The notes: a model not told the origin generated them from the sequence alone. A DNA stretch of 64,000 bases from Oscillospiraceae bacterium (GCA_015067765.1 SVLV01000003.1:36372-100371), one strand, 5' to 3'; positions 1 to 64,000 are shown, counted from the first letter of the stretch. Translations and numbers: made by a program.

Positions 1-1
1 G

Positions 2-439
2 CATCTGGATATTATCCGGCGTGCAGCTGCCTGCTTTGATAAGGTCTATGTCTGCGTCCTGTCCAACGGGGACAAGAAGCCTACCTTCACCCATCAGGAG
101 CGGGTGGAGCTGATCCGCAGCTCGGTGGAGGGACTGGAAAATGTAGAGGTGGAGACTTATGGCGGTCTCTTGGCGGATTATGCCCGGGAGAAGGGCTCCT
201 GCGTACTGGTAAAGGGTCTGCGCAACGCCACGGACTTTGATATGGAGTATCAGATGGCAGCCATCAACCGGGGCATCTGGCCGGAACTGGAGACGATTTT
301 CTTCCCGGCCCGCCTGGAATACCAGCATTTCAGCTCCACCATGGTGCGGGATATGATCCACTACGATCAGCCCATGGAGCGGTATGTGCCTGCACCGGTG
401 GCTGAGGCACTGAAACAGCGAAAAGCCAGACAGATTTGA
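2..439 (+). CDS. coaD: Pantetheine-phosphate adenylyltransferase (5' end truncated by window edge)
   Basis: Frame is open from nt 2 (HLDIIRRAAACFDKVYVCV...), then KGLRNATDFDMEYQMA and SSTMVR motifs typical of CoaD. Confidence 0.95.
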   Translation, partial: HLDIIRRAAACFDKVYVCVLSNGDKKPTFTHQERVELIRSSVEGLENVEVETYGGLLADYAREKGSCVLVKGLRNATDFDMEYQMAAINRGIWPELETIFFPARLEYQHFSSTMVRDMIHYDQPMERYVPAPVAEALKQRKARQI

Positions 440-455
440 AAGGATGGTTGGAAAT

Positions 456-962
456 ATGGAAGAAAAAGATGTGCAGCGACTGTTGGACATGCTCTATGGC
501 ATGATCGACGAGGCCAAGAGTGCCGCATTCAGTTCCGATAAGTGCATCATCAGCCGGGATGAGGCCCTGGATCTGCTGGATGAGATCCGCGGAAAGCTGC
601 CCCTGGAGCTGAAGAAGGCACAGGAGCTGATCCGCGCCCGGGAGGAATACGTTGCTTCCGCCAAGAAGGAAGTGGAGAAGATGCTGCGTCAGGCGGAGCT
701 GGATGCCAAGGTGATCGTCTCTGAGAGCGAGACCCTGCAGCAGGCCCGTCAGAAGAGCAGCGAGATCATCCGTCGTGCCGAGGAGCGGGCCAAGGAACTG
801 TATCGTGTGGCCAACACCTACACGGAGGATGCCCTGCGTCGCACCGAGGAGGCCATCCAGATGGCACTGGATGAGGTGAAGGAGTCCCGCGGCCGCTTCC
901 GTGCCGCCTCTGCTGAGAAGATGCAGCAGATCCGCGAGAAGAAGGACGAGAAAGCGGAGTAA
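456..962 (+). CDS. Conserved coiled-coil protein that follows coaD in clostridia (DivIVA-like / 'ATPase subunit H-like')
   Basis: LLDEIRGKLPLELKKAQELI...AELDAKVIVSESE motif and position after coaD; alternative start at 444. Confidence 0.75.
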   Translation: MEEKDVQRLLDMLYGMIDEAKSAAFSSDKCIISRDEALDLLDEIRGKLPLELKKAQELIRAREEYVASAKKEVEKMLRQAELDAKVIVSESETLQQARQKSSEIIRRAEERAKELYRVANTYTEDALRRTEEAIQMALDEVKESRGRFRAASAEKMQQIREKKDEKAE

Positions 963-1058
963 GCAAAACACAGAAATTGCCGCCTGATTTTCGTGCAAAA
1001 TGACGAAAAAAGTCGACTTCCAGCCGGAATCTGACGGGCAAAGATATATTGTGGTTTG

Positions 1059-1099
1059 AAAAAATCGCAGACACAAGATATTGTGTCTGCGATTTTTTT
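1059..1099 (+). terminator. Intrinsic terminator
   Basis: AAAAAATCGCAGACACAA-gata-TTGTGTCTGCGATTTTTTT. Confidence 0.85.
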
Positions 1100-1200
1100 G
1101 TTTTGCAAGATTTCGAACGGCTGTTTTTCTGCAACGGGAAAACTATGGAAAACAAGGGAAAAACAGGAAAAATCGGAACAAAAACGAGTGAAATTAATTC

Positions 1201-1229
1201 TTGCAATCGAGAAAAAAATCCTGTATACT
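1201..1229 (+). promoter_or_regulatory. Sigma-A promoter of the dcw operon
   Basis: TTGCAA-17 nt-TATACT upstream of mraZ. Confidence 0.7.
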
Positions 1230-1240
1230 TGTCCTACAAA

Positions 1241-1276
1241 GTGGGGAAGAGTGGGGGTAGTGCCCCTATTTGTGGG
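1241..1276 (+). promoter_or_regulatory. MraZ-binding repeats
   Basis: GTGGG at 1241, 1251 and 1272 (~10-bp phasing) just downstream of the promoter, as known for MraZ operators. Confidence 0.75.
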
Positions 1277-1338
1277 GGATAATCCCACGGTTTTGCCCCA
1301 TGACCCGGCAAATGACCGCAGAAGGAGGTGGCAGGAGT

Positions 1339-1755
1339 ATGACGGGACAGTATGCACATAATATCGACGCCAAGGGCCGTCTGTTTATTCCTGCCAAGCT
1401 GCGGGAGGCGCTGGGTGAGACCTTCCATGTGACCGTGGGTCAGGATGGATGCCTGTCGGTGTACTCCGATGAGAGCTGGGCCGCCTTCGAGGAGAAGCTG
1501 CGGACCCTATCCTACAGCACGGTGAAGCGGCTGCGTACGGTGTTTGCCAATGCGGCGGATTGTGAGCCGGATGGTCAGGGCCGTATTCTGATCCCTGCCA
1601 AGCTGCGGCAGTACGCACAACTGGAGAAGGAAGTTGTGGTCATCGGCAGCTTTGACCGGGTGGAGATCTGGAATGCCCAGCGTTGGGCCCAGATGGAGGA
1701 GGCTGACCTGTCCTCCGGCGCTCTGGAAGCTGCTTTGGAAGAGATGGGGATGTAA
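1339..1755 (+). CDS. mraZ: Division/cell wall cluster transcriptional repressor MraZ
   Basis: Duplicated DAKGRLFIP / DGQGRILIP motifs, DRVEIW; RBS upstream. Confidence 0.97.
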   Translation: MTGQYAHNIDAKGRLFIPAKLREALGETFHVTVGQDGCLSVYSDESWAAFEEKLRTLSYSTVKRLRTVFANAADCEPDGQGRILIPAKLRQYAQLEKEVVVIGSFDRVEIWNAQRWAQMEEADLSSGALEAALEEMGM

Positions 1756-1758
1756 GTG

Positions 1759-2706
1759 ATGACTCCCACGCAGGATTTTGGACATAAGCCGGTGCTGCTG
1801 GAGGAGTGCCTGGAGGCACTGGCCATCCGGCCCGACGGCATCTATCTGGACGGCACACTGGGCCGGGCCGGACACTCGCTGGAGATCGTCAAACGGCTGA
1901 CCGCCGGCGGCAGACTTATCTGTCTGGACCGGGATGAGACGGCCATCGAGGCGGCGAAGATCCGCCTGGCGGACTACATGGACCGGGTGACCCTGGTGCA
2001 CAGCAATTTCTCCCGTGTGGGGGAGGTGCTGGAGGAACTGGGGTTGGAGGGCGTGGATGGCATGCTCTTCGACTTGGGTGTGTCCTCTCCCCAGCTGGAT
2101 GAGGCGGAGCGGGGTTTTTCCTACATGCAGGATGCGCCGCTGGATATGCGTATGGACCGCACCGCCGCGCTGACGGCCCGGGAAGTGGTCAATGAATGGA
2201 GCTATGAGGAGCTGCGCCGCATCCTCTTTGAGTATGGCGAGGAGCGCTATGCCCCGGTGATCGCCAAGCACATCGTTCGTTTTCGGGAGCAGCAGCCCAT
2301 TGAGACCACCGGGCAGCTGACCGATTTGATCAAAAGCGCTATGCCTCCGGCGGCGCTGCGGGAAAAGCAGCACCCGGCCAAGCGCAGTTTTCAGGCCATC
2401 CGTATTGCCGTCAATGACGAGCTGGGCGAACTGCCTCCCATGCTGGAGGCGGCAGCCGACGGACTCCGTGCCGGCGGACGGCTGGCGGTGATCTCCTTCC
2501 ACTCGCTGGAGGATCGGATCATCAAAAAGACCATGCAGGAGCTGGCCACCGGCTGCACCTGCCCGCCCAACTTCCCGGTCTGCGTCTGCGGCAAGACGCC
2601 CCGGATGAAGCTGGTGCACCGCAAGCCCATCGTGTCGGGGGCTGCGGAACTGGAAGAAAACCCCCGCGCCCGCAGCGCCAAGCTGCGTGTGGCGGAGAAA
2701 CTGTAA
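1759..2706 (+). CDS. rsmH: 16S rRNA C1402 N4-methyltransferase
   Basis: HKPVLLEE, DGTLGRAGHS, DLGVSSPQLD, FHSLEDR, NPRARSAKLR. Confidence 0.98.
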   Translation: MTPTQDFGHKPVLLEECLEALAIRPDGIYLDGTLGRAGHSLEIVKRLTAGGRLICLDRDETAIEAAKIRLADYMDRVTLVHSNFSRVGEVLEELGLEGVDGMLFDLGVSSPQLDEAERGFSYMQDAPLDMRMDRTAALTAREVVNEWSYEELRRILFEYGEERYAPVIAKHIVRFREQQPIETTGQLTDLIKSAMPPAALREKQHPAKRSFQAIRIAVNDELGELPPMLEAAADGLRAGGRLAVISFHSLEDRIIKKTMQELATGCTCPPNFPVCVCGKTPRMKLVHRKPIVSGAAELEENPRARSAKLRVAEKL

Positions 2707-2733
2707 GAGACGATTTCTGGAAGGAGCCAACTC

Positions 2734-3285
2734 ATGGCAGAGCAGAGAAAGAACAAATATCAGACTCCTGTTTACGGAAGCCTGGCATACGATCTGGACA
2801 CTCTGGTCCGTGAGCGGGAACTGGAGGAGGCCGGTCGGATTGAGCGGCCCCGTCCCCAACAGGCCCCCAAGCAGGTTTCTCGTCCGCAGGAGAAAGTACA
2901 GGCCCGTCCCCGTCAGAAGGTGTCCCCTCTGGTGATGGGCGGCATAGCTGTGCTGGTGGTCATGGTGATGGCCCTTCTGGTGGGCTATGTGCAGCTGACG
3001 GAGGTGTCCGCCTCCGTGTCGGAGCTGAAGGGCGAGATCAACCGCCTGGAGGTGGAGCACGTGGCACTGGTGACCCAGTATGAGCAGACCTTTGACATGT
3101 CCACTGTGAAGGAGATGGCAGAGGCTGCCGGAATGAGCAAGCCCACCAGCGGTCAGATCGAGTATGTGGATCTGTCCGGTGGAGACAGTGCCGTTGTCTA
3201 TCAGGCGGATGCGGGGGATACCCTGGAACGTCTGGGCCAGAAGCTGGCCGATGGCATCCGTGCGCTGGTGGAATATTTCAAGTAA
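2734..3285 (+). CDS. ftsL: Cell division protein FtsL-like
   Basis: Single TM helix followed by leucine-zipper coiled coil; lies between rsmH and the PBP. Confidence 0.7.
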   Translation: MAEQRKNKYQTPVYGSLAYDLDTLVRERELEEAGRIERPRPQQAPKQVSRPQEKVQARPRQKVSPLVMGGIAVLVVMVMALLVGYVQLTEVSASVSELKGEINRLEVEHVALVTQYEQTFDMSTVKEMAEAAGMSKPTSGQIEYVDLSGGDSAVVYQADAGDTLERLGQKLADGIRALVEYFK

Positions 3286-3300
3286 GCAAGGCCATATAGT
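3271..3300 (+). promoter_or_regulatory. Putative sigma-E promoter upstream of the class B PBP
   Basis: GAATATT-15 nt-CATATAGT resembles the sigma-E consensus; spoVD is sigma-E-controlled in B. subtilis. Confidence 0.45.
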
Positions 3301-3398
3301 GAAGATGCGCAGGGAGTAAGAAGGTGGACTTCTTGCTCCTTGCTTGGCATTTGGAAATCGTTGCGTTTCCCCTTTTTTCGACCCTCAGGAGGAGTTTC

Positions 3399-5660
3399 AT
3401 GCCCAGTCAGAACCAGCCCAACCCCAGAAAATCCGAAAAAATCCGCCGGGCCAACCGTGTGATCCAGAACCGCACTTTCGTGCTGATGCTGGTGATGGGC
3501 GTGGCCCTGTTTCTGCTGCTGTTCGGCAAGCTCTTTGAGCTGCAGATCCTGCGCCATGAGGAACTGCAGGAGAAGGCGGTGGATCAACAGACCCGCAGCG
3601 AGGTGGTTACCGCCTCCCGGGGGACCATCTACGACCGCAACGGCAATGTGCTGGCCATCTCTGCCACGGCGGAGACGGTGTTCCTCAGTCCCAAGGAACT
3701 CAATGAGGAGCTGGAGGACGAGGAGGATCCCGTCAGCTGGACCAAGGACTCTCTGGCAGAGGATTTGGCCAAGATCCTGGAGGTCAACGCCGAGAGTATC
3801 CGTCAGAAGATGGACCGCACCGACTCCCAGTACGAGGTGGTGAAGCTGCGTGCCGAGGAGGCTGTGGCCAATCAGGTGCGGGAGTATATCAATGAGCACG
3901 AGATCCGCGGCATCTATCTGGTGACCGATGCCAAGCGGTATTATCCCTACAGCACGCTGGCCGCCCATGTGATCGGCTTCGTGGGTACGGACAATCAGGG
4001 CCTTTATGGCCTGGAGGCCCGGTACGAGGAGGATCTGGAGGGGCAGACGGGTCTGGTGGTCACCGCTAAGGACAACCTGGGCAACGACATGCTCTACGGC
4101 TACGAGCAGTATCGGGATGCACAGAACGGTCAGAATCTGGTGCTGACCATCGATACCACCATCCAGTACTATCTGGAGAAGGGCATCGAGAGCATGGTGG
4201 ATCAGTTTGATGCCGCCAACGGCGCTACCGGTATTGTTATGAATGCCAAGACCGGCGCTGTGTTGGGCATGGCATCCTATCCCAACTATGACCTGAACAA
4301 TTTCTCCACGGTGACGGATGAGAAGCTGAAGGAGGCCATTGCCGACGGCTCGGCCTCTCTGGGGGATATGCAGCTGCGCCAATGGCGCAACAAGGCCCTC
4401 AACGACACCTATGAACCCGGCTCTACCTTCAAGATCCTGACGCTGGCGGCAGCGCTGGAGGAGGGTGTGGTGGATATGAGCACCACCGCCAACTGCACCG
4501 GCTCGGTGACCATCTCCGGCTACCGGATCAAATGCAGCAACAACCGCGGCCACGGCCATCAGACCCTGAAGGAGTCGGTTGGCAACTCCTGCAACCCCGC
4601 CTTCATCTCCTACGGCCTGTCCGTGGGCAATGAGAAATTCTACGACTACATGGAGGCCTTTGGCCTGATGGGTACCTCCGGTATCGATCTGGACGGCGAG
4701 GCCACCGGCATCTTTATTGCAGAGAAGAACTTCACCCAGCTGGATCTGGCCTGCTACGCCTTCGGTCAGAACTTCAATGTGACCCCCATCGCCCTGATCT
4801 CCGCGCAGGCGGCCTGTGTCAACGGCGGTTACCTGCATACGCCTTACGTGGTGGAGCAGGTGCTGGATGACGACGGCAAGGTGGTGTTCCAGCAGGACAC
4901 CACCCCCATTCGCCAGGTGATCAGCGAGGAGACCTCCGCTCAGGTACGCGAGTGTCTGGAGTATGTGGTGGCCAGCGGTACCGGCAAGAACGGTCAGGTC
5001 ACCGGCTACCGCATCGGCGGCAAGACCGGTACGGCCGATAAGGGCCAGACCGGCGACATCGTGGTGTCCTTCCTGTGCTTTGCCCCGGCAGACGATCCCG
5101 AGATCATCATGCTGCTGACCATGGATACCCCCAGCCGTACCACCGGCACCTATCCTTCCGGCGGCAACATGGTGGCGCCCACCGCCAGCCGCATCATGGC
5201 AGAGATCCTGCCCTATCTGGAGATGGAGCCCTCCTACTCCGCAGAGGAGATGCTGGGCGCCGATGCTACCGTTCCCAATGTGATTGGTATGACTGTGGCA
5301 GATGCCGCTGCCAAGCTGGAGGAGAAGGGGTTTGGTTATAGAACCGTGGGAGATGGCGATACTGTTACCGATCAGACTCCCGCCGGCAGCGCGGTGATCC
5401 CCGGACGCTCCGTGGTGATCCTCTATGCCGGGGAAGAGAAACCCACCGATCCCTGCACCGTTCCCTCTGTGGTGGGCAAGACCCCCTCTGAGGCCAATAC
5501 GGCCATCACCAATGCCGGTCTGCTGGTACGCTTCACCGGTACCACCGACAGCGGCAGCAGCAGTATCCGCGTGCTGAGCCAGTCGGTGGAGGCGGGCGGA
5601 CAGGTGGAAGCAGGCACAGTGATCACCCTGCAGCTGGGCGACACCGGCGTGACGGATTAA
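3399..5660 (+). CDS. spoVD: Class B penicillin-binding protein (SpoVD/FtsI) with two C-terminal PASTA domains
   Basis: RGTIYDRNG, YEPGSTFK (SxxK), SCN (SxN), KTGT; PASTA repeats VPNVIG/VPSVVG; RBS AGGAGG before ATG 3399. Confidence 0.9.
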   Translation: MPSQNQPNPRKSEKIRRANRVIQNRTFVLMLVMGVALFLLLFGKLFELQILRHEELQEKAVDQQTRSEVVTASRGTIYDRNGNVLAISATAETVFLSPKELNEELEDEEDPVSWTKDSLAEDLAKILEVNAESIRQKMDRTDSQYEVVKLRAEEAVANQVREYINEHEIRGIYLVTDAKRYYPYSTLAAHVIGFVGTDNQGLYGLEARYEEDLEGQTGLVVTAKDNLGNDMLYGYEQYRDAQNGQNLVLTIDTTIQYYLEKGIESMVDQFDAANGATGIVMNAKTGAVLGMASYPNYDLNNFSTVTDEKLKEAIADGSASLGDMQLRQWRNKALNDTYEPGSTFKILTLAAALEEGVVDMSTTANCTGSVTISGYRIKCSNNRGHGHQTLKESVGNSCNPAFISYGLSVGNEKFYDYMEAFGLMGTSGIDLDGEATGIFIAEKNFTQLDLACYAFGQNFNVTPIALISAQAACVNGGYLHTPYVVEQVLDDDGKVVFQQDTTPIRQVISEETSAQVRECLEYVVASGTGKNGQVTGYRIGGKTGTADKGQTGDIVVSFLCFAPADDPEIIMLLTMDTPSRTTGTYPSGGNMVAPTASRIMAEILPYLEMEPSYSAEEMLGADATVPNVIGMTVADAAAKLEEKGFGYRTVGDGDTVTDQTPAGSAVIPGRSVVILYAGEEKPTDPCTVPSVVGKTPSEANTAITNAGLLVRFTGTTDSGSSSIRVLSQSVEAGGQVEAGTVITLQLGDTGVTD

Positions 5661-5783
5661 GCCTGTGGAGAAAAACGCAAAATTTACAAATTTACAGCAG
5701 AGACCTCCTATGGAGGCAGGAGAAAAACCTGCTACAATAAAGGGAATGTGACATACATAACCCCGAAAAGGAGACGAAACAAT

Positions 5784-7220
5784 ATGAAACTGAAGGATGT
5801 ATTGCAGGGTTTGACGGTGCTGGAGCACACGGCGGACCTGGAAATGGAAATTACCGGCGTCAGCTATGACAGCCGTACCACCCAGCCGGGTGACCTCTTT
5901 GTAGCCATCTCCGGCGAGGCGGTGGATGGGCATAAGTTTGTGCCCATGGCCGCCGGGAAGGGCGCGGTGTGCGCCGTGGTGGAACGGCCCGTGGAGGGAA
6001 TTCCCTATGTGGTGGTGGAGAATTCCCGCCGGGCACTGGCTCTCATCGGCGGCAACTGGTTTGACCACCCTGCCCGGGAGATGACCATGATCGGCGTCAC
6101 CGGTACCAGCGGAAAGACCACCTCCACCTACCTCATCAAGAGCATTCTGGAGCAGAAGGCCGGTGCAAAGGTGGGTCTGGTGGGCACCATTCAGAACATG
6201 ATTGGCGACAAGGTCCTGCACACGGAGCGGACCACACCGGAATCCTTCGAGCTGCACAAACTGTTCCGGGAGATGTCCGATGCCGGCTGCAGCCATGTGG
6301 TGATGGAGGTATCCTCCCACGCGCTGGCACTGGACCGTGTCTACGGTATCCGCTTCGCCGTGGGCATTTATACCAATCTGAGCCGCGACCATCTGGATTT
6401 CCACAAGACCATGGAGGAGTACTGCGATGCCAAGGCCATCCTCTTCCGCCGCTGTGACATTGCCATCTACAATGCCGACGATCCGTGGAGTGCCCGGATG
6501 CTGGAGGGCTGCCCCTGCCGCACCTTCGGCTACAGTGTCCGCGGCAAGGCGGATCTGATGGCCAAGAATGTGCAGCTGCTGCCCGGCAGCGTGGAATTTG
6601 ATGCCGAGGCCGATACGGAGTGGAACCATGTGCGGGTAGGAATCCCCGCAGAGTTTACGGTATATAATACGCTGGATGCACTGGCCTGCTGCTGGAATCT
6701 GGGTGTTTCCCTGGCAGACTGTGCCGATGCGCTGGCCCGCAACCACGGCGTGAAGGGGCGCATGGAGATCATCCCCACCCCCGGAAAGAACTACACCATT
6801 CTCAATGACTATGCCCACAAGCCCGATGCACTGGAGAAGGTGCTGGCGGCTGCCAGGGAATTCGCTACGGGCCGCGTGGTGGCTCTCTTTGGCTGCGGCG
6901 GCGACCGGGACCGCACCAAGCGTCCGGTGATGGGGGAGATCGCAGGACGGCTGGCCGATCTGGCCATCGTCACCTCCGACAACCCCCGCACCGAGGATCC
7001 CATGGCCATTATCGATGAGATTCTGGCCGGTATGGGTCCGGAGGCCAACTATGTGGTGGAGCCCGACCGTGTTCTGGCCATCCACTATGCCATGGACCAT
7101 GCCCAACCCGGCGATGTGATCGTGCTGGCAGGCAAGGGTCATGAGGACTATCAGGAGATCCACCACCAGCACTTCCCCATGGATGAGCGGGTCATCGTGG
7201 CGGAGCACCTGAAGCAGTAA
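5784..7220 (+). CDS. murE: UDP-MurNAc-tripeptide synthetase (meso-DAP type)
   Basis: GVTGTSGKTT, MEVSSHAL, DYAH, FGCGGDRD, TSDNPR (DAP-specific motif), AGKGHE. Confidence 0.97.
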   Translation: MKLKDVLQGLTVLEHTADLEMEITGVSYDSRTTQPGDLFVAISGEAVDGHKFVPMAAGKGAVCAVVERPVEGIPYVVVENSRRALALIGGNWFDHPAREMTMIGVTGTSGKTTSTYLIKSILEQKAGAKVGLVGTIQNMIGDKVLHTERTTPESFELHKLFREMSDAGCSHVVMEVSSHALALDRVYGIRFAVGIYTNLSRDHLDFHKTMEEYCDAKAILFRRCDIAIYNADDPWSARMLEGCPCRTFGYSVRGKADLMAKNVQLLPGSVEFDAEADTEWNHVRVGIPAEFTVYNTLDALACCWNLGVSLADCADALARNHGVKGRMEIIPTPGKNYTILNDYAHKPDALEKVLAAAREFATGRVVALFGCGGDRDRTKRPVMGEIAGRLADLAIVTSDNPRTEDPMAIIDEILAGMGPEANYVVEPDRVLAIHYAMDHAQPGDVIVLAGKGHEDYQEIHHQHFPMDERVIVAEHLKQ

Positions 7221-7267
7221 GAGCGATACGCGAGAGAATACCCGAAAGGGGAACGAGGAGAAGAATT

Positions 7268-8257
7268 ATGGAGATTGTACTGTCCTGTCTGCTGAGCCTG
7301 ATCGTGACGGCTGTGGCAGGTAAGCTGCTGATCCCACTGCTGGTGAGCCTGAAAGCCGGCCAGAGCATCAAGGAGATCGGCCCCACGTGGCATATGACCA
7401 AGCAGGGCACCCCCACCATGGGCGGTCTGATGTTTATCATCGGTATCGGCGTGGCGGTGCTGGTGCTGGGCTGGAAGCGCATGCTGCTGGGGGATCTGAC
7501 CCACCTGTATGTGTATGTGTTTGCGCTGGTGTTCGGCGTCATCGGCTATGTGGATGATTATCAGAAGGTGAAGCACCATCAGAACACCGGCCTGACGGCT
7601 CTGCAGAAGTTCCTGCTGCAGGTGGCGGCAGCCGTTGCCTTCCTGTGCCTGATGCGCTATGAGGGGATGCTGAGCCCCAACCTGTATCTGCCCTTCTTCC
7701 AAACCAGCATCGTCCTCAACTGGATCGTCTATCTGGTCTTTGCCGCCTTTGTTATCGTGGGCACGGTGAATGCCGTAAACATCACCGACGGTGTGGACGG
7801 CCTGGCCTCCTCTGTGACGGCGCCGGTGGCAGCATTCTTTGCTATTCTGGGCTATGTGTGGAGCGGCTATGAGCAGATCGGTATCTTTGCCGGCGCCATG
7901 CTGGGCGGCATTCTGGGCTTTTTGATCTACAACCACTATCCCGCCCGTGTATTTATGGGCGATACCGGCTCCCTGTTTTTGGGCGGCGCCGTGGCGGCTC
8001 TGGCTTTTGCCTACGATATGCCGCTGGTGCTGGTGTTGGTGGGCATCGTCTACATCTGCGAGACCATGTCCGACATCATTCAGGTGCTCTACTTTAAGGC
8101 GACCCACGGTAAGCGCATCTTCAAGATGGCTCCCCTGCACCATCATTTCGAGATGTGCGGCTGGAAGGAGACCAAGGTGGTGGCGGTGTTCACCGCTGTG
8201 TCTGCCCTGTTCTGCCTGCTGGCCTATCTGGGCGTTATGGATCGGTTCTCGATCTGA
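7268..8257 (+). CDS. mraY: Phospho-MurNAc-pentapeptide transferase
   Basis: KQGTPTMGG, NAVNITDGVDGLA, VFMGDTGS, MAPLHHHFE. Confidence 0.98.
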   Translation: MEIVLSCLLSLIVTAVAGKLLIPLLVSLKAGQSIKEIGPTWHMTKQGTPTMGGLMFIIGIGVAVLVLGWKRMLLGDLTHLYVYVFALVFGVIGYVDDYQKVKHHQNTGLTALQKFLLQVAAAVAFLCLMRYEGMLSPNLYLPFFQTSIVLNWIVYLVFAAFVIVGTVNAVNITDGVDGLASSVTAPVAAFFAILGYVWSGYEQIGIFAGAMLGGILGFLIYNHYPARVFMGDTGSLFLGGAVAALAFAYDMPLVLVLVGIVYICETMSDIIQVLYFKATHGKRIFKMAPLHHHFEMCGWKETKVVAVFTAVSALFCLLAYLGVMDRFSI

Positions 8258-8295
8258 GATAACTGCTGAAATTCTGAGGAGAGGAGGAGAAGACT

Positions 8296-9489
8296 GTGAC
8301 ACGGGAAGAATATCATGCCCAAAAAGCGGAGCGGGAGCGCCGCCGGCAGATCGAACGCAAAAGTTACGAGGCCTCCAAAGGCCCCATGGACCTGCCTTTT
8401 CTGCTGCTGACTCTGCTGCTGACCGGTATCGGGTTGGTGATGCTGTTTTCCGCCAGCTTCCCCTCCGCCTACTATGAGGGAGATCCCACCTTCTACCTGA
8501 AGCGACAGGGCATCTTTGCGGTGCTGGGTCTTGGCGCCATGCTGTGGCTGTCCAAGTGGAACTACCAGCGCTGGCGGGGATGGGCCAAGATCCTGCTGGG
8601 AGCAGCCTTTTTCCTGCTGATCCTGGTGATCATCCCCGGTGTGGGTATCACCCGCAACAACGCCACCCGCTGGCTGGGTTTCGGTGGTATGACTTTCCAG
8701 CCGTCGGAGTTTGCCAAGATGGCGGTGATCATCTACTTTGCCGACAGCATTTCCAAGAAGAAGGATAAGATGCGCAATTTGCGCGAGGGGGTTCTCCCCT
8801 ATGCGGTGGTGCTGGGCCTGCTGTCTATTCTTATGCTGTTGGAACCTCATCTGTCCGGCACCATCATCATCGTGGCCACCGGCATTATTCTGATGATCGT
8901 GGGCGGCATGCATCCCTATCTGGCAGGCGCCGGCATCGGCGGTGTAGGTATTGTGGCGGTGCTGTATGTGAAGTTGGTGGAAGCCGGGATCATCTCCTAC
9001 GGCGCGGGTCGTATTCTGATGTGGAAGGACCCCTGGCTGGATCCGGGCGATGCCGGCTACCAAATGTGTCAGAGTCTGATTGCCATCGGCTCCGGCGGTC
9101 TGCTGGGTGTGGGCCTGGGCAAGAGCCGGCAGAAGTTCCTGTATCTGCCGGAGGAGCACAACGACTTTATCTTTGCGGTGGTCTGTGAGGAACTGGGCCT
9201 CATCGGCGCCTGCGTAATCATTCTGATTTTTATGCTGCTGATCCTGCGGGGCTTCTGGATCGCCCTCCATGCCCGGGATCGGTTCGGATCCCTGCTGGCG
9301 GTGGGTGTGATGACCCAGGTGAGTCTGCAGACCTTTTTGAACATCGCGGTGGTTACGGGCCTTGTACCGGCCACCGGCATCTCGCTGCCCTTCTTCAGCT
9401 ACGGCGGCACGTCGCTGTTTTTGCTGCTGGCGGAAATGGGCATTGTACTGAGTGTATCCCGACAGATCCCGGCACCTCGGGCCGGATAG
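8296..9489 (+). CDS. ftsW: SEDS peptidoglycan polymerase FtsW/SpoVE
   Basis: FQPSEFAK, LPEEHNDFIF, LPFFSYGGTS. Confidence 0.93.
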   Translation: MTREEYHAQKAERERRRQIERKSYEASKGPMDLPFLLLTLLLTGIGLVMLFSASFPSAYYEGDPTFYLKRQGIFAVLGLGAMLWLSKWNYQRWRGWAKILLGAAFFLLILVIIPGVGITRNNATRWLGFGGMTFQPSEFAKMAVIIYFADSISKKKDKMRNLREGVLPYAVVLGLLSILMLLEPHLSGTIIIVATGIILMIVGGMHPYLAGAGIGGVGIVAVLYVKLVEAGIISYGAGRILMWKDPWLDPGDAGYQMCQSLIAIGSGGLLGVGLGKSRQKFLYLPEEHNDFIFAVVCEELGLIGACVIILIFMLLILRGFWIALHARDRFGSLLAVGVMTQVSLQTFLNIAVVTGLVPATGISLPFFSYGGTSLFLLLAEMGIVLSVSRQIPAPRAG

Positions 9490-9503
9490 AAGGAGAGGAT
9501 CCT

Positions 9504-10622
9504 ATGAAAGTGATTTTTACCTGCGGCGGCACGGCGGGCCATGTGAATCCCGCCCTGGCACTGGCCGGTTATATGGAGAAGAAGCATCCGGATCTGCAGG
9601 TGCTGTTTGTGGGCACGCCCACCGGCATGGAGAAGGATCTGGTGGCCAAGGCCGGCTACGAATTCCGGGGTATTCCGGTGTCCGGCTTCAATCGCCGCAT
9701 CAATCTGGAGAATATCCGCCATAATGTGGGCAGTGTGAAGAATCTGATGACGGCGCCTGCCCGTGCCCGCGCCATCCTCCGGGAATTCCAGCCGGATCTG
9801 GTGGTGGGCACCGGCGGCTATGCCAGCTACCCCATGGTGAAGTATGCGGCCAAGGCTGGGATCCCCACGGCGGTCCATGAGTCCAACATGGTACCGGGTC
9901 TGACCACCAAGGTGCTGGAGGAGTTTGCCGACCGCGTCATGGTGGGCTTTGAGGAGTGCCGGCAGCTGTATAAGCATCCGGAGAAGATCGTGGTCACCGG
10001 CACACCGGTGCGGGGTGATTTCTTTGAACTGACCCGCCAGCAGGCCCGGGAGCAGCTGGGTCTGGAGGAGGGCAGAAAGCTGGTGGTGTCCTTCTGGGGC
10101 AGCCTGGGTGCCAGCGGCATGAATGCCCAGATGATGGATTTCTTCCGCCGCGAGGTGGCGGACGGTATGCCCTTTGCCCACATCCACGCCGCCGGCAGCG
10201 GCAGCTGGGAGTCCATGGAGCAGCAGCTGCAGCAGGAGGGTCTGTGGGGTACGCCGGGACTGGATGTGCGCCAGTACATCCACGATATGGCCGTGGTGAT
10301 GCGGGCAGCGGATCTGGTGATCTGCCGTGCCGGTGCATCCACCATCAGCGAGATCACGGCGCTGGCCGTGCCGGCCATCATGGTGCCCAGCCCCTATGTG
10401 ACCAACAACCATCAGGAGAAGAACGCCCGGATCCTGGCCCACCACGGCGGAGCACACCTGCTGCTGGAGAGCGAGAGCACCGGCGAGAAACTGTATGAGA
10501 CGGCCCGCAGTATCCTCTCCAGTCCCACCCACTGGGAGAGCATGAGCCGCGGTATGGCGCAGCTGGGCATTCTGGATGCCACGGAGCGCATTTACGACAC
10601 GGTGATGCAGCTGGTCAAATAA
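9504..10622 (+). CDS. murG: Lipid II GlcNAc transferase
   Basis: GGTAGHVNP, GTGGYAS, HESN, GSLGA, RAGAST, HQEKNA. Confidence 0.98.
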   Translation: MKVIFTCGGTAGHVNPALALAGYMEKKHPDLQVLFVGTPTGMEKDLVAKAGYEFRGIPVSGFNRRINLENIRHNVGSVKNLMTAPARARAILREFQPDLVVGTGGYASYPMVKYAAKAGIPTAVHESNMVPGLTTKVLEEFADRVMVGFEECRQLYKHPEKIVVTGTPVRGDFFELTRQQAREQLGLEEGRKLVVSFWGSLGASGMNAQMMDFFRREVADGMPFAHIHAAGSGSWESMEQQLQQEGLWGTPGLDVRQYIHDMAVVMRAADLVICRAGASTISEITALAVPAIMVPSPYVTNNHQEKNARILAHHGGAHLLLESESTGEKLYETARSILSSPTHWESMSRGMAQLGILDATERIYDTVMQLVK

Positions 10623-10688
10623 ACCCTGTCACCTCCGTCCCCCCGCCCTGCATAGGATGGCTTACATCCGATGAAAGGTGGGGCCGAT

Positions 10689-11945
10689 ATGGAGTTGATC
10701 TCGGTAGAGGGCGGGCGGAGCCTGTCCGGCCAACTGACGGTTCAGGGGGCGAAAAACAGTGTGCTGCCCATTTTGGCGGCCACGATTCTCAGCGGGGATG
10801 TGTGCCGCATCTGCGGATGTCCCCGTCTTCGGGATGTGGATACGGCGGTGGAGATCCTGCAGCATCTGGGCTGCCGCGCCCATTGGGCGGGCGGAGATCT
10901 GGTGGTGGACACCACCCAGTTGACCTCCAGCGAGATCCCGGAGGAACTGATGCGGAAAATGCGCTCCTCCGTGATGTTTCTGGGGGCGATCCTGGCCCGG
11001 TGCGGCCGGGCGGATATGTCCTATCCCGGCGGCTGCGAACTGGGTCCAAGGCCCATTGACCTGCACCTTGCCGCCCTGCGCACTCTGGGTGCGGAGGTCC
11101 GGGAGGAGGGCGGCAACATCCATTGCCGCGGCAGCAGTCTGCAGGGGACTGAGGTGGTATTGAACCTGCCCAGCGTAGGTGCCACGGAGAATGCCATTCT
11201 GGCGGCCTGCGGCGCGGAGGGGGTCACCACCGTGTCCAACGCGGCGAGGGAACCGGAGATCGTGGACTTGCAGGATTTTCTGAACAAACTGGGCGCCCGG
11301 GTACAGGGCGCAGGTACCTCCACCGTGGTGGTGGAGGGCAAGCAGCCTCTCCACGGCTGCGAGCACCGGGTCATTTCCGACCGGATCGTGGCAGCTACCT
11401 ATCTGGCAGCGGCCGCTGCGGCAGGAGGGGACATCCGGCTGGAGGGCGTGGACTGGCGACATCTGTCCACAGTGACCAATGCACTGGGTGCGGCAGGCTG
11501 CCGGATCCAAAGCGGAGACGGCGGGATCCGGTTACAGTGCCGGGAGCCCCTGCGGGGTATCCATCCGGTGCGCACCTCCCCCTATCCGGGATTTCCCACC
11601 GACGCACAGGCGGTGCTGATGGCGGCGCTGCTGCGCAGCCGGGGGACCACGGTGTTCGTGGAGAATATGTTTGAAAACCGCTACCGCCATGTGGCGGAGC
11701 TGCTGCGGCTGGGTGCGGATGTGCGCATTGAGGGCCGTGTGGCAGTGGTGTGCGGCGTGAGCCGTCTGCAGGGGGCCCGGGTCCGGGCCACGGATCTGCG
11801 GGGCGGCGCGGCGCTGGTGCTGGCCGGTCTGCAGGCGGAGGGCACCACACAGGTGGAGGCCATCCACCACATTGAACGGGGATACGAGGATCTGCCGGGA
11901 GACCTGGTCCAACTGGGGGCCTGTGTCCGGCGCATTGTTACATAA
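10689..11945 (+). CDS. murA: UDP-GlcNAc 1-carboxyvinyltransferase
   Basis: GAKNSVLP, PGGCELGPRPIDLH (catalytic Cys present), SVGATEN, PGFPTD, DLRGGAAL. Confidence 0.97.
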   Translation: MELISVEGGRSLSGQLTVQGAKNSVLPILAATILSGDVCRICGCPRLRDVDTAVEILQHLGCRAHWAGGDLVVDTTQLTSSEIPEELMRKMRSSVMFLGAILARCGRADMSYPGGCELGPRPIDLHLAALRTLGAEVREEGGNIHCRGSSLQGTEVVLNLPSVGATENAILAACGAEGVTTVSNAAREPEIVDLQDFLNKLGARVQGAGTSTVVVEGKQPLHGCEHRVISDRIVAATYLAAAAAAGGDIRLEGVDWRHLSTVTNALGAAGCRIQSGDGGIRLQCREPLRGIHPVRTSPYPGFPTDAQAVLMAALLRSRGTTVFVENMFENRYRHVAELLRLGADVRIEGRVAVVCGVSRLQGARVRATDLRGGAALVLAGLQAEGTTQVEAIHHIERGYEDLPGDLVQLGACVRRIVT

Positions 11946-11970
11946 CATCAACAGAAAGGAGGAGGGCGTC

Positions 11971-12723
11971 ATGGCCAAAAGAAATCGCAATCGCCGCCGG
12001 CGCGGCGGCGGACACTTTGCATTTCTCTATAAGCTGCTGACCTTTTTTGTCATCTGCGGCGTTCTGGTGGCGGCCCTCTCCCTGTTTTTCAAGATCGATC
12101 AGACAGAGGTTACCGGTGCAGAGCGCTACAGCGCTCAGCAGGTGGTGGAGGCCAGCGGCATCCAGTTGGGGCAGAATCTGTATCTGCTGGATAAGTATGA
12201 GATTGCGGCCAATATCGCCGATGCCCTGCCCTATGTGGAGTCGGTGCGCATCAGCCGCAAGCTGCCCAATACCCTGTGCTTCGAGGTGACTGAGTGCACC
12301 CAGCAGGTGCAGATCCAGCAAAGCGGAACGGTGTGGCAGCTGTGTCACAGCGGAAAGATCGTGGATACGGCCATAAGCCTGCAGGAGGGCGCGGTGATCA
12401 CAGGATTGACGCTGGAGAATCCCGCCGCCGGCCGCATGCTGCAGGTCTCCCCGGAGCAGGAGAAGGGGCGCGGCGAACTGTTGACGCTGCTGCAGCGGTT
12501 GGAGGAAAAAGGGATGCTGGCCGATTGTCAGGAGATCCATCTGGAGGACCCCGACCTCATCACCCTGCGTTTTCGGGAGCATTTCCGGGTGGAGCTTCTG
12601 TGGGGGTCGGACCTGAATTATGAACTGAATTACCTGCTGGCTGTGCTGGAAAAGCTGGAAGTGGGAGAGAAGGGCACCATCGACCTGACCCCGGTGGGGA
12701 AGGCCCGTTTCATTCCCGCATAA
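11971..12723 (+). CDS. ftsQ: Cell division protein FtsQ/DivIB
   Basis: Basic N-tail, TM helix, POTRA domain (LPYVESVRISRKLPNTL); lies upstream of ftsZ. Confidence 0.85.
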   Translation: MAKRNRNRRRRGGGHFAFLYKLLTFFVICGVLVAALSLFFKIDQTEVTGAERYSAQQVVEASGIQLGQNLYLLDKYEIAANIADALPYVESVRISRKLPNTLCFEVTECTQQVQIQQSGTVWQLCHSGKIVDTAISLQEGAVITGLTLENPAAGRMLQVSPEQEKGRGELLTLLQRLEEKGMLADCQEIHLEDPDLITLRFREHFRVELLWGSDLNYELNYLLAVLEKLEVGEKGTIDLTPVGKARFIPA

Positions 12724-12759
12724 TTCACAAAGAAATTCACGGAAATCCCGCCGGGATAC

Positions 12760-12788
12760 TTGACCCGACGGGATTTCCGTAATACAAT
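12760..12788 (+). promoter_or_regulatory. Sigma-A promoter of ftsZ embedded in an inverted repeat
   Basis: TTGACC-17 nt-TACAAT. Confidence 0.6.
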
Positions 12789-12872
12789 ATAAAAAATGGT
12801 CAAATACTTTATCTTGTGGTATACGGAAGATAATCTGTCGTTTTAATACAAATTGTGGCAGGAGGAACCAAC

Positions 12873-14003
12873 ATGGCTTTTGGATTGGAAACCGGAGTGG
12901 AGAACGTTGTCAACATTCGTGTGATCGGTGTGGGCGGCGGCGGAAACAATGTGGTCAATCGCATGGTGAAGACTGGCGCCAAGGGCGTGGAATTCATCGC
13001 AGTGAATACCGATAAGCAGGCGCTGAACTCTTCCAGCGCAAACTATAAGATCCAGATCGGCGAAAAGCTGACCCACGGTCAGGGCGCCGGCTCCAATCCC
13101 GAGGTGGGCCGCAAGTCCGCTGAGGAGAGCCGCAATCAGATCGCCAAGGCGCTGGAGTCCACGGATATGGTATTTATCACCGCCGGTATGGGCGGCGGCA
13201 CCGGTACCGGTGCAGCTCCCGTTGTGGCGGAGATCGCCCGTGAGATGGGCATTCTGACGGTGGGCGTGGTCACCAAGCCCTTCGGCTTTGAGGGCCGCCG
13301 CCGTATGACTCAGGCAGAGCAGGGCATTGAGGAGCTCAACGGCAAGGTGGACTCTTTGGTCATCATCCCCAACGAGCGCCTGAAGTATGCCACCGATCAG
13401 AAGATCACCTTCGCCAATGCCTTTGAGATTGCAGACGATGTGCTGCGTCAGGCCGTGCAGTCCATCTCCGACCTGATCCGCGATACCGGCTTTATCAATC
13501 TGGACTTTGCGGATGTCACCGCTATCATGAAGGATGCCGGTCTTGCCCACATGGGCGTGGGCCGTGCAGCCGGCAAGGGCAAGGCCGAGGAGGCTGCCCG
13601 CATGGCCATCTCCAGCCCCCTGCTGGAGACCTCCATCAATGGCGCTAAGGGCGTGCTGATCAATGTGACCGGCTCTATGGATATCGGTCTGGAGGAAGTG
13701 GAGCAGGCCGCCATGCTGGTACAGCAGGCCGTACATCCCGATGCACTTACCATCTTCGGTGCCACCTTCGATGAGTCTTTGGATGATGAGATCCGCGTGA
13801 TCGTCATTGCCACCGGCTTTGAGGAGGGCAACGGCTCTGCTCAGCCCGCTGCTGTGGAGGAGGTCAAGGCTGTTCCCGCTGCCGAGGGTGTACAGCAGCC
13901 TCAGCCCATCGATGAGACCGTGGAGGAGGCCGTGCAGGAGACCGCTGAGGTGGATCGCTCCTTCGATGAGATCCTGAAGATCTTCAATCGGGACAAGTTT
14001 TAA
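12873..14003 (+). CDS. ftsZ: Cell division protein FtsZ
   Basis: [17 protein letters not shown] tubulin signature, INLDFAD. Confidence 0.99.
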
Positions 14004-14026
14004 TTGACAATTCTGGAAATGGTTGC

Positions 14027-14062
14027 CAGCCGCCGCAGAGATCTCTGCGGCGGCTGTTTTTT
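14027..14062 (+). terminator. Intrinsic terminator after ftsZ
   Basis: CAGCCGCCGCAGAG..CTCTGCGGCGGCTG followed by a T run. Confidence 0.85.
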
Positions 14063-14166
14063 CTGCCGTTTTTTCCGGAATAACCGGTTTTTAACAGATT
14101 GATGCGTCCTGTTTTTGCGCAAAGTATTGCTGTCGTCGACGACAAAAATTGCGAAGGGGTGATCCA

Positions 14167-15195
14167 ATGTATGAAACGCACCGGAGCATACAGCGGTCTG
14201 CCGCCTTTGTGCTGGCGGTATTGGCATCGCTGGCCCTGTGTTGTCCGTGGGCATGGGCAGATGCGGGGCAGAGACAGGTGATCCCGCTGGGCAAGGCGGT
14301 GGGCATCAAGCTTTTTGCCGATGGTGTGCTGGTGGTGGACAGTTCCCAACTGTCCGCCGGTGGCGGACGCTCCTCCCCGGCACAGGCCTGTGGCCTGAAG
14401 GAGGGGGACATCCTGCTGCAGGCCGGCGGAGAGAAGATCCGGTCCACAGAACATCTGCAGCAGCTGTTGCAGCAAAACGGCGCAGCTGCGCTGGAACTGA
14501 CGGTGCAGCGGGGCAGCAGCACGCTGCACAAGACCGTCCATCCCGTCCTCTGTGACGATGGCACCTACCGCCTGGGTGCGTGGATCCGGGACAGTATGGC
14601 GGGCATCGGTACCATCACCTATTATGACCCGGCCACCGGTGTATACGGCGCGCTGGGCCACGGCATCACCGATGTGGACACGGCCCGGCTGATGCCGCTG
14701 GCCTCCGGGTCCATTCTGGAGACGGAGGTGCTGGCGGTGAAGAAGGGCCAGCGGGGCGATCCCGGTCAGCTGCGGGGAGATTTCTCCCAGCAGCGGGATG
14801 TGGGTACCGTGACGGTCAACAGCAGCAGCGGCATCTTCGGCAGAATGGAGGATCCTGACTTTGTGCCCACCGGACAGGCGCTCCCGGTGGCGGAGGAGGA
14901 TCAGGTGGTTTGCGGCAAGGCCACCATCCTCTCCACTGTCTCTGGCAGCGAGACACGGGAGTATGAGGTGGAGATCGTTTCCCAGTATCCCGACAGCCGG
15001 GACGGGCGGGATCTGCTGCTGCAGGTCACCGACCAGCGGCTGCTGGATGCCACCGGCGGTATCGTTCAGGGAATGAGCGGCTCACCGATTATACAGGACG
15101 GCAAGCTGGTGGGCGCGGTGACCCATGTGCTGGTGAACGATCCCACCCGGGGCTACGGCATCTTTCTGGAGAATATGATGGAGGCGGCGGGATAA
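14167..15195 (+). CDS. spoIVB: SpoIVB serine peptidase (S55, with PDZ domain)
   Basis: GAWIRDSMAGIGTIT, ALGHGITD, TGGIVQGMSGSPIIQ, GAVTHVLVNDPTRGYGIF. Confidence 0.96.
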   Translation: MYETHRSIQRSAAFVLAVLASLALCCPWAWADAGQRQVIPLGKAVGIKLFADGVLVVDSSQLSAGGGRSSPAQACGLKEGDILLQAGGEKIRSTEHLQQLLQQNGAAALELTVQRGSSTLHKTVHPVLCDDGTYRLGAWIRDSMAGIGTITYYDPATGVYGALGHGITDVDTARLMPLASGSILETEVLAVKKGQRGDPGQLRGDFSQQRDVGTVTVNSSSGIFGRMEDPDFVPTGQALPVAEEDQVVCGKATILSTVSGSETREYEVEIVSQYPDSRDGRDLLLQVTDQRLLDATGGIVQGMSGSPIIQDGKLVGAVTHVLVNDPTRGYGIFLENMMEAAG

Positions 15196-15206
15196 GAAGA
15201 GGGACG

Positions 15207-15241
15207 AAAAAGGACAGGGGCGTTTTGCCCCTGTCCTTTTT
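15207..15241 (+). terminator. Intrinsic terminator after spoIVB
   Basis: AAAAAGGACAGGGGC..GCCCCTGTCCTTTTT. Confidence 0.8.
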
Positions 15242-15299
15242 GGTTTTCTGTGGTATAATGGGGGAAATCGGCAGGAATCGAAAAGGAGTGACTGCGGCA

Positions 15300-15821
15300 A
15301 TGAAATTTGTGTTTATCCAGGCAATTGGCTTTCTGGGAACGGGTCTATTCTTCCTGTCCTACCAGTTTAAAAAGAATCAGACGCTGTTTCGGATCCAGTT
15401 TGTATCCTACCTGTGCTACACGGTGCATTTTTTGCTGCTGGGTGCTATCACCGGGGGGATCAGTTACATTCTCAATGCCATCCGCTCCTTCTGCCTGGGC
15501 AGCAACCATGCCGTTTTGAGGGGGAAGGGAATGTGCACCGTTATCTGCCTGCTGCAGGTGGCGACGCTGGTGCTTACCTGGGAGGGTTGGCTGTCTGTCC
15601 TGCCGGTGGCGGCCAACATTGTTGCCACGGTGGGCGGCTATACCCACAATGGCCGGACCATCCGGCTGGTGGCGATGCTGGTAAATTCTCCTCTGTGGAT
15701 CGTGTACGATATTGCAGTGGGCTCCTGGGCCGGTGTGATCGACGAGCTGATTACGGAGGTCTCCGCGCTGGTTTCTATCCTCCGCTACGGATGGAAGGCG
15801 CTGGACACGGTGGAGAACTGA
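15300..15821 (+). CDS. YgjV-like inner membrane protein
   Basis: Multi-TM; QAIGFLG..SYQFK, HFLLLGAITG, SPLWIVYD..GSWAG. Confidence 0.75.
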   Translation: MKFVFIQAIGFLGTGLFFLSYQFKKNQTLFRIQFVSYLCYTVHFLLLGAITGGISYILNAIRSFCLGSNHAVLRGKGMCTVICLLQVATLVLTWEGWLSVLPVAANIVATVGGYTHNGRTIRLVAMLVNSPLWIVYDIAVGSWAGVIDELITEVSALVSILRYGWKALDTVEN

Positions 15822-15827
15822 CGGAAC

Positions 15828-15864
15828 AAAAAGACAGAGGCCTGATGGGCTCTGTCTTTTTTTT
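15828..15864 (+). terminator. Intrinsic terminator
   Basis: AAAAGACAGAG..CTCTGTCTTTTTTTT. Confidence 0.75.
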
Positions 15865-15872
15865 GGAAAAAT

Positions 15873-15936
15873 TGTAAAGTACACTTGACATTTTTCGGAG
15901 GGTGTGTTATCTTACAATTGTAAAGCGAACTTTACA
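15873..15936 (+). promoter_or_regulatory. Sigma-A promoter with two palindromic operators for the XRE regulator
   Basis: TTGACA-17-TATCTT; TGTAAAG-tacA-CTTGACA (15873-15890) and TGTAAAG-cgaa-CTTTACA (15919-15936). Confidence 0.75.
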
Positions 15937-15976
15937 AAATGCGGCGCAGGTACCTGCCGCGAACAGGAGGGATCGG

Positions 15977-16180
15977 ATGAAAAACAGAATTGAGGAGATC
16001 CGGAAGGAGCGGGGCATCCGGCAGGAGGAGTTTGCCAAGGCGTTAGGCGTGTCCCGGCAGACCATCAGCTCCCTGGAGAACGGAAAGTACAATCCGTCCA
16101 TTCTGCTGGCTTACCGGATTGCAAAGTATTTTGAGATGACCATCGAAGAGGTTTTCGTGTTCGAGGAGGAAGAGGCATGA
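15977..16180 (+). CDS. XRE-family HTH transcriptional regulator
   Basis: MKNRIEEIRK..LGVSRQTISSLENGKYNPSILLA. Confidence 0.93.
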   Translation: MKNRIEEIRKERGIRQEEFAKALGVSRQTISSLENGKYNPSILLAYRIAKYFEMTIEEVFVFEEEEA

Positions 16181-16578
16181 AACATGACAGACGGATTTGG
16201 CTCAGCGTTATTTGGCTGATTTTGGGCGCAGTGCTGTTTGGCCTGGGGCTTGTCGGGGAACTGGATGAGTTCTGGAGCGGCATGGGCGGCGGACTGATCG
16301 GCGTGGGTGTTGTGCGGCTGGTGCAGTTTTTCCGCTATCGGAAGAACGATGCCTACCGGGAGAAGTGGGAGACGGAGGTTTCCGATGAGCGCAACCAGTT
16401 CCTTCGCAACAAGGCGTGGGCATGGGCGGGGTATCTGTTCGTGCTGATCAGCGCCGTTGCCATCATCGTGCTGCGGCTGATGGGGCAGGATCTGCTGTCC
16501 ACGGCGGCCGGCTACGCGGTGTGCCTGATGGTGGTGCTGTATTGGGGCTGTTACCTGGTGCTGAGAAGAAAGTATTGA
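16177..16578 (+). CDS. Small 4-TM membrane protein (DUF2178-like), translationally coupled to the XRE gene
   Basis: DERN motif between TM pairs; ATGA overlap. Confidence 0.75.
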   Translation: MKHDRRIWLSVIWLILGAVLFGLGLVGELDEFWSGMGGGLIGVGVVRLVQFFRYRKNDAYREKWETEVSDERNQFLRNKAWAWAGYLFVLISAVAIIVLRLMGQDLLSTAAGYAVCLMVVLYWGCYLVLRRKY

Positions 16579-16584
16579 TTGACG

Positions 16585-16625
16585 GAGCAGCCGTCCGGGA
16601 GAAAATTCCGGGCGGCTGCTTATTT
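16585..16625 (+). terminator. Terminator-like hairpin
   Basis: AGCAGCCGTCCGGGA..TTCCGGGCGGCTGCT then TATTT. Confidence 0.65.
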
Positions 16626-16675
16626 GTGGGTGAGCGGGGCATACTAAGGCAAAACACTGCAAGGGGGAATTGTCT

Positions 16676-17647
16676 GTGTGCACGGCGCTGACCTATCACA
16701 CCAAAGACCACTATTTCGGCCGCAATCTGGATCTGTCCTATTCTTACGGGGAGACGGTGACCGTCACGCCCCGCAACTATCCCTTCCGGTTTCGCGGCGG
16801 GATGCAGCTGAATCATCACCACGCCATGATCGGCATGGCCTGTGTACGGGAGGGGTATCCGCTGTACTACGATGCCGTCAATGAGTGTGGGCTGGCCATG
16901 GCCGGGCTGGAGTTTCCGGGGGCGGTGTATGAGCAGCAAAGGGCGGAGCGGGACAATGTGGCCGCCTTTGAACTGATCCCGTGGCTGCTGGGACAGTGTG
17001 CCACGGTGGAGGAGGCGGGTCTTCTGCTGGGACAGCTCAGCCTGTGGGAGGAGGCCTTCTCTGCGCAGCTGCCGCCGGCACCCCTCCACTGGATGGTGGC
17101 GGATCGGGAGGAATGCATTGTGGTGGAGCCCATGGCGGAGGGTCTCCGGATTCACGACAACCCGGTTGGGGTGATGACCAACCAGCCGGACTTCCCCTTT
17201 ATGCAGCAGTATCTAACCATGTTCCGGGATCTGTCCCCGGCACTGTCCGTGAACCGTCTGACGGACCGAATGGACCTGCCGGTGTTCTGCCACGGTTTGG
17301 CAGCGGTGGGGCTGCCGGGGGACTGGTCCTCCCCCTCCCGGTTTGTGCGGGCGGCCTTCGCGCGGCTCAATGCCGTATCCGCGGCGGGGGAGGCGGAGAG
17401 CGTGGGACAATTTTTCCACCTGCTGGGCACGGTGGAGCGTCCCCGGGGCTGCGTGCAGCTGGAGGGAGGGCGGCAGGACATCACGGTCTACTCCTCCTGC
17501 TGCAATCAGGACCGGGGGATCTACTACTACACCACCTACGAAAACCGCCGCATCACGGCGGTGGATCTCCATGGGGAGGAGCTGGAGGGAGACGGGGTGG
17601 TTTCCTATCCCCTGCGGACGGAGCAGGATATCCTCCGGCAGAACTGA
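16676..17647 (+). CDS. Choloylglycine hydrolase family (bile salt hydrolase / penicillin V acylase; Ntn hydrolase)
   Basis: GTG start gives M-C-T-A (N-terminal Cys nucleophile); FGRNLD, YDAVNECGL, GVMTNQP, LPGDWSSPSRFVRA. Confidence 0.9.
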   Translation: MCTALTYHTKDHYFGRNLDLSYSYGETVTVTPRNYPFRFRGGMQLNHHHAMIGMACVREGYPLYYDAVNECGLAMAGLEFPGAVYEQQRAERDNVAAFELIPWLLGQCATVEEAGLLLGQLSLWEEAFSAQLPPAPLHWMVADREECIVVEPMAEGLRIHDNPVGVMTNQPDFPFMQQYLTMFRDLSPALSVNRLTDRMDLPVFCHGLAAVGLPGDWSSPSRFVRAAFARLNAVSAAGEAESVGQFFHLLGTVERPRGCVQLEGGRQDITVYSSCCNQDRGIYYYTTYENRRITAVDLHGEELEGDGVVSYPLRTEQDILRQN

Positions 17648-17652
17648 AACAG

Positions 17653-17683
17653 AAAAAGCGCAGGGCTCTCGCCCTGCGCTTTT
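17653..17683. terminator. Bidirectional terminator between convergent genes
   Basis: AAAAAGCGCAGGGC-tctc-GCCCTGCGCTTTT. Confidence 0.85.
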
Positions 17684-17691
17684 GATTGGGA

Positions 17692-18360
17692 TCACAGATG
17701 GTTCAGCACCTGAAGGGGGTCATGGAGTCCCGGGAAGGCCCGGTTGGGGGAGATGGGGGCACCGTCCGGCAGATACCACAGGGCCTGCAGAGGCTGCATG
17801 CCCAGGGCCTGCGCCGTCTCCAGTTCCCGGCTGCCGCCGTCGCCCACATAGAGGCAATCCTCCGGGGAGACCTGCAGCTGCTCCAGACAGCGGGTGAAGA
17901 TGGCCCGGTCCGGCTTGGCCACCCCCAGCTCACAGGAGAGGCAGAGACTGCCAAAATACGGCATGAGGCAGCTGCGGCGGATGACGGCCGCCTCCTCGTC
18001 AAAGCAGTTGCTGACCAGTCCGATTTGGATACCCCGCTGCTGCAGCTGCTGCAGCAGGGGCAGGATGCCGGGGTGCAGGTGGGCGAACAGCTGCTCCTTG
18101 ATCTCTGTGCGCTTTTGTACCATAGCGGCCACCCGCTGCGGGTCATCCATACCTCTTTGGGCGAGAATATCCGTCAAGGTCTGCCGGAGAGTCAGGCGGC
18201 CCAGGGTGCGGTCTGACTCGGTGGCGCGCCACAGGGCGCGGAAGGTCTCCTCCTCCATGCCGGCATCAGCGGCCATGGCGCCGCTGAAATACAGAGGGGT
18301 GCGGTAATGGGTGATGAGGGTCTCGAACATATCGAAGAGAACGGCTCGTTTCATAGGCAT
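17692..18360 (-). CDS. HAD-superfamily hydrolase
   Basis: FDMFETL, LVSN, KPDRAIF, YVGDGGSREL. Confidence 0.88.
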   Translation of the reverse strand: MPMKRAVLFDMFETLITHYRTPLYFSGAMAADAGMEEETFRALWRATESDRTLGRLTLRQTLTDILAQRGMDDPQRVAAMVQKRTEIKEQLFAHLHPGILPLLQQLQQRGIQIGLVSNCFDEEAAVIRRSCLMPYFGSLCLSCELGVAKPDRAIFTRCLEQLQVSPEDCLYVGDGGSRELETAQALGMQPLQALWYLPDGAPISPNRAFPGLHDPLQVLNHL

Positions 18361-18387
18361 CAGCTCCGTTGCATGGGATTTGAGGTG

Positions 18388-18421
18388 AAAAAAGGAGACA
18401 GGGGGCCCTGTCTCCTTTTTG
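18388..18421 (-). terminator. Intrinsic terminator after the radical SAM gene
   Basis: AAAAAGGAGACAGGG..CCCTGTCTCCTTTTT. Confidence 0.8.
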
Positions 18422-18423
18422 GC

Positions 18424-19308
18424 TTAGTAATCAATGGTGCCGTTGAGAACCTTCAGATCGTAGGGCTCAAAGACCACCTTGCGGTAGGCATCCACATCCA
18501 TCTTCACGCCGGTCCAGTCGGAATGGATCTCGCCGTTCTGCTTGATGAGGATGTCATAGAGGATGTCATAGGTGACACCGTCCTCCCCGGTCTCCACGAT
18601 GGTGGAGTAGGGCAGGGTCTTGTGGTAGGTCATGTGCAGACCCTTGTACTCGAAGTGGAAACCGTTGCGCATCCGGCAGCCGTCCAGACCACGGTAGGTG
18701 AACAGGCGGCGCAGATCCTGCAGGATGGGATCGTTGTCCTCCTCGTACAGGTTCTCCGGCGTGGTCTCCGTATAGTCGTAGCGGAACTGGATGGGGATGT
18801 TGTAGGGCAAAAAGCGCTCCACATAGGCGGGCAGCTTGTCTGCCGGGTACTTCTTGTACAGCACGCAGTTGATGCGCGTGGGGCAGGCGATGCGGCCAAT
18901 CACCTCATCGGGGCTCTCCTCCACGTACTTCACCAGATGGCGGGAGATGTTCATGCAGGTGATCTTGTTCTTGTTGCGCTCGGTGAAGGCGATCATCTCC
19001 TCGGCAGAGTACTTCTTCTGCACGGGGAAGGTGGTATTGATATAGATCTTGTGGGTGGTGGGGATGGCATCCAGCATGGTCTGCAGAGATTCCAGATCCG
19101 CCAGGGGCTCACCACCGGTGAAAACGAAATCGCAGTAGGGGGTGATGCTGTCCATGGTGCGGATGCTCTCCAGAATGGCATCCAGACTAAACCCGCTGCA
19201 ATCGGCATACTCCTGCTTGTTGATGCAGAAGGGGCAGTTATTGTTGCAGTCGTAAGGCACAAACACGGTAACAGTGGCGCCTCCGGCTCTGGTCTTATAG
19301 GGATTCAT
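18424..19308 (-). CDS. Radical SAM protein, function unknown
   Basis: CNNNCPFC (CX3CX2C), FTGGEP; RBS GGAGG. Confidence 0.88.
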   Translation of the reverse strand: MNPYKTRAGGATVTVFVPYDCNNNCPFCINKQEYADCSGFSLDAILESIRTMDSITPYCDFVFTGGEPLADLESLQTMLDAIPTTHKIYINTTFPVQKKYSAEEMIAFTERNKNKITCMNISRHLVKYVEESPDEVIGRIACPTRINCVLYKKYPADKLPAYVERFLPYNIPIQFRYDYTETTPENLYEEDNDPILQDLRRLFTYRGLDGCRMRNGFHFEYKGLHMTYHKTLPYSTIVETGEDGVTYDILYDILIKQNGEIHSDWTGVKMDVDAYRKVVFEPYDLKVLNGTIDY

Positions 19309-19492
19309 GGCGATCCTCCATATTATATCGGGCATGGGAAGCCCATATGCTCCCAGCCTAAAGTTAATTCAGCGACTATTGTATAACCAAATGGTGAAAA
19401 TTGCAAGGTGTTTCCGGGAAAAATGGCGGAATTTCTTGGGGGTGGAGGGAAAACAAAATATCCCCTCCGCATCGGGCGGAGGGGATAGTAGA

Positions 19493-20038
19493 TCAGTATT
19501 GGGGATCTTGCTGCAGTTCCCTGCGGATGGAGGCCAGAGCGGCCTCCTCCCCCTGCTCCTTCACCAGCAGCAGCCAACGGTCCAGCAGATCGGAGGTTTC
19601 GGCATGGATCAGGATGTGATCCTTGCTGCGCTGATAGTAGTCATAGGCGGAGGCGGGAGTGTACTTCTCCCCCTGATAGACCCGGCAGGCGGCGATGCGG
19701 TCGCAGAGCATCTCCGCCACATATTTCTTAGGCATCTTGCAGCCGCCCATCTGAACCGATCCATCCGGCTGAAGGCAGTAGTCGATCCAATACTCGAAGT
19801 GGTGGCGGTTGCGGCCCTTGTGGTGCAGCCACGACCGGCTGACACCGGTGGCCTGGCGCTCGGCGTCGTTGGGGCTGCGGAAGCCCTGATAGTAGCGGAT
19901 GCTGCGCAGAAATTCCGTGGGGGAGTACTTGCTCAGGTCGTGGGTCAGACCCTGCCAGTACAGGCCCAGACGGAAACAGTATTGCCGCACCAGCCGGCGG
20001 TGCCGGTTGACTGTGCGCAGATGTGCCCGAAGCTGCAT
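19493..20038 (-). CDS. DUF5662-like (HD-related) conserved protein
   Basis: GLTHDLSKYSPTEF, WLHHKGRNRHHFEYW, EMLCDRIAA. Confidence 0.8.
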   Translation of the reverse strand: MQLRAHLRTVNRHRRLVRQYCFRLGLYWQGLTHDLSKYSPTEFLRSIRYYQGFRSPNDAERQATGVSRSWLHHKGRNRHHFEYWIDYCLQPDGSVQMGGCKMPKKYVAEMLCDRIAACRVYQGEKYTPASAYDYYQRSKDHILIHAETSDLLDRWLLLVKEQGEEAALASIRRELQQDPQY

Positions 20039-20166
20039 GGGCTGCCCCCCTCTCAAAGTATTTTAGCCAGTATAGCACACTCGACAGGAAAATGGGAGCA
20101 TATTTTTCAGAAAATATGGACAGGGTGGGAGGGAAAGCAAACCTTGCCGCCTTTGACCAAATAGAC

Positions 20167-20195
20167 TTGCAATTGACCGGAGAATAATATAGAAT
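20167..20195 (+). promoter_or_regulatory. Sigma-A promoter of the polysaccharide operon
   Basis: TTGCAA-17-TAGAAT, ~200 nt upstream of rfbB. Confidence 0.6.
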
Positions 20196-20401
20196 TGTTA
20201 TGATTATGTATCTTGGGGGAGTATGGCTATTTTTTCGCAAAGAGCCCTTTGCGGTGTGCGAAAAAATGCCTGCCGGAGAACGGTTGGTCGGCTTTGCCGC
20301 CGCACAATTCCGACAATCCGCACATGCGCCGTGCGGAAACCGGCTGCGCCCTGTAATTTGCGAAAAATAATTTGAACTGGAAGATAAAGGAGAACAAGAA
20401 A

Positions 20402-21421
20402 ATGACCATCATCGTAACCGGCGGCGCCGGCTTTATCGGCAGCAACTTCGTGTTCCATATGCTGGACAAGTATCCGGAGTACCGGATCGTGTGTCTGGAT
20501 AAGCTGACCTATGCAGGCAATCTCTCCACCCTGAAGGGTGTGATGGACAAGCCCAACTTCCGCTTTGTGAAGCTGGATATCTGCGACCGGGAGGGCGTGT
20601 ACCGGCTGTTTGAGGAGGAGAAGCCCAACATGGTGGTGAACTTCGCCGCCGAGAGCCATGTGGACCGGTCCATTGAGAATCCCGAGGTGTTCCTGCAGAC
20701 CAACATTCTGGGCACTCAGGTGCTGATGGATGCCTGCCGCAAGTACGGCATTGAGCGCTACCATCAGGTGTCCACCGACGAGGTGTACGGCGACCTGCCT
20801 CTGGATCGCCCGGACCTGTTCTTCACGGAGGAGACCCCCATCCACACCAGCTCCCCCTACTCCAGCTCCAAGGCCGGCGCAGATCTGCTGGTGATGGCCT
20901 ATCACCGGACCTACGGCCTGCCGGTTACCATCAGCCGCTGCTCCAATAACTACGGCCCTTATCACTTCCCGGAGAAGCTGATCCCGCTGATGATCGCCAA
21001 TGCGCTGGCCGATAAGCCCCTGCCCGTCTACGGTGAGGGCCTCAATGTCCGCGACTGGCTGTATGTGGAGGACCACTGCAAGGCCATCGACCTGATCCTC
21101 CACAAGGGTCGTGTGGGCGAGGTGTACAACATCGGCGGCCACAACGAGATGAAGAATATCGATATCGTGAAGATCATCTGCAAGGCGCTGGGCAAGCCCG
21201 AGAGCCTGATCACCCATGTGACGGACCGGAAGGGCCACGATATGCGCTATGCCATCGATCCCACCAAGATCCACAAGGAGCTGGGCTGGCTGCCGGAGAC
21301 CAAGTTTGAAGACGGCATTCAGAAGACCATCCAGTGGTATCTGGACAACAAGGAGTGGTGGCAGGAGATCATCTCCGGCGAATACCAGAACTACTACGAG
21401 AAGATGTACGGCAATCGGTAA
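20402..21421 (+). CDS. rfbB: dTDP-glucose 4,6-dehydratase
   Basis: TGGAGFIGSNF, AAESHVDRS, STDEVYG, PYSSSKA, DRKGHDMRYAID. Confidence 0.98.
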   Translation: MTIIVTGGAGFIGSNFVFHMLDKYPEYRIVCLDKLTYAGNLSTLKGVMDKPNFRFVKLDICDREGVYRLFEEEKPNMVVNFAAESHVDRSIENPEVFLQTNILGTQVLMDACRKYGIERYHQVSTDEVYGDLPLDRPDLFFTEETPIHTSSPYSSSKAGADLLVMAYHRTYGLPVTISRCSNNYGPYHFPEKLIPLMIANALADKPLPVYGEGLNVRDWLYVEDHCKAIDLILHKGRVGEVYNIGGHNEMKNIDIVKIICKALGKPESLITHVTDRKGHDMRYAIDPTKIHKELGWLPETKFEDGIQKTIQWYLDNKEWWQEIISGEYQNYYEKMYGNR

Positions 21422-21434
21422 AGGAAGATTTTCT

Positions 21435-22346
21435 ATGAAAGTATTGGTCACAGGCATCAGCGGCCAGGTGGGCCACGATGTGGTGAATGAACTGATTCGC
21501 CGCGGCCATGGGGCGGTGGGTGCCGGCTCGTCTCCCGCCTATAGCGGCCTGCAGGACGGTTCGGCTGCCCAAAGTGCGCCCTATCGCCAGCTGGATATCA
21601 CCTGCGCCTCTGCCGTCCGGCAGGTGCTGCGGGAGGAGCAGCCCGATGCGGTGATCCATTGCGCCGCCTGGACGGCGGTGGATGCGGCGGAGGACGAGGA
21701 GAACCGGCAGCAGGTGATGGCAGTGAACGCTGCAGGTACCGGCTATCTGGCAGAGGGCTGCCGGGAGCTGGACTGTCCCATGGTGTACCTGTCCACCGAC
21801 TATGTGTTTGACGGACAGGGCACGGAGCCCTGGCAGGCGGACAGCTGTGACTTTGGTCCCCTCAGCGTCTACGGACGCAGCAAACTGGAGGGGGAGCAGC
21901 TGGTGCGAAAGACGCTGGAGAAGTATTTTATCGTGCGCATCGCATGGGTCTTCGGCGCCAGCGGAAAGAACTTTGTAAAGACCATGCTGGCCCTGTCGGA
22001 GAAATATGAGAGTTTGCGGGTGGTGTGCGATCAGATCGGCACCCCTACCTATACCCGGGATCTGGCCCGCCTGCTGGCGGACATGATCGAGACGGAGCGG
22101 TACGGTACCTACCACGCCACCAATGAGGGGGGCTACATCAGCTGGTACGAATTCGCCTGCGAGATTTTCCGGCAGGCAGGGAAGGGGACAAAAGTGCTCC
22201 CCGTCACCACGGCGGAGTATGGCCTGTCCAAGGCGGCCCGCCCCTTCAACAGCCGGCTGGACAAAAGCAAGCTGCAGGAGATGGGCTTTGCGCCCCTGCC
22301 CCACTGGCAGGATGCTCTGAGCAGATACCTGAAGGAGATTGAGTGA
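21435..22346 (+). CDS. rfbD: dTDP-4-dehydrorhamnose reductase
   Basis: VTGISGQVG, AWTAVDAAE, STDYVFDG, YGRSKLEGE, DQIGTPTY. Confidence 0.96.
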   Translation: MKVLVTGISGQVGHDVVNELIRRGHGAVGAGSSPAYSGLQDGSAAQSAPYRQLDITCASAVRQVLREEQPDAVIHCAAWTAVDAAEDEENRQQVMAVNAAGTGYLAEGCRELDCPMVYLSTDYVFDGQGTEPWQADSCDFGPLSVYGRSKLEGEQLVRKTLEKYFIVRIAWVFGASGKNFVKTMLALSEKYESLRVVCDQIGTPTYTRDLARLLADMIETERYGTYHATNEGGYISWYEFACEIFRQAGKGTKVLPVTTAEYGLSKAARPFNSRLDKSKLQEMGFAPLPHWQDALSRYLKEIE

Positions 22347-22347
22347 T

Positions 22348-22956
22348 ATGGGACAGATCACAGTAGAAAAGAACGTAGCGGGCATTGAGGGCCTGTGCGT
22401 GATTACACCGACCGTCCATGGGGACAGCCGCGGCTATTTTATGGAGACCTACAGCCAGCGGGATCTGGCGGAGCACGGCATCGATATCCCCTTCGTGCAG
22501 GACAACCAGTCCATGTCCGTGAAGGGTGTGCTGCGGGGCCTGCATTTCCAGAAACAGTATCCCCAGACGAAGCTGGTGCGGGTGATCAAGGGCAAGGTCT
22601 TTGATGTGGCGGTGGACCTGCGTGAGGGCTCTGCCACCTACGGCAAGTGGTACGGCATCCTGCTGACGGAGGAGAACAAGGAGCAGTTTCTGATCCCCCG
22701 CGGTTTCGCCCACGGCTTTCTGGTCCTCAGCGACACGGCGGAGTTCTGCTACAAGTGTGACGATTTCTACCACCCCAACGACGAGGGTGGCCTGGCGTGG
22801 AACGACCCGGCCATCGGCATCCTGTGGCCGGATGTGACGGGCACTTACCACGGCAGTGCCGCTGCGGAGGGATACACCCTCTCGGATGGTACGCCCCTGA
22901 ACCTGTCGGAGAAGGATCAGAAGTGGTCCTGCCTGGCAGATACCTTTCATTTTTAG
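22348..22956 (+). CDS. rfbC: dTDP-4-dehydrorhamnose 3,5-epimerase
   Basis: DSRGYFME, VQDNQS, GVLRGLHFQ, GFAHGF; alternative TTG start at 22339. Confidence 0.96.
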   Translation: MGQITVEKNVAGIEGLCVITPTVHGDSRGYFMETYSQRDLAEHGIDIPFVQDNQSMSVKGVLRGLHFQKQYPQTKLVRVIKGKVFDVAVDLREGSATYGKWYGILLTEENKEQFLIPRGFAHGFLVLSDTAEFCYKCDDFYHPNDEGGLAWNDPAIGILWPDVTGTYHGSAAAEGYTLSDGTPLNLSEKDQKWSCLADTFHF

Positions 22957-22968
22957 AGGAGAAACGAT

Positions 22969-24171
22969 ATGCAGCATGTGTTCATCGTGGGAGCCAAGTC
23001 CTTAGGCGCCTACGGCGGCTATGAGACATTTCTATATAAGCTGACGGAGTACCATCAGTATAACCAGCAGATCCAGTACCACATTGCCTGCAAGGCCAAT
23101 GGGGATGCTGCTATGGATGAGAGCGTACTGGTGGGCCTGGAGCGGATCTCGGAGACGGAGTTCCGGTATCATAATGCCCGGTGCTTCAAGGTTTCTGTGC
23201 CCAAAATCGGGCCGGCACAGGCCATCTGGTACGATGTGGCCTCGCTGCAGGCCTGCTGTGACTACATCCGGGCGCACAACATTCCGCACCCCATCGTGTA
23301 TGTGCTGGCCTGCCGGATCGGACCCTTCATGGGATACCTTGCCCGGAAGATCCGGAAACTGGGCGGGCAGGTGTTTGTGAATCCGGACGGACACGAGTGG
23401 ATGCGTGCCAAGTGGCCGGCCCCGGTGCGCAAATACTGGAAGATCTCCGAGGGGATGATGACCAAGCATGCCGACCGGATGATCTGCGACAGCAAGAACA
23501 TCGAGAAGTATATCCGGGAGAGCTACCGCCGGTATGCCCCTGAGACCACCTATATCGCCTATGGCGCGGAGACCCGCAGAAGCAAGCTGGCGGACGATGA
23601 TGAGAAGCTGCTGGCATGGTATGGCGAGAAGGGTCTGCAGGCCGGAGCGTACTATTTGGTGGTGGGCCGTTTCGTGCCGGAGAACAACTATGAGACCATG
23701 ATCCGCGAGTTCATGAAGAGCAAAACGGAGAAGGCCTTTGCCATCATCACCAATGTGAATGAGAAGTTTTTGGAGGATCTGGAGCAGAAGCTGCATTTCC
23801 GTGCCGATCCCCGGATCCGTTTTGTGGGCACGGTATATGATCAGGAACTGCTGATGAAGATCCGACAGGATGCCTACGGCTATTTCCACGGCCACGAGGT
23901 GGGCGGTACCAACCCAAGCCTGCTGGAGGCCCTGGGCAGCACGGAGCTGAACCTGCTGCTGGATGTGGGCTTCAACCGGGAGGTGGCGGAGGAGTCCGCC
24001 CTGTACTGGAGTAAGGCGGAGGGCGATCTGGCGGCGCTCATCGAGCGGGCAGACCGTATGCCGGCAGAGGAGCGGGCCGCAATGGGCCGGAAGGCCAAGG
24101 AGCGCATCGGCACGGCCTACAGCTGGCAGTTTATTGCCGACGAGTACGAAAAACTGTTTTTGGGTAAGTAA
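22969..24171 (+). CDS. GT4 rhamnosyltransferase, Cps2T/WchF-like (DUF1972)
   Basis: YGGYETF, NPDGHEWMRAKW, GRFVPENNYE, HGHEVGGTNPSLLEAL. Confidence 0.9.
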   Translation: MQHVFIVGAKSLGAYGGYETFLYKLTEYHQYNQQIQYHIACKANGDAAMDESVLVGLERISETEFRYHNARCFKVSVPKIGPAQAIWYDVASLQACCDYIRAHNIPHPIVYVLACRIGPFMGYLARKIRKLGGQVFVNPDGHEWMRAKWPAPVRKYWKISEGMMTKHADRMICDSKNIEKYIRESYRRYAPETTYIAYGAETRRSKLADDDEKLLAWYGEKGLQAGAYYLVVGRFVPENNYETMIREFMKSKTEKAFAIITNVNEKFLEDLEQKLHFRADPRIRFVGTVYDQELLMKIRQDAYGYFHGHEVGGTNPSLLEALGSTELNLLLDVGFNREVAEESALYWSKAEGDLAALIERADRMPAEERAAMGRKAKERIGTAYSWQFIADEYEKLFLGK

Positions 24172-24193
24172 GAGAGAACCGGAAGGAGGGGCC

Positions 24194-25387
24194 ATGAAGG
24201 TCTTAGTGATCCACAACCTGCACCGCAAGGGTTCTGCCAGCGGGGATGACCAGGTGTTCAAAAGTGAAACGGCCCTGTTGGAGCAGCACGGCCATCAGGT
24301 GGTGCGCTATACCGACAACAACGATCGCTTTGACCGATTGGGCCCCTTGGGAAAGCTGGCGGCCATCGGCGGCATGCTGTGGTCCTTCCGCAATAGCCGG
24401 GCCGTCAGGGAAATCATCCGGAAGGAGCGGCCGGATATTGTCCATGTGCACACCTTCTTTCCCATGCTCTCCCCCTCCATCCTGTACGCCGCACGCCGGG
24501 AGGGCTGCAAGGTGGTGGCCACGCTCCACGACACCCGCTTCATCTGTCCCTGTGCCACCTCTCTGCGGGGCACGGAGCTGTGCAACCGGTGCGGGGACGG
24601 CAAGTACCTGCGTATGTGCCGGTACGGGTGCTTCAAGGGCTCCCGGCTGCAGAGTCTGCCGGTGGCGCTGATTTTCACCTATCACCGGCTGCGCCGCAGC
24701 TTTTACCGGCAGATCGACCGGTATATCTGCCTCAATGACAATCAGATCCGCCTGCTGAAGCAGATCGGGTTTGAGGAGAAGAAGATCGTCAAGAAATACA
24801 ATTTTGTGCCGGATGCACAGGCCAACATCGCAGCTGCAGTGCCGGAGGGTCTGCCGGAGCGGTACGCCGTGTTCTACGGCCGCATCGGTGAGGAGAAGGG
24901 CATCCGTGTCCTGCAGCAGATCTGGGAGCAGCTGCCGGAGATCCCGCTGGTGGTCATGGGCGGCGGTCCTCTGGAGGAGGAGTTCCGGGCCTGGGCACAG
25001 GAGCGGGAGCAGGTACATTTTCTGGGTTACACCCAGCATGACAAGTGCCTCGCCATCGTCAAGGGTGGAGAATTTGTGGTGTTTCCCTCCATCTGGTATG
25101 AGGGCTGCTCCATGGTGGAGATCGAAGCGGAGAGTTTGGGCCGGGCCATTGTGGCCACGGATCTGGGCTTTTCGCAGGAGGCCATCACCGACGGCATCAA
25201 TGGTTATAAGGTGGCTCTGGGGGATGTATCCGGTTTCGTGTCCCGGATCCGCCAGCTGTGGGCCGATCCGGAGAAGTGCCGCACCATGGGCGAGGCGGCC
25301 CGCCGGGAATATGAGGAGAAATATCTCCCGGAGGACAACTACCGTCAGCTGATGGAGATCTATGAAAAGACCCTTCGGGGGGAGTGA
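24194..25387 (+). CDS. Glycosyltransferase family 4
   Basis: GRIGEEKG, PSIWYEGCSMVEIEA (EX7E). Confidence 0.9.
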   Translation: MKVLVIHNLHRKGSASGDDQVFKSETALLEQHGHQVVRYTDNNDRFDRLGPLGKLAAIGGMLWSFRNSRAVREIIRKERPDIVHVHTFFPMLSPSILYAARREGCKVVATLHDTRFICPCATSLRGTELCNRCGDGKYLRMCRYGCFKGSRLQSLPVALIFTYHRLRRSFYRQIDRYICLNDNQIRLLKQIGFEEKKIVKKYNFVPDAQANIAAAVPEGLPERYAVFYGRIGEEKGIRVLQQIWEQLPEIPLVVMGGGPLEEEFRAWAQEREQVHFLGYTQHDKCLAIVKGGEFVVFPSIWYEGCSMVEIEAESLGRAIVATDLGFSQEAITDGINGYKVALGDVSGFVSRIRQLWADPEKCRTMGEAARREYEEKYLPEDNYRQLMEIYEKTLRGE

Positions 25388-26043
25388 GTAAGATGAATGA
25401 GAGAATTGCCGGGACGGACCGGCTGAATATCCTGCTGCGAACCGGGGTAAAGTTTCTTCGAGGCTGTGTCCGTCGCCTGTTTTTGAAGGAGGCACACGGC
25501 CTGCTGCTGGTGGGCCGGCATGTGACCCTGTCCCACGGACGGCATATCCGCTGCGGGAAGAATGTGAAGTTTGAAGATTATGCGGAGATTCACGGCCTGT
25601 GCAGTGAGGGGCTGGTTTTTGGAGACTATGTAACCATCAGCCGTGGCGTGATGATCCGGCCCTCCAGCTACTATGGGGGGGATCTGGGCGCGGGTTTGGT
25701 GATGGGGGAGCACTCCTCCATCGGGCCCTACGGTTATGTGGGCTGCTCGGGGAAGATCACCATCGGGAAAAATGTGATGTTCGGTCCCAAGTGCAGCCTC
25801 TTTGCCGAGAACCATGTGTTTTCGGATACAGAGAGCAGCATCAAGAGTCAGGGTGTGGCCCAGCGGGGCATCACCATCGAGGACGACTGCTGGATCGGCA
25901 GCAATGTGACCATTCTGGACGGGGTGACCATTGGAAAGGGCTCTGTGATCGGGGCGGGTACCCTGGTGACAAAGGATGTGCCGGCCGGCAGTATTGTGAC
26001 AGATAAAAGAGAAAAAAGGATCCGCAGCAGAGAAACGCAGTAA
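25384..26043 (+). CDS. Hexapeptide-repeat (left-handed beta-helix) O-acyltransferase
   Basis: IEDDCWIGSNVTILDGVTIGKGSVIGAGTLVTKDV. Confidence 0.9.
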   Translation: MSKMNERIAGTDRLNILLRTGVKFLRGCVRRLFLKEAHGLLLVGRHVTLSHGRHIRCGKNVKFEDYAEIHGLCSEGLVFGDYVTISRGVMIRPSSYYGGDLGAGLVMGEHSSIGPYGYVGCSGKITIGKNVMFGPKCSLFAENHVFSDTESSIKSQGVAQRGITIEDDCWIGSNVTILDGVTIGKGSVIGAGTLVTKDVPAGSIVTDKREKRIRSRETQ

Positions 26044-26071
26044 AAGCGCTGCGGGTTCCGGAGGATAGACT

Positions 26072-26929
26072 ATGGATCGGGAAACATTGCGGAAAGTGCA
26101 GCTGGTGCAGCTGGAGATCGCCAAAGAGGTCAAACGGGTCTGCGAGGAGAACGGGATCTCCTACTGGCTGGATTCCGGCACCCTGCTGGGCGCCGTGCGC
26201 CACAAGGGATTCATCCCCTGGGATGATGACCTGGATCTGGGCATGCTGCGGGAGGACTATGAGAAGTTCCTGCAGATCGCCCCGGGGAAGCTGAAAGAGG
26301 AGTATGTGCTGCTGTGCTGGCAGCTGGATCCGCAGTATCCCCATCAGTTTGCCAAGGTGATGAAGCGGGGGACGGTATACCGGGAGGAAGCCCACTATGG
26401 CAGTTCCTTCGATGGCATCTTTGTGGATGTGTTCCCCTATGACCAGATGCCGGATGAGCCGGGAGAGATTCGGTGGGTGGGCTTTCGTCTGATGGCCTAC
26501 CGGGCCATGATCCGGGCCAAGTGCGGCCACAGGACCTGGACGGTCAACGGAAAGTTCTATGTGAAGCGCTGGTTGAAGAATCTGCCCTTCCGTTTCCTGA
26601 GCCTGTTTTTCGGCAGAAGAGCTCTGCGGGAGCGGTCCGACCGGCTGTCCTGCCGCTACAACGGCACAGAGTTTGCGTACTGCACACCTCAGGGTGTGTT
26701 TGACTATCCGGAGTGGCGGATGCCGCTGCGGTATTTCACCGAATTGACCCAGCTGCCCTTTGAGGGGGAACGGTTCTCCGTTCCGGCGGATTACGACGGC
26801 TATCTGACCTGTGCCTATGGGGACTACATGACCCCGCCTCCGGAGTCGGAGCGGGAGGACCGTCACTCCATCGTTGAGGTGAAGTTCGGCGATGAGAGTG
26901 ATACATACACCTGTGTGGAGCGAAACTGA
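26072..26929 (+). CDS. LicD-family phosphotransferase
   Basis: GTLLGAVRHKGFIPWDDDLD, IFVDVFPYD, YGDYMTPPP. Confidence 0.95.
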   Translation: MDRETLRKVQLVQLEIAKEVKRVCEENGISYWLDSGTLLGAVRHKGFIPWDDDLDLGMLREDYEKFLQIAPGKLKEEYVLLCWQLDPQYPHQFAKVMKRGTVYREEAHYGSSFDGIFVDVFPYDQMPDEPGEIRWVGFRLMAYRAMIRAKCGHRTWTVNGKFYVKRWLKNLPFRFLSLFFGRRALRERSDRLSCRYNGTEFAYCTPQGVFDYPEWRMPLRYFTELTQLPFEGERFSVPADYDGYLTCAYGDYMTPPPESEREDRHSIVEVKFGDESDTYTCVERN

Positions 26930-26961
26930 GCCATACAGGCGTGGTTTTGAAAGGAGTTTCC

Positions 26962-27834
26962 ATGCAACGTATCTCTGTAATCTCCCCCCTCTATCGGGGT
27001 CAGCCCTATCTGCAGCAGCTGATCGGGGTAGTGGAGCGAAATGTGGCCCGCCTGCAGGCAAGCGGTGTGGAGGCGGCGGTAGAACTGATCCTGGTCAATG
27101 ACCTGCCGGGAGACGAACTGACGCTGCCGGAAGGGGATTATGACTTCCCGGTGCGGCTTTTGCACCATGAGGAGAACCGCGGCATCCACGGCGCCCGGGT
27201 CACCGGTCTGCTGCAGGCGCAGGGGGACTATATCCTGTTTCTGGATCAGGATGATGTGGTAACCGATGACTTTCTGTGCCGGCAGCTGCAGGGGATCGGG
27301 GATGGTGATGTGGTGGTGGCCAATGCCTGGCTGGAGCAGGCGGATGGCTCCCGTGTCCTGCGCTATCCCAATGAGTTCACCCTGAAGAAGGTGACCAATC
27401 TCCGTGCCTATACCAAGTCCTACAACCAGATCGTCTCGCCGGGTCAGTGTCTGATCCGTAAGGCGGCGATCCCGGAGGAGTGGACGCAGTTTATCACCCG
27501 GCAAAACGGCTCGGATGACCTGCTTTTGTGGGTGATCCTGCTGTCCCGTGGAGCGAAATTCGCCCTCTGCCGGGAGGCACTGTATACCCACAAGTACACC
27601 GGGGTGAATCTGTCGGCGGAGGTCAGCAAGATGAACCGATCCTCGCTGGAGATCGCCGAATACCTGGCGAAGATCCCGGGTGTTTCGGAAAAGACAGTGG
27701 CAGATCTCTGCCGCTCCAGAACCATGGATCAGCAGTGGTCGGAAGTGGGTACGGCAGGAAAGCTGCGGCTGATGGCCCGGAATCCGGACCTGTTTTTGTG
27801 CCGGACCTACTGGAAACTGAGAAGCAAACTATAA
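26962..27834 (+). CDS. Glycosyltransferase family 2
   Basis: ISVISPLY, LILVND, NRGIHGAR, FLDQDD. Confidence 0.9.
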   Translation: MQRISVISPLYRGQPYLQQLIGVVERNVARLQASGVEAAVELILVNDLPGDELTLPEGDYDFPVRLLHHEENRGIHGARVTGLLQAQGDYILFLDQDDVVTDDFLCRQLQGIGDGDVVVANAWLEQADGSRVLRYPNEFTLKKVTNLRAYTKSYNQIVSPGQCLIRKAAIPEEWTQFITRQNGSDDLLLWVILLSRGAKFALCREALYTHKYTGVNLSAEVSKMNRSSLEIAEYLAKIPGVSEKTVADLCRSRTMDQQWSEVGTAGKLRLMARNPDLFLCRTYWKLRSKL

Positions 27835-27892
27835 CACAAGGGCGGCATCGTTGCCGCAGATGCGGGTATATCCCGCAAAAGGAGACCAAAAC

Positions 27893-29287
27893 GTGTTGCA
27901 GCAGCATAGTACGCGAAAATTGAATGGAATCATCTTTTTGATGTTTTTCTCCTGCACCCTGGCCACGATCCAGTTTGAAGGCAGATCACTGTTTTTATTT
28001 GTAATGCTGGGATTCTGTCTGGTGATGGTGTTTTCCCGGAGAAAGATCCGGTTTTGCCCCTCCATTTTGGTGAATTTCCTGTTTTTAAGCAGTGTGTTCA
28101 GCGCGGTGTCTTCCTGCTTCAGCGATGTGCCGGCGTCTTACCAGAAGGCGGCGGTGGTGATGGCCATTTACGACCTGATCCTGTATTTCGCGGCGGCTTA
28201 TCTGTTTGATCTGCTGAAGGTGGATCGGGAGAAGATCCTGCGGGTGATCCGCCGGGCTTTCCTGGCGGGCTGTATCCTGCAGTTGGTGTGGGTGCCCCTG
28301 CAGTATGTGACCTATCACTACATGGACCTGGATCTGAATCAGCTGATCTTTGTGGATACTCTGCACCTGATGGAGGAGGCCTCCTTTATCCGTGCCAATG
28401 TGTACTATCCCTCCGGCTTTACCTGGCACTCGGCACTGCTGGCCCCCATGTTTGTGCTGGCCTTTGCCCTGTATGACAATGTATGGATCCGGGCACTGAT
28501 CCTCTTTGACGCCATGATCTGCGGCAACTCCACGGCGCTGATCGGCACGGTGTTCTGTGCCGCACTGCTGGCTTTGGCCTGGGTGGGACGCAATTGGCAC
28601 CGTCATGTGGTGCGCCGCAGCACGGTGATCAGCCTGCTGGTTTTGGCGGTAGTGGGCGTGACCGCCCTGGTCGGGCTTGGGATGCTGGATACCCTGTGGA
28701 CTGCCTTCACCAAAGTTTGGACGAGACTGTTCACAGAGAATAAGGATGCCAGCACCAGGGCCCATCTGGGATACTATGCCGACTATTTCACAGTAGCCAA
28801 AGACATGCCACTGATGCAGTTGGTTTTTGGCTATGGCATCGGCTGTTCCGGCTGGCCCATCACGGAGATGCGGGATCGTTATACTGATCTGGCCAACTGG
28901 GCGGTGGAGTGCGATATTGTCAATATCGCACTTTCCCGAGGCGTGGTGGGTTTTATCAGCTACTATTTCTTTCTGTTCTATACAGCCATCCGGGGACTGA
29001 AGATCAATTACAAGTACTTTGTGGTGATCCTGTCCTTTTTCCTGCAGGGATTCGGCTATAATATCCAGTGGGAATATGTGGTGCTGATTGAGATCATCCT
29101 ATTGTTTACCATTTTGCTGGATATCGATTTTTTTGGTTCTGCCAAGCCTGCACAGGGGCAGACAAAGACCGTTTTTGATACAGGAGAGCAACCCTATGAA
29201 ACCGCTGGTCAGCATTGTTGTTATGACATATCGCAATCAGAGTCTGCTGGGACCGGCCATTGCGTCGATCCTGGAACAGGACTATGA
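27893..29287 (+). CDS. Putative Wzy polysaccharide polymerase (C-terminus overlaps next gene)
   Basis: About 11-12 TM segments with a large external loop, inside a locus that has a Wzx flippase; RBS AAAGGAG before GTG 27893. Confidence 0.7.
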   Translation: MLQQHSTRKLNGIIFLMFFSCTLATIQFEGRSLFLFVMLGFCLVMVFSRRKIRFCPSILVNFLFLSSVFSAVSSCFSDVPASYQKAAVVMAIYDLILYFAAAYLFDLLKVDREKILRVIRRAFLAGCILQLVWVPLQYVTYHYMDLDLNQLIFVDTLHLMEEASFIRANVYYPSGFTWHSALLAPMFVLAFALYDNVWIRALILFDAMICGNSTALIGTVFCAALLALAWVGRNWHRHVVRRSTVISLLVLAVVGVTALVGLGMLDTLWTAFTKVWTRLFTENKDASTRAHLGYYADYFTVAKDMPLMQLVFGYGIGCSGWPITEMRDRYTDLANWAVECDIVNIALSRGVVGFISYYFFLFYTAIRGLKINYKYFVVILSFFLQGFGYNIQWEYVVLIEIILLFTILLDIDFFGSAKPAQGQTKTVFDTGEQPYETAGQHCCYDISQSESAGTGHCVDPGTGL

Positions 29288-30134
29288 GAATATGGAGATT
29301 CTCGTTTTTGATGACGGGAGTCCTGACTTTGACCCTGCTCAGGTGGAAAAGCTGCTCCATCCGGCTGGGGAGAATGTCCGAAATACGGTGATTTACACCC
29401 AGCCGCAGAATGTGGGTACGGTTCGCAACTACCGCAGCGCTATCGAGGCCAGTCGAGGGGAGTACATCTTTCCCCTGTCCTGCGATGACCGATTTGCCCA
29501 TGGACAGGTGGTGTCGGAACTGGTTCATTTCTTTCAGGAAACCGGCTGCCGGATCTGCACGGCACAACGACAGGGAGCAAGCAGTGGTCGAGTTACTCCG
29601 GATGAGCGCAGCGGTGACCTGTTGAAGGATCCCAAAGCTGCACTGGATTGCTGTCTGGTGGGCAACTTTGTCAGCGGAGCGGCACTGTATATGCGCCGAG
29701 ATTACTATGAATCCGCGGGCGGCTACGATACCGATATGCGTCTGCTGGAGGATTATCCCTTTGTCATTAAGACACTGTTGGCAGGGGAACGGATCTGGTT
29801 TTATGATCGGGTGACTATTCTCTACGGTGAAGATGGTGTGTCCAACGGAGATCCGGCCAAACGGGATACTCCTGTGGGACGGATGCTGGCAAGGGACTAT
29901 GAGATCCTGCAGGAAAAGTATCTGAAACCGGCCCTTCAGCAGGTGTCCGATCCCCGGTGCAGACGCTATCTGCAGCTGAAGCAGGCATTGCGTGAGGCGC
30001 CTGCTACCGTGCGGAAACTGGCAGCCTATGTGCGGTATCCGGATATCGGAGTGCTGCAGCTTCTTTACCGGTTGAAGGGCCACAGGGAAAAGAACATGGG
30101 TATCTATTGGGATTTGAGAAGTACGAAGAGATAG
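29196..30134 (+). CDS. Glycosyltransferase family 2
   Basis: LVSIVVMTY, FDDGS, NVGTVRN, LSCDD, LLEDYP. Confidence 0.9.
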   Translation: MKPLVSIVVMTYRNQSLLGPAIASILEQDYENMEILVFDDGSPDFDPAQVEKLLHPAGENVRNTVIYTQPQNVGTVRNYRSAIEASRGEYIFPLSCDDRFAHGQVVSELVHFFQETGCRICTAQRQGASSGRVTPDERSGDLLKDPKAALDCCLVGNFVSGAALYMRRDYYESAGGYDTDMRLLEDYPFVIKTLLAGERIWFYDRVTILYGEDGVSNGDPAKRDTPVGRMLARDYEILQEKYLKPALQQVSDPRCRRYLQLKQALREAPATVRKLAAYVRYPDIGVLQLLYRLKGHREKNMGIYWDLRSTKR

Positions 30135-30157
30135 AAAGACGGGTCGAGGAAACAGAT

Positions 30158-30568
30158 ATGGAAGTAATCAAATATACCTTTCCGCCCCACGGGGATGACC
30201 GGGGTCAGCTGGTGGCTATCGAGGCGGGGAAGGATCTGCCCTTTGAGGTGAAGCGGGTCTACTACATCTATGATACGCTGGCGGGGGTGCGCCGCGGCTT
30301 CCACGCCCATCGGAATCTGCAGCAGATTCTGGTATGTGTCAGCGGCAGCTGCAGAATCCATCTGGATGATGGTCACGAAACGGCTGAGGTGCTGCTGGAC
30401 AAGCCCACGGAGGGTCTCTACATTGCCAACGATATGTGGCGGGAGATGTATGATTTTTCTGAAGGTGCGGTGCTGCTGGTGCTGGCCTCGGAATACTACG
30501 ACGAGGCAGATTACATCCGCAATTATGATGCATTTCTTCAGATGATCCGCGAAAAGGAGAGTCAGTAA
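30158..30568 (+). CDS. fdtA: dTDP-4-keto-6-deoxyglucose 3,4-ketoisomerase (FdtA/QdtA cupin)
   Basis: [38 protein letters not shown]. Confidence 0.9.
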
Positions 30569-31662
30569 TGAGAGTTCCGTTTGTCAGTTTCCGGCCGCTG
30601 GAGCAGCGGCTGGACAGTCAGCTGCGGGCCGCCTTTGAGCGGGTCTATGCCAGCAGCTGGTATATCGGCGGCCGGGAGGATGAGGTCTTTGAGAAGACCT
30701 TCGCCGCCTACTGTGACAGCAAATACTGCGTGGGCTGCGGCAACGGGCTGGATGCCCTGATGCTGCCCCTGCGCGCACTGGGGGTAGGGCCCGGAGATGA
30801 GGTGCTGGTCCCCTCCAACACCTTCATCGCCACAGCGCTGGCGGTCACCTATGTGGGGGCGACCCCGGTGCTGGTGGAGCCGGATATCCGCACCTACAAT
30901 ATGGATCCGGCCCGGATCGAGGAGAAGATCACCGCCAGCACCAAGGCCATTATGCCGGTGCATCTGTACGGCCAGAGCTGTGACATGGATCCCATTCTGG
31001 CCATCGCGAAAAAGCATGGTCTGTTTGTGATCGAGGACTGTGCGCAGGCCCACGGCGCCCGGTACAAGGGCAAGGTGATCGGCTCCTTCGGTGACGCGGC
31101 AGGCTTCAGCTTCTATCCCGGGAAGAACCTGGGTGCGCTGGGTGATGCCGGCGCCATGGTGACCAATTGTGAGGAATTGGCCGGGAAGGTGCGGGCGCTG
31201 GGCAACTACGGCTCGGACTATAAGTATCACCACATCTATCAGGGCGTGAACTCCCGCCTGGATGAGCTGCAGGCAGCGTTCCTGTCTGCCAAACTGCCCA
31301 TGATGGAGGAGGTCAATGCAGACCGCCGTGCCACGGCAAAGAAGTATCTGGCGGGGATCCGGAATCCCGCCGTTGCACTGCCCTTCGTGCCGGAGTGGGC
31401 GGAGCCGGTGTGGCACATCTTTGCCGTCCGGTGTGAGCGTCGGGAGGAACTGGCAGCCTATCTGGAGGAGAAGGGGATCGGTACCAACCGCCACTATCCC
31501 ATCGCCATCCATCTGCAGGAGTGCTATCAGAATTTGGGCCTGCAGAAGGGGGATCTGCCCATCGCTGAGGAGATCGCCGCCACGCAGCTGAGTTTGCCGA
31601 TGTATTACGGGATGACAGATGAAGAGATTCAGTATGTGATCGACTGCGTCAACAAGTTTTAA
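30568..31662 (+). CDS. fdtB: DegT/DnrJ-family sugar 3-aminotransferase (FdtB/QdtB-like)
   Basis: [47 protein letters not shown]. Confidence 0.88.
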
Positions 31663-31681
31663 GAGAGAAAGAGAGAATCAT

Positions 31682-32791
31682 ATGGGTGGAACGCGCGAGC
31701 GAAAATCCAATATTGAGGTGCTCCGGATCCTGGCTATGCTGGGTGTGATCGTGCTGCACTACAACCATTCCGATATAGGCGGTGGATTTGCCCACGCCCA
31801 GGGAGGGCAGTTGCTGCTGCTGTATGCGACGGAGAGCCTGTGCATCGCGGCGGTGAATCTGTATGTGCTGATCTCCGGCTACTTTCTGTGCACCTCGAAT
31901 GAACGTAATCTGCTCAAGCCGCTGATGATGGTGGCGCAGGTGGTGCTCTTCGGTGCACTGCGATATGGGTTTCATGTGCTGATGGGGACGCTTCCCTTCC
32001 ACCCCAAACTTTTGTTGGAATATATGCTTCCGATCAACTATTTTGTGATTCTGTACATCGCCCTGTATTGGGTCTCTCCCTTCCTTAACATGATGCTGCA
32101 GAAGGCGCGGGAGAACGGGGTGGAAAACCGCCTTGTGGGAATCGGCCTGTTGGTCTTTTCGGTGTATCCCACACTGATGGACATGCTGCAGGAAGCTGCG
32201 GGAAGAACCTTCCCGGGGATCAGTTCCATTGGAATGCACGGCAGTCAGAGCGGCTATACCATCGTTAATTTTGCGCTGATGTATCTGATCGGCGCGTGGT
32301 TGAGAGAAAAGGAACTGACCGACCGCCACAGAAAATGGGCGGCAGGAGCCATCGTAGGCGGCACGGTGCTGCTGACGGCTTGGTGTGCTGTGGGAAAATA
32401 TCTGCTGAAAAGCTCTCTGGCGGTATGGCACTACTGCAATCCGCTGGTGATCCTGCTGGCGGTGAGCCTGTTTGTGTTCTTCGCCGGGAAAGACTGGCAG
32501 AGCCGGTGGGTCAACCGACTGGCCAAGGGCAGCTTTTCGGTGTTTTTGCTGCATACGGTATGTTTGGACTATATTCACATCCCCTGGGCGGTCACCCAGA
32601 GCGTTCCGGTTCTGCTGGGACATCAGCTGGTGTCGGCTGCGGGGATCTATCTGATCTGCTGGGCGGTGGGCGCGGTATATGCTGCCGCGGAAGTGCGCCT
32701 TTGGGGCGCTTTGAGCAAGAAAATTCCCGGATTGACCAGAGAGTGGATCCGTTCGAAAGAGACAGAAGGAGTAGACCATGGGTCGTTGTAA
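31682..32791 (+). CDS. Acyltransferase-3 family membrane O-acyltransferase
   Basis: RKSNIEVLRILAMLGVIVLH, VNLYVLISGYF; ~10 TMs. Confidence 0.88.
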   Translation: MGGTRERKSNIEVLRILAMLGVIVLHYNHSDIGGGFAHAQGGQLLLLYATESLCIAAVNLYVLISGYFLCTSNERNLLKPLMMVAQVVLFGALRYGFHVLMGTLPFHPKLLLEYMLPINYFVILYIALYWVSPFLNMMLQKARENGVENRLVGIGLLVFSVYPTLMDMLQEAAGRTFPGISSIGMHGSQSGYTIVNFALMYLIGAWLREKELTDRHRKWAAGAIVGGTVLLTAWCAVGKYLLKSSLAVWHYCNPLVILLAVSLFVFFAGKDWQSRWVNRLAKGSFSVFLLHTVCLDYIHIPWAVTQSVPVLLGHQLVSAAGIYLICWAVGAVYAAAEVRLWGALSKKIPGLTREWIRSKETEGVDHGSL

Positions 32792-34223
32792 CAAGCTAAA
32801 GGGGAAATGGAGCGGTATTCCGCTGACGGTGAAGGCATCGGTGGCCTATACCGTCTGCAGCATCCTGCAGCGGTCGCTGGCCTTTATCACCATGCCCCTG
32901 TTCACCCGTCTGCTGACCCCGGATCAGTACGGTCAGTTTACGGTGTACAACTCCTGGATTGGCATCTTCTCCATCCTTCTGACTTTGAATCTGGCCTACG
33001 GCTCCTTCTCCACGGCAATGGTGAAGTTTGAGCGGCAGAGAGAGCGGTATATTTCCTCCATCCAGGGCCTGTGCCTGCTGCTGTCGGTGGGATTTCTGGT
33101 GATCTACCTGCCCCTGCAGGGGCCCATCAATGGGCTGCTGGGCATGCCCACCCTGCTGGTGCTGCTATTGGTGGCAGAGGTGACCACCTCCAATGCCACA
33201 CTCCTGTGGAGCGGAAAGCAGCGGTTTGAGTATAAATATAAGAGTGTGGTGGCGGTGACGCTGACCACGGCGATCTGCTCCCCCACTTTGGCTTATCTTC
33301 TGGTGTGTGCAACGGAGGATAAGGGTACGGCCCGGATTTTGGGCTATACATTGGTGTCCATTGCGGTAGGCTGTGTGATCTTTGTGTGGAACACGGTCAA
33401 GGGGAAAACGCTGTACGACAAGAGCTTCTGGCAGTATGCCCTGCGGTTCAATGTGCCGCTGCTGGCCTATTACCTGTCCCAGGTGGTCTTCAATCAGAGC
33501 GACCGTATCATGATCGATCACATCTGCGGAACGGCTGCTGCCGCCATGTACGGTGTGGCCTACAATCTGGCAATGCTGCTGAACTTTGTGCTCAATGCCA
33601 TCAACGGCTCCTATGTGCCCTGGTATTACGGAAAGCTGAAGGAGGGTAAGCAGGAGGAAAATCGCGCGGTTTCGGCCTCACTGGCCATTCTGATGGGCTT
33701 GATGCTGCTGTGCGTGATCTGGTATGCTCCGGAGATCATCCGGCTCATGGCCGGGGAAGCATACGAGGCGGCCATCCCGGTGGTGGCACCGGTGGCTATG
33801 AGTGTGCTGCTGCTGTTCTACGCCCAGTTCTTTATCAATGTGGAGTTTTATTTCGAGGAAAAACGCTCTCTGGTGTGGGCCTCCATTGGTGCGGCGGTGC
33901 TGAACATCGTGCTCAATGCCTGGCTGATCCCGCTGGTGGGCTTTGTGGCTGCGGCTTATACCACACTGGCCAGCTATGTGGTCTTTGCCGGCTGCAACTA
34001 TATCGCTATGAAAAAACTGCTGCGCCGCCGCGAGATCCCGGAGGCCGGCTATAATATGAAGCTTCTGCTGCTGATCATGGTGCTGTTTATGGCCTCCGGC
34101 TTTTTGGGAATGGCACTGTATCCGTGGATCCTGCCGCGGATCATCATCACCCTGCTGGTGTTGGGTCTTCTGCTGGTGTTCCATAAGCCCATGCTGCAGA
34201 CACTGAAAACCATCAAGAAGTAA
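32778..34223 (+). CDS. Wzx oligosaccharide flippase
   Basis: MOP-type 12-14 TM pattern; PLFTRLLTPDQYG, NQSDRIMI. Confidence 0.9.
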   Translation: MGRCNKLKGKWSGIPLTVKASVAYTVCSILQRSLAFITMPLFTRLLTPDQYGQFTVYNSWIGIFSILLTLNLAYGSFSTAMVKFERQRERYISSIQGLCLLLSVGFLVIYLPLQGPINGLLGMPTLLVLLLVAEVTTSNATLLWSGKQRFEYKYKSVVAVTLTTAICSPTLAYLLVCATEDKGTARILGYTLVSIAVGCVIFVWNTVKGKTLYDKSFWQYALRFNVPLLAYYLSQVVFNQSDRIMIDHICGTAAAAMYGVAYNLAMLLNFVLNAINGSYVPWYYGKLKEGKQEENRAVSASLAILMGLMLLCVIWYAPEIIRLMAGEAYEAAIPVVAPVAMSVLLLFYAQFFINVEFYFEEKRSLVWASIGAAVLNIVLNAWLIPLVGFVAAAYTTLASYVVFAGCNYIAMKKLLRRREIPEAGYNMKLLLLIMVLFMASGFLGMALYPWILPRIIITLLVLGLLLVFHKPMLQTLKTIKK

Positions 34224-34241
34224 TCCCTTCGGGAGGAACCT

Positions 34242-34739
34242 ATGGATTTGAGAAAACTGGAGGCGAAAGATGCGCCCCTGATGCTGGAATGGATGCACGA
34301 CCCTGATGTGGTGAAGGACCTGCAGGCCAATTTTGCCGCCAAAACGCTGGCGGACTGTGAACGGTTTATCGCCGCGGCACAGGATCCGGCGGAGGATCTG
34401 CATCTGGCGGCAGTGAATGAAGCGGACGAATATCTGGGCACGGTCAGCCTCAAGCATATAAACCGGACGGCCGGTACGGCGGAGTTTGCCATCACCGTGC
34501 GTCGCTGCGCTATGGGGACAGGGGCATCCCGTCAGGCCATGGCGGAGATCCTGCGGCGTGGCATCCGGGAACTGGAGTTGCGGGAGATTTTCTGGTGTGT
34601 GGACCGGCGCAATACCCGGGCGGTGCGTTTTTACGACAAGAACAACTATGAGCGGGTCGTGTCTGTGCCCCGGCAATGGACCGAGCCCTATGATGCCGGT
34701 TTGCTGCCGGAGTTGATCTGGTATCGGTATACCGGATGA
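34242..34739 (+). CDS. GNAT N-acyltransferase, probably acylating the dTDP-3-amino sugar
   Basis: RimJ/RimL-like GNAT (LEWMHDP, YLGTVSLK, NTRAVRFY); same locus as fdtA/fdtB. Confidence 0.8.
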   Translation: MDLRKLEAKDAPLMLEWMHDPDVVKDLQANFAAKTLADCERFIAAAQDPAEDLHLAAVNEADEYLGTVSLKHINRTAGTAEFAITVRRCAMGTGASRQAMAEILRRGIRELELREIFWCVDRRNTRAVRFYDKNNYERVVSVPRQWTEPYDAGLLPELIWYRYTG

Positions 34740-36016
34740 GGAGTGAGGAGACCATGAATGCAGTAAAAAAACTGGCGGTGCGGGTATCTTATAAGTGCAG
34801 AGAGTTTTGGGAATACCGGGCTGCCCGGCGGGATATGCGTGCACTGGCGGAAAAAGTGCGGGCTGACGGACCGGTTCGTGTGGTATTTATCACCCAGTAT
34901 GTGCCGGCCTGGAACAAGGTGAAGGGCCTGTACGAGGAGCTGCGGCGCAGGGAGAACACGGAGGCATACATCCTGTGTGTGCCCTCGGGGATCCGGGGCG
35001 GCCGGCTCCTGGATGAGGGGGACTTGTCCAACGACACCTATGACTACTTTATCGGCCAGGGGTATGAGGCCATCAATGCGCTGGTGGGGAAGAATCAGTG
35101 GTTCGACCTGCAGAGTCTGCAGCCGGACTATGTGTTTCACCCACGGCCCTACAACGATTTCATGCCTCCGGTGTATCAGAGCAGCCAAGTCCGGAAATAT
35201 GCAAAGCTGTGCAACATCATGTACGGCCCGGCGCTTACCTACAACGGGCTGAAAACTACGCTGAACCGGGACTATCACAAGGACCTGTGCAAGTATTTTG
35301 CCACCACCACGGTGGAGGCGGATTACTGGAATGACCGGTTTTCCGGCGGCGTGCGGCAGGGACTGCAGAAGGCCTATGCCATCGGCAACCCGGTCTTTGA
35401 GGAGCTGGCGGCCTGCCGCGGCGGGGAAGACGTTCAGCGGCCCACCTTTCTGTGGTCCCCTCGGTGGACCACGGACCCGGCAGCCGGCGGCACCAACTTT
35501 TTCACCTACCGACAGGTGCTCAATCGTTATGCGGCAGGGCATCCGGACACGGAACTGATCGTGCGGCCCCATCCGCTGATGTTCCGGACACTGGTGGAAA
35601 AGGGCGACATGACCCAGCAGGAGGCAGATGATTACCGGCAGCAGCTGCAGCAATTGCCCAATGCCCGGCTGGATGAAGCGAAGGAATACACGAAGATGCT
35701 GTGGCAGACCACGGCGCTGATCAGCGACATCTCTTTTTTGGTGGTGGAATACTTCACCACCGGTAAGCCGGTGATCTACTGTCCGCCGGCCCAGCCCTTC
35801 CCCAATCTGCCCTGGGTGGATCGGATGCTGGAGGGCTGCTATATCGTGCATAACGAGACGGAACTGGTACAAGCTGTGGAGCAGTTGGCGAGAGGAGAGG
35901 ATCCTCTGTATCAGCGGCGTCAGCAGCTGATTGAGGAACTGTTCGGCGGTGTGGCAGGCAGTGCCTCACGCATTGCCGATGTGCTGGTACAGGATGCCGG
36001 CGGCAGAAAAGGATAA
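34736..36016 (+). CDS. CDP-glycerol glycerophosphotransferase-like (TagB/TagF family) protein
   Basis: LWSPRWT, IVRPHPL, ISDISFLVVEYFTTGKPVIY. Confidence 0.75.
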   Translation: MRSEETMNAVKKLAVRVSYKCREFWEYRAARRDMRALAEKVRADGPVRVVFITQYVPAWNKVKGLYEELRRRENTEAYILCVPSGIRGGRLLDEGDLSNDTYDYFIGQGYEAINALVGKNQWFDLQSLQPDYVFHPRPYNDFMPPVYQSSQVRKYAKLCNIMYGPALTYNGLKTTLNRDYHKDLCKYFATTTVEADYWNDRFSGGVRQGLQKAYAIGNPVFEELAACRGGEDVQRPTFLWSPRWTTDPAAGGTNFFTYRQVLNRYAAGHPDTELIVRPHPLMFRTLVEKGDMTQQEADDYRQQLQQLPNARLDEAKEYTKMLWQTTALISDISFLVVEYFTTGKPVIYCPPAQPFPNLPWVDRMLEGCYIVHNETELVQAVEQLARGEDPLYQRRQQLIEELFGGVAGSASRIADVLVQDAGGRKG

Positions 36017-36076
36017 CGGATAAACAGCGAAATCTCCTTCCAAAGGGAGAGCGGTGGCAGGCAAAGGAGCAAAGAC

Positions 36077-37210
36077 ATGTATTACAGAAGAAAAGCGGAA
36101 TATGAGATCGATCTGAAGGATACCGTATTCTATCTGCTGCGCAAGTGGCGGGGCATCCTGGTGACGATGCTGGCGGTAGCTGTGCTGATGGGCGGTTATA
36201 CCGCGTGGAGTCAGTGGGGCGCAACGGTCAACGAGAAGAGTATCGCCTCTCTGAAGAAAGAGATCGCCGTCAATCAGGCGGTGATCAACGGCAACAACGC
36301 CTATATTGCCGACCAGGAAGCCCGTCTGGCTGCCAATGCAGACTTGATCGCAGCGGAGGAACAGAAGATCACGGAACTGAAGAGTACCCGTCAGCTGCTG
36401 GTGCAGCAGCTGGAGGCCTGCAAGGCCCGTCAGGCCGGTGGAGAGCGGTCGGAGGATCTGGCGGAACTGGTGATCCGGCTGGACCAGCAGATCGCCGATG
36501 TGGACGCCCGTCTGACCCAGTGTGACAAGATGATCCTGGCACTACAGAAGGAGAAGTCCACCATTCCCGATGCCATCATGGATATCCGGGCGGCCAGTAA
36601 AAAGGTGAACACTACCAATAATACACTGAAGGCGCAGATCGCAGCGCTGCAGGCGGTGGGCTTGAATCCCAAGGACGTGGCCGGCAAGACGGTGGTAGGT
36701 GCTGTGTTGGGCCTGCTGTTGGCGCTGGTGGTGGATGTGGTACGATATCTGGCGGACCGGAAGGTGCGCTCTGCTGCCCGGTGGCAGCTGGAGTGGACGG
36801 TGCCGGTGCTGGGTGATCTTCACGGCTGCCCCCTGAAGAAGAACGCCGTGGATCGATGGATCGACCGTATGGCCGGCGAGAAGCCGGCAGATGAGCCGCT
36901 GCAGCTGGCTATGACGGCAGCCGGTATCCGCAACTGTGCACAGGAGGGCGCTGTTCTCCTGGTGGGTACGGCGGATCAGGCAGCAATGGAGCAGCTGCGG
37001 GAGAAGATGGTTCCGGTGATGGACGGTAAGGGTCCGGCACTGGAAGTAACCGGCAATCCTCTGTCCAGCCCCGAGGCGCTGCTGCAGGTGAAGGATCGGC
37101 AGATCCTGCTGGTGGAGGAGGCGGAGAAGGCATCCTTCCGGCAGGTGCAGAATCTGCTGGATACGCTGGCCCGCTCCGGTGCAAAGGTACTGGGTGTTGT
37201 GATCCTGTAA
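36077..37210 (+). CDS. Wzz/CpsC-like chain-length determinant with long coiled coil and degenerate kinase-like tail
   Basis: EIDLKD..LLRKWRGIL TM1, ~150-aa coiled coil, TM2, VPVLG, terminal LARSGAKVLGVVIL. Confidence 0.75.
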   Translation: MYYRRKAEYEIDLKDTVFYLLRKWRGILVTMLAVAVLMGGYTAWSQWGATVNEKSIASLKKEIAVNQAVINGNNAYIADQEARLAANADLIAAEEQKITELKSTRQLLVQQLEACKARQAGGERSEDLAELVIRLDQQIADVDARLTQCDKMILALQKEKSTIPDAIMDIRAASKKVNTTNNTLKAQIAALQAVGLNPKDVAGKTVVGAVLGLLLALVVDVVRYLADRKVRSAARWQLEWTVPVLGDLHGCPLKKNAVDRWIDRMAGEKPADEPLQLAMTAAGIRNCAQEGAVLLVGTADQAAMEQLREKMVPVMDGKGPALEVTGNPLSSPEALLQVKDRQILLVEEAEKASFRQVQNLLDTLARSGAKVLGVVIL

Positions 37211-37225
37211 GAAGACTGAATAACG

Positions 37226-37260
37226 AACAGACGCTCGCAAGAGCGTCTGTTTTTTATTTT
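37226..37260 (+). terminator. Intrinsic terminator ending the polysaccharide operon
   Basis: AACAGACGCTC-gcaa-GAGCGTCTGTTTTTT. Confidence 0.88.
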
Positions 37261-37316
37261 TAATAAGATCAATGAAAGAAATTGAACGAAAATGGCGAAA
37301 AAGAGGGGAATTCCCC

Positions 37317-37345
37317 TTGCAACCGCGTTCAAAATAGGATACAAT
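37317..37345 (+). promoter_or_regulatory. Sigma-A promoter of the APC permease / HTH-cytidylyltransferase operon
   Basis: TTGCAA-17-TACAAT. Confidence 0.65.
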
Positions 37346-37537
37346 AGCGGATGAAAATGAGCAAAACGCCTTGCGGGGCTGTTTTGCTCATTCCAGCGAG
37401 AGAACCTCCATGCCGGATCCGGCGCACAATATATAAATTCGCTCACCGCAGGCCTGCGGTGTTCTGCCTCAAAGAGGCAGAACAAGGGGCTTTCGGTGCG
37501 GAAGGGGAGCAATGACTCCCGGGAAAGGATATGGGAT

Positions 37538-38947
37538 ATGAGTACGAACAATAATGGACAGGTGAAACTGAAAAGAAGTCTGAATCCCTTTGCGGTCTGG
37601 GCGCTGGCCTTCGGCTGCATCATTGGATGGGGATCCTTTTTCAACCCCGGTCTGAAATTTCTGCCCACCGCAGGTCCGCTGGGTACGGCTATTGCCATGC
37701 TGCTGGGTGCCGGCATCATGGTGATCATCGCCTGCTCCTATAACTACCTGATCCCCCGGTATCCTGTGGCCGGCGGTGAGTTCGCCTACACCATGGCCAT
37801 TTTCGGGCCCAAGCATGCCTTCATCTGCGGCTGGTTTCTGGTGCTGGCCTATCTGACCAATGTGCCCATGAACGCCACCACGCTGGGCTACATGACCCGC
37901 TTCCTCTTTGAGGGGTGGCTGCAGGGTCAGCACCTGTGGACGGTTGCAGGCTTTGATGTGTATCTGGGTGAGGTGCTGCTGTCCGTGGCGGCGATTCTGC
38001 TGCTGACGGTATTCTCCATCCGGGGTGTGAAGGTGGCCGGTGTGGTCCAGTCCATTTTTGCCATCTCTTTGGCGGTGTCTGTGGTGGTCGTTGCCATTGC
38101 GGCTCTTTGCAGCCCCTACACCCACTGGGAGGACCTGCTGCCCCTCTTCAAGCCCACCGCCCAGTCCACCGGCGAGGCGGTCAGCGGTGTGGTGGCCATT
38201 CTGGCGCTGGCACCCTGGGCTTATGTGGGCTTTGACACCATCCCGCAGTCCTGCGAGGAGTTCAACTTCTCCCAGAAGAAGGTGTTCCGGATCATGCTGG
38301 TGGCCATCGCTTTCGGCGCATTTGTCTATATCTCCAATACGCTGGTGGCAGCTACGGCTCTCACTGAAAACTATACGGAGGCCATTGCCAACCCCGAGAT
38401 CAGCTGGCTGCTGGGCTATGCGGTGAAGAACATGCTGGGCTGGCCCGGTCTGGTGATTCTGGGCATCGCCCTCTCCTGTGCCATCCTGACGGGCCTGCTG
38501 GGCTTTTTGACAGCCACCAGCCGTCTGATGTATTCCATGGCCAACAGCGGCTACCTGCCCGCCTTTTTCGGTCATCTGAATCCCAAGACCCAGACCCCTG
38601 TGAAGGCGCTGTTGTTCTGCATGGCGGTCTCTCTGGTGGGTCCGTTGTTCGGCCGCGTGGCTCTGGGCTGGTTTGTGGACATGAGCGCTATCGGTGCCGC
38701 CATCGGATTTGCCTATACCTGCTTCGCCGCCCGGGTGACGGTGAAGGAGCGCAGGGATGTGCCCCACTGGAAACGCACCGCTGTGCTGGCGCTGGTGGGC
38801 GGCTGCATCTCCCTGCTGTTTATCGTCATGTTCCTGCCGGGTCTGCCGGCGGCACTGACGGTAGAGGGTTTCATCATGCTGGGGGTTTGGATCCTGTTCG
38901 GTGTGATCTTCTACTTTACCCGCAGCAAGAAGAATTTTGCAGTGTAA
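37538..38947 (+). CDS. APC-family amino acid/amine permease
   Basis: ALAFGCIIGWGSF, PVAGGEFAY, PWAYVGFD, TSRLMYSMA; 12 TMs. Confidence 0.92.
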   Translation: MSTNNNGQVKLKRSLNPFAVWALAFGCIIGWGSFFNPGLKFLPTAGPLGTAIAMLLGAGIMVIIACSYNYLIPRYPVAGGEFAYTMAIFGPKHAFICGWFLVLAYLTNVPMNATTLGYMTRFLFEGWLQGQHLWTVAGFDVYLGEVLLSVAAILLLTVFSIRGVKVAGVVQSIFAISLAVSVVVVAIAALCSPYTHWEDLLPLFKPTAQSTGEAVSGVVAILALAPWAYVGFDTIPQSCEEFNFSQKKVFRIMLVAIAFGAFVYISNTLVAATALTENYTEAIANPEISWLLGYAVKNMLGWPGLVILGIALSCAILTGLLGFLTATSRLMYSMANSGYLPAFFGHLNPKTQTPVKALLFCMAVSLVGPLFGRVALGWFVDMSAIGAAIGFAYTCFAARVTVKERRDVPHWKRTAVLALVGGCISLLFIVMFLPGLPAALTVEGFIMLGVWILFGVIFYFTRSKKNFAV

Positions 38948-38980
38948 TCATAAGAAACAAAAGACAGAGAGGAAAAGACA

Positions 38981-39865
38981 ATGCTTTCCAAACGCGAATT
39001 TGATATTCTTGTGCTGCTGACCCAGCGGCAGTCACTGACCCAGCGGGAGCTGGCGGAGCAGCTGCAGGTGTCAGTAGGCACGGTCAATAAGACGCTGCGG
39101 GATCTGAAGGAACATGGCTACTGCCGGGACGGTGTGATCACCGACGACGGTCTGCAGGCGCTGGAGCCCTACCGGGTGCGCCGCGCCATCTTTCTGGCGG
39201 CAGGCTTCGGCTCCCGGCTGGTGCCCATTACCTTCAACACCCCCAAGCCCCTGGTGCGGGTCAACGGTCAGCGGATGATCGACACCCTGCTGGATGCAGT
39301 GACGGCCGCCGGGATCCCGGAGATTGTCATTGTGCGGGGCTATCTGGGGGAGCAGTTTGACCAGCTGCTCTACAAGTACCCCAACATCCGCTTCGTGGAA
39401 AACCCCATGTACAATGAGAGCAACAACATCTCCTCGGCCATGTGTGTGCGCTATCTGATGCAGAACGCCTATGTGCTGGAGGCGGACCTGATCCTCAGCA
39501 GCCCCCACCTGATCCGCAAGTATGAGTATCAGACCAACTTCCTGGGTATCCCCGTGGAGGTCACCGACGACTGGTGCTTCTATACCGATCACAACGGTAT
39601 CATTACCCGGCAGGCGGTGGGCGGCACCAACTGCCATCAGATGGTGGGCGTTTCCTATTGGAGCGCCGAGGACGGTGCCAAGCTGGCCAGTGATCTGGAC
39701 GAGGTGTTCCGTTCCCCCGGCGGTAAGGAGCGCTACTGGGAGCAGACGGCGCTGCTGTACAAGAAGGAGAATTACAAGGTGGCCGTCCGGGAGTGCGGCT
39801 TCGAGGACATCATTGAGATCGATTCCTTTGCGGAACTGAAGCAGGTGGACCACAGCTACTGCTGA
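38981..39865 (+). CDS. Winged-HTH + LicC/PntC-like cytidylyltransferase fusion (copy 1)
   Basis: TQRELAEQLQVSVGTVNKTL HTH; LAAGFGSRLVPIT..PKPLVRV, NNISS, EADL, RYWE, EIDS. Confidence 0.88.
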   Translation: MLSKREFDILVLLTQRQSLTQRELAEQLQVSVGTVNKTLRDLKEHGYCRDGVITDDGLQALEPYRVRRAIFLAAGFGSRLVPITFNTPKPLVRVNGQRMIDTLLDAVTAAGIPEIVIVRGYLGEQFDQLLYKYPNIRFVENPMYNESNNISSAMCVRYLMQNAYVLEADLILSSPHLIRKYEYQTNFLGIPVEVTDDWCFYTDHNGIITRQAVGGTNCHQMVGVSYWSAEDGAKLASDLDEVFRSPGGKERYWEQTALLYKKENYKVAVRECGFEDIIEIDSFAELKQVDHSYC

Positions 39866-40002
39866 GAGAAACTGTTCCAGAAATCCTGTTTTTTCGGGGA
39901 TATGGAACAGGGAAGAGATTCCATGTCCTTCCTGTTTTCGAAAAAACTGAACAGTTGGCTCCCCGGGAAAATGTGAACTTTTCGGAAACGACAGAAAAAT
40001 GC

Positions 40003-40030
40003 TTTACATCCTATGAGGATGTGCTATAAT
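40003..40030 (+). promoter_or_regulatory. Sigma-A promoter of the ABC importer operon
   Basis: TTTACA-16-TATAAT with extended -10 TG; the spacer contains the palindrome ACATCCT-atg-AGGATGT. Confidence 0.6.
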
Positions 40031-40223
40031 GAAACCACAAAAAACTTGCACCGACGGCGCAAGTTTTTTGTTCCCCTTTATGTTCAAAAAAATGCAAAAT
40101 GCATAAAATGATGAACAATCAGGCTGTTCATTACAGCTTGCTGCGTGGACAAAACGGAACGGGGAAACGAGGAAACAGGAACAATTGGCTTGTTCGGCAA
40201 GCCCGTGAGGAAGGAATCGTGTT

Positions 40224-41198
40224 ATGAAGAAATTTTTTGCATTTGTTCTGGCTCTGGCCTGTGCACTGTCGCTGATGGCCTGCTCCGGCGGTAAGGAGCA
40301 GATCGTCATCTACACCAGCGCCAACGACTCCCGCATTGCCCATATGACCGGCATGCTGGAAGAGAAGTTCCCCGACTATGAGTTTATTGTGGAGTATCAG
40401 TCCACCAGCAAGGTGACGGCCAAGCTGGCGGCTGAGGGCACTGCCACCGAGTGCGACATCATCCATGACCTGGCCTATCTGAGCCTGGCTCAGCTGGATG
40501 GCAAGGGGATTTTGGCTGACCTGAGCAGCTACGATACCTCCGTCTATACGGACGATTGCGTGGTCAGCCCCAACTATCTGGTGGAGCTGCGTACCGGCGG
40601 CGCCATCATCCTCAACACCAAGGTGATGCAGGAAAAGAATCTGCCCACCCCCACCTGCTATGAGGATCTGCTCAAGCCCGAGTACAAGGGCCTGATCTCC
40701 ATGCCGGATCCCAAGTCCTCCGGTACCGGTTATATGTTCCTCAAGTCCCTGGTGAACGCCTGGGGTGAGGAGAAGGCCTTTGATTACTTCAAGAAGCTGT
40801 CTGAAAATGTGCTGCAGTTCACCTCCTCCGGCAACGGCCCTGTCAATGCCCTGATCCAGGAGGAAGTGGCCATCGGTCTGGGTATGACGGCCAACGCCGT
40901 GGTGCAGATCAATGAGGGCGTGCCCCTGCAGGTGCTGTTCTTCGAGGAGGGTTCTCCTTATTCCATGTATGGCCAGTCCATCATCAAGGGCAAGGAGCAG
41001 CGCAAGTGCGTGAAGGAAGTGTTTGACTATCTGATCAACACCTACACCGCAGAGAGCTGCAGACTGTATGCCCCCGAGAAGATCTACAAGGATGTGGACT
41101 TTGAGCTGGAGAACTTCCCCAAGGAAGTGAAGTATGCCGATATGTCCAACGATACGCTGGAGGAGAAGGAACGCCTGCTGGCCAAGTGGGACGTCTGA
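40224..41198 (+). CDS. ABC importer substrate-binding lipoprotein (AfuA/PhnS-like cluster)
   Basis: Lipobox LMAC, IVIYTS, PTCYEDLLKPEYKGLISMPDPKSSGTGY. Confidence 0.9.
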   Translation: MKKFFAFVLALACALSLMACSGGKEQIVIYTSANDSRIAHMTGMLEEKFPDYEFIVEYQSTSKVTAKLAAEGTATECDIIHDLAYLSLAQLDGKGILADLSSYDTSVYTDDCVVSPNYLVELRTGGAIILNTKVMQEKNLPTPTCYEDLLKPEYKGLISMPDPKSSGTGYMFLKSLVNAWGEEKAFDYFKKLSENVLQFTSSGNGPVNALIQEEVAIGLGMTANAVVQINEGVPLQVLFFEEGSPYSMYGQSIIKGKEQRKCVKEVFDYLINTYTAESCRLYAPEKIYKDVDFELENFPKEVKYADMSNDTLEEKERLLAKWDV

Positions 41199-41289
41199 TC
41201 AGAATCATACGGGTGGGCAGGCCGGGTTTCCGGTCTGCCCACACAGTGCGTTTAGAGAAACCGTGATTTTCAAGTAAGGAGCCTCACCC

Positions 41290-42051
41290 ATGGAACCGAT
41301 TTTACAGATTCGCAACCTGACCCACCGTTTTGATGAGAAAACGGCCCTCTCCAATGTAAGCTTCGATGTGAACGACGGGGAGTTTCTGGCCATTCTGGGC
41401 CCCTCCGGCTGCGGAAAGACCACCATTCTCCGGATCCTCATCGGCCTGCTGCAGCCCACAGAGGGCACGGTCACCATGGCCGGCCGGGACATTACCCATG
41501 TCTCTCCGGCGGAGCGCAACATGGGCATCGTGTTTCAGAACTATGCCTTGTTTGAGAATATGACCGTGCTGCAGAATGTGCAGTATGCCATGAAGATCCG
41601 TAAGGAGACCCGGGCGGAATCCCGCCGTGTGGCCGAGGAGATGCTGCAGCGGATGGGGTTGGCGGAGCATATGCACAAGCGGCCCAATGAGCTCTCCGGC
41701 GGCCAGCAGCAGCGGGTGGCCATCGCCCGGACGCTGGTGCTCCATCCCCGGGTGATCCTCTTTGACGAGCCCATGTCCGCCCTGGATGTGGAGACCCGTC
41801 TGACCCTGCGCAAGGAGATCAAGCAGATCCAGGCAGAGTTCGGCACCACCATGATCTACATCACCCACGACCAGGAGGAGGCCTTCGCCATGGCCGACCG
41901 CATCATGGTGATGGAGGAGTCCCGGCTGGTGCAGCTGGCGACCCCTATGGAGATCATTCAGCATCCCGCCGATGCCTATGTGCAGCGCTTCGTGCTGGAC
42001 AATCTGCAGATCAAGATCGATTCCCTGGCCAAGTATATCAATGTGAGGTAA
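41290..42051 (+). CDS. ABC importer ATP-binding protein (PotA/AfuC/PhnT-like, short)
   Basis: GPSGCGKT, VFQNYALF, LSGGQQQRVA, FDEP, ITHDQEEA. Confidence 0.95.
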   Translation: MEPILQIRNLTHRFDEKTALSNVSFDVNDGEFLAILGPSGCGKTTILRILIGLLQPTEGTVTMAGRDITHVSPAERNMGIVFQNYALFENMTVLQNVQYAMKIRKETRAESRRVAEEMLQRMGLAEHMHKRPNELSGGQQQRVAIARTLVLHPRVILFDEPMSALDVETRLTLRKEIKQIQAEFGTTMIYITHDQEEAFAMADRIMVMEESRLVQLATPMEIIQHPADAYVQRFVLDNLQIKIDSLAKYINVR

Positions 42052-42055
42052 GCCG

Positions 42056-43663
42056 ATGGGGAAGTTCTTGAAAGATAAACAGTTGGATGCCACCAAGCTG
42101 CTGCTTTCGGCGGTATTCATCGTGCTGGTGTTTTATCCCTTCCTGCAGATGGTGATTATGATCCAGCCGGAGGACTTCGGCCGGGTGGTGACTGCCTCCA
42201 ATTTCCCGGAGGCGGTGGCCAACTCCCTGCGGGCTGCCGTTACCACCACCGCCATCTCCGTCAGCCTTGGTATGGCGCTGGCAGCCTGTCTGCAGCGAAC
42301 CAATATCCGCGGGAAGGCGGTGCTCTCTGTGGTGCTGATCCTGCCCATGCTGATCCCCTCCATCTCCCACGGCATGGGGTTGATCGTGGTCTTCGGCACC
42401 AACGGAATCCTCACCAACCTGCTGGGGCTGGAGGGAACCATCTACGGCTTTGGCGGTATGGTGCTGGGCTCTGTGCTCTACTCCTACCCGGTGGCCTTCC
42501 TGATGCTCAATGATGTGCTGAAGTATCAGGACAGCTCCCCCTATGAGGCGGCAGCCGTGCTGGGCATCCCGCCGCTGCGCCGCATGACCGCCATCACCCT
42601 GCCCTATCTGGCCCGGCCTCTGGTGTCTGCCGTGTTCGCCGTGTTCACCATGGTCATCACCGACTACGGTATTCCGCTGATGATCGGCGGCAAGAATACC
42701 ACCCTGGCGGTGATGATGTATCAGGAGGTGCTGGGGCAGGTGGACTTCGGCAAGGGCAGCGTAGTGGGTCTGTTCCTGCTGATCCCCGCCATCATTACCT
42801 TTGTGTTCAATACCCTGTCCAAAAACCGGGCCAAGATGGGCTATGTGACCCGCCCCTTTGAGATGAAACGCAACTCCCTGCGGGACGGTGCCGCCTATGT
42901 GTTCTGCGGTGCGGTGCTGCTGTTTGTGGTGGTGCTGATCGGCTCCTTCTGTATGCTGGCCTTCACCACCCGCTATCCCAGCGACCTGACCTTTACCCTG
43001 GCCCATGTGCAGAAGATGCTGGATCTGGGCGGCGACCGGTATGTGACCAACTCGGTGATCATTGCTCTGTTCGTGTCGGTGATCGGCATTGTGACGGCCT
43101 TTGTCACGGCCTACATGACCACCCGTGTGCCCTCCCGGATGTCCCATTTCCTGCACCTGTGCTCCATTACCTCCCTGGCCATCCCCGGTATCGTGCTGGG
43201 CCTTTCCTATGCCCTGACCTTCAGCCGCAGCTTTATCTACGGTACCATGGCCATCCTCATTATGGCCAACCTGATGCACTTTTTCGCATCCCCCTATCTG
43301 ATGATGTACAATTCCCTCAGCAAGATGAATGAGAATCTGGAGAGTGTGGGCGCCACGCTGGGCATCAGCCGTCTGCGGATCGTGCTGCACGTGATCATTC
43401 CCCAGAGCAAGTCCACGCTGCTGGAGATGTTCTCCTACTTCTTCGTCAACTCCATGATGACCATCTCCGCTGTGTCCTTCCTGGCCAATGTGCGCACCAA
43501 GCCTCTGTCTCTGATGATCAACCAGTTTGAGGCGCAGATGCTGATGGAGTGCGCTGCGGTGGTGTCCCTGTGTATCCTGCTGGTGAATGTGTGCATCAAG
43601 GGGATGGTATACCTGATCAATCAACATGTGTCCAAGCGGCCGCCTGTCAATCCGGCCCGGTGA
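42056..43663 (+). CDS. ABC importer permease with duplicated domains (AfuB/PhnUV-like)
   Basis: Two EAA-type loops (YEAAAVLG; ESVGATLG), ITDYGIP. Confidence 0.92.
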   Translation: MGKFLKDKQLDATKLLLSAVFIVLVFYPFLQMVIMIQPEDFGRVVTASNFPEAVANSLRAAVTTTAISVSLGMALAACLQRTNIRGKAVLSVVLILPMLIPSISHGMGLIVVFGTNGILTNLLGLEGTIYGFGGMVLGSVLYSYPVAFLMLNDVLKYQDSSPYEAAAVLGIPPLRRMTAITLPYLARPLVSAVFAVFTMVITDYGIPLMIGGKNTTLAVMMYQEVLGQVDFGKGSVVGLFLLIPAIITFVFNTLSKNRAKMGYVTRPFEMKRNSLRDGAAYVFCGAVLLFVVVLIGSFCMLAFTTRYPSDLTFTLAHVQKMLDLGGDRYVTNSVIIALFVSVIGIVTAFVTAYMTTRVPSRMSHFLHLCSITSLAIPGIVLGLSYALTFSRSFIYGTMAILIMANLMHFFASPYLMMYNSLSKMNENLESVGATLGISRLRIVLHVIIPQSKSTLLEMFSYFFVNSMMTISAVSFLANVRTKPLSLMINQFEAQMLMECAAVVSLCILLVNVCIKGMVYLINQHVSKRPPVNPAR

Positions 43664-43676
43664 CGAGGAGAAGAAT

Positions 43677-44564
43677 ATGCTGACCAAGAAACAATTTGAC
43701 CTGCTGGTCTACCTGACGGAACAGACCGGCAGCCAGTCCCAGAGAGCCATGGCGGAGGGGTTGCATCTGTCGGTGGGCAGTGTGAACCGGGTGGTGAAGG
43801 AATTGACCCAGCAGGGGCTGGTGTGTGACGGACGCATCACGACCCAGGGCCTGGAGGCGCTGGAGCCCCACCGGGTGCGCCGCGCCGTGCTGATGGCGGC
43901 CGGTTTCGGCTCCCGGCTGGTGCCCATTACCCTCAATACCCCCAAACCGCTGGTGCGGGTCAAGGGGGTGCGAATCATCGATACCCTGCTGGATGCTCTG
44001 GTGGCGGCGGAGATCCCCGAGATCTATATCGTCCGCGGCTATCTGAAGGAGCAGTTTGACCAGCTGCTGTACAAGTACCCCATGGTCCAGTTTATTGACA
44101 ATCCCCTGTACAATGAGGCCAACAACATCGCCTCCATCGTCTGTGCCGGGGACCGGATCCGCAATGCCTACATCATGGAGGCGGATCTGCTGCTGAGCAA
44201 TCCCAGGCTGATCCAGAAGTATCAGTATCGCTCCAACTATCTGGCCATCCCCGTGGAGCGGACGGACGACTACTGCTTCCACCTGGAAAACGGCTTCATC
44301 AGTCAGGTGGCTGTGGGCGGTGTCAACTGCTATCAGACGGTGGGCATCTCCTACTGGACAGAGGAGGACGGCACCACCCTGGTGGACCATGTGAAGGAGG
44401 TCTATCAGGCCCCCGGCGGAAAAGAGCGCCTATGGGGTCAGGTGCCGCTGGTGTACCATGCCAACGACTACAAGGTGTCCATCCGCGAATGTACGCTGGA
44501 GGATGTGGTGGAGATCGACACCTTCCAGGAACTGAAGAATATCGACCCGACTTACGCTATGTAA
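43677..44564 (+). CDS. Winged-HTH + LicC/PntC-like cytidylyltransferase fusion (copy 2)
   Basis: SQRAMAEGLHLSVGSVNRVV HTH; MAAGFGSRLVPITLNTPKPLVRV, NNIAS, EADL, EIDT. Confidence 0.88.
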   Translation: MLTKKQFDLLVYLTEQTGSQSQRAMAEGLHLSVGSVNRVVKELTQQGLVCDGRITTQGLEALEPHRVRRAVLMAAGFGSRLVPITLNTPKPLVRVKGVRIIDTLLDALVAAEIPEIYIVRGYLKEQFDQLLYKYPMVQFIDNPLYNEANNIASIVCAGDRIRNAYIMEADLLLSNPRLIQKYQYRSNYLAIPVERTDDYCFHLENGFISQVAVGGVNCYQTVGISYWTEEDGTTLVDHVKEVYQAPGGKERLWGQVPLVYHANDYKVSIRECTLEDVVEIDTFQELKNIDPTYAM

Positions 44565-44580
44565 TGGAAGGCAGCGTTGG

Positions 44581-44616
44581 AAAAGCGCCCCGGATCTTTC
44601 CGGGGCGCTTCTTTTC
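44581..44616. terminator. Bidirectional terminator
   Basis: AAAAGCGCCCCGGA..TCCGGGGCGCTTCTTTT between convergent genes. Confidence 0.85.
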
Positions 44617-44637
44617 ATTTCCTGTGAGAAACCCGGT

Positions 44638-44835
44638 TTACAGGTTCTTCTCGTAGGACTCGATCATCTTCTTGACCATCTGGCCGCCCACGGAGCCGGC
44701 CTCACGGCTGGTCAGGTCGCCGTTGTAGCCTTCCTTCAGGTTGACGCCCACTTCAGAGGCAGCCTCCATCTTGAACTTGTCCATAGCGGAGCGGGCCTCG
44801 GGCACGTTCAGCTTGTTGCTGTTCTTGTTAGACAT
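44638..44835 (-). CDS. Alpha/beta-type small acid-soluble spore protein
   Basis: KFKMEAASEVGV, GDLTSREAGSVGGQMVKKMI. Confidence 0.95.
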   Translation of the reverse strand: MSNKNSNKLNVPEARSAMDKFKMEAASEVGVNLKEGYNGDLTSREAGSVGGQMVKKMIESYEKNL

Positions 44836-44978
44836 GATTGATCTCCTTTCTTCGAATACTGTGCGGCGTATCCGGTTTTGGATGCCGCACACATATCTTG
44901 TCCGGGCAAACGGTGATTATGTGAAAATCGACACTGGTAAAATTTGCGCGGCAAATGGCCGTCGGTGATCGTTTTTTG

Positions 44979-45007
44979 TTGACAAACCCCCTGCCACCCG
45001 ATATGAT
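44979..45007 (+). promoter_or_regulatory. Sigma-A promoter
   Basis: TTGACA-17-TATGAT. Confidence 0.7.
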
Positions 45008-45059
45008 ACAAACAAGATGAACTTTCTGCAAAGAAAGGCAAAAACAGGAGGAAGAGACC

Positions 45060-46637
45060 ATGAAATTTTATCCCAGTATTTTTAACGACTGTCTGTCTCC
45101 CATCTATCCCGGCCCCTCCAGTTCCAATACCGCCGCCCCCCATCGTCTGGGCATTATGGCCACAGATCTGCTGGACGGCAAGCCTGTCCACCTCTATGCC
45201 GAGATGAGCAAATCCGGCGGCTATTTCGCCACCTTCTATGGCCTGCACACCGACAAGGGTTTCCTGGTGGGCACCATGCGCAAGGATATGCGCACCTATG
45301 ACTATGACCAGTCCTATGCCGACGCCGAGGCTGCCGGCCTGACTTATGAGTTCGCCTTCACCGATGAGGTGCCTGCCATGCCCTCTGAGGGTGCCTGGCT
45401 GACCCTCACCTCCGACACCGGCGACAAGATCTTCATGAAGACCGCCTCTCTGGGCGGCGGCGAGGTCACCATCGACGATGTGGACGGCATCAAAACCTTT
45501 ATCGACGGCAAGTATTACTACCTGCTGGTGCGGGTGGCCACCGACAAGGTGTCCGCCGTGGAGGCTATGATCCCCTACGGTTTCACCACGGAGGACGGCG
45601 GAGAGGGCTTCAGCCTCATCACTGCCCATGCCCGCGAGGCCTATCCGGAGGAGTTTATGGCAGCTCTGCGCGCCGCTGACGGCGTGGTCTATGCCCGCTC
45701 CATGGCCCCGGTGTTTAACATCGTGCCCTTTGAAGAGCCCGATATGCCCTTTACCAACGGCGCGGAGATGTTTGCCTACGCCGCTGAGAAGAAGATTCCC
45801 CTGTGGCAGGCTGCACTGGACTATGAGAAGGCTCTGTCCGGTCTGGAGGAGGATGCCCTCTATGCCTTTGCCGAGGATCTGTGGGATCTGACAGTCTATG
45901 CCGCAGAGCAGGGCTACAAGGTCACCGAGCTGGATGGCGCCATCGTCAAGCCCCATGCCGCCAGCTTCCGCAAGGTCCACGAGGAGGGGCGCACCCTGTC
46001 CCTGGGTGTGGCAGACTGGGCTGTGCTGGATGCCTTCGCCGTGAAGGAGTACGGCGCTGTCCACGGCATTATCGCCGGTATGCCCGCAGGCGGTTCCGCC
46101 GGTGTGCCCATCTCCACCCTGAACCACGCCATCAAGGCCATGGGTCTGGAGAAGATCGACGGCGTCCGTGCCCTCATCACCGCCGGTATTCTGGGCATCA
46201 TCTACTATCCCACCCATTACCACGGTGCGTGGGGCTGCCAGGCTGAGGTGGGCATCTCCATCTCCATCACCGCCGGCGCACTGGCCTCCCTGATGACCGA
46301 TGATCTGGATGTCATCGAGCGGGCTGCCGTACTGGGCGGCCAGAGCATTCTGGGTCAGGTCTGCGATCCCATTGACGGCGCCGGTCAGGTGCCCTGCTTC
46401 CTGCGCAACATCACCGCCGTTCCCACTGCCATCGTCTGCGCCAATGCCGCCCTGGGCGGTGTGGAGACCCTCACCAGTCTGGACGAGATGGTGGAGGCCA
46501 TGCTGCGCGTGGGCCACAAGCTGAAGTCCTGCGGCATCAACGATTTGGGCGTCTGCTACGGCAAGGAGATGGGCAACGCGGCCAAGGCCAGCGGCTGCAG
46601 CACCGGCTGCACTGCCTGCGGAAGCTGCGCTCAGTAA
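45060..46637 (+). CDS. Fe-S-dependent L-serine dehydratase-like enzyme with fused beta+alpha subunits (divergent)
   Basis: GPSSSNTA, SLGGG, GCQAEVG, GQVCDP, QVPCFLRN; Cys-rich C-terminal tail. Confidence 0.82.
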   Translation: MKFYPSIFNDCLSPIYPGPSSSNTAAPHRLGIMATDLLDGKPVHLYAEMSKSGGYFATFYGLHTDKGFLVGTMRKDMRTYDYDQSYADAEAAGLTYEFAFTDEVPAMPSEGAWLTLTSDTGDKIFMKTASLGGGEVTIDDVDGIKTFIDGKYYYLLVRVATDKVSAVEAMIPYGFTTEDGGEGFSLITAHAREAYPEEFMAALRAADGVVYARSMAPVFNIVPFEEPDMPFTNGAEMFAYAAEKKIPLWQAALDYEKALSGLEEDALYAFAEDLWDLTVYAAEQGYKVTELDGAIVKPHAASFRKVHEEGRTLSLGVADWAVLDAFAVKEYGAVHGIIAGMPAGGSAGVPISTLNHAIKAMGLEKIDGVRALITAGILGIIYYPTHYHGAWGCQAEVGISISITAGALASLMTDDLDVIERAAVLGGQSILGQVCDPIDGAGQVPCFLRNITAVPTAIVCANAALGGVETLTSLDEMVEAMLRVGHKLKSCGINDLGVCYGKEMGNAAKASGCSTGCTACGSCAQ

Positions 46638-46655
46638 CCGAATCCATACAAAAGA

Positions 46656-46693
46656 AGAGCACCCCGGCTGACCTGAGTCAGCCGGGGTGCTTT
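46656..46693. terminator. Terminator between convergent genes
   Basis: AGAGCACCCCGGCTGAC..GTCAGCCGGGGTGCTTT. Confidence 0.8.
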
Positions 46694-46712
46694 GTTGTTG
46701 GGGAAAGAGATC

Positions 46713-47549
46713 TCAGCCCTCCACCAGTTCCACCAGGAACCGGGCGATCATCTCCGACAGAGCGATGCGGTGGCTGGTAAAATCGTGGTCACAGGGGAGC
46801 TCTCCGTAGCGGAAAAGATCGCCGCCGCAGGCAGTGATGGCGCTGCGCAGGGGCTCCCGGTGCAGGTCGGGGGGCAGGTCCACGTCGTAGGTGGCGCCCA
46901 CCAGCAGCGTGGGCTTTTTGGCCAGCAGAGGGGCCAGCGGCTCCAGACAGAAGGCCTCGCCCTGCTCTGCCAACTCCTGGGCAAAGCTCTTGGCGGAGGT
47001 GCCCCGCAGCCAGTCGAAACCGAAATTGAGGATGTAGGTGAGATTCTCGCCGGACACATCGTCGGCGCTGCGGTTGACCCACAGGCGGCCCACATCGAAG
47101 GGGGTCACAATAGCGCCGCCCCGCAGCAGGTCCTCCTTGGCCAGCAGGTGGGTGGCCACAAAACCGCCCATGCTGTGGCCCATGATGTACAGCTGATTGG
47201 GGTCGATGCGATACTCCGGGCCCAGCTCCGCCAGTGCGTGCAGCACGGTGGAGGCATCCTCCAGACAGTTGGAGAAGGAGAAGTCACCGTCGGCACCCCA
47301 GCTGCCGCTGTAATGGAAGGTGGCGGTGCAGAAGCCCACGCGGCGCAGGGCCTGAGCCAGATCCAGATGCTGCTCAAAGCCGGGATAGCCGTGGCAGATC
47401 AGCACCGTGGGGTGGGGACCTTCGCCGAAGGGCTGCAGCAGCAGACAGGGAATCTTGCCGCGCCGGCCCATGATCTTCAGGGATTTGGCGTTGGTGGGGG
47501 CATCCCCGGGAGCGGGGATGGGGTCTTTGTACAGATAGTCCAGATGCAT
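46713..47549 (-). CDS. Alpha/beta-fold hydrolase
   Basis: CHGYPG, HYSGSWG, GHSMGG nucleophile elbow, CDHDF; RBS AGGAGG before ATG 47549. Confidence 0.9.
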   Translation of the reverse strand: MHLDYLYKDPIPAPGDAPTNAKSLKIMGRRGKIPCLLLQPFGEGPHPTVLICHGYPGFEQHLDLAQALRRVGFCTATFHYSGSWGADGDFSFSNCLEDASTVLHALAELGPEYRIDPNQLYIMGHSMGGFVATHLLAKEDLLRGGAIVTPFDVGRLWVNRSADDVSGENLTYILNFGFDWLRGTSAKSFAQELAEQGEAFCLEPLAPLLAKKPTLLVGATYDVDLPPDLHREPLRSAITACGGDLFRYGELPCDHDFTSHRIALSEMIARFLVELVEG

Positions 47550-47577
47550 CGGGGGTCCTCCTTTGTGCACAGGTGGG

Positions 47578-47751
47578 TTACTGCTTGCGGGCCAGGGCAT
47601 AGTCATCCCCCGGCCGCCAATAGGGACAGTCGTTGGTGCGGGAGGAGAGGAAACGGACCATCTCGTCCTCATCCAGATCCATGTCACAGACATAGTCGTC
47701 ATAGATTTCGTCGTAGATGTAGTAATGGCACTGCTCACACTTGGTGGACAT
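47578..47751 (-). CDS. 57-aa Cys/acidic small protein (DUF6472-like); not in the supplied ORF track
   Basis: MSTKCEQCHYYIYDEIYDDYVCDMDLDEDEMVRFLSSRTNDCPYWRPGDDYALARKQ; RBS AAGGAGG. Confidence 0.85.
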   Translation of the reverse strand: MSTKCEQCHYYIYDEIYDDYVCDMDLDEDEMVRFLSSRTNDCPYWRPGDDYALARKQ

Positions 47752-47783
47752 TTCCGCAGCCTCCTTCCGTTTGCTATGGTTCT

Positions 47784-47812
47784 ATTATAGGAGGCGGCGA
47801 ATTTCCTGTCAA
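47784..47812 (-). promoter_or_regulatory. Consensus sigma-A promoter for the small protein and hydrolase
   Basis: TTGACA-17-TATAAT on the minus strand. Confidence 0.8.
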
Positions 47813-48420
47813 TCGGTAAACTCCCACAGTTCCGCCGGCCGCATCACCGAGATCTCGTATGCGGTGCGGGTCAGCTCCCCCTCCGGCAGCTTCTTGCGGT
47901 AGACCCGGCTCTGCAGGCGGCCCTCGGCGGTGAAGCGATCCCCCACCGACAGGGCGGCGGTCTGTTGGGCGATGGCACCCCATGTGATGGCGGGCAGATA
48001 GTCGGCCCGACCGTAGCGGCGGTTGACGGCCAGGATCAGATCGCAGATCTCCCGGCCCAGCGGCGTGCGGCGATAGGAGGGGGGCTTGCAGAGAACCCCG
48101 GAGAACTGGATGCAGTTGCAGCTCTCCCCACCGGGGGTGAGGGTGCGGGCGAAGGTGGACAGCACCAGCCGTGGCCCTTCGCCGCTGCGGTTGTTGAAGG
48201 AGCGCAGCTGCCCGGTGACGGTGACGGTGCAGCCGGGGGAGAGATCCGCCTGCTGCAGCAGGGGTTCCGCCGCCAGCACCGGCAGCAGGTCCACCTGCCC
48301 GGAGAGGCGGGGGACCGACAGGGTGAAGCGGTAAAACCGCTGGGTGTGGCTGCAGTGGGACAGCTGCGGCGCCTCTGCCACCTGTCCGCAGAGGGTGAGT
48401 CGGTTCAAATTCTGGTCCAT
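47809..48420 (-). CDS. Tandem-OB single-stranded DNA-binding protein (clostridial type)
   Basis: VPRLSGQVD, GQLRSFN, YRRTPLGREICDL, NRRYGRADYLP, GRLQSRVYRK, AYEIS. Confidence 0.88.
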   Translation of the reverse strand: MDQNLNRLTLCGQVAEAPQLSHCSHTQRFYRFTLSVPRLSGQVDLLPVLAAEPLLQQADLSPGCTVTVTGQLRSFNNRSGEGPRLVLSTFARTLTPGGESCNCIQFSGVLCKPPSYRRTPLGREICDLILAVNRRYGRADYLPAITWGAIAQQTAALSVGDRFTAEGRLQSRVYRKKLPEGELTRTAYEISVMRPAELWEFTD

Positions 48421-48451
48421 AGGACACGTCCTTTCCGTAGAGCGATGGACC

Positions 48452-48480
48452 AGTGTATGTGTCCCGGCGGCGGAATATGC
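48452..48480 (-). promoter_or_regulatory. Sigma-E promoter of the SSB gene
   Basis: GCATATT-14 nt-CATACACT on the minus strand, near-consensus. Confidence 0.65.
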
Positions 48481-48544
48481 TCTTTTCAAAGGGAACAGAC
48501 TATGATAAAATGGGGCAAAGAACATGAGAAAAGGAGCAATATCC

Positions 48545-49411
48545 ATGCGTTATAAGGGAAAGGTCTACCGTCCGCCCAGTGAGGCGACCAGCCTGATCGT
48601 GCAGGTCACCTATGGCTGCAGCCACAACCGCTGCGCCTTCTGCAGCATGTATGACGATAAAAACTTCTCCATGCGGCCCATGGAGGAGATCCGTGAGGAT
48701 TTTGAGATGGCCCGCCGGGTTTATAAGCGGGTGCGCCGCGTGTTTTTGGCCGATGGCGATGCCATGATGCGCCGCACGGCGGATCTGGTGGAGATCCTGG
48801 GCCTGATCGCGGGTCTGTTTCCCGAGTGCGAGCGGGTCACCTGCTATGCCTCCCCCCGGAGCCTGCAGGTAAAGAGCGAGGAGGACCTGCGTCTGCTGCG
48901 CCAGAGAGGTCTTGCCATGGTGTATATGGGTCTGGAATCCGGCTGTGACGCGGTGTTGGAGAAGATGTGCAAGGGTCACACTGCTGCCGACATTGTGGCG
49001 GCCGGTCAGAAGGCCCGCCGCTGCGGGCTGGCTCTGTCGGTGACGGCCATCTCCGGACTGGGCAGCCGGGAACTGATGGAGCAGCACGCCATTGAGACGG
49101 CACGGGCCTTCAGCCAGATGAAGCCGGAATATATCGGCCTGCTGACCCTGATGGTGGAGAAGGGTACGCCGCTGGAGCAGTGGGTCCGGGAGGGCAGCTT
49201 TGAGGTGCTGGGTGCCGAGGATGTGCTGCGGGAGACGGAGATCTTCCTGCAGCATATTGACAGCGAGGGCAGCGTTTTCCGCATGAACCATGCCTCCAAC
49301 TATCTGACCCTGAAGGGCACGCTGAATCAGGACCGGGAGGCGCTGCTGGAGCAGGTCCGCTGGGGTCTGGAGAGCGGTGATCTGAAGGAGGAATACCTGC
49401 GTCTGCTGTAA
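48545..49411 (+). CDS. Radical SAM protein, function unknown
   Basis: YRPPSEA, GCSHNRCAFC (CX4CX2C variant), FLADGDA, GLESG, NHASNY. Confidence 0.88.
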   Translation: MRYKGKVYRPPSEATSLIVQVTYGCSHNRCAFCSMYDDKNFSMRPMEEIREDFEMARRVYKRVRRVFLADGDAMMRRTADLVEILGLIAGLFPECERVTCYASPRSLQVKSEEDLRLLRQRGLAMVYMGLESGCDAVLEKMCKGHTAADIVAAGQKARRCGLALSVTAISGLGSRELMEQHAIETARAFSQMKPEYIGLLTLMVEKGTPLEQWVREGSFEVLGAEDVLRETEIFLQHIDSEGSVFRMNHASNYLTLKGTLNQDREALLEQVRWGLESGDLKEEYLRLL

Positions 49412-49460
49412 CAGACGGCAGGAAAGAAAGTGGACGATCGGCAGAGAAAGAGAGGTCGCT

Positions 49461-50273
49461 ATGGGAAAGAAGAAAGTCTTGTCTGTTCAGGAGGCCCGGC
49501 GCCGCTATCAGAGCGGTCGGGCGGATCTGCTGCTGGTGGTGATCTTTACCGCCGTGAACACGCTGCTGGCCCTGGTGGGCAGCTACACCTATTTCCTGTT
49601 TTCCAGCTATCCGGCCTATCTGTTTGCCATGTACGGCAGGCAGTTCTGGGAGATCACCCGGGAGCCCTCTGCACTGGTGACGGGCGGTCTGCTGGCGGTG
49701 CTGATCCTGGCGGTGTATCTGGTGTGCTGGCTGCTGAGCAAGAAACACCGGGTGTGGCTCACGGTGGCAGCGGTGGTGTTCGTGGTGGACACGGTGCTGG
49801 TACTGGTGGATCTGATCACCGGCGGCGAGGTGGGCTATCTGATGGATCTGGCCTTCCATGTGTGGGTGCTGGTGATGCTGATCCGCGGCGTTCTGTGCAG
49901 CCGTCGGGCCTTTGAGGCGGCAGAGGAGCCCGTCTGCGGCTACACCGTTCCCGCAGGGGATACGGAGTTCTATGATGCCTCCATGGGCAGTCCCAACAGT
50001 CCCTGTCTGGGAGATCCGCAGCAGGAAAACAAATACCGGGTACTGGTGCAGGCGGATTGGAACGGTTACCACATTGAGGCCCGCCGCAGCCGCGGTCTGA
50101 CGGAGCTGGTGATCAACGGCCGGCTCTACGGTGTCAAGGAGGGCGCAGTGGAGTCCTTCTATGTGATCTGCGCCCGGCTGAACGGCCATGAGTTTGCCAC
50201 CCGCCTGGCGGGGACTCTGCAGACCATCGAGGTGGACGGCCAGATGATTGCGAAAAAAGTGAGGTTGTATTAA
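49461..50273 (+). CDS. Hypothetical membrane protein (4 TMs plus soluble C-terminal beta-rich domain)
   Basis: RBS GAGG, typical codon usage, hydrophobic segments. Confidence 0.7.
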   Translation: MGKKKVLSVQEARRRYQSGRADLLLVVIFTAVNTLLALVGSYTYFLFSSYPAYLFAMYGRQFWEITREPSALVTGGLLAVLILAVYLVCWLLSKKHRVWLTVAAVVFVVDTVLVLVDLITGGEVGYLMDLAFHVWVLVMLIRGVLCSRRAFEAAEEPVCGYTVPAGDTEFYDASMGSPNSPCLGDPQQENKYRVLVQADWNGYHIEARRSRGLTELVINGRLYGVKEGAVESFYVICARLNGHEFATRLAGTLQTIEVDGQMIAKKVRLY

Positions 50274-50813
50274 ATGATCGATATGATGGAACAGATGGTG
50301 GAAACCCACGAGAAATTCCGGGGCCGCATCATCCGGGTGAAGGAGGATGTGGTGATCCTGCCCAATGGCAAGGAGGCCCGGCGGGAGATCGTGGAGCATC
50401 CCGGCGGCGTGGGCATTCTGGTGCTGGACGGGCAGAACCGGGCGGCGTTGGTGAAGCAGTACCGCTATGCCTTTACCCGCTGCCTGCGGGAGATTCCCGC
50501 CGGCAAGATGGAACCGGGTGAGGAACCGGAGGTCACCGCCCGCCGTGAGCTGCGGGAGGAAGTCGGCGTGGAGGCGGCCCAGTGGGCAAGTCTCGGCCGC
50601 ATGATCCCGTCCCCCGGCTGCTACGGGGAGATGCTGCATCTGTATCTGGCCCGGGGGCTGACGCCGGTGGGCCAGCAGCTGGATGAGGACGAGTTCCTGC
50701 AGCTGGAGTGGGTTCCCTTTGAGATCTTGAAGCAGGCCTGCCTGGAGGGTACGGTCATCGACGGCAAGACGGTGACGGCTGTGCTGCGGGCGGCCGGCCT
50801 GCTGGACCTGTGA
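50274..50813 (+). CDS. NUDIX hydrolase (ADP-ribose pyrophosphatase-like)
   Basis: REIVEHPGGV, EIPAGKMEPGEEPEVTARRELREEVG (Nudix box), LDEDEFL. Confidence 0.92.
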   Translation: MIDMMEQMVETHEKFRGRIIRVKEDVVILPNGKEARREIVEHPGGVGILVLDGQNRAALVKQYRYAFTRCLREIPAGKMEPGEEPEVTARRELREEVGVEAAQWASLGRMIPSPGCYGEMLHLYLARGLTPVGQQLDEDEFLQLEWVPFEILKQACLEGTVIDGKTVTAVLRAAGLLDL

Positions 50814-50822
50814 GAAAAGCCC

Positions 50823-50851
50823 TTGACAGAGGGGCAGTTTGATGTTACCAT
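50823..50851 (+). promoter_or_regulatory. Sigma-A promoter of the T-box leader
   Basis: TTGACA-17-TACCAT with TG extension. Confidence 0.7.
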
Positions 50852-50865
50852 AACACTATATTTTA

Positions 50866-51136
50866 AAAACTGTTGAGTCAGAAGAGTAGCTGTTCGCAAA
50901 GCTTTCAGAGAGTCGCCGGTGGTGGGATGGCGGCAGGGGAACGGACAGGGAATGGACTGACGAGGGCGGGAAGAACGCATCCGGTGATGTCAGTAATACC
51001 CGACGGCGGCCGCAGCCGTTATCCGGCGGAGTGTATGATCGTACACATGAGTGGGCGCGTTGGCGCCAATGTGGGTGGTACCGCAGGAAACATCTTCTCC
51101 TGTCCCACGGCCTTGTGGCCGTGGGACAGTTTTTTA
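50866..51136 (+). ncRNA. T-box riboswitch, tryptophan-specific
   Basis: AGAGTA, CAGAGAG, GGTGGGA loop motifs; specifier GAA-TGG (Trp, 50953-50955); AGTAA, CCGTTAT; T-box AATGTGGGTGGTACCGC (51068-51084); terminator CTGTCCCACGGCC-ttgt-GGCCGTGGGACAG-T6. Confidence 0.93.
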
Positions 51137-51245
51137 TTGGGAGGAAGCCGTCATGAAATTTTATCTGGATCACCGATGGTAGGGGTTGAAAAGAGAAACA
51201 ATCCACACCGTTTGACCATATATTGCAGGAAAAGGAGAATGCATC

Positions 51246-52640
51246 ATGAAATCTCTGGAGAATAAGAGTATCCCTTACAAAATCTACCTGACCGAGGAGG
51301 AACTGCCCCGGGCATGGTACAATGTGCGGGCCGATATGAAGAACAAGCCGGCCCCCCTGCTGGATGCCGAGACCATGCAGCCCATCACCGCCGAGAAGCT
51401 GGGCACGGTGTTCTGCGAGGAACTGGTGCGCCAGGAGCTGGATGACACCACCGCCTACTTTGAGATCCCCGAGGAGATCCGCAACTTCTATAAGATGTAC
51501 CGTCCCGCTCCTCTGATCCGGGCCTACTGCCTGGAGGAGAAGCTGAACACCCCCGCCAAGATCTACTATAAGTTCGAGGGCAACAACACCTCCGGCAGCC
51601 ACAAGCTGAACTCCGCCATCGCCCAGGCCTACTATGCCAAGCAGCAGGGTCTGAAGGGCGTCACCACCGAGACCGGTGCCGGTCAGTGGGGTACGGCGCT
51701 GGCCATGGCCTGCTCCTTCTTCGGGCTGGACTGCCAGGTCTACATGGTCAAGTGCTCCTATGAGCAGAAGCCCTTCCGCCGCGAGGTGATGCGCACCTAC
51801 GGCGCCAATGTGACCCCCAGCCCCTCTGAGACCACCTCTGTGGGCCGCAAGATCCTGGAGCAGTTCCCCGGAACCTCCGGCTCTCTGGGCTGCGCCATCA
51901 GTGAGGCAGTGGAGGCCGCCACCAGTCAGGAGGGTTACCGCTATGTGCTGGGCAGCGTCCTCAATCAGGTGCTGCTGCATCAGACGGTGATCGGTCTGGA
52001 GACTCAGGCCGCCCTGAAAAAGTACAATATCAAGCCCGATATGATCATCGGCTGCGCCGGCGGCGGCTCCAACCTGGGCGGTCTCATCGCCCCCTTTGCC
52101 GGCGAGATCCTGCGCGGCGAGGCCAACTATCAGCTGATCGCCGTGGAGCCCAAGAGCTGCCCCAGCCTGACCCGCGGCGTCTACCGCTATGACTACTGCG
52201 ACACCGGCGCCATCTGCCCCCTGCAGAAGATGTACACCCTGGGCAACGGCTTCATTCCTGCTGCCAGCCACTCCGGCGGCCTGCGCTACCATGGCATGAG
52301 CGGCGTGGTGAGCCAGCTGTATGAGGATGGCCTGCTGGAGGCCCGCTCCGTGGAGCAGACCAGTGTGTTCGCCGCCGCCGAGGAGTTTGCCCGCTGCGAG
52401 GGCATTCTGCCGGCCCCCGAGTCCAGCCACGCCATCCGTGTGGCCATGGATGAGGCCATCCGCTGCCGCGAGACAGGGGAGGAGAAGACCATCGTCTTCG
52501 GCCTCACCGGCACCGGCTATTTCGACATGATGTCCTACGGCAAGTTCAACGACGGTGTCATGGGCGACTACATCCCTACCGATGAGGAGCTGCAGGCAGG
52601 CTTTGCCTCCATTCCCCAGTTCCCCGGCAACGAGATCTGA
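51246..52640 (+). CDS. trpB2: TrpB2-type stand-alone tryptophan synthase beta
   Basis: SGSHKLNSA (PLP Lys), TETGAGQWG, GGGSNLGG, GGLRYHG, PAPESSHA. Confidence 0.92.
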   Translation: MKSLENKSIPYKIYLTEEELPRAWYNVRADMKNKPAPLLDAETMQPITAEKLGTVFCEELVRQELDDTTAYFEIPEEIRNFYKMYRPAPLIRAYCLEEKLNTPAKIYYKFEGNNTSGSHKLNSAIAQAYYAKQQGLKGVTTETGAGQWGTALAMACSFFGLDCQVYMVKCSYEQKPFRREVMRTYGANVTPSPSETTSVGRKILEQFPGTSGSLGCAISEAVEAATSQEGYRYVLGSVLNQVLLHQTVIGLETQAALKKYNIKPDMIIGCAGGGSNLGGLIAPFAGEILRGEANYQLIAVEPKSCPSLTRGVYRYDYCDTGAICPLQKMYTLGNGFIPAASHSGGLRYHGMSGVVSQLYEDGLLEARSVEQTSVFAAAEEFARCEGILPAPESSHAIRVAMDEAIRCRETGEEKTIVFGLTGTGYFDMMSYGKFNDGVMGDYIPTDEELQAGFASIPQFPGNEI

Positions 52641-52651
52641 GCAAACAAAAG

Positions 52652-52690
52652 AACACCTGCGGAAGGAATTTCTTCCGCAGGTGTTTTTTT
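52652..52690. terminator. Terminator after trpB2
   Basis: AACACCTGCGGAAGG..TCTTCCGCAGGTGTTTTTTT. Confidence 0.85.
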
Positions 52691-52694
52691 GTGG

Positions 52695-53870
52695 TTATTG
52701 CATGGTGGGAGTCAGCCGCCAATCTGTCCCGCAGGGTTGGACAGTGGGGCAGCAGAGACCGTACTGGTCTGTCCACAGTGCCTCCCGGCGGAACAGCTCC
52801 GCCGCGGCAGGACCCAGTGCCTCTACGTCCGCCGCCTTGGTGAGGACCGGGAGGCCGGCATCCTGCATCTGCCGCAGGAGTGTGCGGCCTGCGGCATTGG
52901 CTGCCAGCACCCGCAGATAGGGGATCTCTCCCTCCGGAGCATCCATGTCCAGCCACGCAGAGACTACCATCCGCCGCAAACGGGCCATGGGGTAGCGCTT
53001 GGTTTTGGCCTGCTCCAGCACCTGCTCCAGAGAGGTGCTCCGCTGCACCGCGTCCCACAGGCGGCGGTACAGACCCTCGCTGCCGCCGTCATAGGGCTGC
53101 AGCTGCTGGGGCGTCATCTGCCGCAGGTGGCTGAGAATAGCCCGCTGGGCATAGGACAGGTCCGCCGGGGCACGGCCGGCCTCCAGCTCCCGCTGCAGGA
53201 TGGCCTGAGAGGGTTCGGGCAGGTAGCCCATGGCCTGCAGGATGTCCCCCTCCGCCAGCAGTTGACGGATATGGGAGGCGGAGGCGATGCCCGCAGCAGG
53301 TGCACCGTCATGGTCCGCCCCCATGCGGGGCAGAGCCAGGGGCTGCAGGTGGGTGTGGCGGGCGGCACGCAGATAGGCGATGGCCAGAATGTTGTTGGGC
53401 CGCTCCAGCAGGGAGGCCTCCTCCGGACCCAGCAGCTGCGCCACCGCCTGCTGACGGCAGGCGGCATAGGGGGCGCCGCCGGGCAGGAGGCGGCGCAGGA
53501 TCTCCTCGCAGGCAGCACTGTCCAGACAGTCGGCCAGGGTCTGCAGACGGCCGGTGTCGGGACACTCGGCCCCGAAGGCCAGATGGGATACCACGCCGGT
53601 CCGGGCCAGCAATTGGACGGCGCCGGAGGCGAAGGTCTCCGCCGGGGCCATGGCCCAGGGGGTGGGCAGCTCCAGCACCAGATCGGCGCCTGCGGCCAGT
53701 GCCATCTCCGCCCGCGCCGCTTTGGGGCACAGGGCCGGTTGGCCCCGCTGGACGAAGTTGCCGCTCATGAGGCAGAGGATGGGCTGCTGGCGCGCTTTCA
53801 GCTGCTGCAGCATCCAGCCGTGGCCCAGATGGAAGGGGTTATATTCACTGATGATACCAATGGCATTCAT
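52695..53870 (-). CDS. tmcAL: tRNA(Met) cytidine acetate ligase (YlbM-like HIGH nucleotidyltransferase)
   Basis: EYNPFHLGH, MSGNFVQRG, GADLVLELP, PNNILA, SASHIR, KTKRYPMARLRR. Confidence 0.9.
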   Translation of the reverse strand: MNAIGIISEYNPFHLGHGWMLQQLKARQQPILCLMSGNFVQRGQPALCPKAARAEMALAAGADLVLELPTPWAMAPAETFASGAVQLLARTGVVSHLAFGAECPDTGRLQTLADCLDSAACEEILRRLLPGGAPYAACRQQAVAQLLGPEEASLLERPNNILAIAYLRAARHTHLQPLALPRMGADHDGAPAAGIASASHIRQLLAEGDILQAMGYLPEPSQAILQRELEAGRAPADLSYAQRAILSHLRQMTPQQLQPYDGGSEGLYRRLWDAVQRSTSLEQVLEQAKTKRYPMARLRRMVVSAWLDMDAPEGEIPYLRVLAANAAGRTLLRQMQDAGLPVLTKAADVEALGPAAAELFRREALWTDQYGLCCPTVQPCGTDWRLTPTMQ

Positions 53871-53957
53871 AATTCCAAACTCCCGGTGGATTAAAATGTG
53901 GCTTTCCCGACAGGTCTGCGGAAAAGCCACACGAAGGGTATACATTTTCGGGGCGGA

Positions 53958-54404
53958 TCACTCCAGATCCACCATCTCCTCGTTCAGCTCCTCTCTGCGG
54001 ATCAGGAAGTGCCGTACGGCGAACAGACCGGCGATGCAGGCAATGGAGGCCAGACTCTCAATGGGACTGCCCTGACTGAGAATGACGTGACGGGTGATGG
54101 CCACCGTCAGAACCTCCAGCACGCTGGCAGGGGTGGTGTCAATGAGCATTCGGACAAATTCCAGACCCACTACCACGGTCAGAATGTAATGCAGGAAATC
54201 ATTGAGGTCTACCTGCAGGCCATTGCCGGTAAAGATATGGAATAATTCATATCCCAGAGAGAGGATGATGATTGCCAGTGTGATACCGGCGATGACGCGC
54301 TCAAACACATACAGGATTCGATGATAGATGAAAACGGAGCGGTGTTCGCGGTTTTCAATTTTGTTTTTCCACTGCTGGAAACGGGATTCCTTGTTGTTTG
54401 TCAT
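53958..54404 (-). CDS. PsiE-like small membrane protein
   Basis: VVGLEFVRML..VLEVLTVAITRHVI; 3-4 TMs. Confidence 0.7.
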   Translation of the reverse strand: MTNNKESRFQQWKNKIENREHRSVFIYHRILYVFERVIAGITLAIIILSLGYELFHIFTGNGLQVDLNDFLHYILTVVVGLEFVRMLIDTTPASVLEVLTVAITRHVILSQGSPIESLASIACIAGLFAVRHFLIRREELNEEMVDLE

Positions 54405-54549
54405 GCGCAAAGCTCTCCTTTTTGGTACATTTATAAAGTCTTAACGGTATTCTACAGGAAAAGGGAGAAAAAGAAAAGACTTTTCTTCCATTTTATCGGC
54501 AGATGGTGTATAATTTCCACCAATAAGCCATGTTGGGAGGAATTGCTCC

Positions 54550-55221
54550 ATGAAAATCGGATTGTACTATGCCATGCCCGGTGAGATCGAAAGTTTGCTG
54601 ACGGCCCAGAATGCCCAGCCGCTGCAGACGGTGGCAGGGGTCTCCTTCTATCAGATCCGTCCGGATGTGATCGCCTGTACCGGCGGTGTCAGTAAGGTGA
54701 ATGCCGCCATGGCCACCCAGCTGCTGATCAGCCTCTATCAGCCGGATCTGGTGCTCAATGCCGGTGTGGCCGGCTGCTTTGAGAATGTGCCCATCGGTAC
54801 GCTGATCCTGGCGGAGGACTTCATCCAGCACGATGTGGATACCACCGGCGTGGGAGATCCGCTGGGTTTGGTGAGCACCGTCAACCGCATCACCTTCCCC
54901 ACCAGCGACCTGGGGCGGGCCAGGGCAGCCATGGACAAGACCGGTTATCCCTACCGGGTGGGCCGGGTGGCCACCGGCGACTGGTTTGCCATCGAGAGCG
55001 ACCGTGCCAGAAAGATCTACGCCGACTTTGCACCCCTGGCCTGCGAGATGGAGGGCTGCGCCGTGGCACAGGTGTGTCTGCGCAATGAGGTGCCTTTTAT
55101 GGCCATCAAGTCGGTGTCCGACTGCATTATGGAGCACCACGATTTTAATTTTAATTTCCCGGAGGCCATGCGGGATCTGAACACGGTGGTTATGGCCTTT
55201 GTGGACGCTTTGGAGGAGTGA
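54550..55221 (+). CDS. mtnN: 5'-methylthioadenosine/S-adenosylhomocysteine nucleosidase
   Basis: AMPGEI, GVSKVNAA, NAGVAG, QHDVD, CEMEGCAVAQ, KSVSD; upstream of luxS. Confidence 0.88.
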   Translation: MKIGLYYAMPGEIESLLTAQNAQPLQTVAGVSFYQIRPDVIACTGGVSKVNAAMATQLLISLYQPDLVLNAGVAGCFENVPIGTLILAEDFIQHDVDTTGVGDPLGLVSTVNRITFPTSDLGRARAAMDKTGYPYRVGRVATGDWFAIESDRARKIYADFAPLACEMEGCAVAQVCLRNEVPFMAIKSVSDCIMEHHDFNFNFPEAMRDLNTVVMAFVDALEE

Positions 55222-55225
55222 AGAA

Positions 55226-55696
55226 ATGGAGAGAATTGCCAGTTTTACTGTGGATCATACCGTTCTGGTACCCGGCCTGTATCTGAGCCGGAAGGACGGG
55301 AATGTCACCACCTATGATCTGCGCTTCTGCGTGCCCAATAGCGGGGACATTCTGAGCAACGACCGCCTTCACTCGGTGGAGCACCTGATCGCCACCATGC
55401 TCCGCAACAGTGAACACAAGGATGCCGTCATCTACTTCGGCCCCATGGGCTGCCAGACGGGATTTTATTTCCTCTGTGACGGGGAGAAGCTGCCGGAGGC
55501 GGAGGCCATCCGTCTGCTGCAGCAGGTGTTCCGTCAGGCGGCGGAGTATCAGGGTCCCATGCCCGGCTGTTCCCCGAAGGAGTGCGGCAATTTTATCAAT
55601 TTGAATGTGGCCATGGCCCGCAACTGCTGCCGTTTTTTTGCCACGGTCATTGAGAACTGGACGGTGGAGCAGCTGACGTATCCCACCGGAAAATAA
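55226..55696 (+). CDS. luxS: S-ribosylhomocysteine lyase
   Basis: IASFTVDH, HSVEH, GPMGCQTGFY, ECGN. Confidence 0.95.
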   Translation: MERIASFTVDHTVLVPGLYLSRKDGNVTTYDLRFCVPNSGDILSNDRLHSVEHLIATMLRNSEHKDAVIYFGPMGCQTGFYFLCDGEKLPEAEAIRLLQQVFRQAAEYQGPMPGCSPKECGNFINLNVAMARNCCRFFATVIENWTVEQLTYPTGK

Positions 55697-55740
55697 GCGG
55701 AAAATTTGTTGTTTTTTCCGAAAAAAGTTCCGGAAATTTA

Positions 55741-55769
55741 TTGACAACGCCCACATTCATCGTTATAAT
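55741..55769 (+). promoter_or_regulatory. Consensus sigma-A promoter of the rplU operon
   Basis: TTGACA-17-TATAAT. Confidence 0.85.
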
Positions 55770-55773
55770 AGAA

Positions 55774-55850
55774 AAGCCGCTTTGAATGGGTTACAAGATC
55801 CGATCCCACGGATCGGACGCCCCCGACAGCGAGTCCGTAATAAAGGAAAG
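55774..55850 (+). ncRNA. Probable L21 ribosomal protein leader
   Basis: Structured 5' UTR (CCGATCC-cac-GGATCGG; GCGAGTC) directly upstream of rplU. Confidence 0.5.
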
Positions 55851-55866
55851 GTAGGTGCAACAAGTA

Positions 55867-56178
55867 ATGCAGGCAATTATCGTGACCGGTGGCAAGCAGT
55901 ACAGCGTTTCTGAGGGTGACACTCTGTTCATCGAGAAGCTGGACGTCAACGCCGGCGACAGCGTGGTCTTCGAGCAGGTGCTGGCCATCGTGGATGGCGA
56001 GAACACCAAGTTCGGCACTCCCGTGGTGGAGGGCGCCAAGGTGGACGCTACTGTCGTCAAGAACGGTAAGGGTAAGAAGATCCGTATCTTCAAGTATACC
56101 CCCAAGAAGGGTTACCGCAAGAGACAGGGTCATCGTCAGCCCTATACCAAGGTGCAGATCGGCAAGATCTCCTTCTAA
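55867..56178 (+). CDS. rplU: 50S ribosomal protein L21
   Basis: [20 protein letters not shown]. Confidence 0.98.
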
Positions 56179-56184
56179 GGAAGT

Positions 56185-56514
56185 ATGACGACTGTCACAT
56201 TTTTTACTGAAGGCTCCCGCATCATTGGTTTTGATGCAAAAGGCCACAGCGGCTGGGATGAAGAGGGCAGCGACATTGTGTGCGCGGCCATCACCAGCGC
56301 CGTCCGTTTGGTGGAATCCACCATCAATGACGTGATGGGTCTGTGTGCCTCGGCGAAAGTGAATGAGAAGACCGGTTCCATCGCCTTCCGGCTCCCCGGT
56401 GGCTTGTCCCAAGTGAATGAGTCCACCTGTCAGAATCTGCTGACGGGCCTGATGGTGTATATGACCGAACTTAACAACGAGTATCCGAAAAACATCGAAG
56501 TGATGGAGGAATAA
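56185..56514 (+). CDS. prp: Ribosomal-processing cysteine protease
   Basis: GHSG..GSDIVCAAITS; lies between rplU and rpmA. Confidence 0.93.
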   Translation: MTTVTFFTEGSRIIGFDAKGHSGWDEEGSDIVCAAITSAVRLVESTINDVMGLCASAKVNEKTGSIAFRLPGGLSQVNESTCQNLLTGLMVYMTELNNEYPKNIEVMEE

Positions 56515-56562
56515 TTCCTCCTGTTCCCTTGAAATCATCTTACAGAAAGGATGGTACTGAAA

Positions 56563-56844
56563 ATGCTGAACATTGGTCTGCAGTTCTTCGCCCACAAAAA
56601 AGGTATGGGCTCCACCAAGAACGGCCGTGATTCCGAGTCCAAGCGTCTGGGTCCCAAGCGTGCTGACGGTCAGTTCGTTCTGGCCGGCAACATCCTGGTG
56701 CGTCAGCGCGGTACGCACATCCACCCCGGTAAGAACGTGGGCATCGGCACCGATGACACCCTGTTCGCCAAGGCCGACGGCGTGGTGCGTTTTGAGCGTC
56801 TGGGCAAGGATCGTAAGCAGGTTTCTGTTTACCCCGCCGAGTAA
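56563..56844 (+). CDS. rpmA: 50S ribosomal protein L27 with Prp-cleaved N-terminal extension
   Basis: LQFF|[20 protein letters not shown]. Confidence 0.98.
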
Positions 56845-56857
56845 TCAAACTCAAATA

Positions 56858-56896
56858 AGAGAACTCCGACCCGAAAGGGCCGGAGTTCTTTTTTTG
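56858..56896. terminator. Terminator after rpmA
   Basis: AGAACTCCG..CGGAGTTCTTTTTTT. Confidence 0.8.
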
Positions 56897-56915
56897 CTGT
56901 TTTTGGGGAGCGAGA

Positions 56916-57872
56916 TCAGGGCTGGGTGCCCTCCGGAGATTCTGCCAGCAGGTCGGGGCGGCTGCGGCGAAGAATGGCCACGGCTGCCTGCACGGCGGCC
57001 TCGTCCTCCTTGGACTCCAGCACCTTTTCCAGCTCCCGAACCTTCTTTTTCTCTTTCTTTTCCTGCTCCTTCTTGCGGCGAAGGGCAAAGGCAGCGGCAT
57101 ACTGGCGGATATCCTCCATGCTGCCCGGCAGATGCTTGGTGGCCAAAAATTCCTCGTAGGCATCCAGCGCCAGGTCCACCTGATCGGTGAAGAGGATTTG
57201 CCGGCCGTGATCCAGCCAAAGGATCTTGTTGCACATCTCCCGCACCTGTCCCACCGAGTGGGACACCAGAATGCCGGTAATGCCGCGGCTGAGGATCTCC
57301 TTCATCTTGTCCCCGCTCTTTTTGCGGAAGGCGCCGTCACCCACGCTGAGGACCTCGTCCAAAATCAGAATGTCCGGATCCACCAGGCAGGCGATGGAGA
57401 AGGCCAGACGGCTCTTCATGCCGCTGGAGAGCTGCTTGAAAGGGCGGTCCTGAAATTCCTGCAGCTCGGCAAAGGCAATGATGGGATCATACATCTCATC
57501 CATGAATTTGCGGGTATAGCCCAACATGGCGCCCCGGAGATAGGTGTTCTCCCGGACGGTCAAATCTCCGTCGAAACCACTGGACAGCTCCAGCAGGGCA
57601 GCAATGCTGCCTTGGACCTCCATAGTGCCCTCGGTGGGGACCATGATGCCGGAGATGGCTTTCAGCAGGGTGGACTTACCGGCGCCGTTGGTGCCGATGA
57701 TACCCAGCATATCTCCCTTCTCCAGCGTGAAGGAGACATGGCGGTCCGCCCAAAACTCGGTGACTTTATAGTTGCCCTTGAGGCGGCGCAGCACATACTC
57801 CTTCAGACCGATGCTCTTGAAATCTCCCGTCAGGTAGCGGATGGAAACATCTTCTGCTCGAATGATTGACAT
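56916..57872 (-). CDS. Glycopolymer ABC exporter ATPase (TagH/Wzt-like)
   Basis: GTNGAGKST, LSSGMKSRLAF, LDEVLSVGD, VSHS. Confidence 0.93.
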   Translation of the reverse strand: MSIIRAEDVSIRYLTGDFKSIGLKEYVLRRLKGNYKVTEFWADRHVSFTLEKGDMLGIIGTNGAGKSTLLKAISGIMVPTEGTMEVQGSIAALLELSSGFDGDLTVRENTYLRGAMLGYTRKFMDEMYDPIIAFAELQEFQDRPFKQLSSGMKSRLAFSIACLVDPDILILDEVLSVGDGAFRKKSGDKMKEILSRGITGILVSHSVGQVREMCNKILWLDHGRQILFTDQVDLALDAYEEFLATKHLPGSMEDIRQYAAAFALRRKKEQEKKEKKKVRELEKVLESKEDEAAVQAAVAILRRSRPDLLAESPEGTQP

Positions 57873-57884
57873 ATGCTTCCCTCC

Positions 57885-58652
57885 TTACACGTAGTACAGG
57901 AACTTGTGGTTGTTCCTGCGGTAGACCCAGATGCCTGCCAGCAATGCCAGAGCGGCATACAGCAGGCACAGCCCGTGGTACGGGAGGGAAGGGATGATGC
58001 CGTCAATGGTCACCAAACGGAAATAGCGGATATAGCAGTAGACCGGATTCAGCAGGAACAGCCGCTGAATGAGTGCGGGGAAGCGGTTGACATTGTAGAA
58101 GATGGCGGACAGATAGGTCAGCAGCACCAGAAAGACATCGTACAGATACTGGGTATCCCGGAAGAACACATACAGGGCGGACAGGATCATGCCCACGCCG
58201 ATGTTAAACAGCAGCAGGCAGAAGATGGGGTACAACAGCATCAGCAGGTGGGGGCCGATGGGGAGACCGTCCCAAACGACGAAGAGGAAGTAGATCCCCA
58301 AAATCAGCCCGAAGTTCACCAGCGTGGACACGTTCTTGGACAGCAGGAACAGGTACTTGGGCACATTGACCTTGGTGAAGATCCTGGCGTTGGCCATGAG
58401 GGCATTCATGCCGCCCTTGGTGGACTCCTTAAAAAAGGACATGACAATGTTGCCGGCAAAGAGATAGATGATAAAATGGGGGGTATCTCTGCCCAGCAGA
58501 TTGGTGAACACCAGCGCCATCACCAGCAGGGTCAGCAGGGGGGAGAGAATGCTCCAGCCCATGCCCAGCACGGTGCGCTTGTATTTTTGTTTGAAATCGC
58601 GTTTCACCAGTTCCTCAAAGAGGAACTGGTGCTTTTTTAATGTTTGCAGCAT
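57885..58652 (-). CDS. Glycopolymer ABC exporter permease (TagG/Wzm-like)
   Basis: LVKRDFKQKYKRTVLGMGWSILSP, FFRD, LNP. Confidence 0.93.
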   Translation of the reverse strand: MLQTLKKHQFLFEELVKRDFKQKYKRTVLGMGWSILSPLLTLLVMALVFTNLLGRDTPHFIIYLFAGNIVMSFFKESTKGGMNALMANARIFTKVNVPKYLFLLSKNVSTLVNFGLILGIYFLFVVWDGLPIGPHLLMLLYPIFCLLLFNIGVGMILSALYVFFRDTQYLYDVFLVLLTYLSAIFYNVNRFPALIQRLFLLNPVYCYIRYFRLVTIDGIIPSLPYHGLCLLYAALALLAGIWVYRRNNHKFLYYV

Positions 58653-58656
58653 ACAG

Positions 58657-59244
58657 TTACTTCTTCTTTTTTCGTTTCAGTATGGCGGCCGCCTTGCGCA
58701 GAGGAGCGGTCAGGCGCCAGGAGGTGGAATGACGGATGGCGTTATACTTCTGTTCCATACGGCGGATCTGCTCCTGATAGGGGGCGGGGTCAGCATCTTT
58801 CAATGCCTGTTCCAGCCGGGCGATTTTTTCCTGATAAGGAGTGGGATCGGCATCTTTCAATGCCTGTTCCAGCCGGGCAATTTTTTCCTGATAAGGAGTG
58901 GGATCAGCATCTTTCAATGCCTGTTCCAGCCGGGCGATTTTTTCCTGATAAGGAGCGGGATCGGCATCCTTCAGTTTCCGTTTGAGCTTTCGGACCTGCT
59001 CGATGCGCGCAAAATCGAAGAGGGCGAAATAGTCCTCCTCTGTGAAGGAGATGGGGCCCTCTCCACCCATCTGCAGCCAGGTTTTATAGTATTGGGCCCA
59101 ATCGGTAACGGTGGTATGGGTCTGGATGATCAGGGGTGCATTGCGCATGGTCTCCAGACCATGGCAGAGTACCACAATGAACATAAGAAACAGGCGCAGA
59201 TTGTCAAAATAAGCGTCGCGTGATGCCGTGCCCTGATGAGACAT
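58657..59244 (-). CDS. Chimeric hypothetical protein: acyltransferase-3-like N-terminal fragment + 19-aa repeat helical region + SWRLTAPLR tail (possibly a deletion-derived remnant)
   Basis: RBS AAGGAGG; RDAYFDNLRLFLMFIVVLCH; (LKDADP[AT]PYQEKIARLEQA)x3.6; HSTSWRLTAPLRK. Confidence 0.65.
   Translation of the reverse strand: MSHQGTASRDAYFDNLRLFLMFIVVLCHGLETMRNAPLIIQTHTTVTDWAQYYKTWLQMGGEGPISFTEEDYFALFDFARIEQVRKLKRKLKDADPAPYQEKIARLEQALKDADPTPYQEKIARLEQALKDADPTPYQEKIARLEQALKDADPAPYQEQIRRMEQKYNAIRHSTSWRLTAPLRKAAAILKRKKKK
58772..58974. repeat. 57-bp coding tandem repeat, ~3.6 copies
   Basis: GCATCTTTCAATGCCTGTTCCAGCCGGGC recurs at 58793, 58850 and 58907, with a partial copy at 58964. Confidence 0.95.
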
Positions 59245-59263
59245 AGTTGGAAACCTCCTTCGC

Positions 59264-60310
59264 TTACAGCAATTCCTTGAGCACCTGTACCGTATGGGCG
59301 AGGCCGGTTTCGTGATCGAAAATACCTCGCCAGCCCAGTGCCAGCAGCTTTTCACTGTCCAGACTGGAGTTGTCCATGGGGTTGAAGGCGGCCTTCTCCG
59401 CAGCGGTGGGAGCATCTACCCGCAGCACCACTCCGGCAGATCGGGCGATGATCTCCGCCATCTGGCGGATGGTGATAATGGAATCCGGATTGGAGATGTT
59501 GTAGGCCTGCTTGCTTGCGCCCTGCAGCAGCACCGTCAGGGTGGCGGTGGCGCAGTCCAGACAGTGGCAGTAGGAGCGCAGCTGGGTGCCGGCACTCTTC
59601 ATCACCAGTTCCCGGCCCTCCGCTGCATCAAAGGCAAAGGCGGAGGAGATCCGCTTATCGCTGCGCTGGGCGGTGGGCCCGTAGATGTGGCCGGGCCGGA
59701 CGATGGACACATCCATGCCATACTGGTTGGCGTAGCTGACGCACAGGGTTTCGGCGGCACGCTTGCCCATAGGATAGGAAGCCCGGTCACCAAGGATATT
59801 CACCGTGCCATACTCATCCTCCCGGAAAGGTTTGCCGTGCCCTAAAACGCCATAGACCTCGCTGGAGGAGATGTATACCGTCTTTTGGGCACCGCAGCGC
59901 CGGGCGTACTCCAGCAACTCCCGCATGCCCAGAATGTTGGCCAGCATGGTATCCACCGGCTCGCTGACATACTTGTCAGGGCTGGCATTGCTGGCGCCGT
60001 GGATCACATAGTCTGTCGCAAAATCAAAAGCCAGCGGCTGGGTGGCATCGTACACCACGGGCACGAGGCCATGGCCAAGCCCGTGAGAAAAGCGATCTTC
60101 CAGCTTTTCCCGGCTGCGGCCGGCGGCATAGACGGTGATGTTCGCCTCCTGCATCAGGTTGGCCTGCAGCAGCAAATCCACCAGCGCCGAGCCAATGAGG
60201 CCCGAAGCGCCGGTGATAAGAATGCGTTTGCTTTGCAGCGCCTGCAGGTCCAAAACGGACAGGGCGCGGGTAAGATCGTCGCGGTAAGCGGCGCTGAGAT
60301 ACATATTCAT
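59264..60310 (-). CDS. NAD-dependent epimerase/reductase (probable CDP-pentulose reductase)
   Basis: TGASGLIG, HGASNASP, SSSEVYG, YPMGK, RSYCH. Confidence 0.85.
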   Translation of the reverse strand: MNMYLSAAYRDDLTRALSVLDLQALQSKRILITGASGLIGSALVDLLLQANLMQEANITVYAAGRSREKLEDRFSHGLGHGLVPVVYDATQPLAFDFATDYVIHGASNASPDKYVSEPVDTMLANILGMRELLEYARRCGAQKTVYISSSEVYGVLGHGKPFREDEYGTVNILGDRASYPMGKRAAETLCVSYANQYGMDVSIVRPGHIYGPTAQRSDKRISSAFAFDAAEGRELVMKSAGTQLRSYCHCLDCATATLTVLLQGASKQAYNISNPDSIITIRQMAEIIARSAGVVLRVDAPTAAEKAAFNPMDNSSLDSEKLLALGWRGIFDHETGLAHTVQVLKELL

Positions 60311-60320
60311 AGCAACTCCG

Positions 60321-61031
60321 TTACTTCAGCCAGTTTTTCTTCTCGGCATCCAAAAATGCGTTGAAGATCTCCAGATCGTCCAGGGTGGTCAGCTTGAAAT
60401 TCTTTTCACTGCCGCGGGAGAAATAGACCGTCTCCCCCAGCTCGTGCATGAGGGTACAGCTGGCGGCCTGATTGGTAATGCCGCGCAGTTTGGCCTGTTC
60501 ATGGGCCCACAGCAGCTTTTTCAGGGTGTAGGTGTGGGGCGTCTGGGTGCGCAGCAGAGCTTCCCGGGGGATGGAAACCGTGGAGGTTTTGCCGTCTTCA
60601 CTGCGGAAGATGGCCTCCGTGCAGGGAATCACCGCCACGGCGGAGCCGTACTGACGGAAAACAGCCAAAGAGTCGGAGATGATGTTATTGTCCACCATAG
60701 GGCGGTTGCCATCATGGATCATGACGGTGGTGTCCTCGGGGCAGTCCTTGGCAATGGCCTCCAGACCGTTGCGGATGGATTCCTGACCGGTCTCACCGCC
60801 GGCCACGATCCACTTCAGCTTGGAGATGCCAAACTGAGCGGCATAGGCCTCCACGAAACCGAACCAGTTGGGCAGAGTCACCAGCACGATGGCATCGATC
60901 TGAGGATTGTTCTGGAACCGCTCCAGCGTGTAGATGATCACCGGCTTGTCCTTTACATGCAGAAACTGCTTGGGGATATCCTGCCCCATCCGGCTGCCGG
61001 TGCCGGAGGCGGTAAGCAATGCTACGGTCAT
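60321..61031 (-). CDS. IspD/TarI-family cytidylyltransferase
   Basis: ASGTGSRMGQDIPKQFL, GGETGQESI, IHDGNRP, QTP, NFKLTT. Confidence 0.92.
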   Translation of the reverse strand: MTVALLTASGTGSRMGQDIPKQFLHVKDKPVIIYTLERFQNNPQIDAIVLVTLPNWFGFVEAYAAQFGISKLKWIVAGGETGQESIRNGLEAIAKDCPEDTTVMIHDGNRPMVDNNIISDSLAVFRQYGSAVAVIPCTEAIFRSEDGKTSTVSIPREALLRTQTPHTYTLKKLLWAHEQAKLRGITNQAASCTLMHELGETVYFSRGSEKNFKLTTLDDLEIFNAFLDAEKKNWLK

Positions 61032-62299
61032 AGGGTTTCTCCTTTCATCATGCGCTGGATGGCATCCACGATCCGCTCAGCGGAGTGTCCGTCATCCATG
61101 CAGCCTTTATCCGCCAAAAAGCGGTCACAAGCTTCGGGGAAGCTCTCACTGTCAAACTGCAGAATATTTTCGATCAGCTGGTCGTTGTCCAACGCCAGAG
61201 GGAAGGGCATGGTATCCAGCGGATAGAAGAAGTCGCGGTTTTTCTGCTCATACTCCGCCATATCGGTGGCGAAGAGGAAGCCGGGCCGGCGGGTCAGCAT
61301 ATAGTCGCAGATCCAACTGGAGTAGTCGGTGATGCCCACATCCACACAGGTGAGCAGTTCCTGAATGTCAGAGTAATTACTGGCGTTGAGGACGCCCTCA
61401 CCGTACTGGTAGTTCTTCAGCTTTTTCAGCAGGCGGAAGTGGTAGCGGGTCAGGATGGCCCACTGGCCGCCGAAACGGGTCTGCAGCGCATGGCGCAGAT
61501 TCTGATAGTCGATCTCATAGGGGCGCATATCGCCATCGTCCCGGAAGGTGGGAGCGTAGAGGCAGATGCGGGTATCCTCCGGCAGCTCAAAATAGTCATA
61601 AACCTTCTTGCGGATGGCCTGCAGGCGCTCTGTATCCCGCTCGCAGAGAATGTCGTTACGGGCGTGGCCCAGCTGCAGAATGCGGGACTTGGACCAGAAG
61701 GTATCGTTATAGATATCGTCCTCAAAGCTGCTGTTGGAGAGACAGTAATCGGTCATCCGCCCCTCCTGCTCGGCACGGCGGCACCAGTTCTTGTCCTTGT
61801 TGGTGTCCTTGCCAAAGCGCTTGATGCCGATGGAGCCGTGCCAGGTCTCAATCAGAATCTGGTCCGGTTTCTTTTTATACAGCAGAACAGAGGTGCTGAC
61901 ACCGTTATCCACAATGATCTTGGCGCTGGCAAGATGCTTATAGAAATCATAGGAGCTGCGGTAGGTTTTGATAAACTCCTTGGGAATGTCTTCTACAGGA
62001 ACCTTCTTGCGGATGGTCCACACCACCGTATAGGGCAGACCCCGTTTTTTGATTTCCTCGGCGATCCACTTGGCGTTGCAGTCGTATTCACCGCGGAAGG
62101 TAATGAAGATGATCTTGTTCTCCTCCACCGGGGTACGCTTGGACAGCATCCGGATGGCGGGGATGGACAGAAGTTTATCCACCTTTGTCCTCAACTTGGT
62201 CAACTTCTTTCTCGTCTTGGTGGGGAGACTCAGAATCCACTTACAGATGGATTTGATCAGGTGGCCTTCCACAAGTGCCTTGATGATTTTGTGCAGCAT
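61028..62299 (-). CDS. CDP-polyol phosphotransferase (TagF/TarF family)
   Basis: ETWHGS, GHARND, LYAPTFRD, ITDYSSW; alternative start at 62317. Confidence 0.92.
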   Translation of the reverse strand: MLHKIIKALVEGHLIKSICKWILSLPTKTRKKLTKLRTKVDKLLSIPAIRMLSKRTPVEENKIIFITFRGEYDCNAKWIAEEIKKRGLPYTVVWTIRKKVPVEDIPKEFIKTYRSSYDFYKHLASAKIIVDNGVSTSVLLYKKKPDQILIETWHGSIGIKRFGKDTNKDKNWCRRAEQEGRMTDYCLSNSSFEDDIYNDTFWSKSRILQLGHARNDILCERDTERLQAIRKKVYDYFELPEDTRICLYAPTFRDDGDMRPYEIDYQNLRHALQTRFGGQWAILTRYHFRLLKKLKNYQYGEGVLNASNYSDIQELLTCVDVGITDYSSWICDYMLTRRPGFLFATDMAEYEQKNRDFFYPLDTMPFPLALDNDQLIENILQFDSESFPEACDRFLADKGCMDDGHSAERIVDAIQRMMKGETL

Positions 62300-62316
62300 G
62301 TGCGCGCCTTCTTTCA

Positions 62317-63216
62317 TTATGTATTCAGGTCAAACCGAAGAAACGCGTGCTTTTCGCGATCCGATTCGGTGGGGGGAGTCATATAATCCGCTCCATAACG
62401 GATGCGCAGATAATAGTGGGGGTCTTCCGGCAGAGGATACTGATGGCCGGAGAATGGGGCGATGCTGCCCCTGCACATTTTCTCCCGAAGAAACACCTCT
62501 CCGAAAAAGTGATTGTTGCCGCTGGGGATCCCGATTTCCCGGGAAGATGTATCCCGGCAGAGTGCAAAGGTTCGATCGGTGATAAGCAGCCACTTTTCCA
62601 GAGAGAAGAAACGAAAGAGTACAGCGAAAATGGCCCGCAACTTCACGGCAGAGCAAAGCTTTTGGCTATTGCTGCCATACCGGAGAAGGTTTTCTTTGCA
62701 GCGGTCCATCCGCATCACAGAAGTGATGGCCAGCAGCAATGTACACAAAAGCCCGTGGCCGGTGCGGAACAGGCGGGAATTGCTGATATTCTCCATAATG
62801 AAAATATCGATGGAGACACATTCCTGTGTGTCGGGAGCGGATTGGATGTTCTGTGCGGTGGTGTGCTTACGGTAAATCTTGGGGAACTGATACAGGTAGC
62901 CCGGATCACCCGGAAGTTTCAGCTCATAGCGATCAGAAAAGCGGCCTGGAAAGACTGCCTTGAACCGCTCAAAATCTGCCCGGAACATGGAGAGGTCCAT
63001 GTCATCATCCCAGGGGACGAATCCCCCGTGACGGACGGCACCCAGTGCACTGCCACCGGTGAGAGTCCAAGGGATGTCCTGCTCCTGACAGAGCGCAGCG
63101 ATATCGTCCATCATATTCAAAAGAAGATCATGAAGCTGCTGCAGTTCCTCATCGGTCACAATATGCAGATCCGGCGACAGGAGCTCCGCCGATTTGGTCA
63201 GTGCTGCAATGCCCAT
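62317..63216 (-). CDS. LicD-family phosphotransferase
   Basis: GGSALGAVRHGGFVPWDDDMD, IDIF, YGADYMTPP. Confidence 0.93.
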   Translation of the reverse strand: MGIAALTKSAELLSPDLHIVTDEELQQLHDLLLNMMDDIAALCQEQDIPWTLTGGSALGAVRHGGFVPWDDDMDLSMFRADFERFKAVFPGRFSDRYELKLPGDPGYLYQFPKIYRKHTTAQNIQSAPDTQECVSIDIFIMENISNSRLFRTGHGLLCTLLLAITSVMRMDRCKENLLRYGSNSQKLCSAVKLRAIFAVLFRFFSLEKWLLITDRTFALCRDTSSREIGIPSGNNHFFGEVFLREKMCRGSIAPFSGHQYPLPEDPHYYLRIRYGADYMTPPTESDREKHAFLRFDLNT

Positions 63217-63233
63217 AGGGCCTCCTTGTGTTG

Positions 63234-63734
63234 TTACGCCTCCAGAAGGTCTGCCACGATCCGGCAGAAGTGATCATTGAAGGCGGCGTTGTTGCTGGCG
63301 GTGCCCACGGAGCAGGCGGCGGCCAGTTCATCATACCGGGTGAGCACATCGCGCAGTTGGGCGACATCCTCTACCAGCAGGATGTTGCGGCTTCGCTGAG
63401 AGACCTCCCGGCAGAACTCCAGCTGGTGGTCGTTGACATGTTCGCCGTACCGCAGCTGGCGGGGCACCACCACCGGCACCTTGCCGCTGCGCAGGGGAGC
63501 CAGAAAGCTGGAGGGGCCGCCGTGGGTGATGACGATACGGGCCTCATCCATATAACGGACCATGTCCTGATAGGGGAACAGCTTCTGCCAGGTGCAGTGC
63601 TGAGGGACATAGGTGCTGTATCCGATCTGGATAATAACCTCTTCCGTTATGGTCCCGTCTGCCTTCAGGGCATCCACGGCCCGGACCAGACGGTCAAAGG
63701 ACTGCTCGTGGGTTCCCACTGTCACATAAATCAT
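63234..63734 (-). CDS. Alg13/PssE/Cps14G-like glycosyltransferase catalytic subunit
   Basis: MIYVTVGTHEQSFDRL, ITHGGP, GEHVNDHQ. Confidence 0.92.
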   Translation of the reverse strand: MIYVTVGTHEQSFDRLVRAVDALKADGTITEEVIIQIGYSTYVPQHCTWQKLFPYQDMVRYMDEARIVITHGGPSSFLAPLRSGKVPVVVPRQLRYGEHVNDHQLEFCREVSQRSRNILLVEDVAQLRDVLTRYDELAAACSVGTASNNAAFNDHFCRIVADLLEA

Positions 63735-63748
63735 AGGGGTTACCTCTG

Positions 63749-64000
63749 TTAAAAAATGCTTCCCAGGTTGATTGCCTTGGGGTAGACCTTCTTCATCTCT
63801 TCCCACTGGACGATGAAACGGTCCGCTACCGGGTAGACCAGGCGGCCGGAGAGGGTGGGCTTGTCGATGCGGTCGAAGATCTCGATGTACACGGTCTTGA
63901 TGCCGAAAAGCTTGCCGATATAGAAGAAGGGGACGGATACAGCGGCGCCGGAGGAGATGATCACATCGGGCCGTTCCTTCCGCAGGACCTTCCAGGCCAG
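63749..64000 (-). CDS. Alg14/PssD/Cps14F-like glycosyltransferase partner (5' end outside window)
   Basis: ERPDVIISSGAAVSVPF, VYIEIFDR, FIVQWEEM. Confidence 0.92.
   Translation of the reverse strand: MAWKVLRKERPDVIISSGAAVSVPFFYIGKLFGIKTVYIEIFDRIDKPTLSGRLVYPVADRFIVQWEEMKKVYPKAINLGSIF

Follow-up and report, generated by a model that had tools for sequence, protein, structure and literature searches.

The window analysed here is a stretch of 64,000 nucleotides from an Oscillospiraceae bacterium (GCA_015067765.1, SVLV01000003.1:36372-100371), whose source assembly comprises 1.54 Mb and is 79% complete. Profile searches of the window proteins detected, on the plus strand, all five kinds of gene of a double cassette (Table 1), and confirmed the view of the initial annotation that two wHTH-LicC-like fusions are each accompanied by their own importer, namely an APC permease with enzyme #1 and an ABC system with enzyme #2. 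The APC permease gene has a likely ATG start with a ribosome site ahead of it. The two promoter-like sites, together with the hairpins before the APC gene and after enzyme #2, fit two transcription units.

Table 1. Genes and predicted signals of the double cassette and of the candidate surface-transfer genes, in window positions.
Feature	Position	Strand	Remark
LicD1, candidate acceptor transferase	26072..26929	+	rhamnose-containing polysaccharide operon
Weakly TagF-like protein, alternative candidate transferase	34736..36016	+	polysaccharide operon
Terminator-like hairpin	37225..37252		before APC operon
Sigma70-like promoter, APC + enzyme #1 operon (predicted)	37317..37345	+	9/12 consensus matches
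Candidate operator GTTCA-N26-TGAGC	37327..37362		one mismatch; overlaps -10 hexamer
APC-superfamily permease, candidate AEP importer	37538..38947	+	PF13520, E 2.5e-36
wHTH-cytidylyltransferase #1	38981..39865	+	PntC-like pocket, intact recognition helix
Strong sigma70-like promoter, ABC + enzyme #2 operon (predicted)	40003..40030	+	11/12 matches, TG extension
16-pair hairpin	40037..40071		right behind ABC promoter; listed as terminator-like on - strand
Candidate operator GTTCA-N25-TGAAC	40082..40116		exact
Second candidate operator	40126..40160		one mismatch
ABC substrate-binding protein (SBP)	40224..41198	+	PhnS2/AfuA class
ABC ATPase	41290..42051	+	PhnT2-like
ABC fused double permease	42056..43663	+	PhnU2-like
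wHTH-cytidylyltransferase #2	43677..44564	+	altered head-group pocket, intact recognition helix
Intrinsic terminator-like hairpin	44583..44610	+	after enzyme #2
LicD2	62317..63216	-	own operon

Enzyme #1 comprises an HTH_24 domain (residues 3-47) and a PF00483/PF12804 domain from residue 69. Its closest solved relative is LicC of S. pneumoniae (1JYK, E 6.7e-29, 31% identity), followed by PntC of T. denticola (6PD1, E 1e-12), and these are also the top fold matches of its predicted model (pLDDT 94; TM 0.71 for LicC and 0.67 for PntC). The PF12804 fold, the GxGxR..PK motif and the metal ligands are present in both enzymes; the pocket residues of enzyme #1 are K89, E167, D169, W198, Y252-W253-E254, E279 and D281, with a conserved aromatic box (W198/Y252/W253). 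D105 and D192 of LicC are replaced by Glu in Tde-PntC (E104/E196), residues which were put forward as a suggestion, without a mutagenesis result (PMC6697681). In enzyme #1, both positions are occupied by Glu (E167/E254, mapped through LicC, the equivalence of E104 being aligned directly and that of E196 only via LicC D192), and the Asp105/Asp192 choline pocket of LicC is not present. Its YWE pocket is common to 10/10 pepM-only and 51/58 APC-linked copies, whereas Asp/Asp is kept in all three BCCT-linked LicC-like proteins, which form a separate branch in the 119-row tree. The substrate of enzyme #1 is likely 2-aminoethylphosphonate (AEP), although the Glu/Glu pair cannot separate AEP from phosphoethanolamine.

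The APC permease reached no NCBIfam cut-off and matched no named family. A LicC/PntC-type gene adjoins it in 51 of 80 metagenomic APC loci and in 39 of the 53 with both flanks of at least 600 bp, and 8/80 are part of clusters that contain a near match to ppd, aepZ or pepM; among seven full-size close APC homologues of the order sample described below, three have no adjoining enzyme. The likening of the ABC system to the AfuABC/PhnSTUV class is upheld by its best models, all three of which score under the curated NCBIfam cut-offs: TIGR03261 for the SBP (phnS2, which we take to be AepX; 204 bits for a cut-off of 393, versus 43 bits with the thiamine model and 33 with PotD), TIGR03265 for the ATPase (PhnT2; 317 bits for 458, covering positions 2-238 of 353, the C-terminal extension of the model being absent) and TIGR03262 for the fused permease (PhnU2; 373 bits for 593). 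The SBP keeps the phosphate-binding Thr150 of AfuA (as T168), Ser37 of AfuA is Thr, and the sugar motif His205/Asp206/Glu229 of this hexose-phosphate importer is replaced by Ala223/Asn224/Ser247 (alignment against PMC4546632).

The absence of a LicA kinase and of a PEP mutase, claimed initially for the window, extends to the whole assembly, 79% complete, in which searches with PF01633, with PF01636 and, by tblastn, with three kinase domains gave no choline kinase; nor was a PEP mutase over cut-off or, by tblastn, a Ppd or BCCT protein found. The tblastn search for AepZ returned only a 25% partial aminotransferase match, and no EamA (LicB) protein was found among the window proteins scanned. 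With no pepM in the assembly, the location near ppm that is a trait of PntC genes is not seen here.

In relatives, the orthologue adjoins either aepZ-pepM-ppd (de novo AEP synthesis), the same APC family or a PhnS2T2U2-like ABC system. Among 21 GTDB loci, aepZ-pepM-ppd lies directly behind the orthologue in nine, mostly from one lineage (TIGR03301, TIGR02320 and TIGR03297 over cut-off; pepM-adjoining orthologues 59-65% identical), while eight have the APC permease, three the ABC system and one a divergent APC permease with a kinase fusion. In an evenly drawn sample of the order (400 genomes at least 90% complete), the enzyme was found in 24, of which 14 have it beside the ABC system, four beside the APC permease and six beside neither; pepM adjoins none of these 24 copies and PEP mutase is absent from 20 of the 24 genomes. 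Neither PEP mutase nor a choline-kinase match over cut-off was found in 12 of the 18 near-complete importer-type genomes, and 16 of the 18 have no kinase over cut-off. In a tree of 40 of the 119 rows, hand-picked across contexts, copies linked to pepM, to the APC permease and to the ABC system are mixed within a single clade (support 95/91) that includes enzyme #1; the tree of all 119 rows was built with a quick method.

Furthermore, both window promoters and the upstream regions of most module operons contain a wide inverted repeat (GTTCA-N25/26-TGAAC). Searches for short-spacer palindromes (gaps to 15; EM widths 16-26) yielded only promoter and AT-rich signals, and the motif emerged once gaps of up to 40 were allowed. 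In 91 upstream regions, which include near-duplicate loci and are those in which the motif was discovered, it occurs exactly in 56 and with at most one mismatch in 69 (0.03 and 1.2 in 30 shuffles), 22 having no site. Of the 87 exact sites in 1.71 Mb, 84 fall at the 5' ends of module genes; the genome background is 0.008 per 280 bp. In the present assembly, the exact site of the ABC operon is one of two and forms with its neighbour the only close pair; a genus-wide pattern search matched 32/98 genomes, with many chance hits, and is too noisy to bear on co-occurrence. A palindrome noticed by eye in the spacer of the ABC promoter was not recovered as a shared motif. The operator also heads three of six remote pepM operons, within which no enzyme copy was found, and precedes HTH-LicC-kinase fusions (L084, L086, L087). 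A conserved recognition helix is fused to both enzymes, and HTH residues Q21, R22, S31, G33 and N36 each show at least 90% conservation across 102 sequences. This distribution, pepM operons included, supports a putative enzyme-repressor regulon, and each fusion is predicted to act as repressor at its own promoter; the initial idea that the fused HTH makes each enzyme its own regulator thus gains support from a conserved candidate operator at both promoters. However, LicC and Ari-PntC are monomers (PMC6697681), which counts against a fusion acting at an inverted repeat, since such a repeat needs a dimer; a homodimer prediction for enzyme #1 (score 0.02) was uninformative either way.

The placement of the module beside a LicD-containing glycan locus holds in part: a LicD gene does belong to the polysaccharide operon, but LicD1 lies about 10.6 kb upstream rather than directly adjoining. 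LicD1 and LicD2 are the only two LicD genes detected by tblastn in the genome. LicD was found in 30/54 enzyme-bearing genomes, in 12/28 of the near-complete ones, and not in 10/18 near-complete importer-type genomes. The six best genus matches of LicD1 (36-40%) come from genomes without the enzyme, and it is unplaced in a quick-method LicD tree with long branches, in which LicD2 groups weakly with LicDs whose operons, in other genomes, include the module (SH-aLRT 96, 31-34% identity). LicD2 shares its operon with TarI/IspD, an epimerase, TagF and an ABC-2 exporter; it may simply use CDP-ribitol, although the TagF of this operon could take that donor. The TagF-like protein of the polysaccharide operon matches NF046086 and TIGR04396 below cut-off; a separate comparison gave 23% identity over 198 aa (E 8e-6), and there was no PDB sequence match. 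With LicD not found in those importer-type genomes and the closest genus relatives of LicD1 in module-less genomes, the proposed role of LicD as transferase of the head group was not established, TagF-like or YidC-TagF genes being the alternative.

Taken together, the two cassettes probably salvage ready-made phosphonates, with CTP activation for a surface glycan and self-repression as predicted functions, which is the best explanation of the data. The APC permease would import AEP, and the ABC system would serve for high-affinity uptake of AEP or import a related small phosphonate. Enzyme #1 would then make CMP-AEP without a kinase, none being needed because a phosphonate already carries its P-O nucleophile, while enzyme #2 likely acts on a second phosphonate or chiefly as a sensor. 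Transfer of the group to the polysaccharide would fall to a LicD or a TagF-like enzyme. The fused HTH would recognise GTTCA-N25/26-TGAAC and, with substrate or product bound, turn off uptake and, in relatives, also de novo synthesis; its model is BirA, which acts as a repressor upon ligand binding. The initial proposal that a ready-made head group is imported and activated without a kinase is supported and can be narrowed to a phosphonate (AEP for enzyme #1), phosphocholine being disfavoured by pocket residues and gene context.

A variant within this explanation, possible but on balance unlikely, is that enzyme #2 mainly senses ligand and represses the ABC operon, with both importers feeding AEP to enzyme #1. 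The two enzymes are 60% identical and are separately derived rather than recently duplicated. In enzyme #2, the Trp of the pocket is Tyr and YWE is LWG, a combination found in no other of the 119 sequences, and the PntC-type Glu pair, complete in enzyme #1 only, is Glu/Gly. Its nearest relative (L075/L145, with an LFE pocket) shares an operon with an HTH-less second cytidylyltransferase, encoded between pepM and ppd, and tandem pairs elsewhere divide into regulator-like and enzyme-like copies: in four of seven same-type pairs, the HTH-intact copy has no catalytic Lys and its partner no recognition helix. Enzyme #2 nevertheless retains GxGxR..PK together with its full set of metal ligands, and four ABC-type genomes encode pepM-ppd without aepZ, two of them with an Fe-alcohol dehydrogenase, which points to non-amine phosphonates such as HEP as real substrates in this group.

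It is considerably less probable that the cassettes salvage a phosphate ester (phosphoethanolamine, or phosphoserine/phosphothreonine), making CDP-ethanolamine without a kinase. The primary-amine pocket suits phosphoethanolamine as well as AEP, and the family is not purely phosphonate-linked: two members (L031 and L078) are paired with a choline/ethanolamine-type kinase, and the operator is shared with the kinase fusions. Moreover, AfuA-class SBPs bind phosphate esters (PMC4546632), and transfer of CDP-N-methylthreonine by the TagF-like FtaD of C. difficile FtaABCD is shown (10.64898/2026.02.12.704994). Against this, the same enzyme clade, APC family and operator recur within aepZ-pepM-ppd operons, and the ABC system ranks with putative AEP importers.

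Phosphonate salvage for decoration is also preferred to a role of the importers in phosphonate catabolism (as P or N source), with the fusions as regulators bearing a PntC-derived sensor domain. The characterised AEP importers AepXVW and AepP do serve catabolism (PMC8316502, PMC10574752) and the catalytic Lys is lost in some copies, but this reading is very improbable: neither PhnX (phosphonatase) nor PhnJ scored over cut-off in the genome, enzyme #1 has the full catalytic set, and glycan, LicD, TagF and synthesis genes are neighbours; PhnX was also found in 0/34 relatives, a weak point as control genomes gave no match either. Finally, an ordinary phosphocholine (lic) pathway with its kinase and choline transporter in the fifth of the genome missing from the assembly is the least credible, for while LicC is the closest solved relative in sequence and fold, the aromatic box is kept and two LicD genes are present in an assembly 79% complete, both LicC Asp residues are Glu in enzyme #1, most importer-type genomes have no kinase as given above, the BCCT-linked Asp/Asp proteins branch separately, and Ari-PntC, an enzyme with a 440-fold preference for AEP, likewise has LicC rather than Tde-PntC as its nearer relative.

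Literature searches, which left subscription journals mostly uncovered, found no report of an HTH-fused LicC/PntC, of the operator or of phosphonate salvage for decoration, and the module is a new variant on the Pnt/Lic pathway. A broader reading, somewhat less probable than not as a whole, would see here a new class of bifunctional enzyme-repressor, in which the wHTH of a PntC-fold cytidylyltransferase would sense substrate or CMP-phosphonate and govern a regulon of de novo C-P synthesis and salvage from an operator of 35-36 bp. The APC protein would be the first phosphonate permease of its family, gut Clostridia that have no PEP mutase would dress their surface in the phosphonates of others, and each of the two cassettes in this genome would be tuned to a phosphonate of its own. 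Surface decoration is regarded as the use of most bacterial phosphonate capacity, yet PEP mutase is the gene by which producers are counted. Should salvage be real, such counts miss carriers (the 20/24 enzyme-bearing genomes above), a new kind of AEP importer would be at hand, a short operator would be available for regulon reconstruction, and a further metabolic enzyme would act as its own repressor. The parts, all of them small soluble proteins or single permeases, allow every claim to be tested directly.

BirA and NadR carry an N-terminal HTH on a nucleotidyl-transferring enzyme and act at an operator before synthesis and uptake genes, that of BirA being a wide inverted repeat. The module enzymes share this layout and have a candidate operator; catalytic fold and ligand are unrelated. 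With the Lic pathway of S. pneumoniae/H. influenzae (LicB, LicA, LicC 1JYK/1JYL, LicD), the module shares the logic of import, CTP activation and transfer, and with LicC the metal ligands and, in enzyme #1, the aromatic box; it differs in that no kinase was found in the 79% complete assembly and no EamA carrier in the window, and by the replacement of Asp105/Asp192 and the fused wHTH. The PF13343 SBP and the fused double permease resemble PhnSTUV, AepXVW, phnS2/U2/T2 and AfuABC; unlike in PhnSTUV/AepXVW, the ABC system is linked to activation and not to PhnWX/PhnWAY catabolism, and the sugar ligands of AfuA are replaced. FtaABCD is a precedent for a TagF-like enzyme putting a CDP-activated head group onto a sugar, and differs in being a de novo amino-acid phosphate route acting on flagellin, with no importer or HTH fusion described for it. 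A further likeness is to the Pnt pathway (Ppm-Ppd-AEPT with PntC; Ari1348, Tde1415; 6PD1/6PD2), the main text of whose description mentions neither a salvage route nor an HTH fusion (PMC6697681): the PF12804 fold, GxGxR..PK, Glu at the two amine-contact positions as in Tde-PntC (enzyme #1), a LicD/glycan neighbourhood and orthologues co-operonic with aepZ-pepM-ppd are common to both, whereas the module has importers, with no synthesis genes found, an N-terminal wHTH with an operator, and two copies with different pockets.

The module comprises two units, an APC permease with a winged-helix (wHTH)-NTP-transferase fusion (enzyme 1) and an ABC importer with a second such fusion (enzyme 2), and gene and domain annotation recovered this layout as the initial annotation had drawn it. 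A promoter-like site is predicted ahead of each unit, and terminator-like hairpins are predicted at the end of the second unit and of the polysaccharide operon that precedes the module. Directly behind the ABC promoter and ahead of the predicted operators lies a further strong hairpin (40037-40071), which may terminate the upstream unit or act as a leader element. The G+C content and GC3 of the module resemble those of the housekeeping genes of the window, and close homologues are assigned to Oscillospiraceae and other Clostridia; the wider family is large, since all 8000 scored candidates (a lower bound) passed. A bile salt hydrolase (16670-17647, forward strand; NF038245 over cut-off) is also encoded upstream of the polysaccharide operon.

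Genes of the module and candidate acceptor transferases, with positions in the window
Feature	Position	Remark
APC permease	37538-38947	
Enzyme 1, winged-helix + NTP-transferase, 294 aa	38981-39865	
ABC importer: SBP, ATPase, fused permease	40224-43663	
Enzyme 2, winged-helix + NTP-transferase	43677-44564	60% identical to enzyme 1
LicD1	26072-26929	polysaccharide operon
Third candidate transferase	34736-36016	weakly TagF-like
LicD2	62317-63216	teichoic-acid-type (TagF/TarI) operon

No LicA kinase domain and no PEP mutase had initially been seen in the window. Searches of the whole assembly (1.54 Mb, 79% complete) found (i) no choline/aminoglycoside-type kinase, (ii) no PEP mutase and no Ppd, (iii) no BCCT and (iv) no PhnX or PhnJ over cut-off. 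Two LicD genes are encoded, both inside the window.

By sequence and by fold, the closest solved relatives of the enzymes are LicC (1JYK) and PntC of T. denticola (6PD1/2). Asp105 and Asp192 of LicC correspond to Glu104 and Glu196 in Tde-PntC, and Rice et al. suggested that these Glu replacements narrow the pocket against choline (PMC6697681, available part). Enzyme 1 carries Glu167 and Glu254 at these positions, as read from the LicC alignment, and retains Trp198, Tyr252, Trp253 and the metal ligands. In an alignment of 119 rows, with copies sorted by gene context, the YWE pocket was present in all 10 pepM-only (PEP mutase) copies, in 51 of the 58 linked to APC and in 4 of the 31 linked to ABC, and three BCCT-linked proteins lacking the HTH have an Asp/Asp pocket. 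The first pocket position is Glu in 102/102 rows with an aligned HTH region, a count that leaves out the other 17 rows, among them three sulfatase-linked distant copies with Asp. Enzyme 2 keeps the catalytic motif and the metal ligands, and its pocket (Trp to Tyr, YWE to LWG) is unique among the 119 rows. The pocket residues argue for a primary-amine head group, 2-aminoethylphosphonate (AEP) and phosphoethanolamine fitting alike; from the head groups initially listed, phosphocholine would be disfavoured by the Glu/Glu pocket and the other two retained. Distant copies at L111-L113 (44-46%), with a decayed HTH, an Asp/Asp pocket and no exact operator, are preceded by a sulfatase/phosphodiesterase-family gene, which suggests that a choline-type head group is released and reused.

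The ABC genes fit the models of putative AEP importers best, far above the thiamine, polyamine and iron models, with scores below the cut-offs. Of the AfuA ligand residues (from the available part of PMC4546632), the phosphate-binding Thr is present in the SBP and the three that bind sugar are missing. Characterised AEP importers are of ABC or facilitator types and tied to catabolism (PMC8316502, PMC10574752; excerpts).

In 21 GTDB loci retrieved with enzyme 1, an uneven sample chosen by peptide patterns, the de novo AEP synthesis genes aepZ, pepM and ppd lie directly downstream in nine (mostly a single lineage), the same APC family in eight and the same ABC system in three; the remaining locus pairs a kinase fusion with a divergent APC. 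Further synthesis-linked cases (L079, L075 and metagenome loci L145, L167, L173, L182 and L192, two of these being near-duplicates of others) mostly hold enzyme, APC and synthesis genes within one operon. Among 400 evenly drawn genomes of the order (completeness at least 90%; one double-sampled genome, L032 = L090, counted once), 24 carry the enzyme, 14 beside ABC (one locus being truncated at a contig end), four beside APC and six beside neither. PepM adjoins the enzyme in none of these 24 carriers; PEP mutase occurs in four of them and a choline-kinase hit over cut-off in four, and 12 of the 18 genomes with the enzyme beside an importer have neither. Reciprocally, a LicC/PntC-type gene adjoins the APC in 51 of 80 metagenomic loci, near-duplicates included, and in 39 of the 53 with both flanks of at least 600 bp; other APC loci lie within polysaccharide or AEP clusters, and some have no link. 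Full-size close APC homologues in the order sample are enzyme-adjacent in 4/7 cases. Relatives of the APC (35-43% identity) also occur as proteins of about 990 aa (L121 1-2979), with long matches of about 900-1045 aa in G274, G295, G102, G347, G302 and G317; the L121 protein has, judged by motif, a C-terminal histidine-kinase and receiver-like region and is a possible transporter-sensor fusion.

A common motif, GTTCA-N25/26-TGAAC, emerged from the upstream regions of 91 module operons, a set that contains two operons of the window and still includes near-duplicates; the spacing is N25 in 34 and N26 in 24, with almost none at other spacings. It is exact in 56/91 and within one mismatch in 69/91 (dinucleotide shuffles, 0.03 and 1.2). 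Across 1.71 Mb of loci there are 87 exact sites, 84 of them at the 5' ends of module genes. In the window, a predicted operator overlaps the -10 of the APC promoter; the ABC leader holds two more, and no other close pair occurs among the 43 sites of the assembly (background, 0.008 per 280 bp). Besides the window, the genome has a single exact operator (L240 3497; G000 C16), which lies between the genes of a Na+/alanine-family symporter and of a PLP enzyme and may be a chance occurrence. Outside the discovery set, six relatives with pepM remote from the enzyme gene served as a test: three of the remote operons bear a site pair at their head, with no enzyme copy found in these three, two are cut by contig ends and one has no site at its head.

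Gln21, Arg22, Ser31, Gly33 and Asn36 of the HTH are kept in at least 90% of the 102 rows and in both window copies. Each of seven tandem pairs of one type includes a copy that has lost the recognition helix, and in four of them the catalytic Lys of the partner is replaced by Gln, as would be expected from a split of two functions. No exact site was found at the helix-less distant copies L110-L113. The site is also found ahead of three HTH-LicC-kinase fusions and is absent ahead of two others, so that the regulator-operator pair extends beyond the phosphonate branch. The half-sites are separated by roughly three turns of the helix, and binding would call for a dimer whose HTHs are set far apart; BirA is a parallel for an enzyme-repressor on widely spaced half-sites. 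The earlier idea that each enzyme regulates itself through its HTH gains support from the predicted operator shared by both window promoters and from the conserved HTH residues. At L084 (8536-13846) the same operator stands ahead of a gene set made up of an HTH-LicC-kinase fusion, an NTP-transferase joined to a threonine-phosphate-decarboxylase-like PLP domain, and an NCS1 permease.

Two pepM-ppd operons that lack aepZ (L236 6262-12453; L237 4866-11074) have the operator at their head; together with genes for a metallophosphoesterase, an NAD epimerase and DUF6564 and a gene of dehydrogenase type, they make up a phosphonate pathway of unfamiliar type. At L238 (3861-8123) and L239 (9390-13737), an NTP-transferase-pepM fusion, an Fe-alcohol dehydrogenase and ppd form a HEP-type route, and in these genomes the HTH-enzyme is located with the ABC importer. 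A link between Fe-alcohol dehydrogenases and HEP is drawn in the available part of PMC8942020, which also cites work in which AEP was isolated from rumen protozoa and does not use the word "salvage". AEP on Bacteroides capsule is noted in PMC12413058 (excerpt).

In a careful tree limited to 40 rows of the 119-row alignment, enzyme 1 belongs to a supported clade (95/91) that also contains all the pepM-only rows together with a mix of APC and ABC rows; enzyme 2 falls outside it, nearest to L075. Grouping of the two was rejected (p-AU 0.027, a moderate result), which gives moderate grounds for two cassettes rather than a fresh duplication.

Co-occurrence of the module with LicD, a check named beforehand, is incomplete: searches detected LicD in 30 of the 54 genomes with the enzyme and in 8 of the 18 importer-type order genomes, and not in the rest. 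The neighbours of the module are instead often YidC-TagF or TagF-like genes. YidC-domain fusions (600-950 aa) and TagF-like genes occur beside the module at L033, L036-L043, L097, L103, L106, L109 and others, and one module-flanking protein of 707 aa holds YidC and TagF domains together. The best genus matches of LicD1 are in genomes without the enzyme; LicD2 weakly groups with LicDs co-operonic with the module. A TagF-like enzyme of C. difficile transfers a CDP-linked head group (10.64898/2026.02.12.704994, available part). An ORF in the LicD2/TagF operon (58657-59415, reverse strand) encodes about four tandem repeats of about 18 residues near its C-terminus and has no Pfam match.

No description of this architecture was found in the literature searched, whose coverage mostly leaves out subscription papers. 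The best explanation, which we consider reasonably probable, is that the module works like the Pnt pathway, with uptake here in place of the synthesis there, combined with a BirA-type enzyme-repressor. The module is not a textbook pnt cluster, which has ppm (PEP mutase), none being found here. By the pocket test, as far as sequence can tell, it is not a lic operon either: LicC has an Asp/Asp pocket, whereas enzyme 1 has Glu/Glu. The likeness to BirA-type enzyme-repressors lies in the predicted mode of action.
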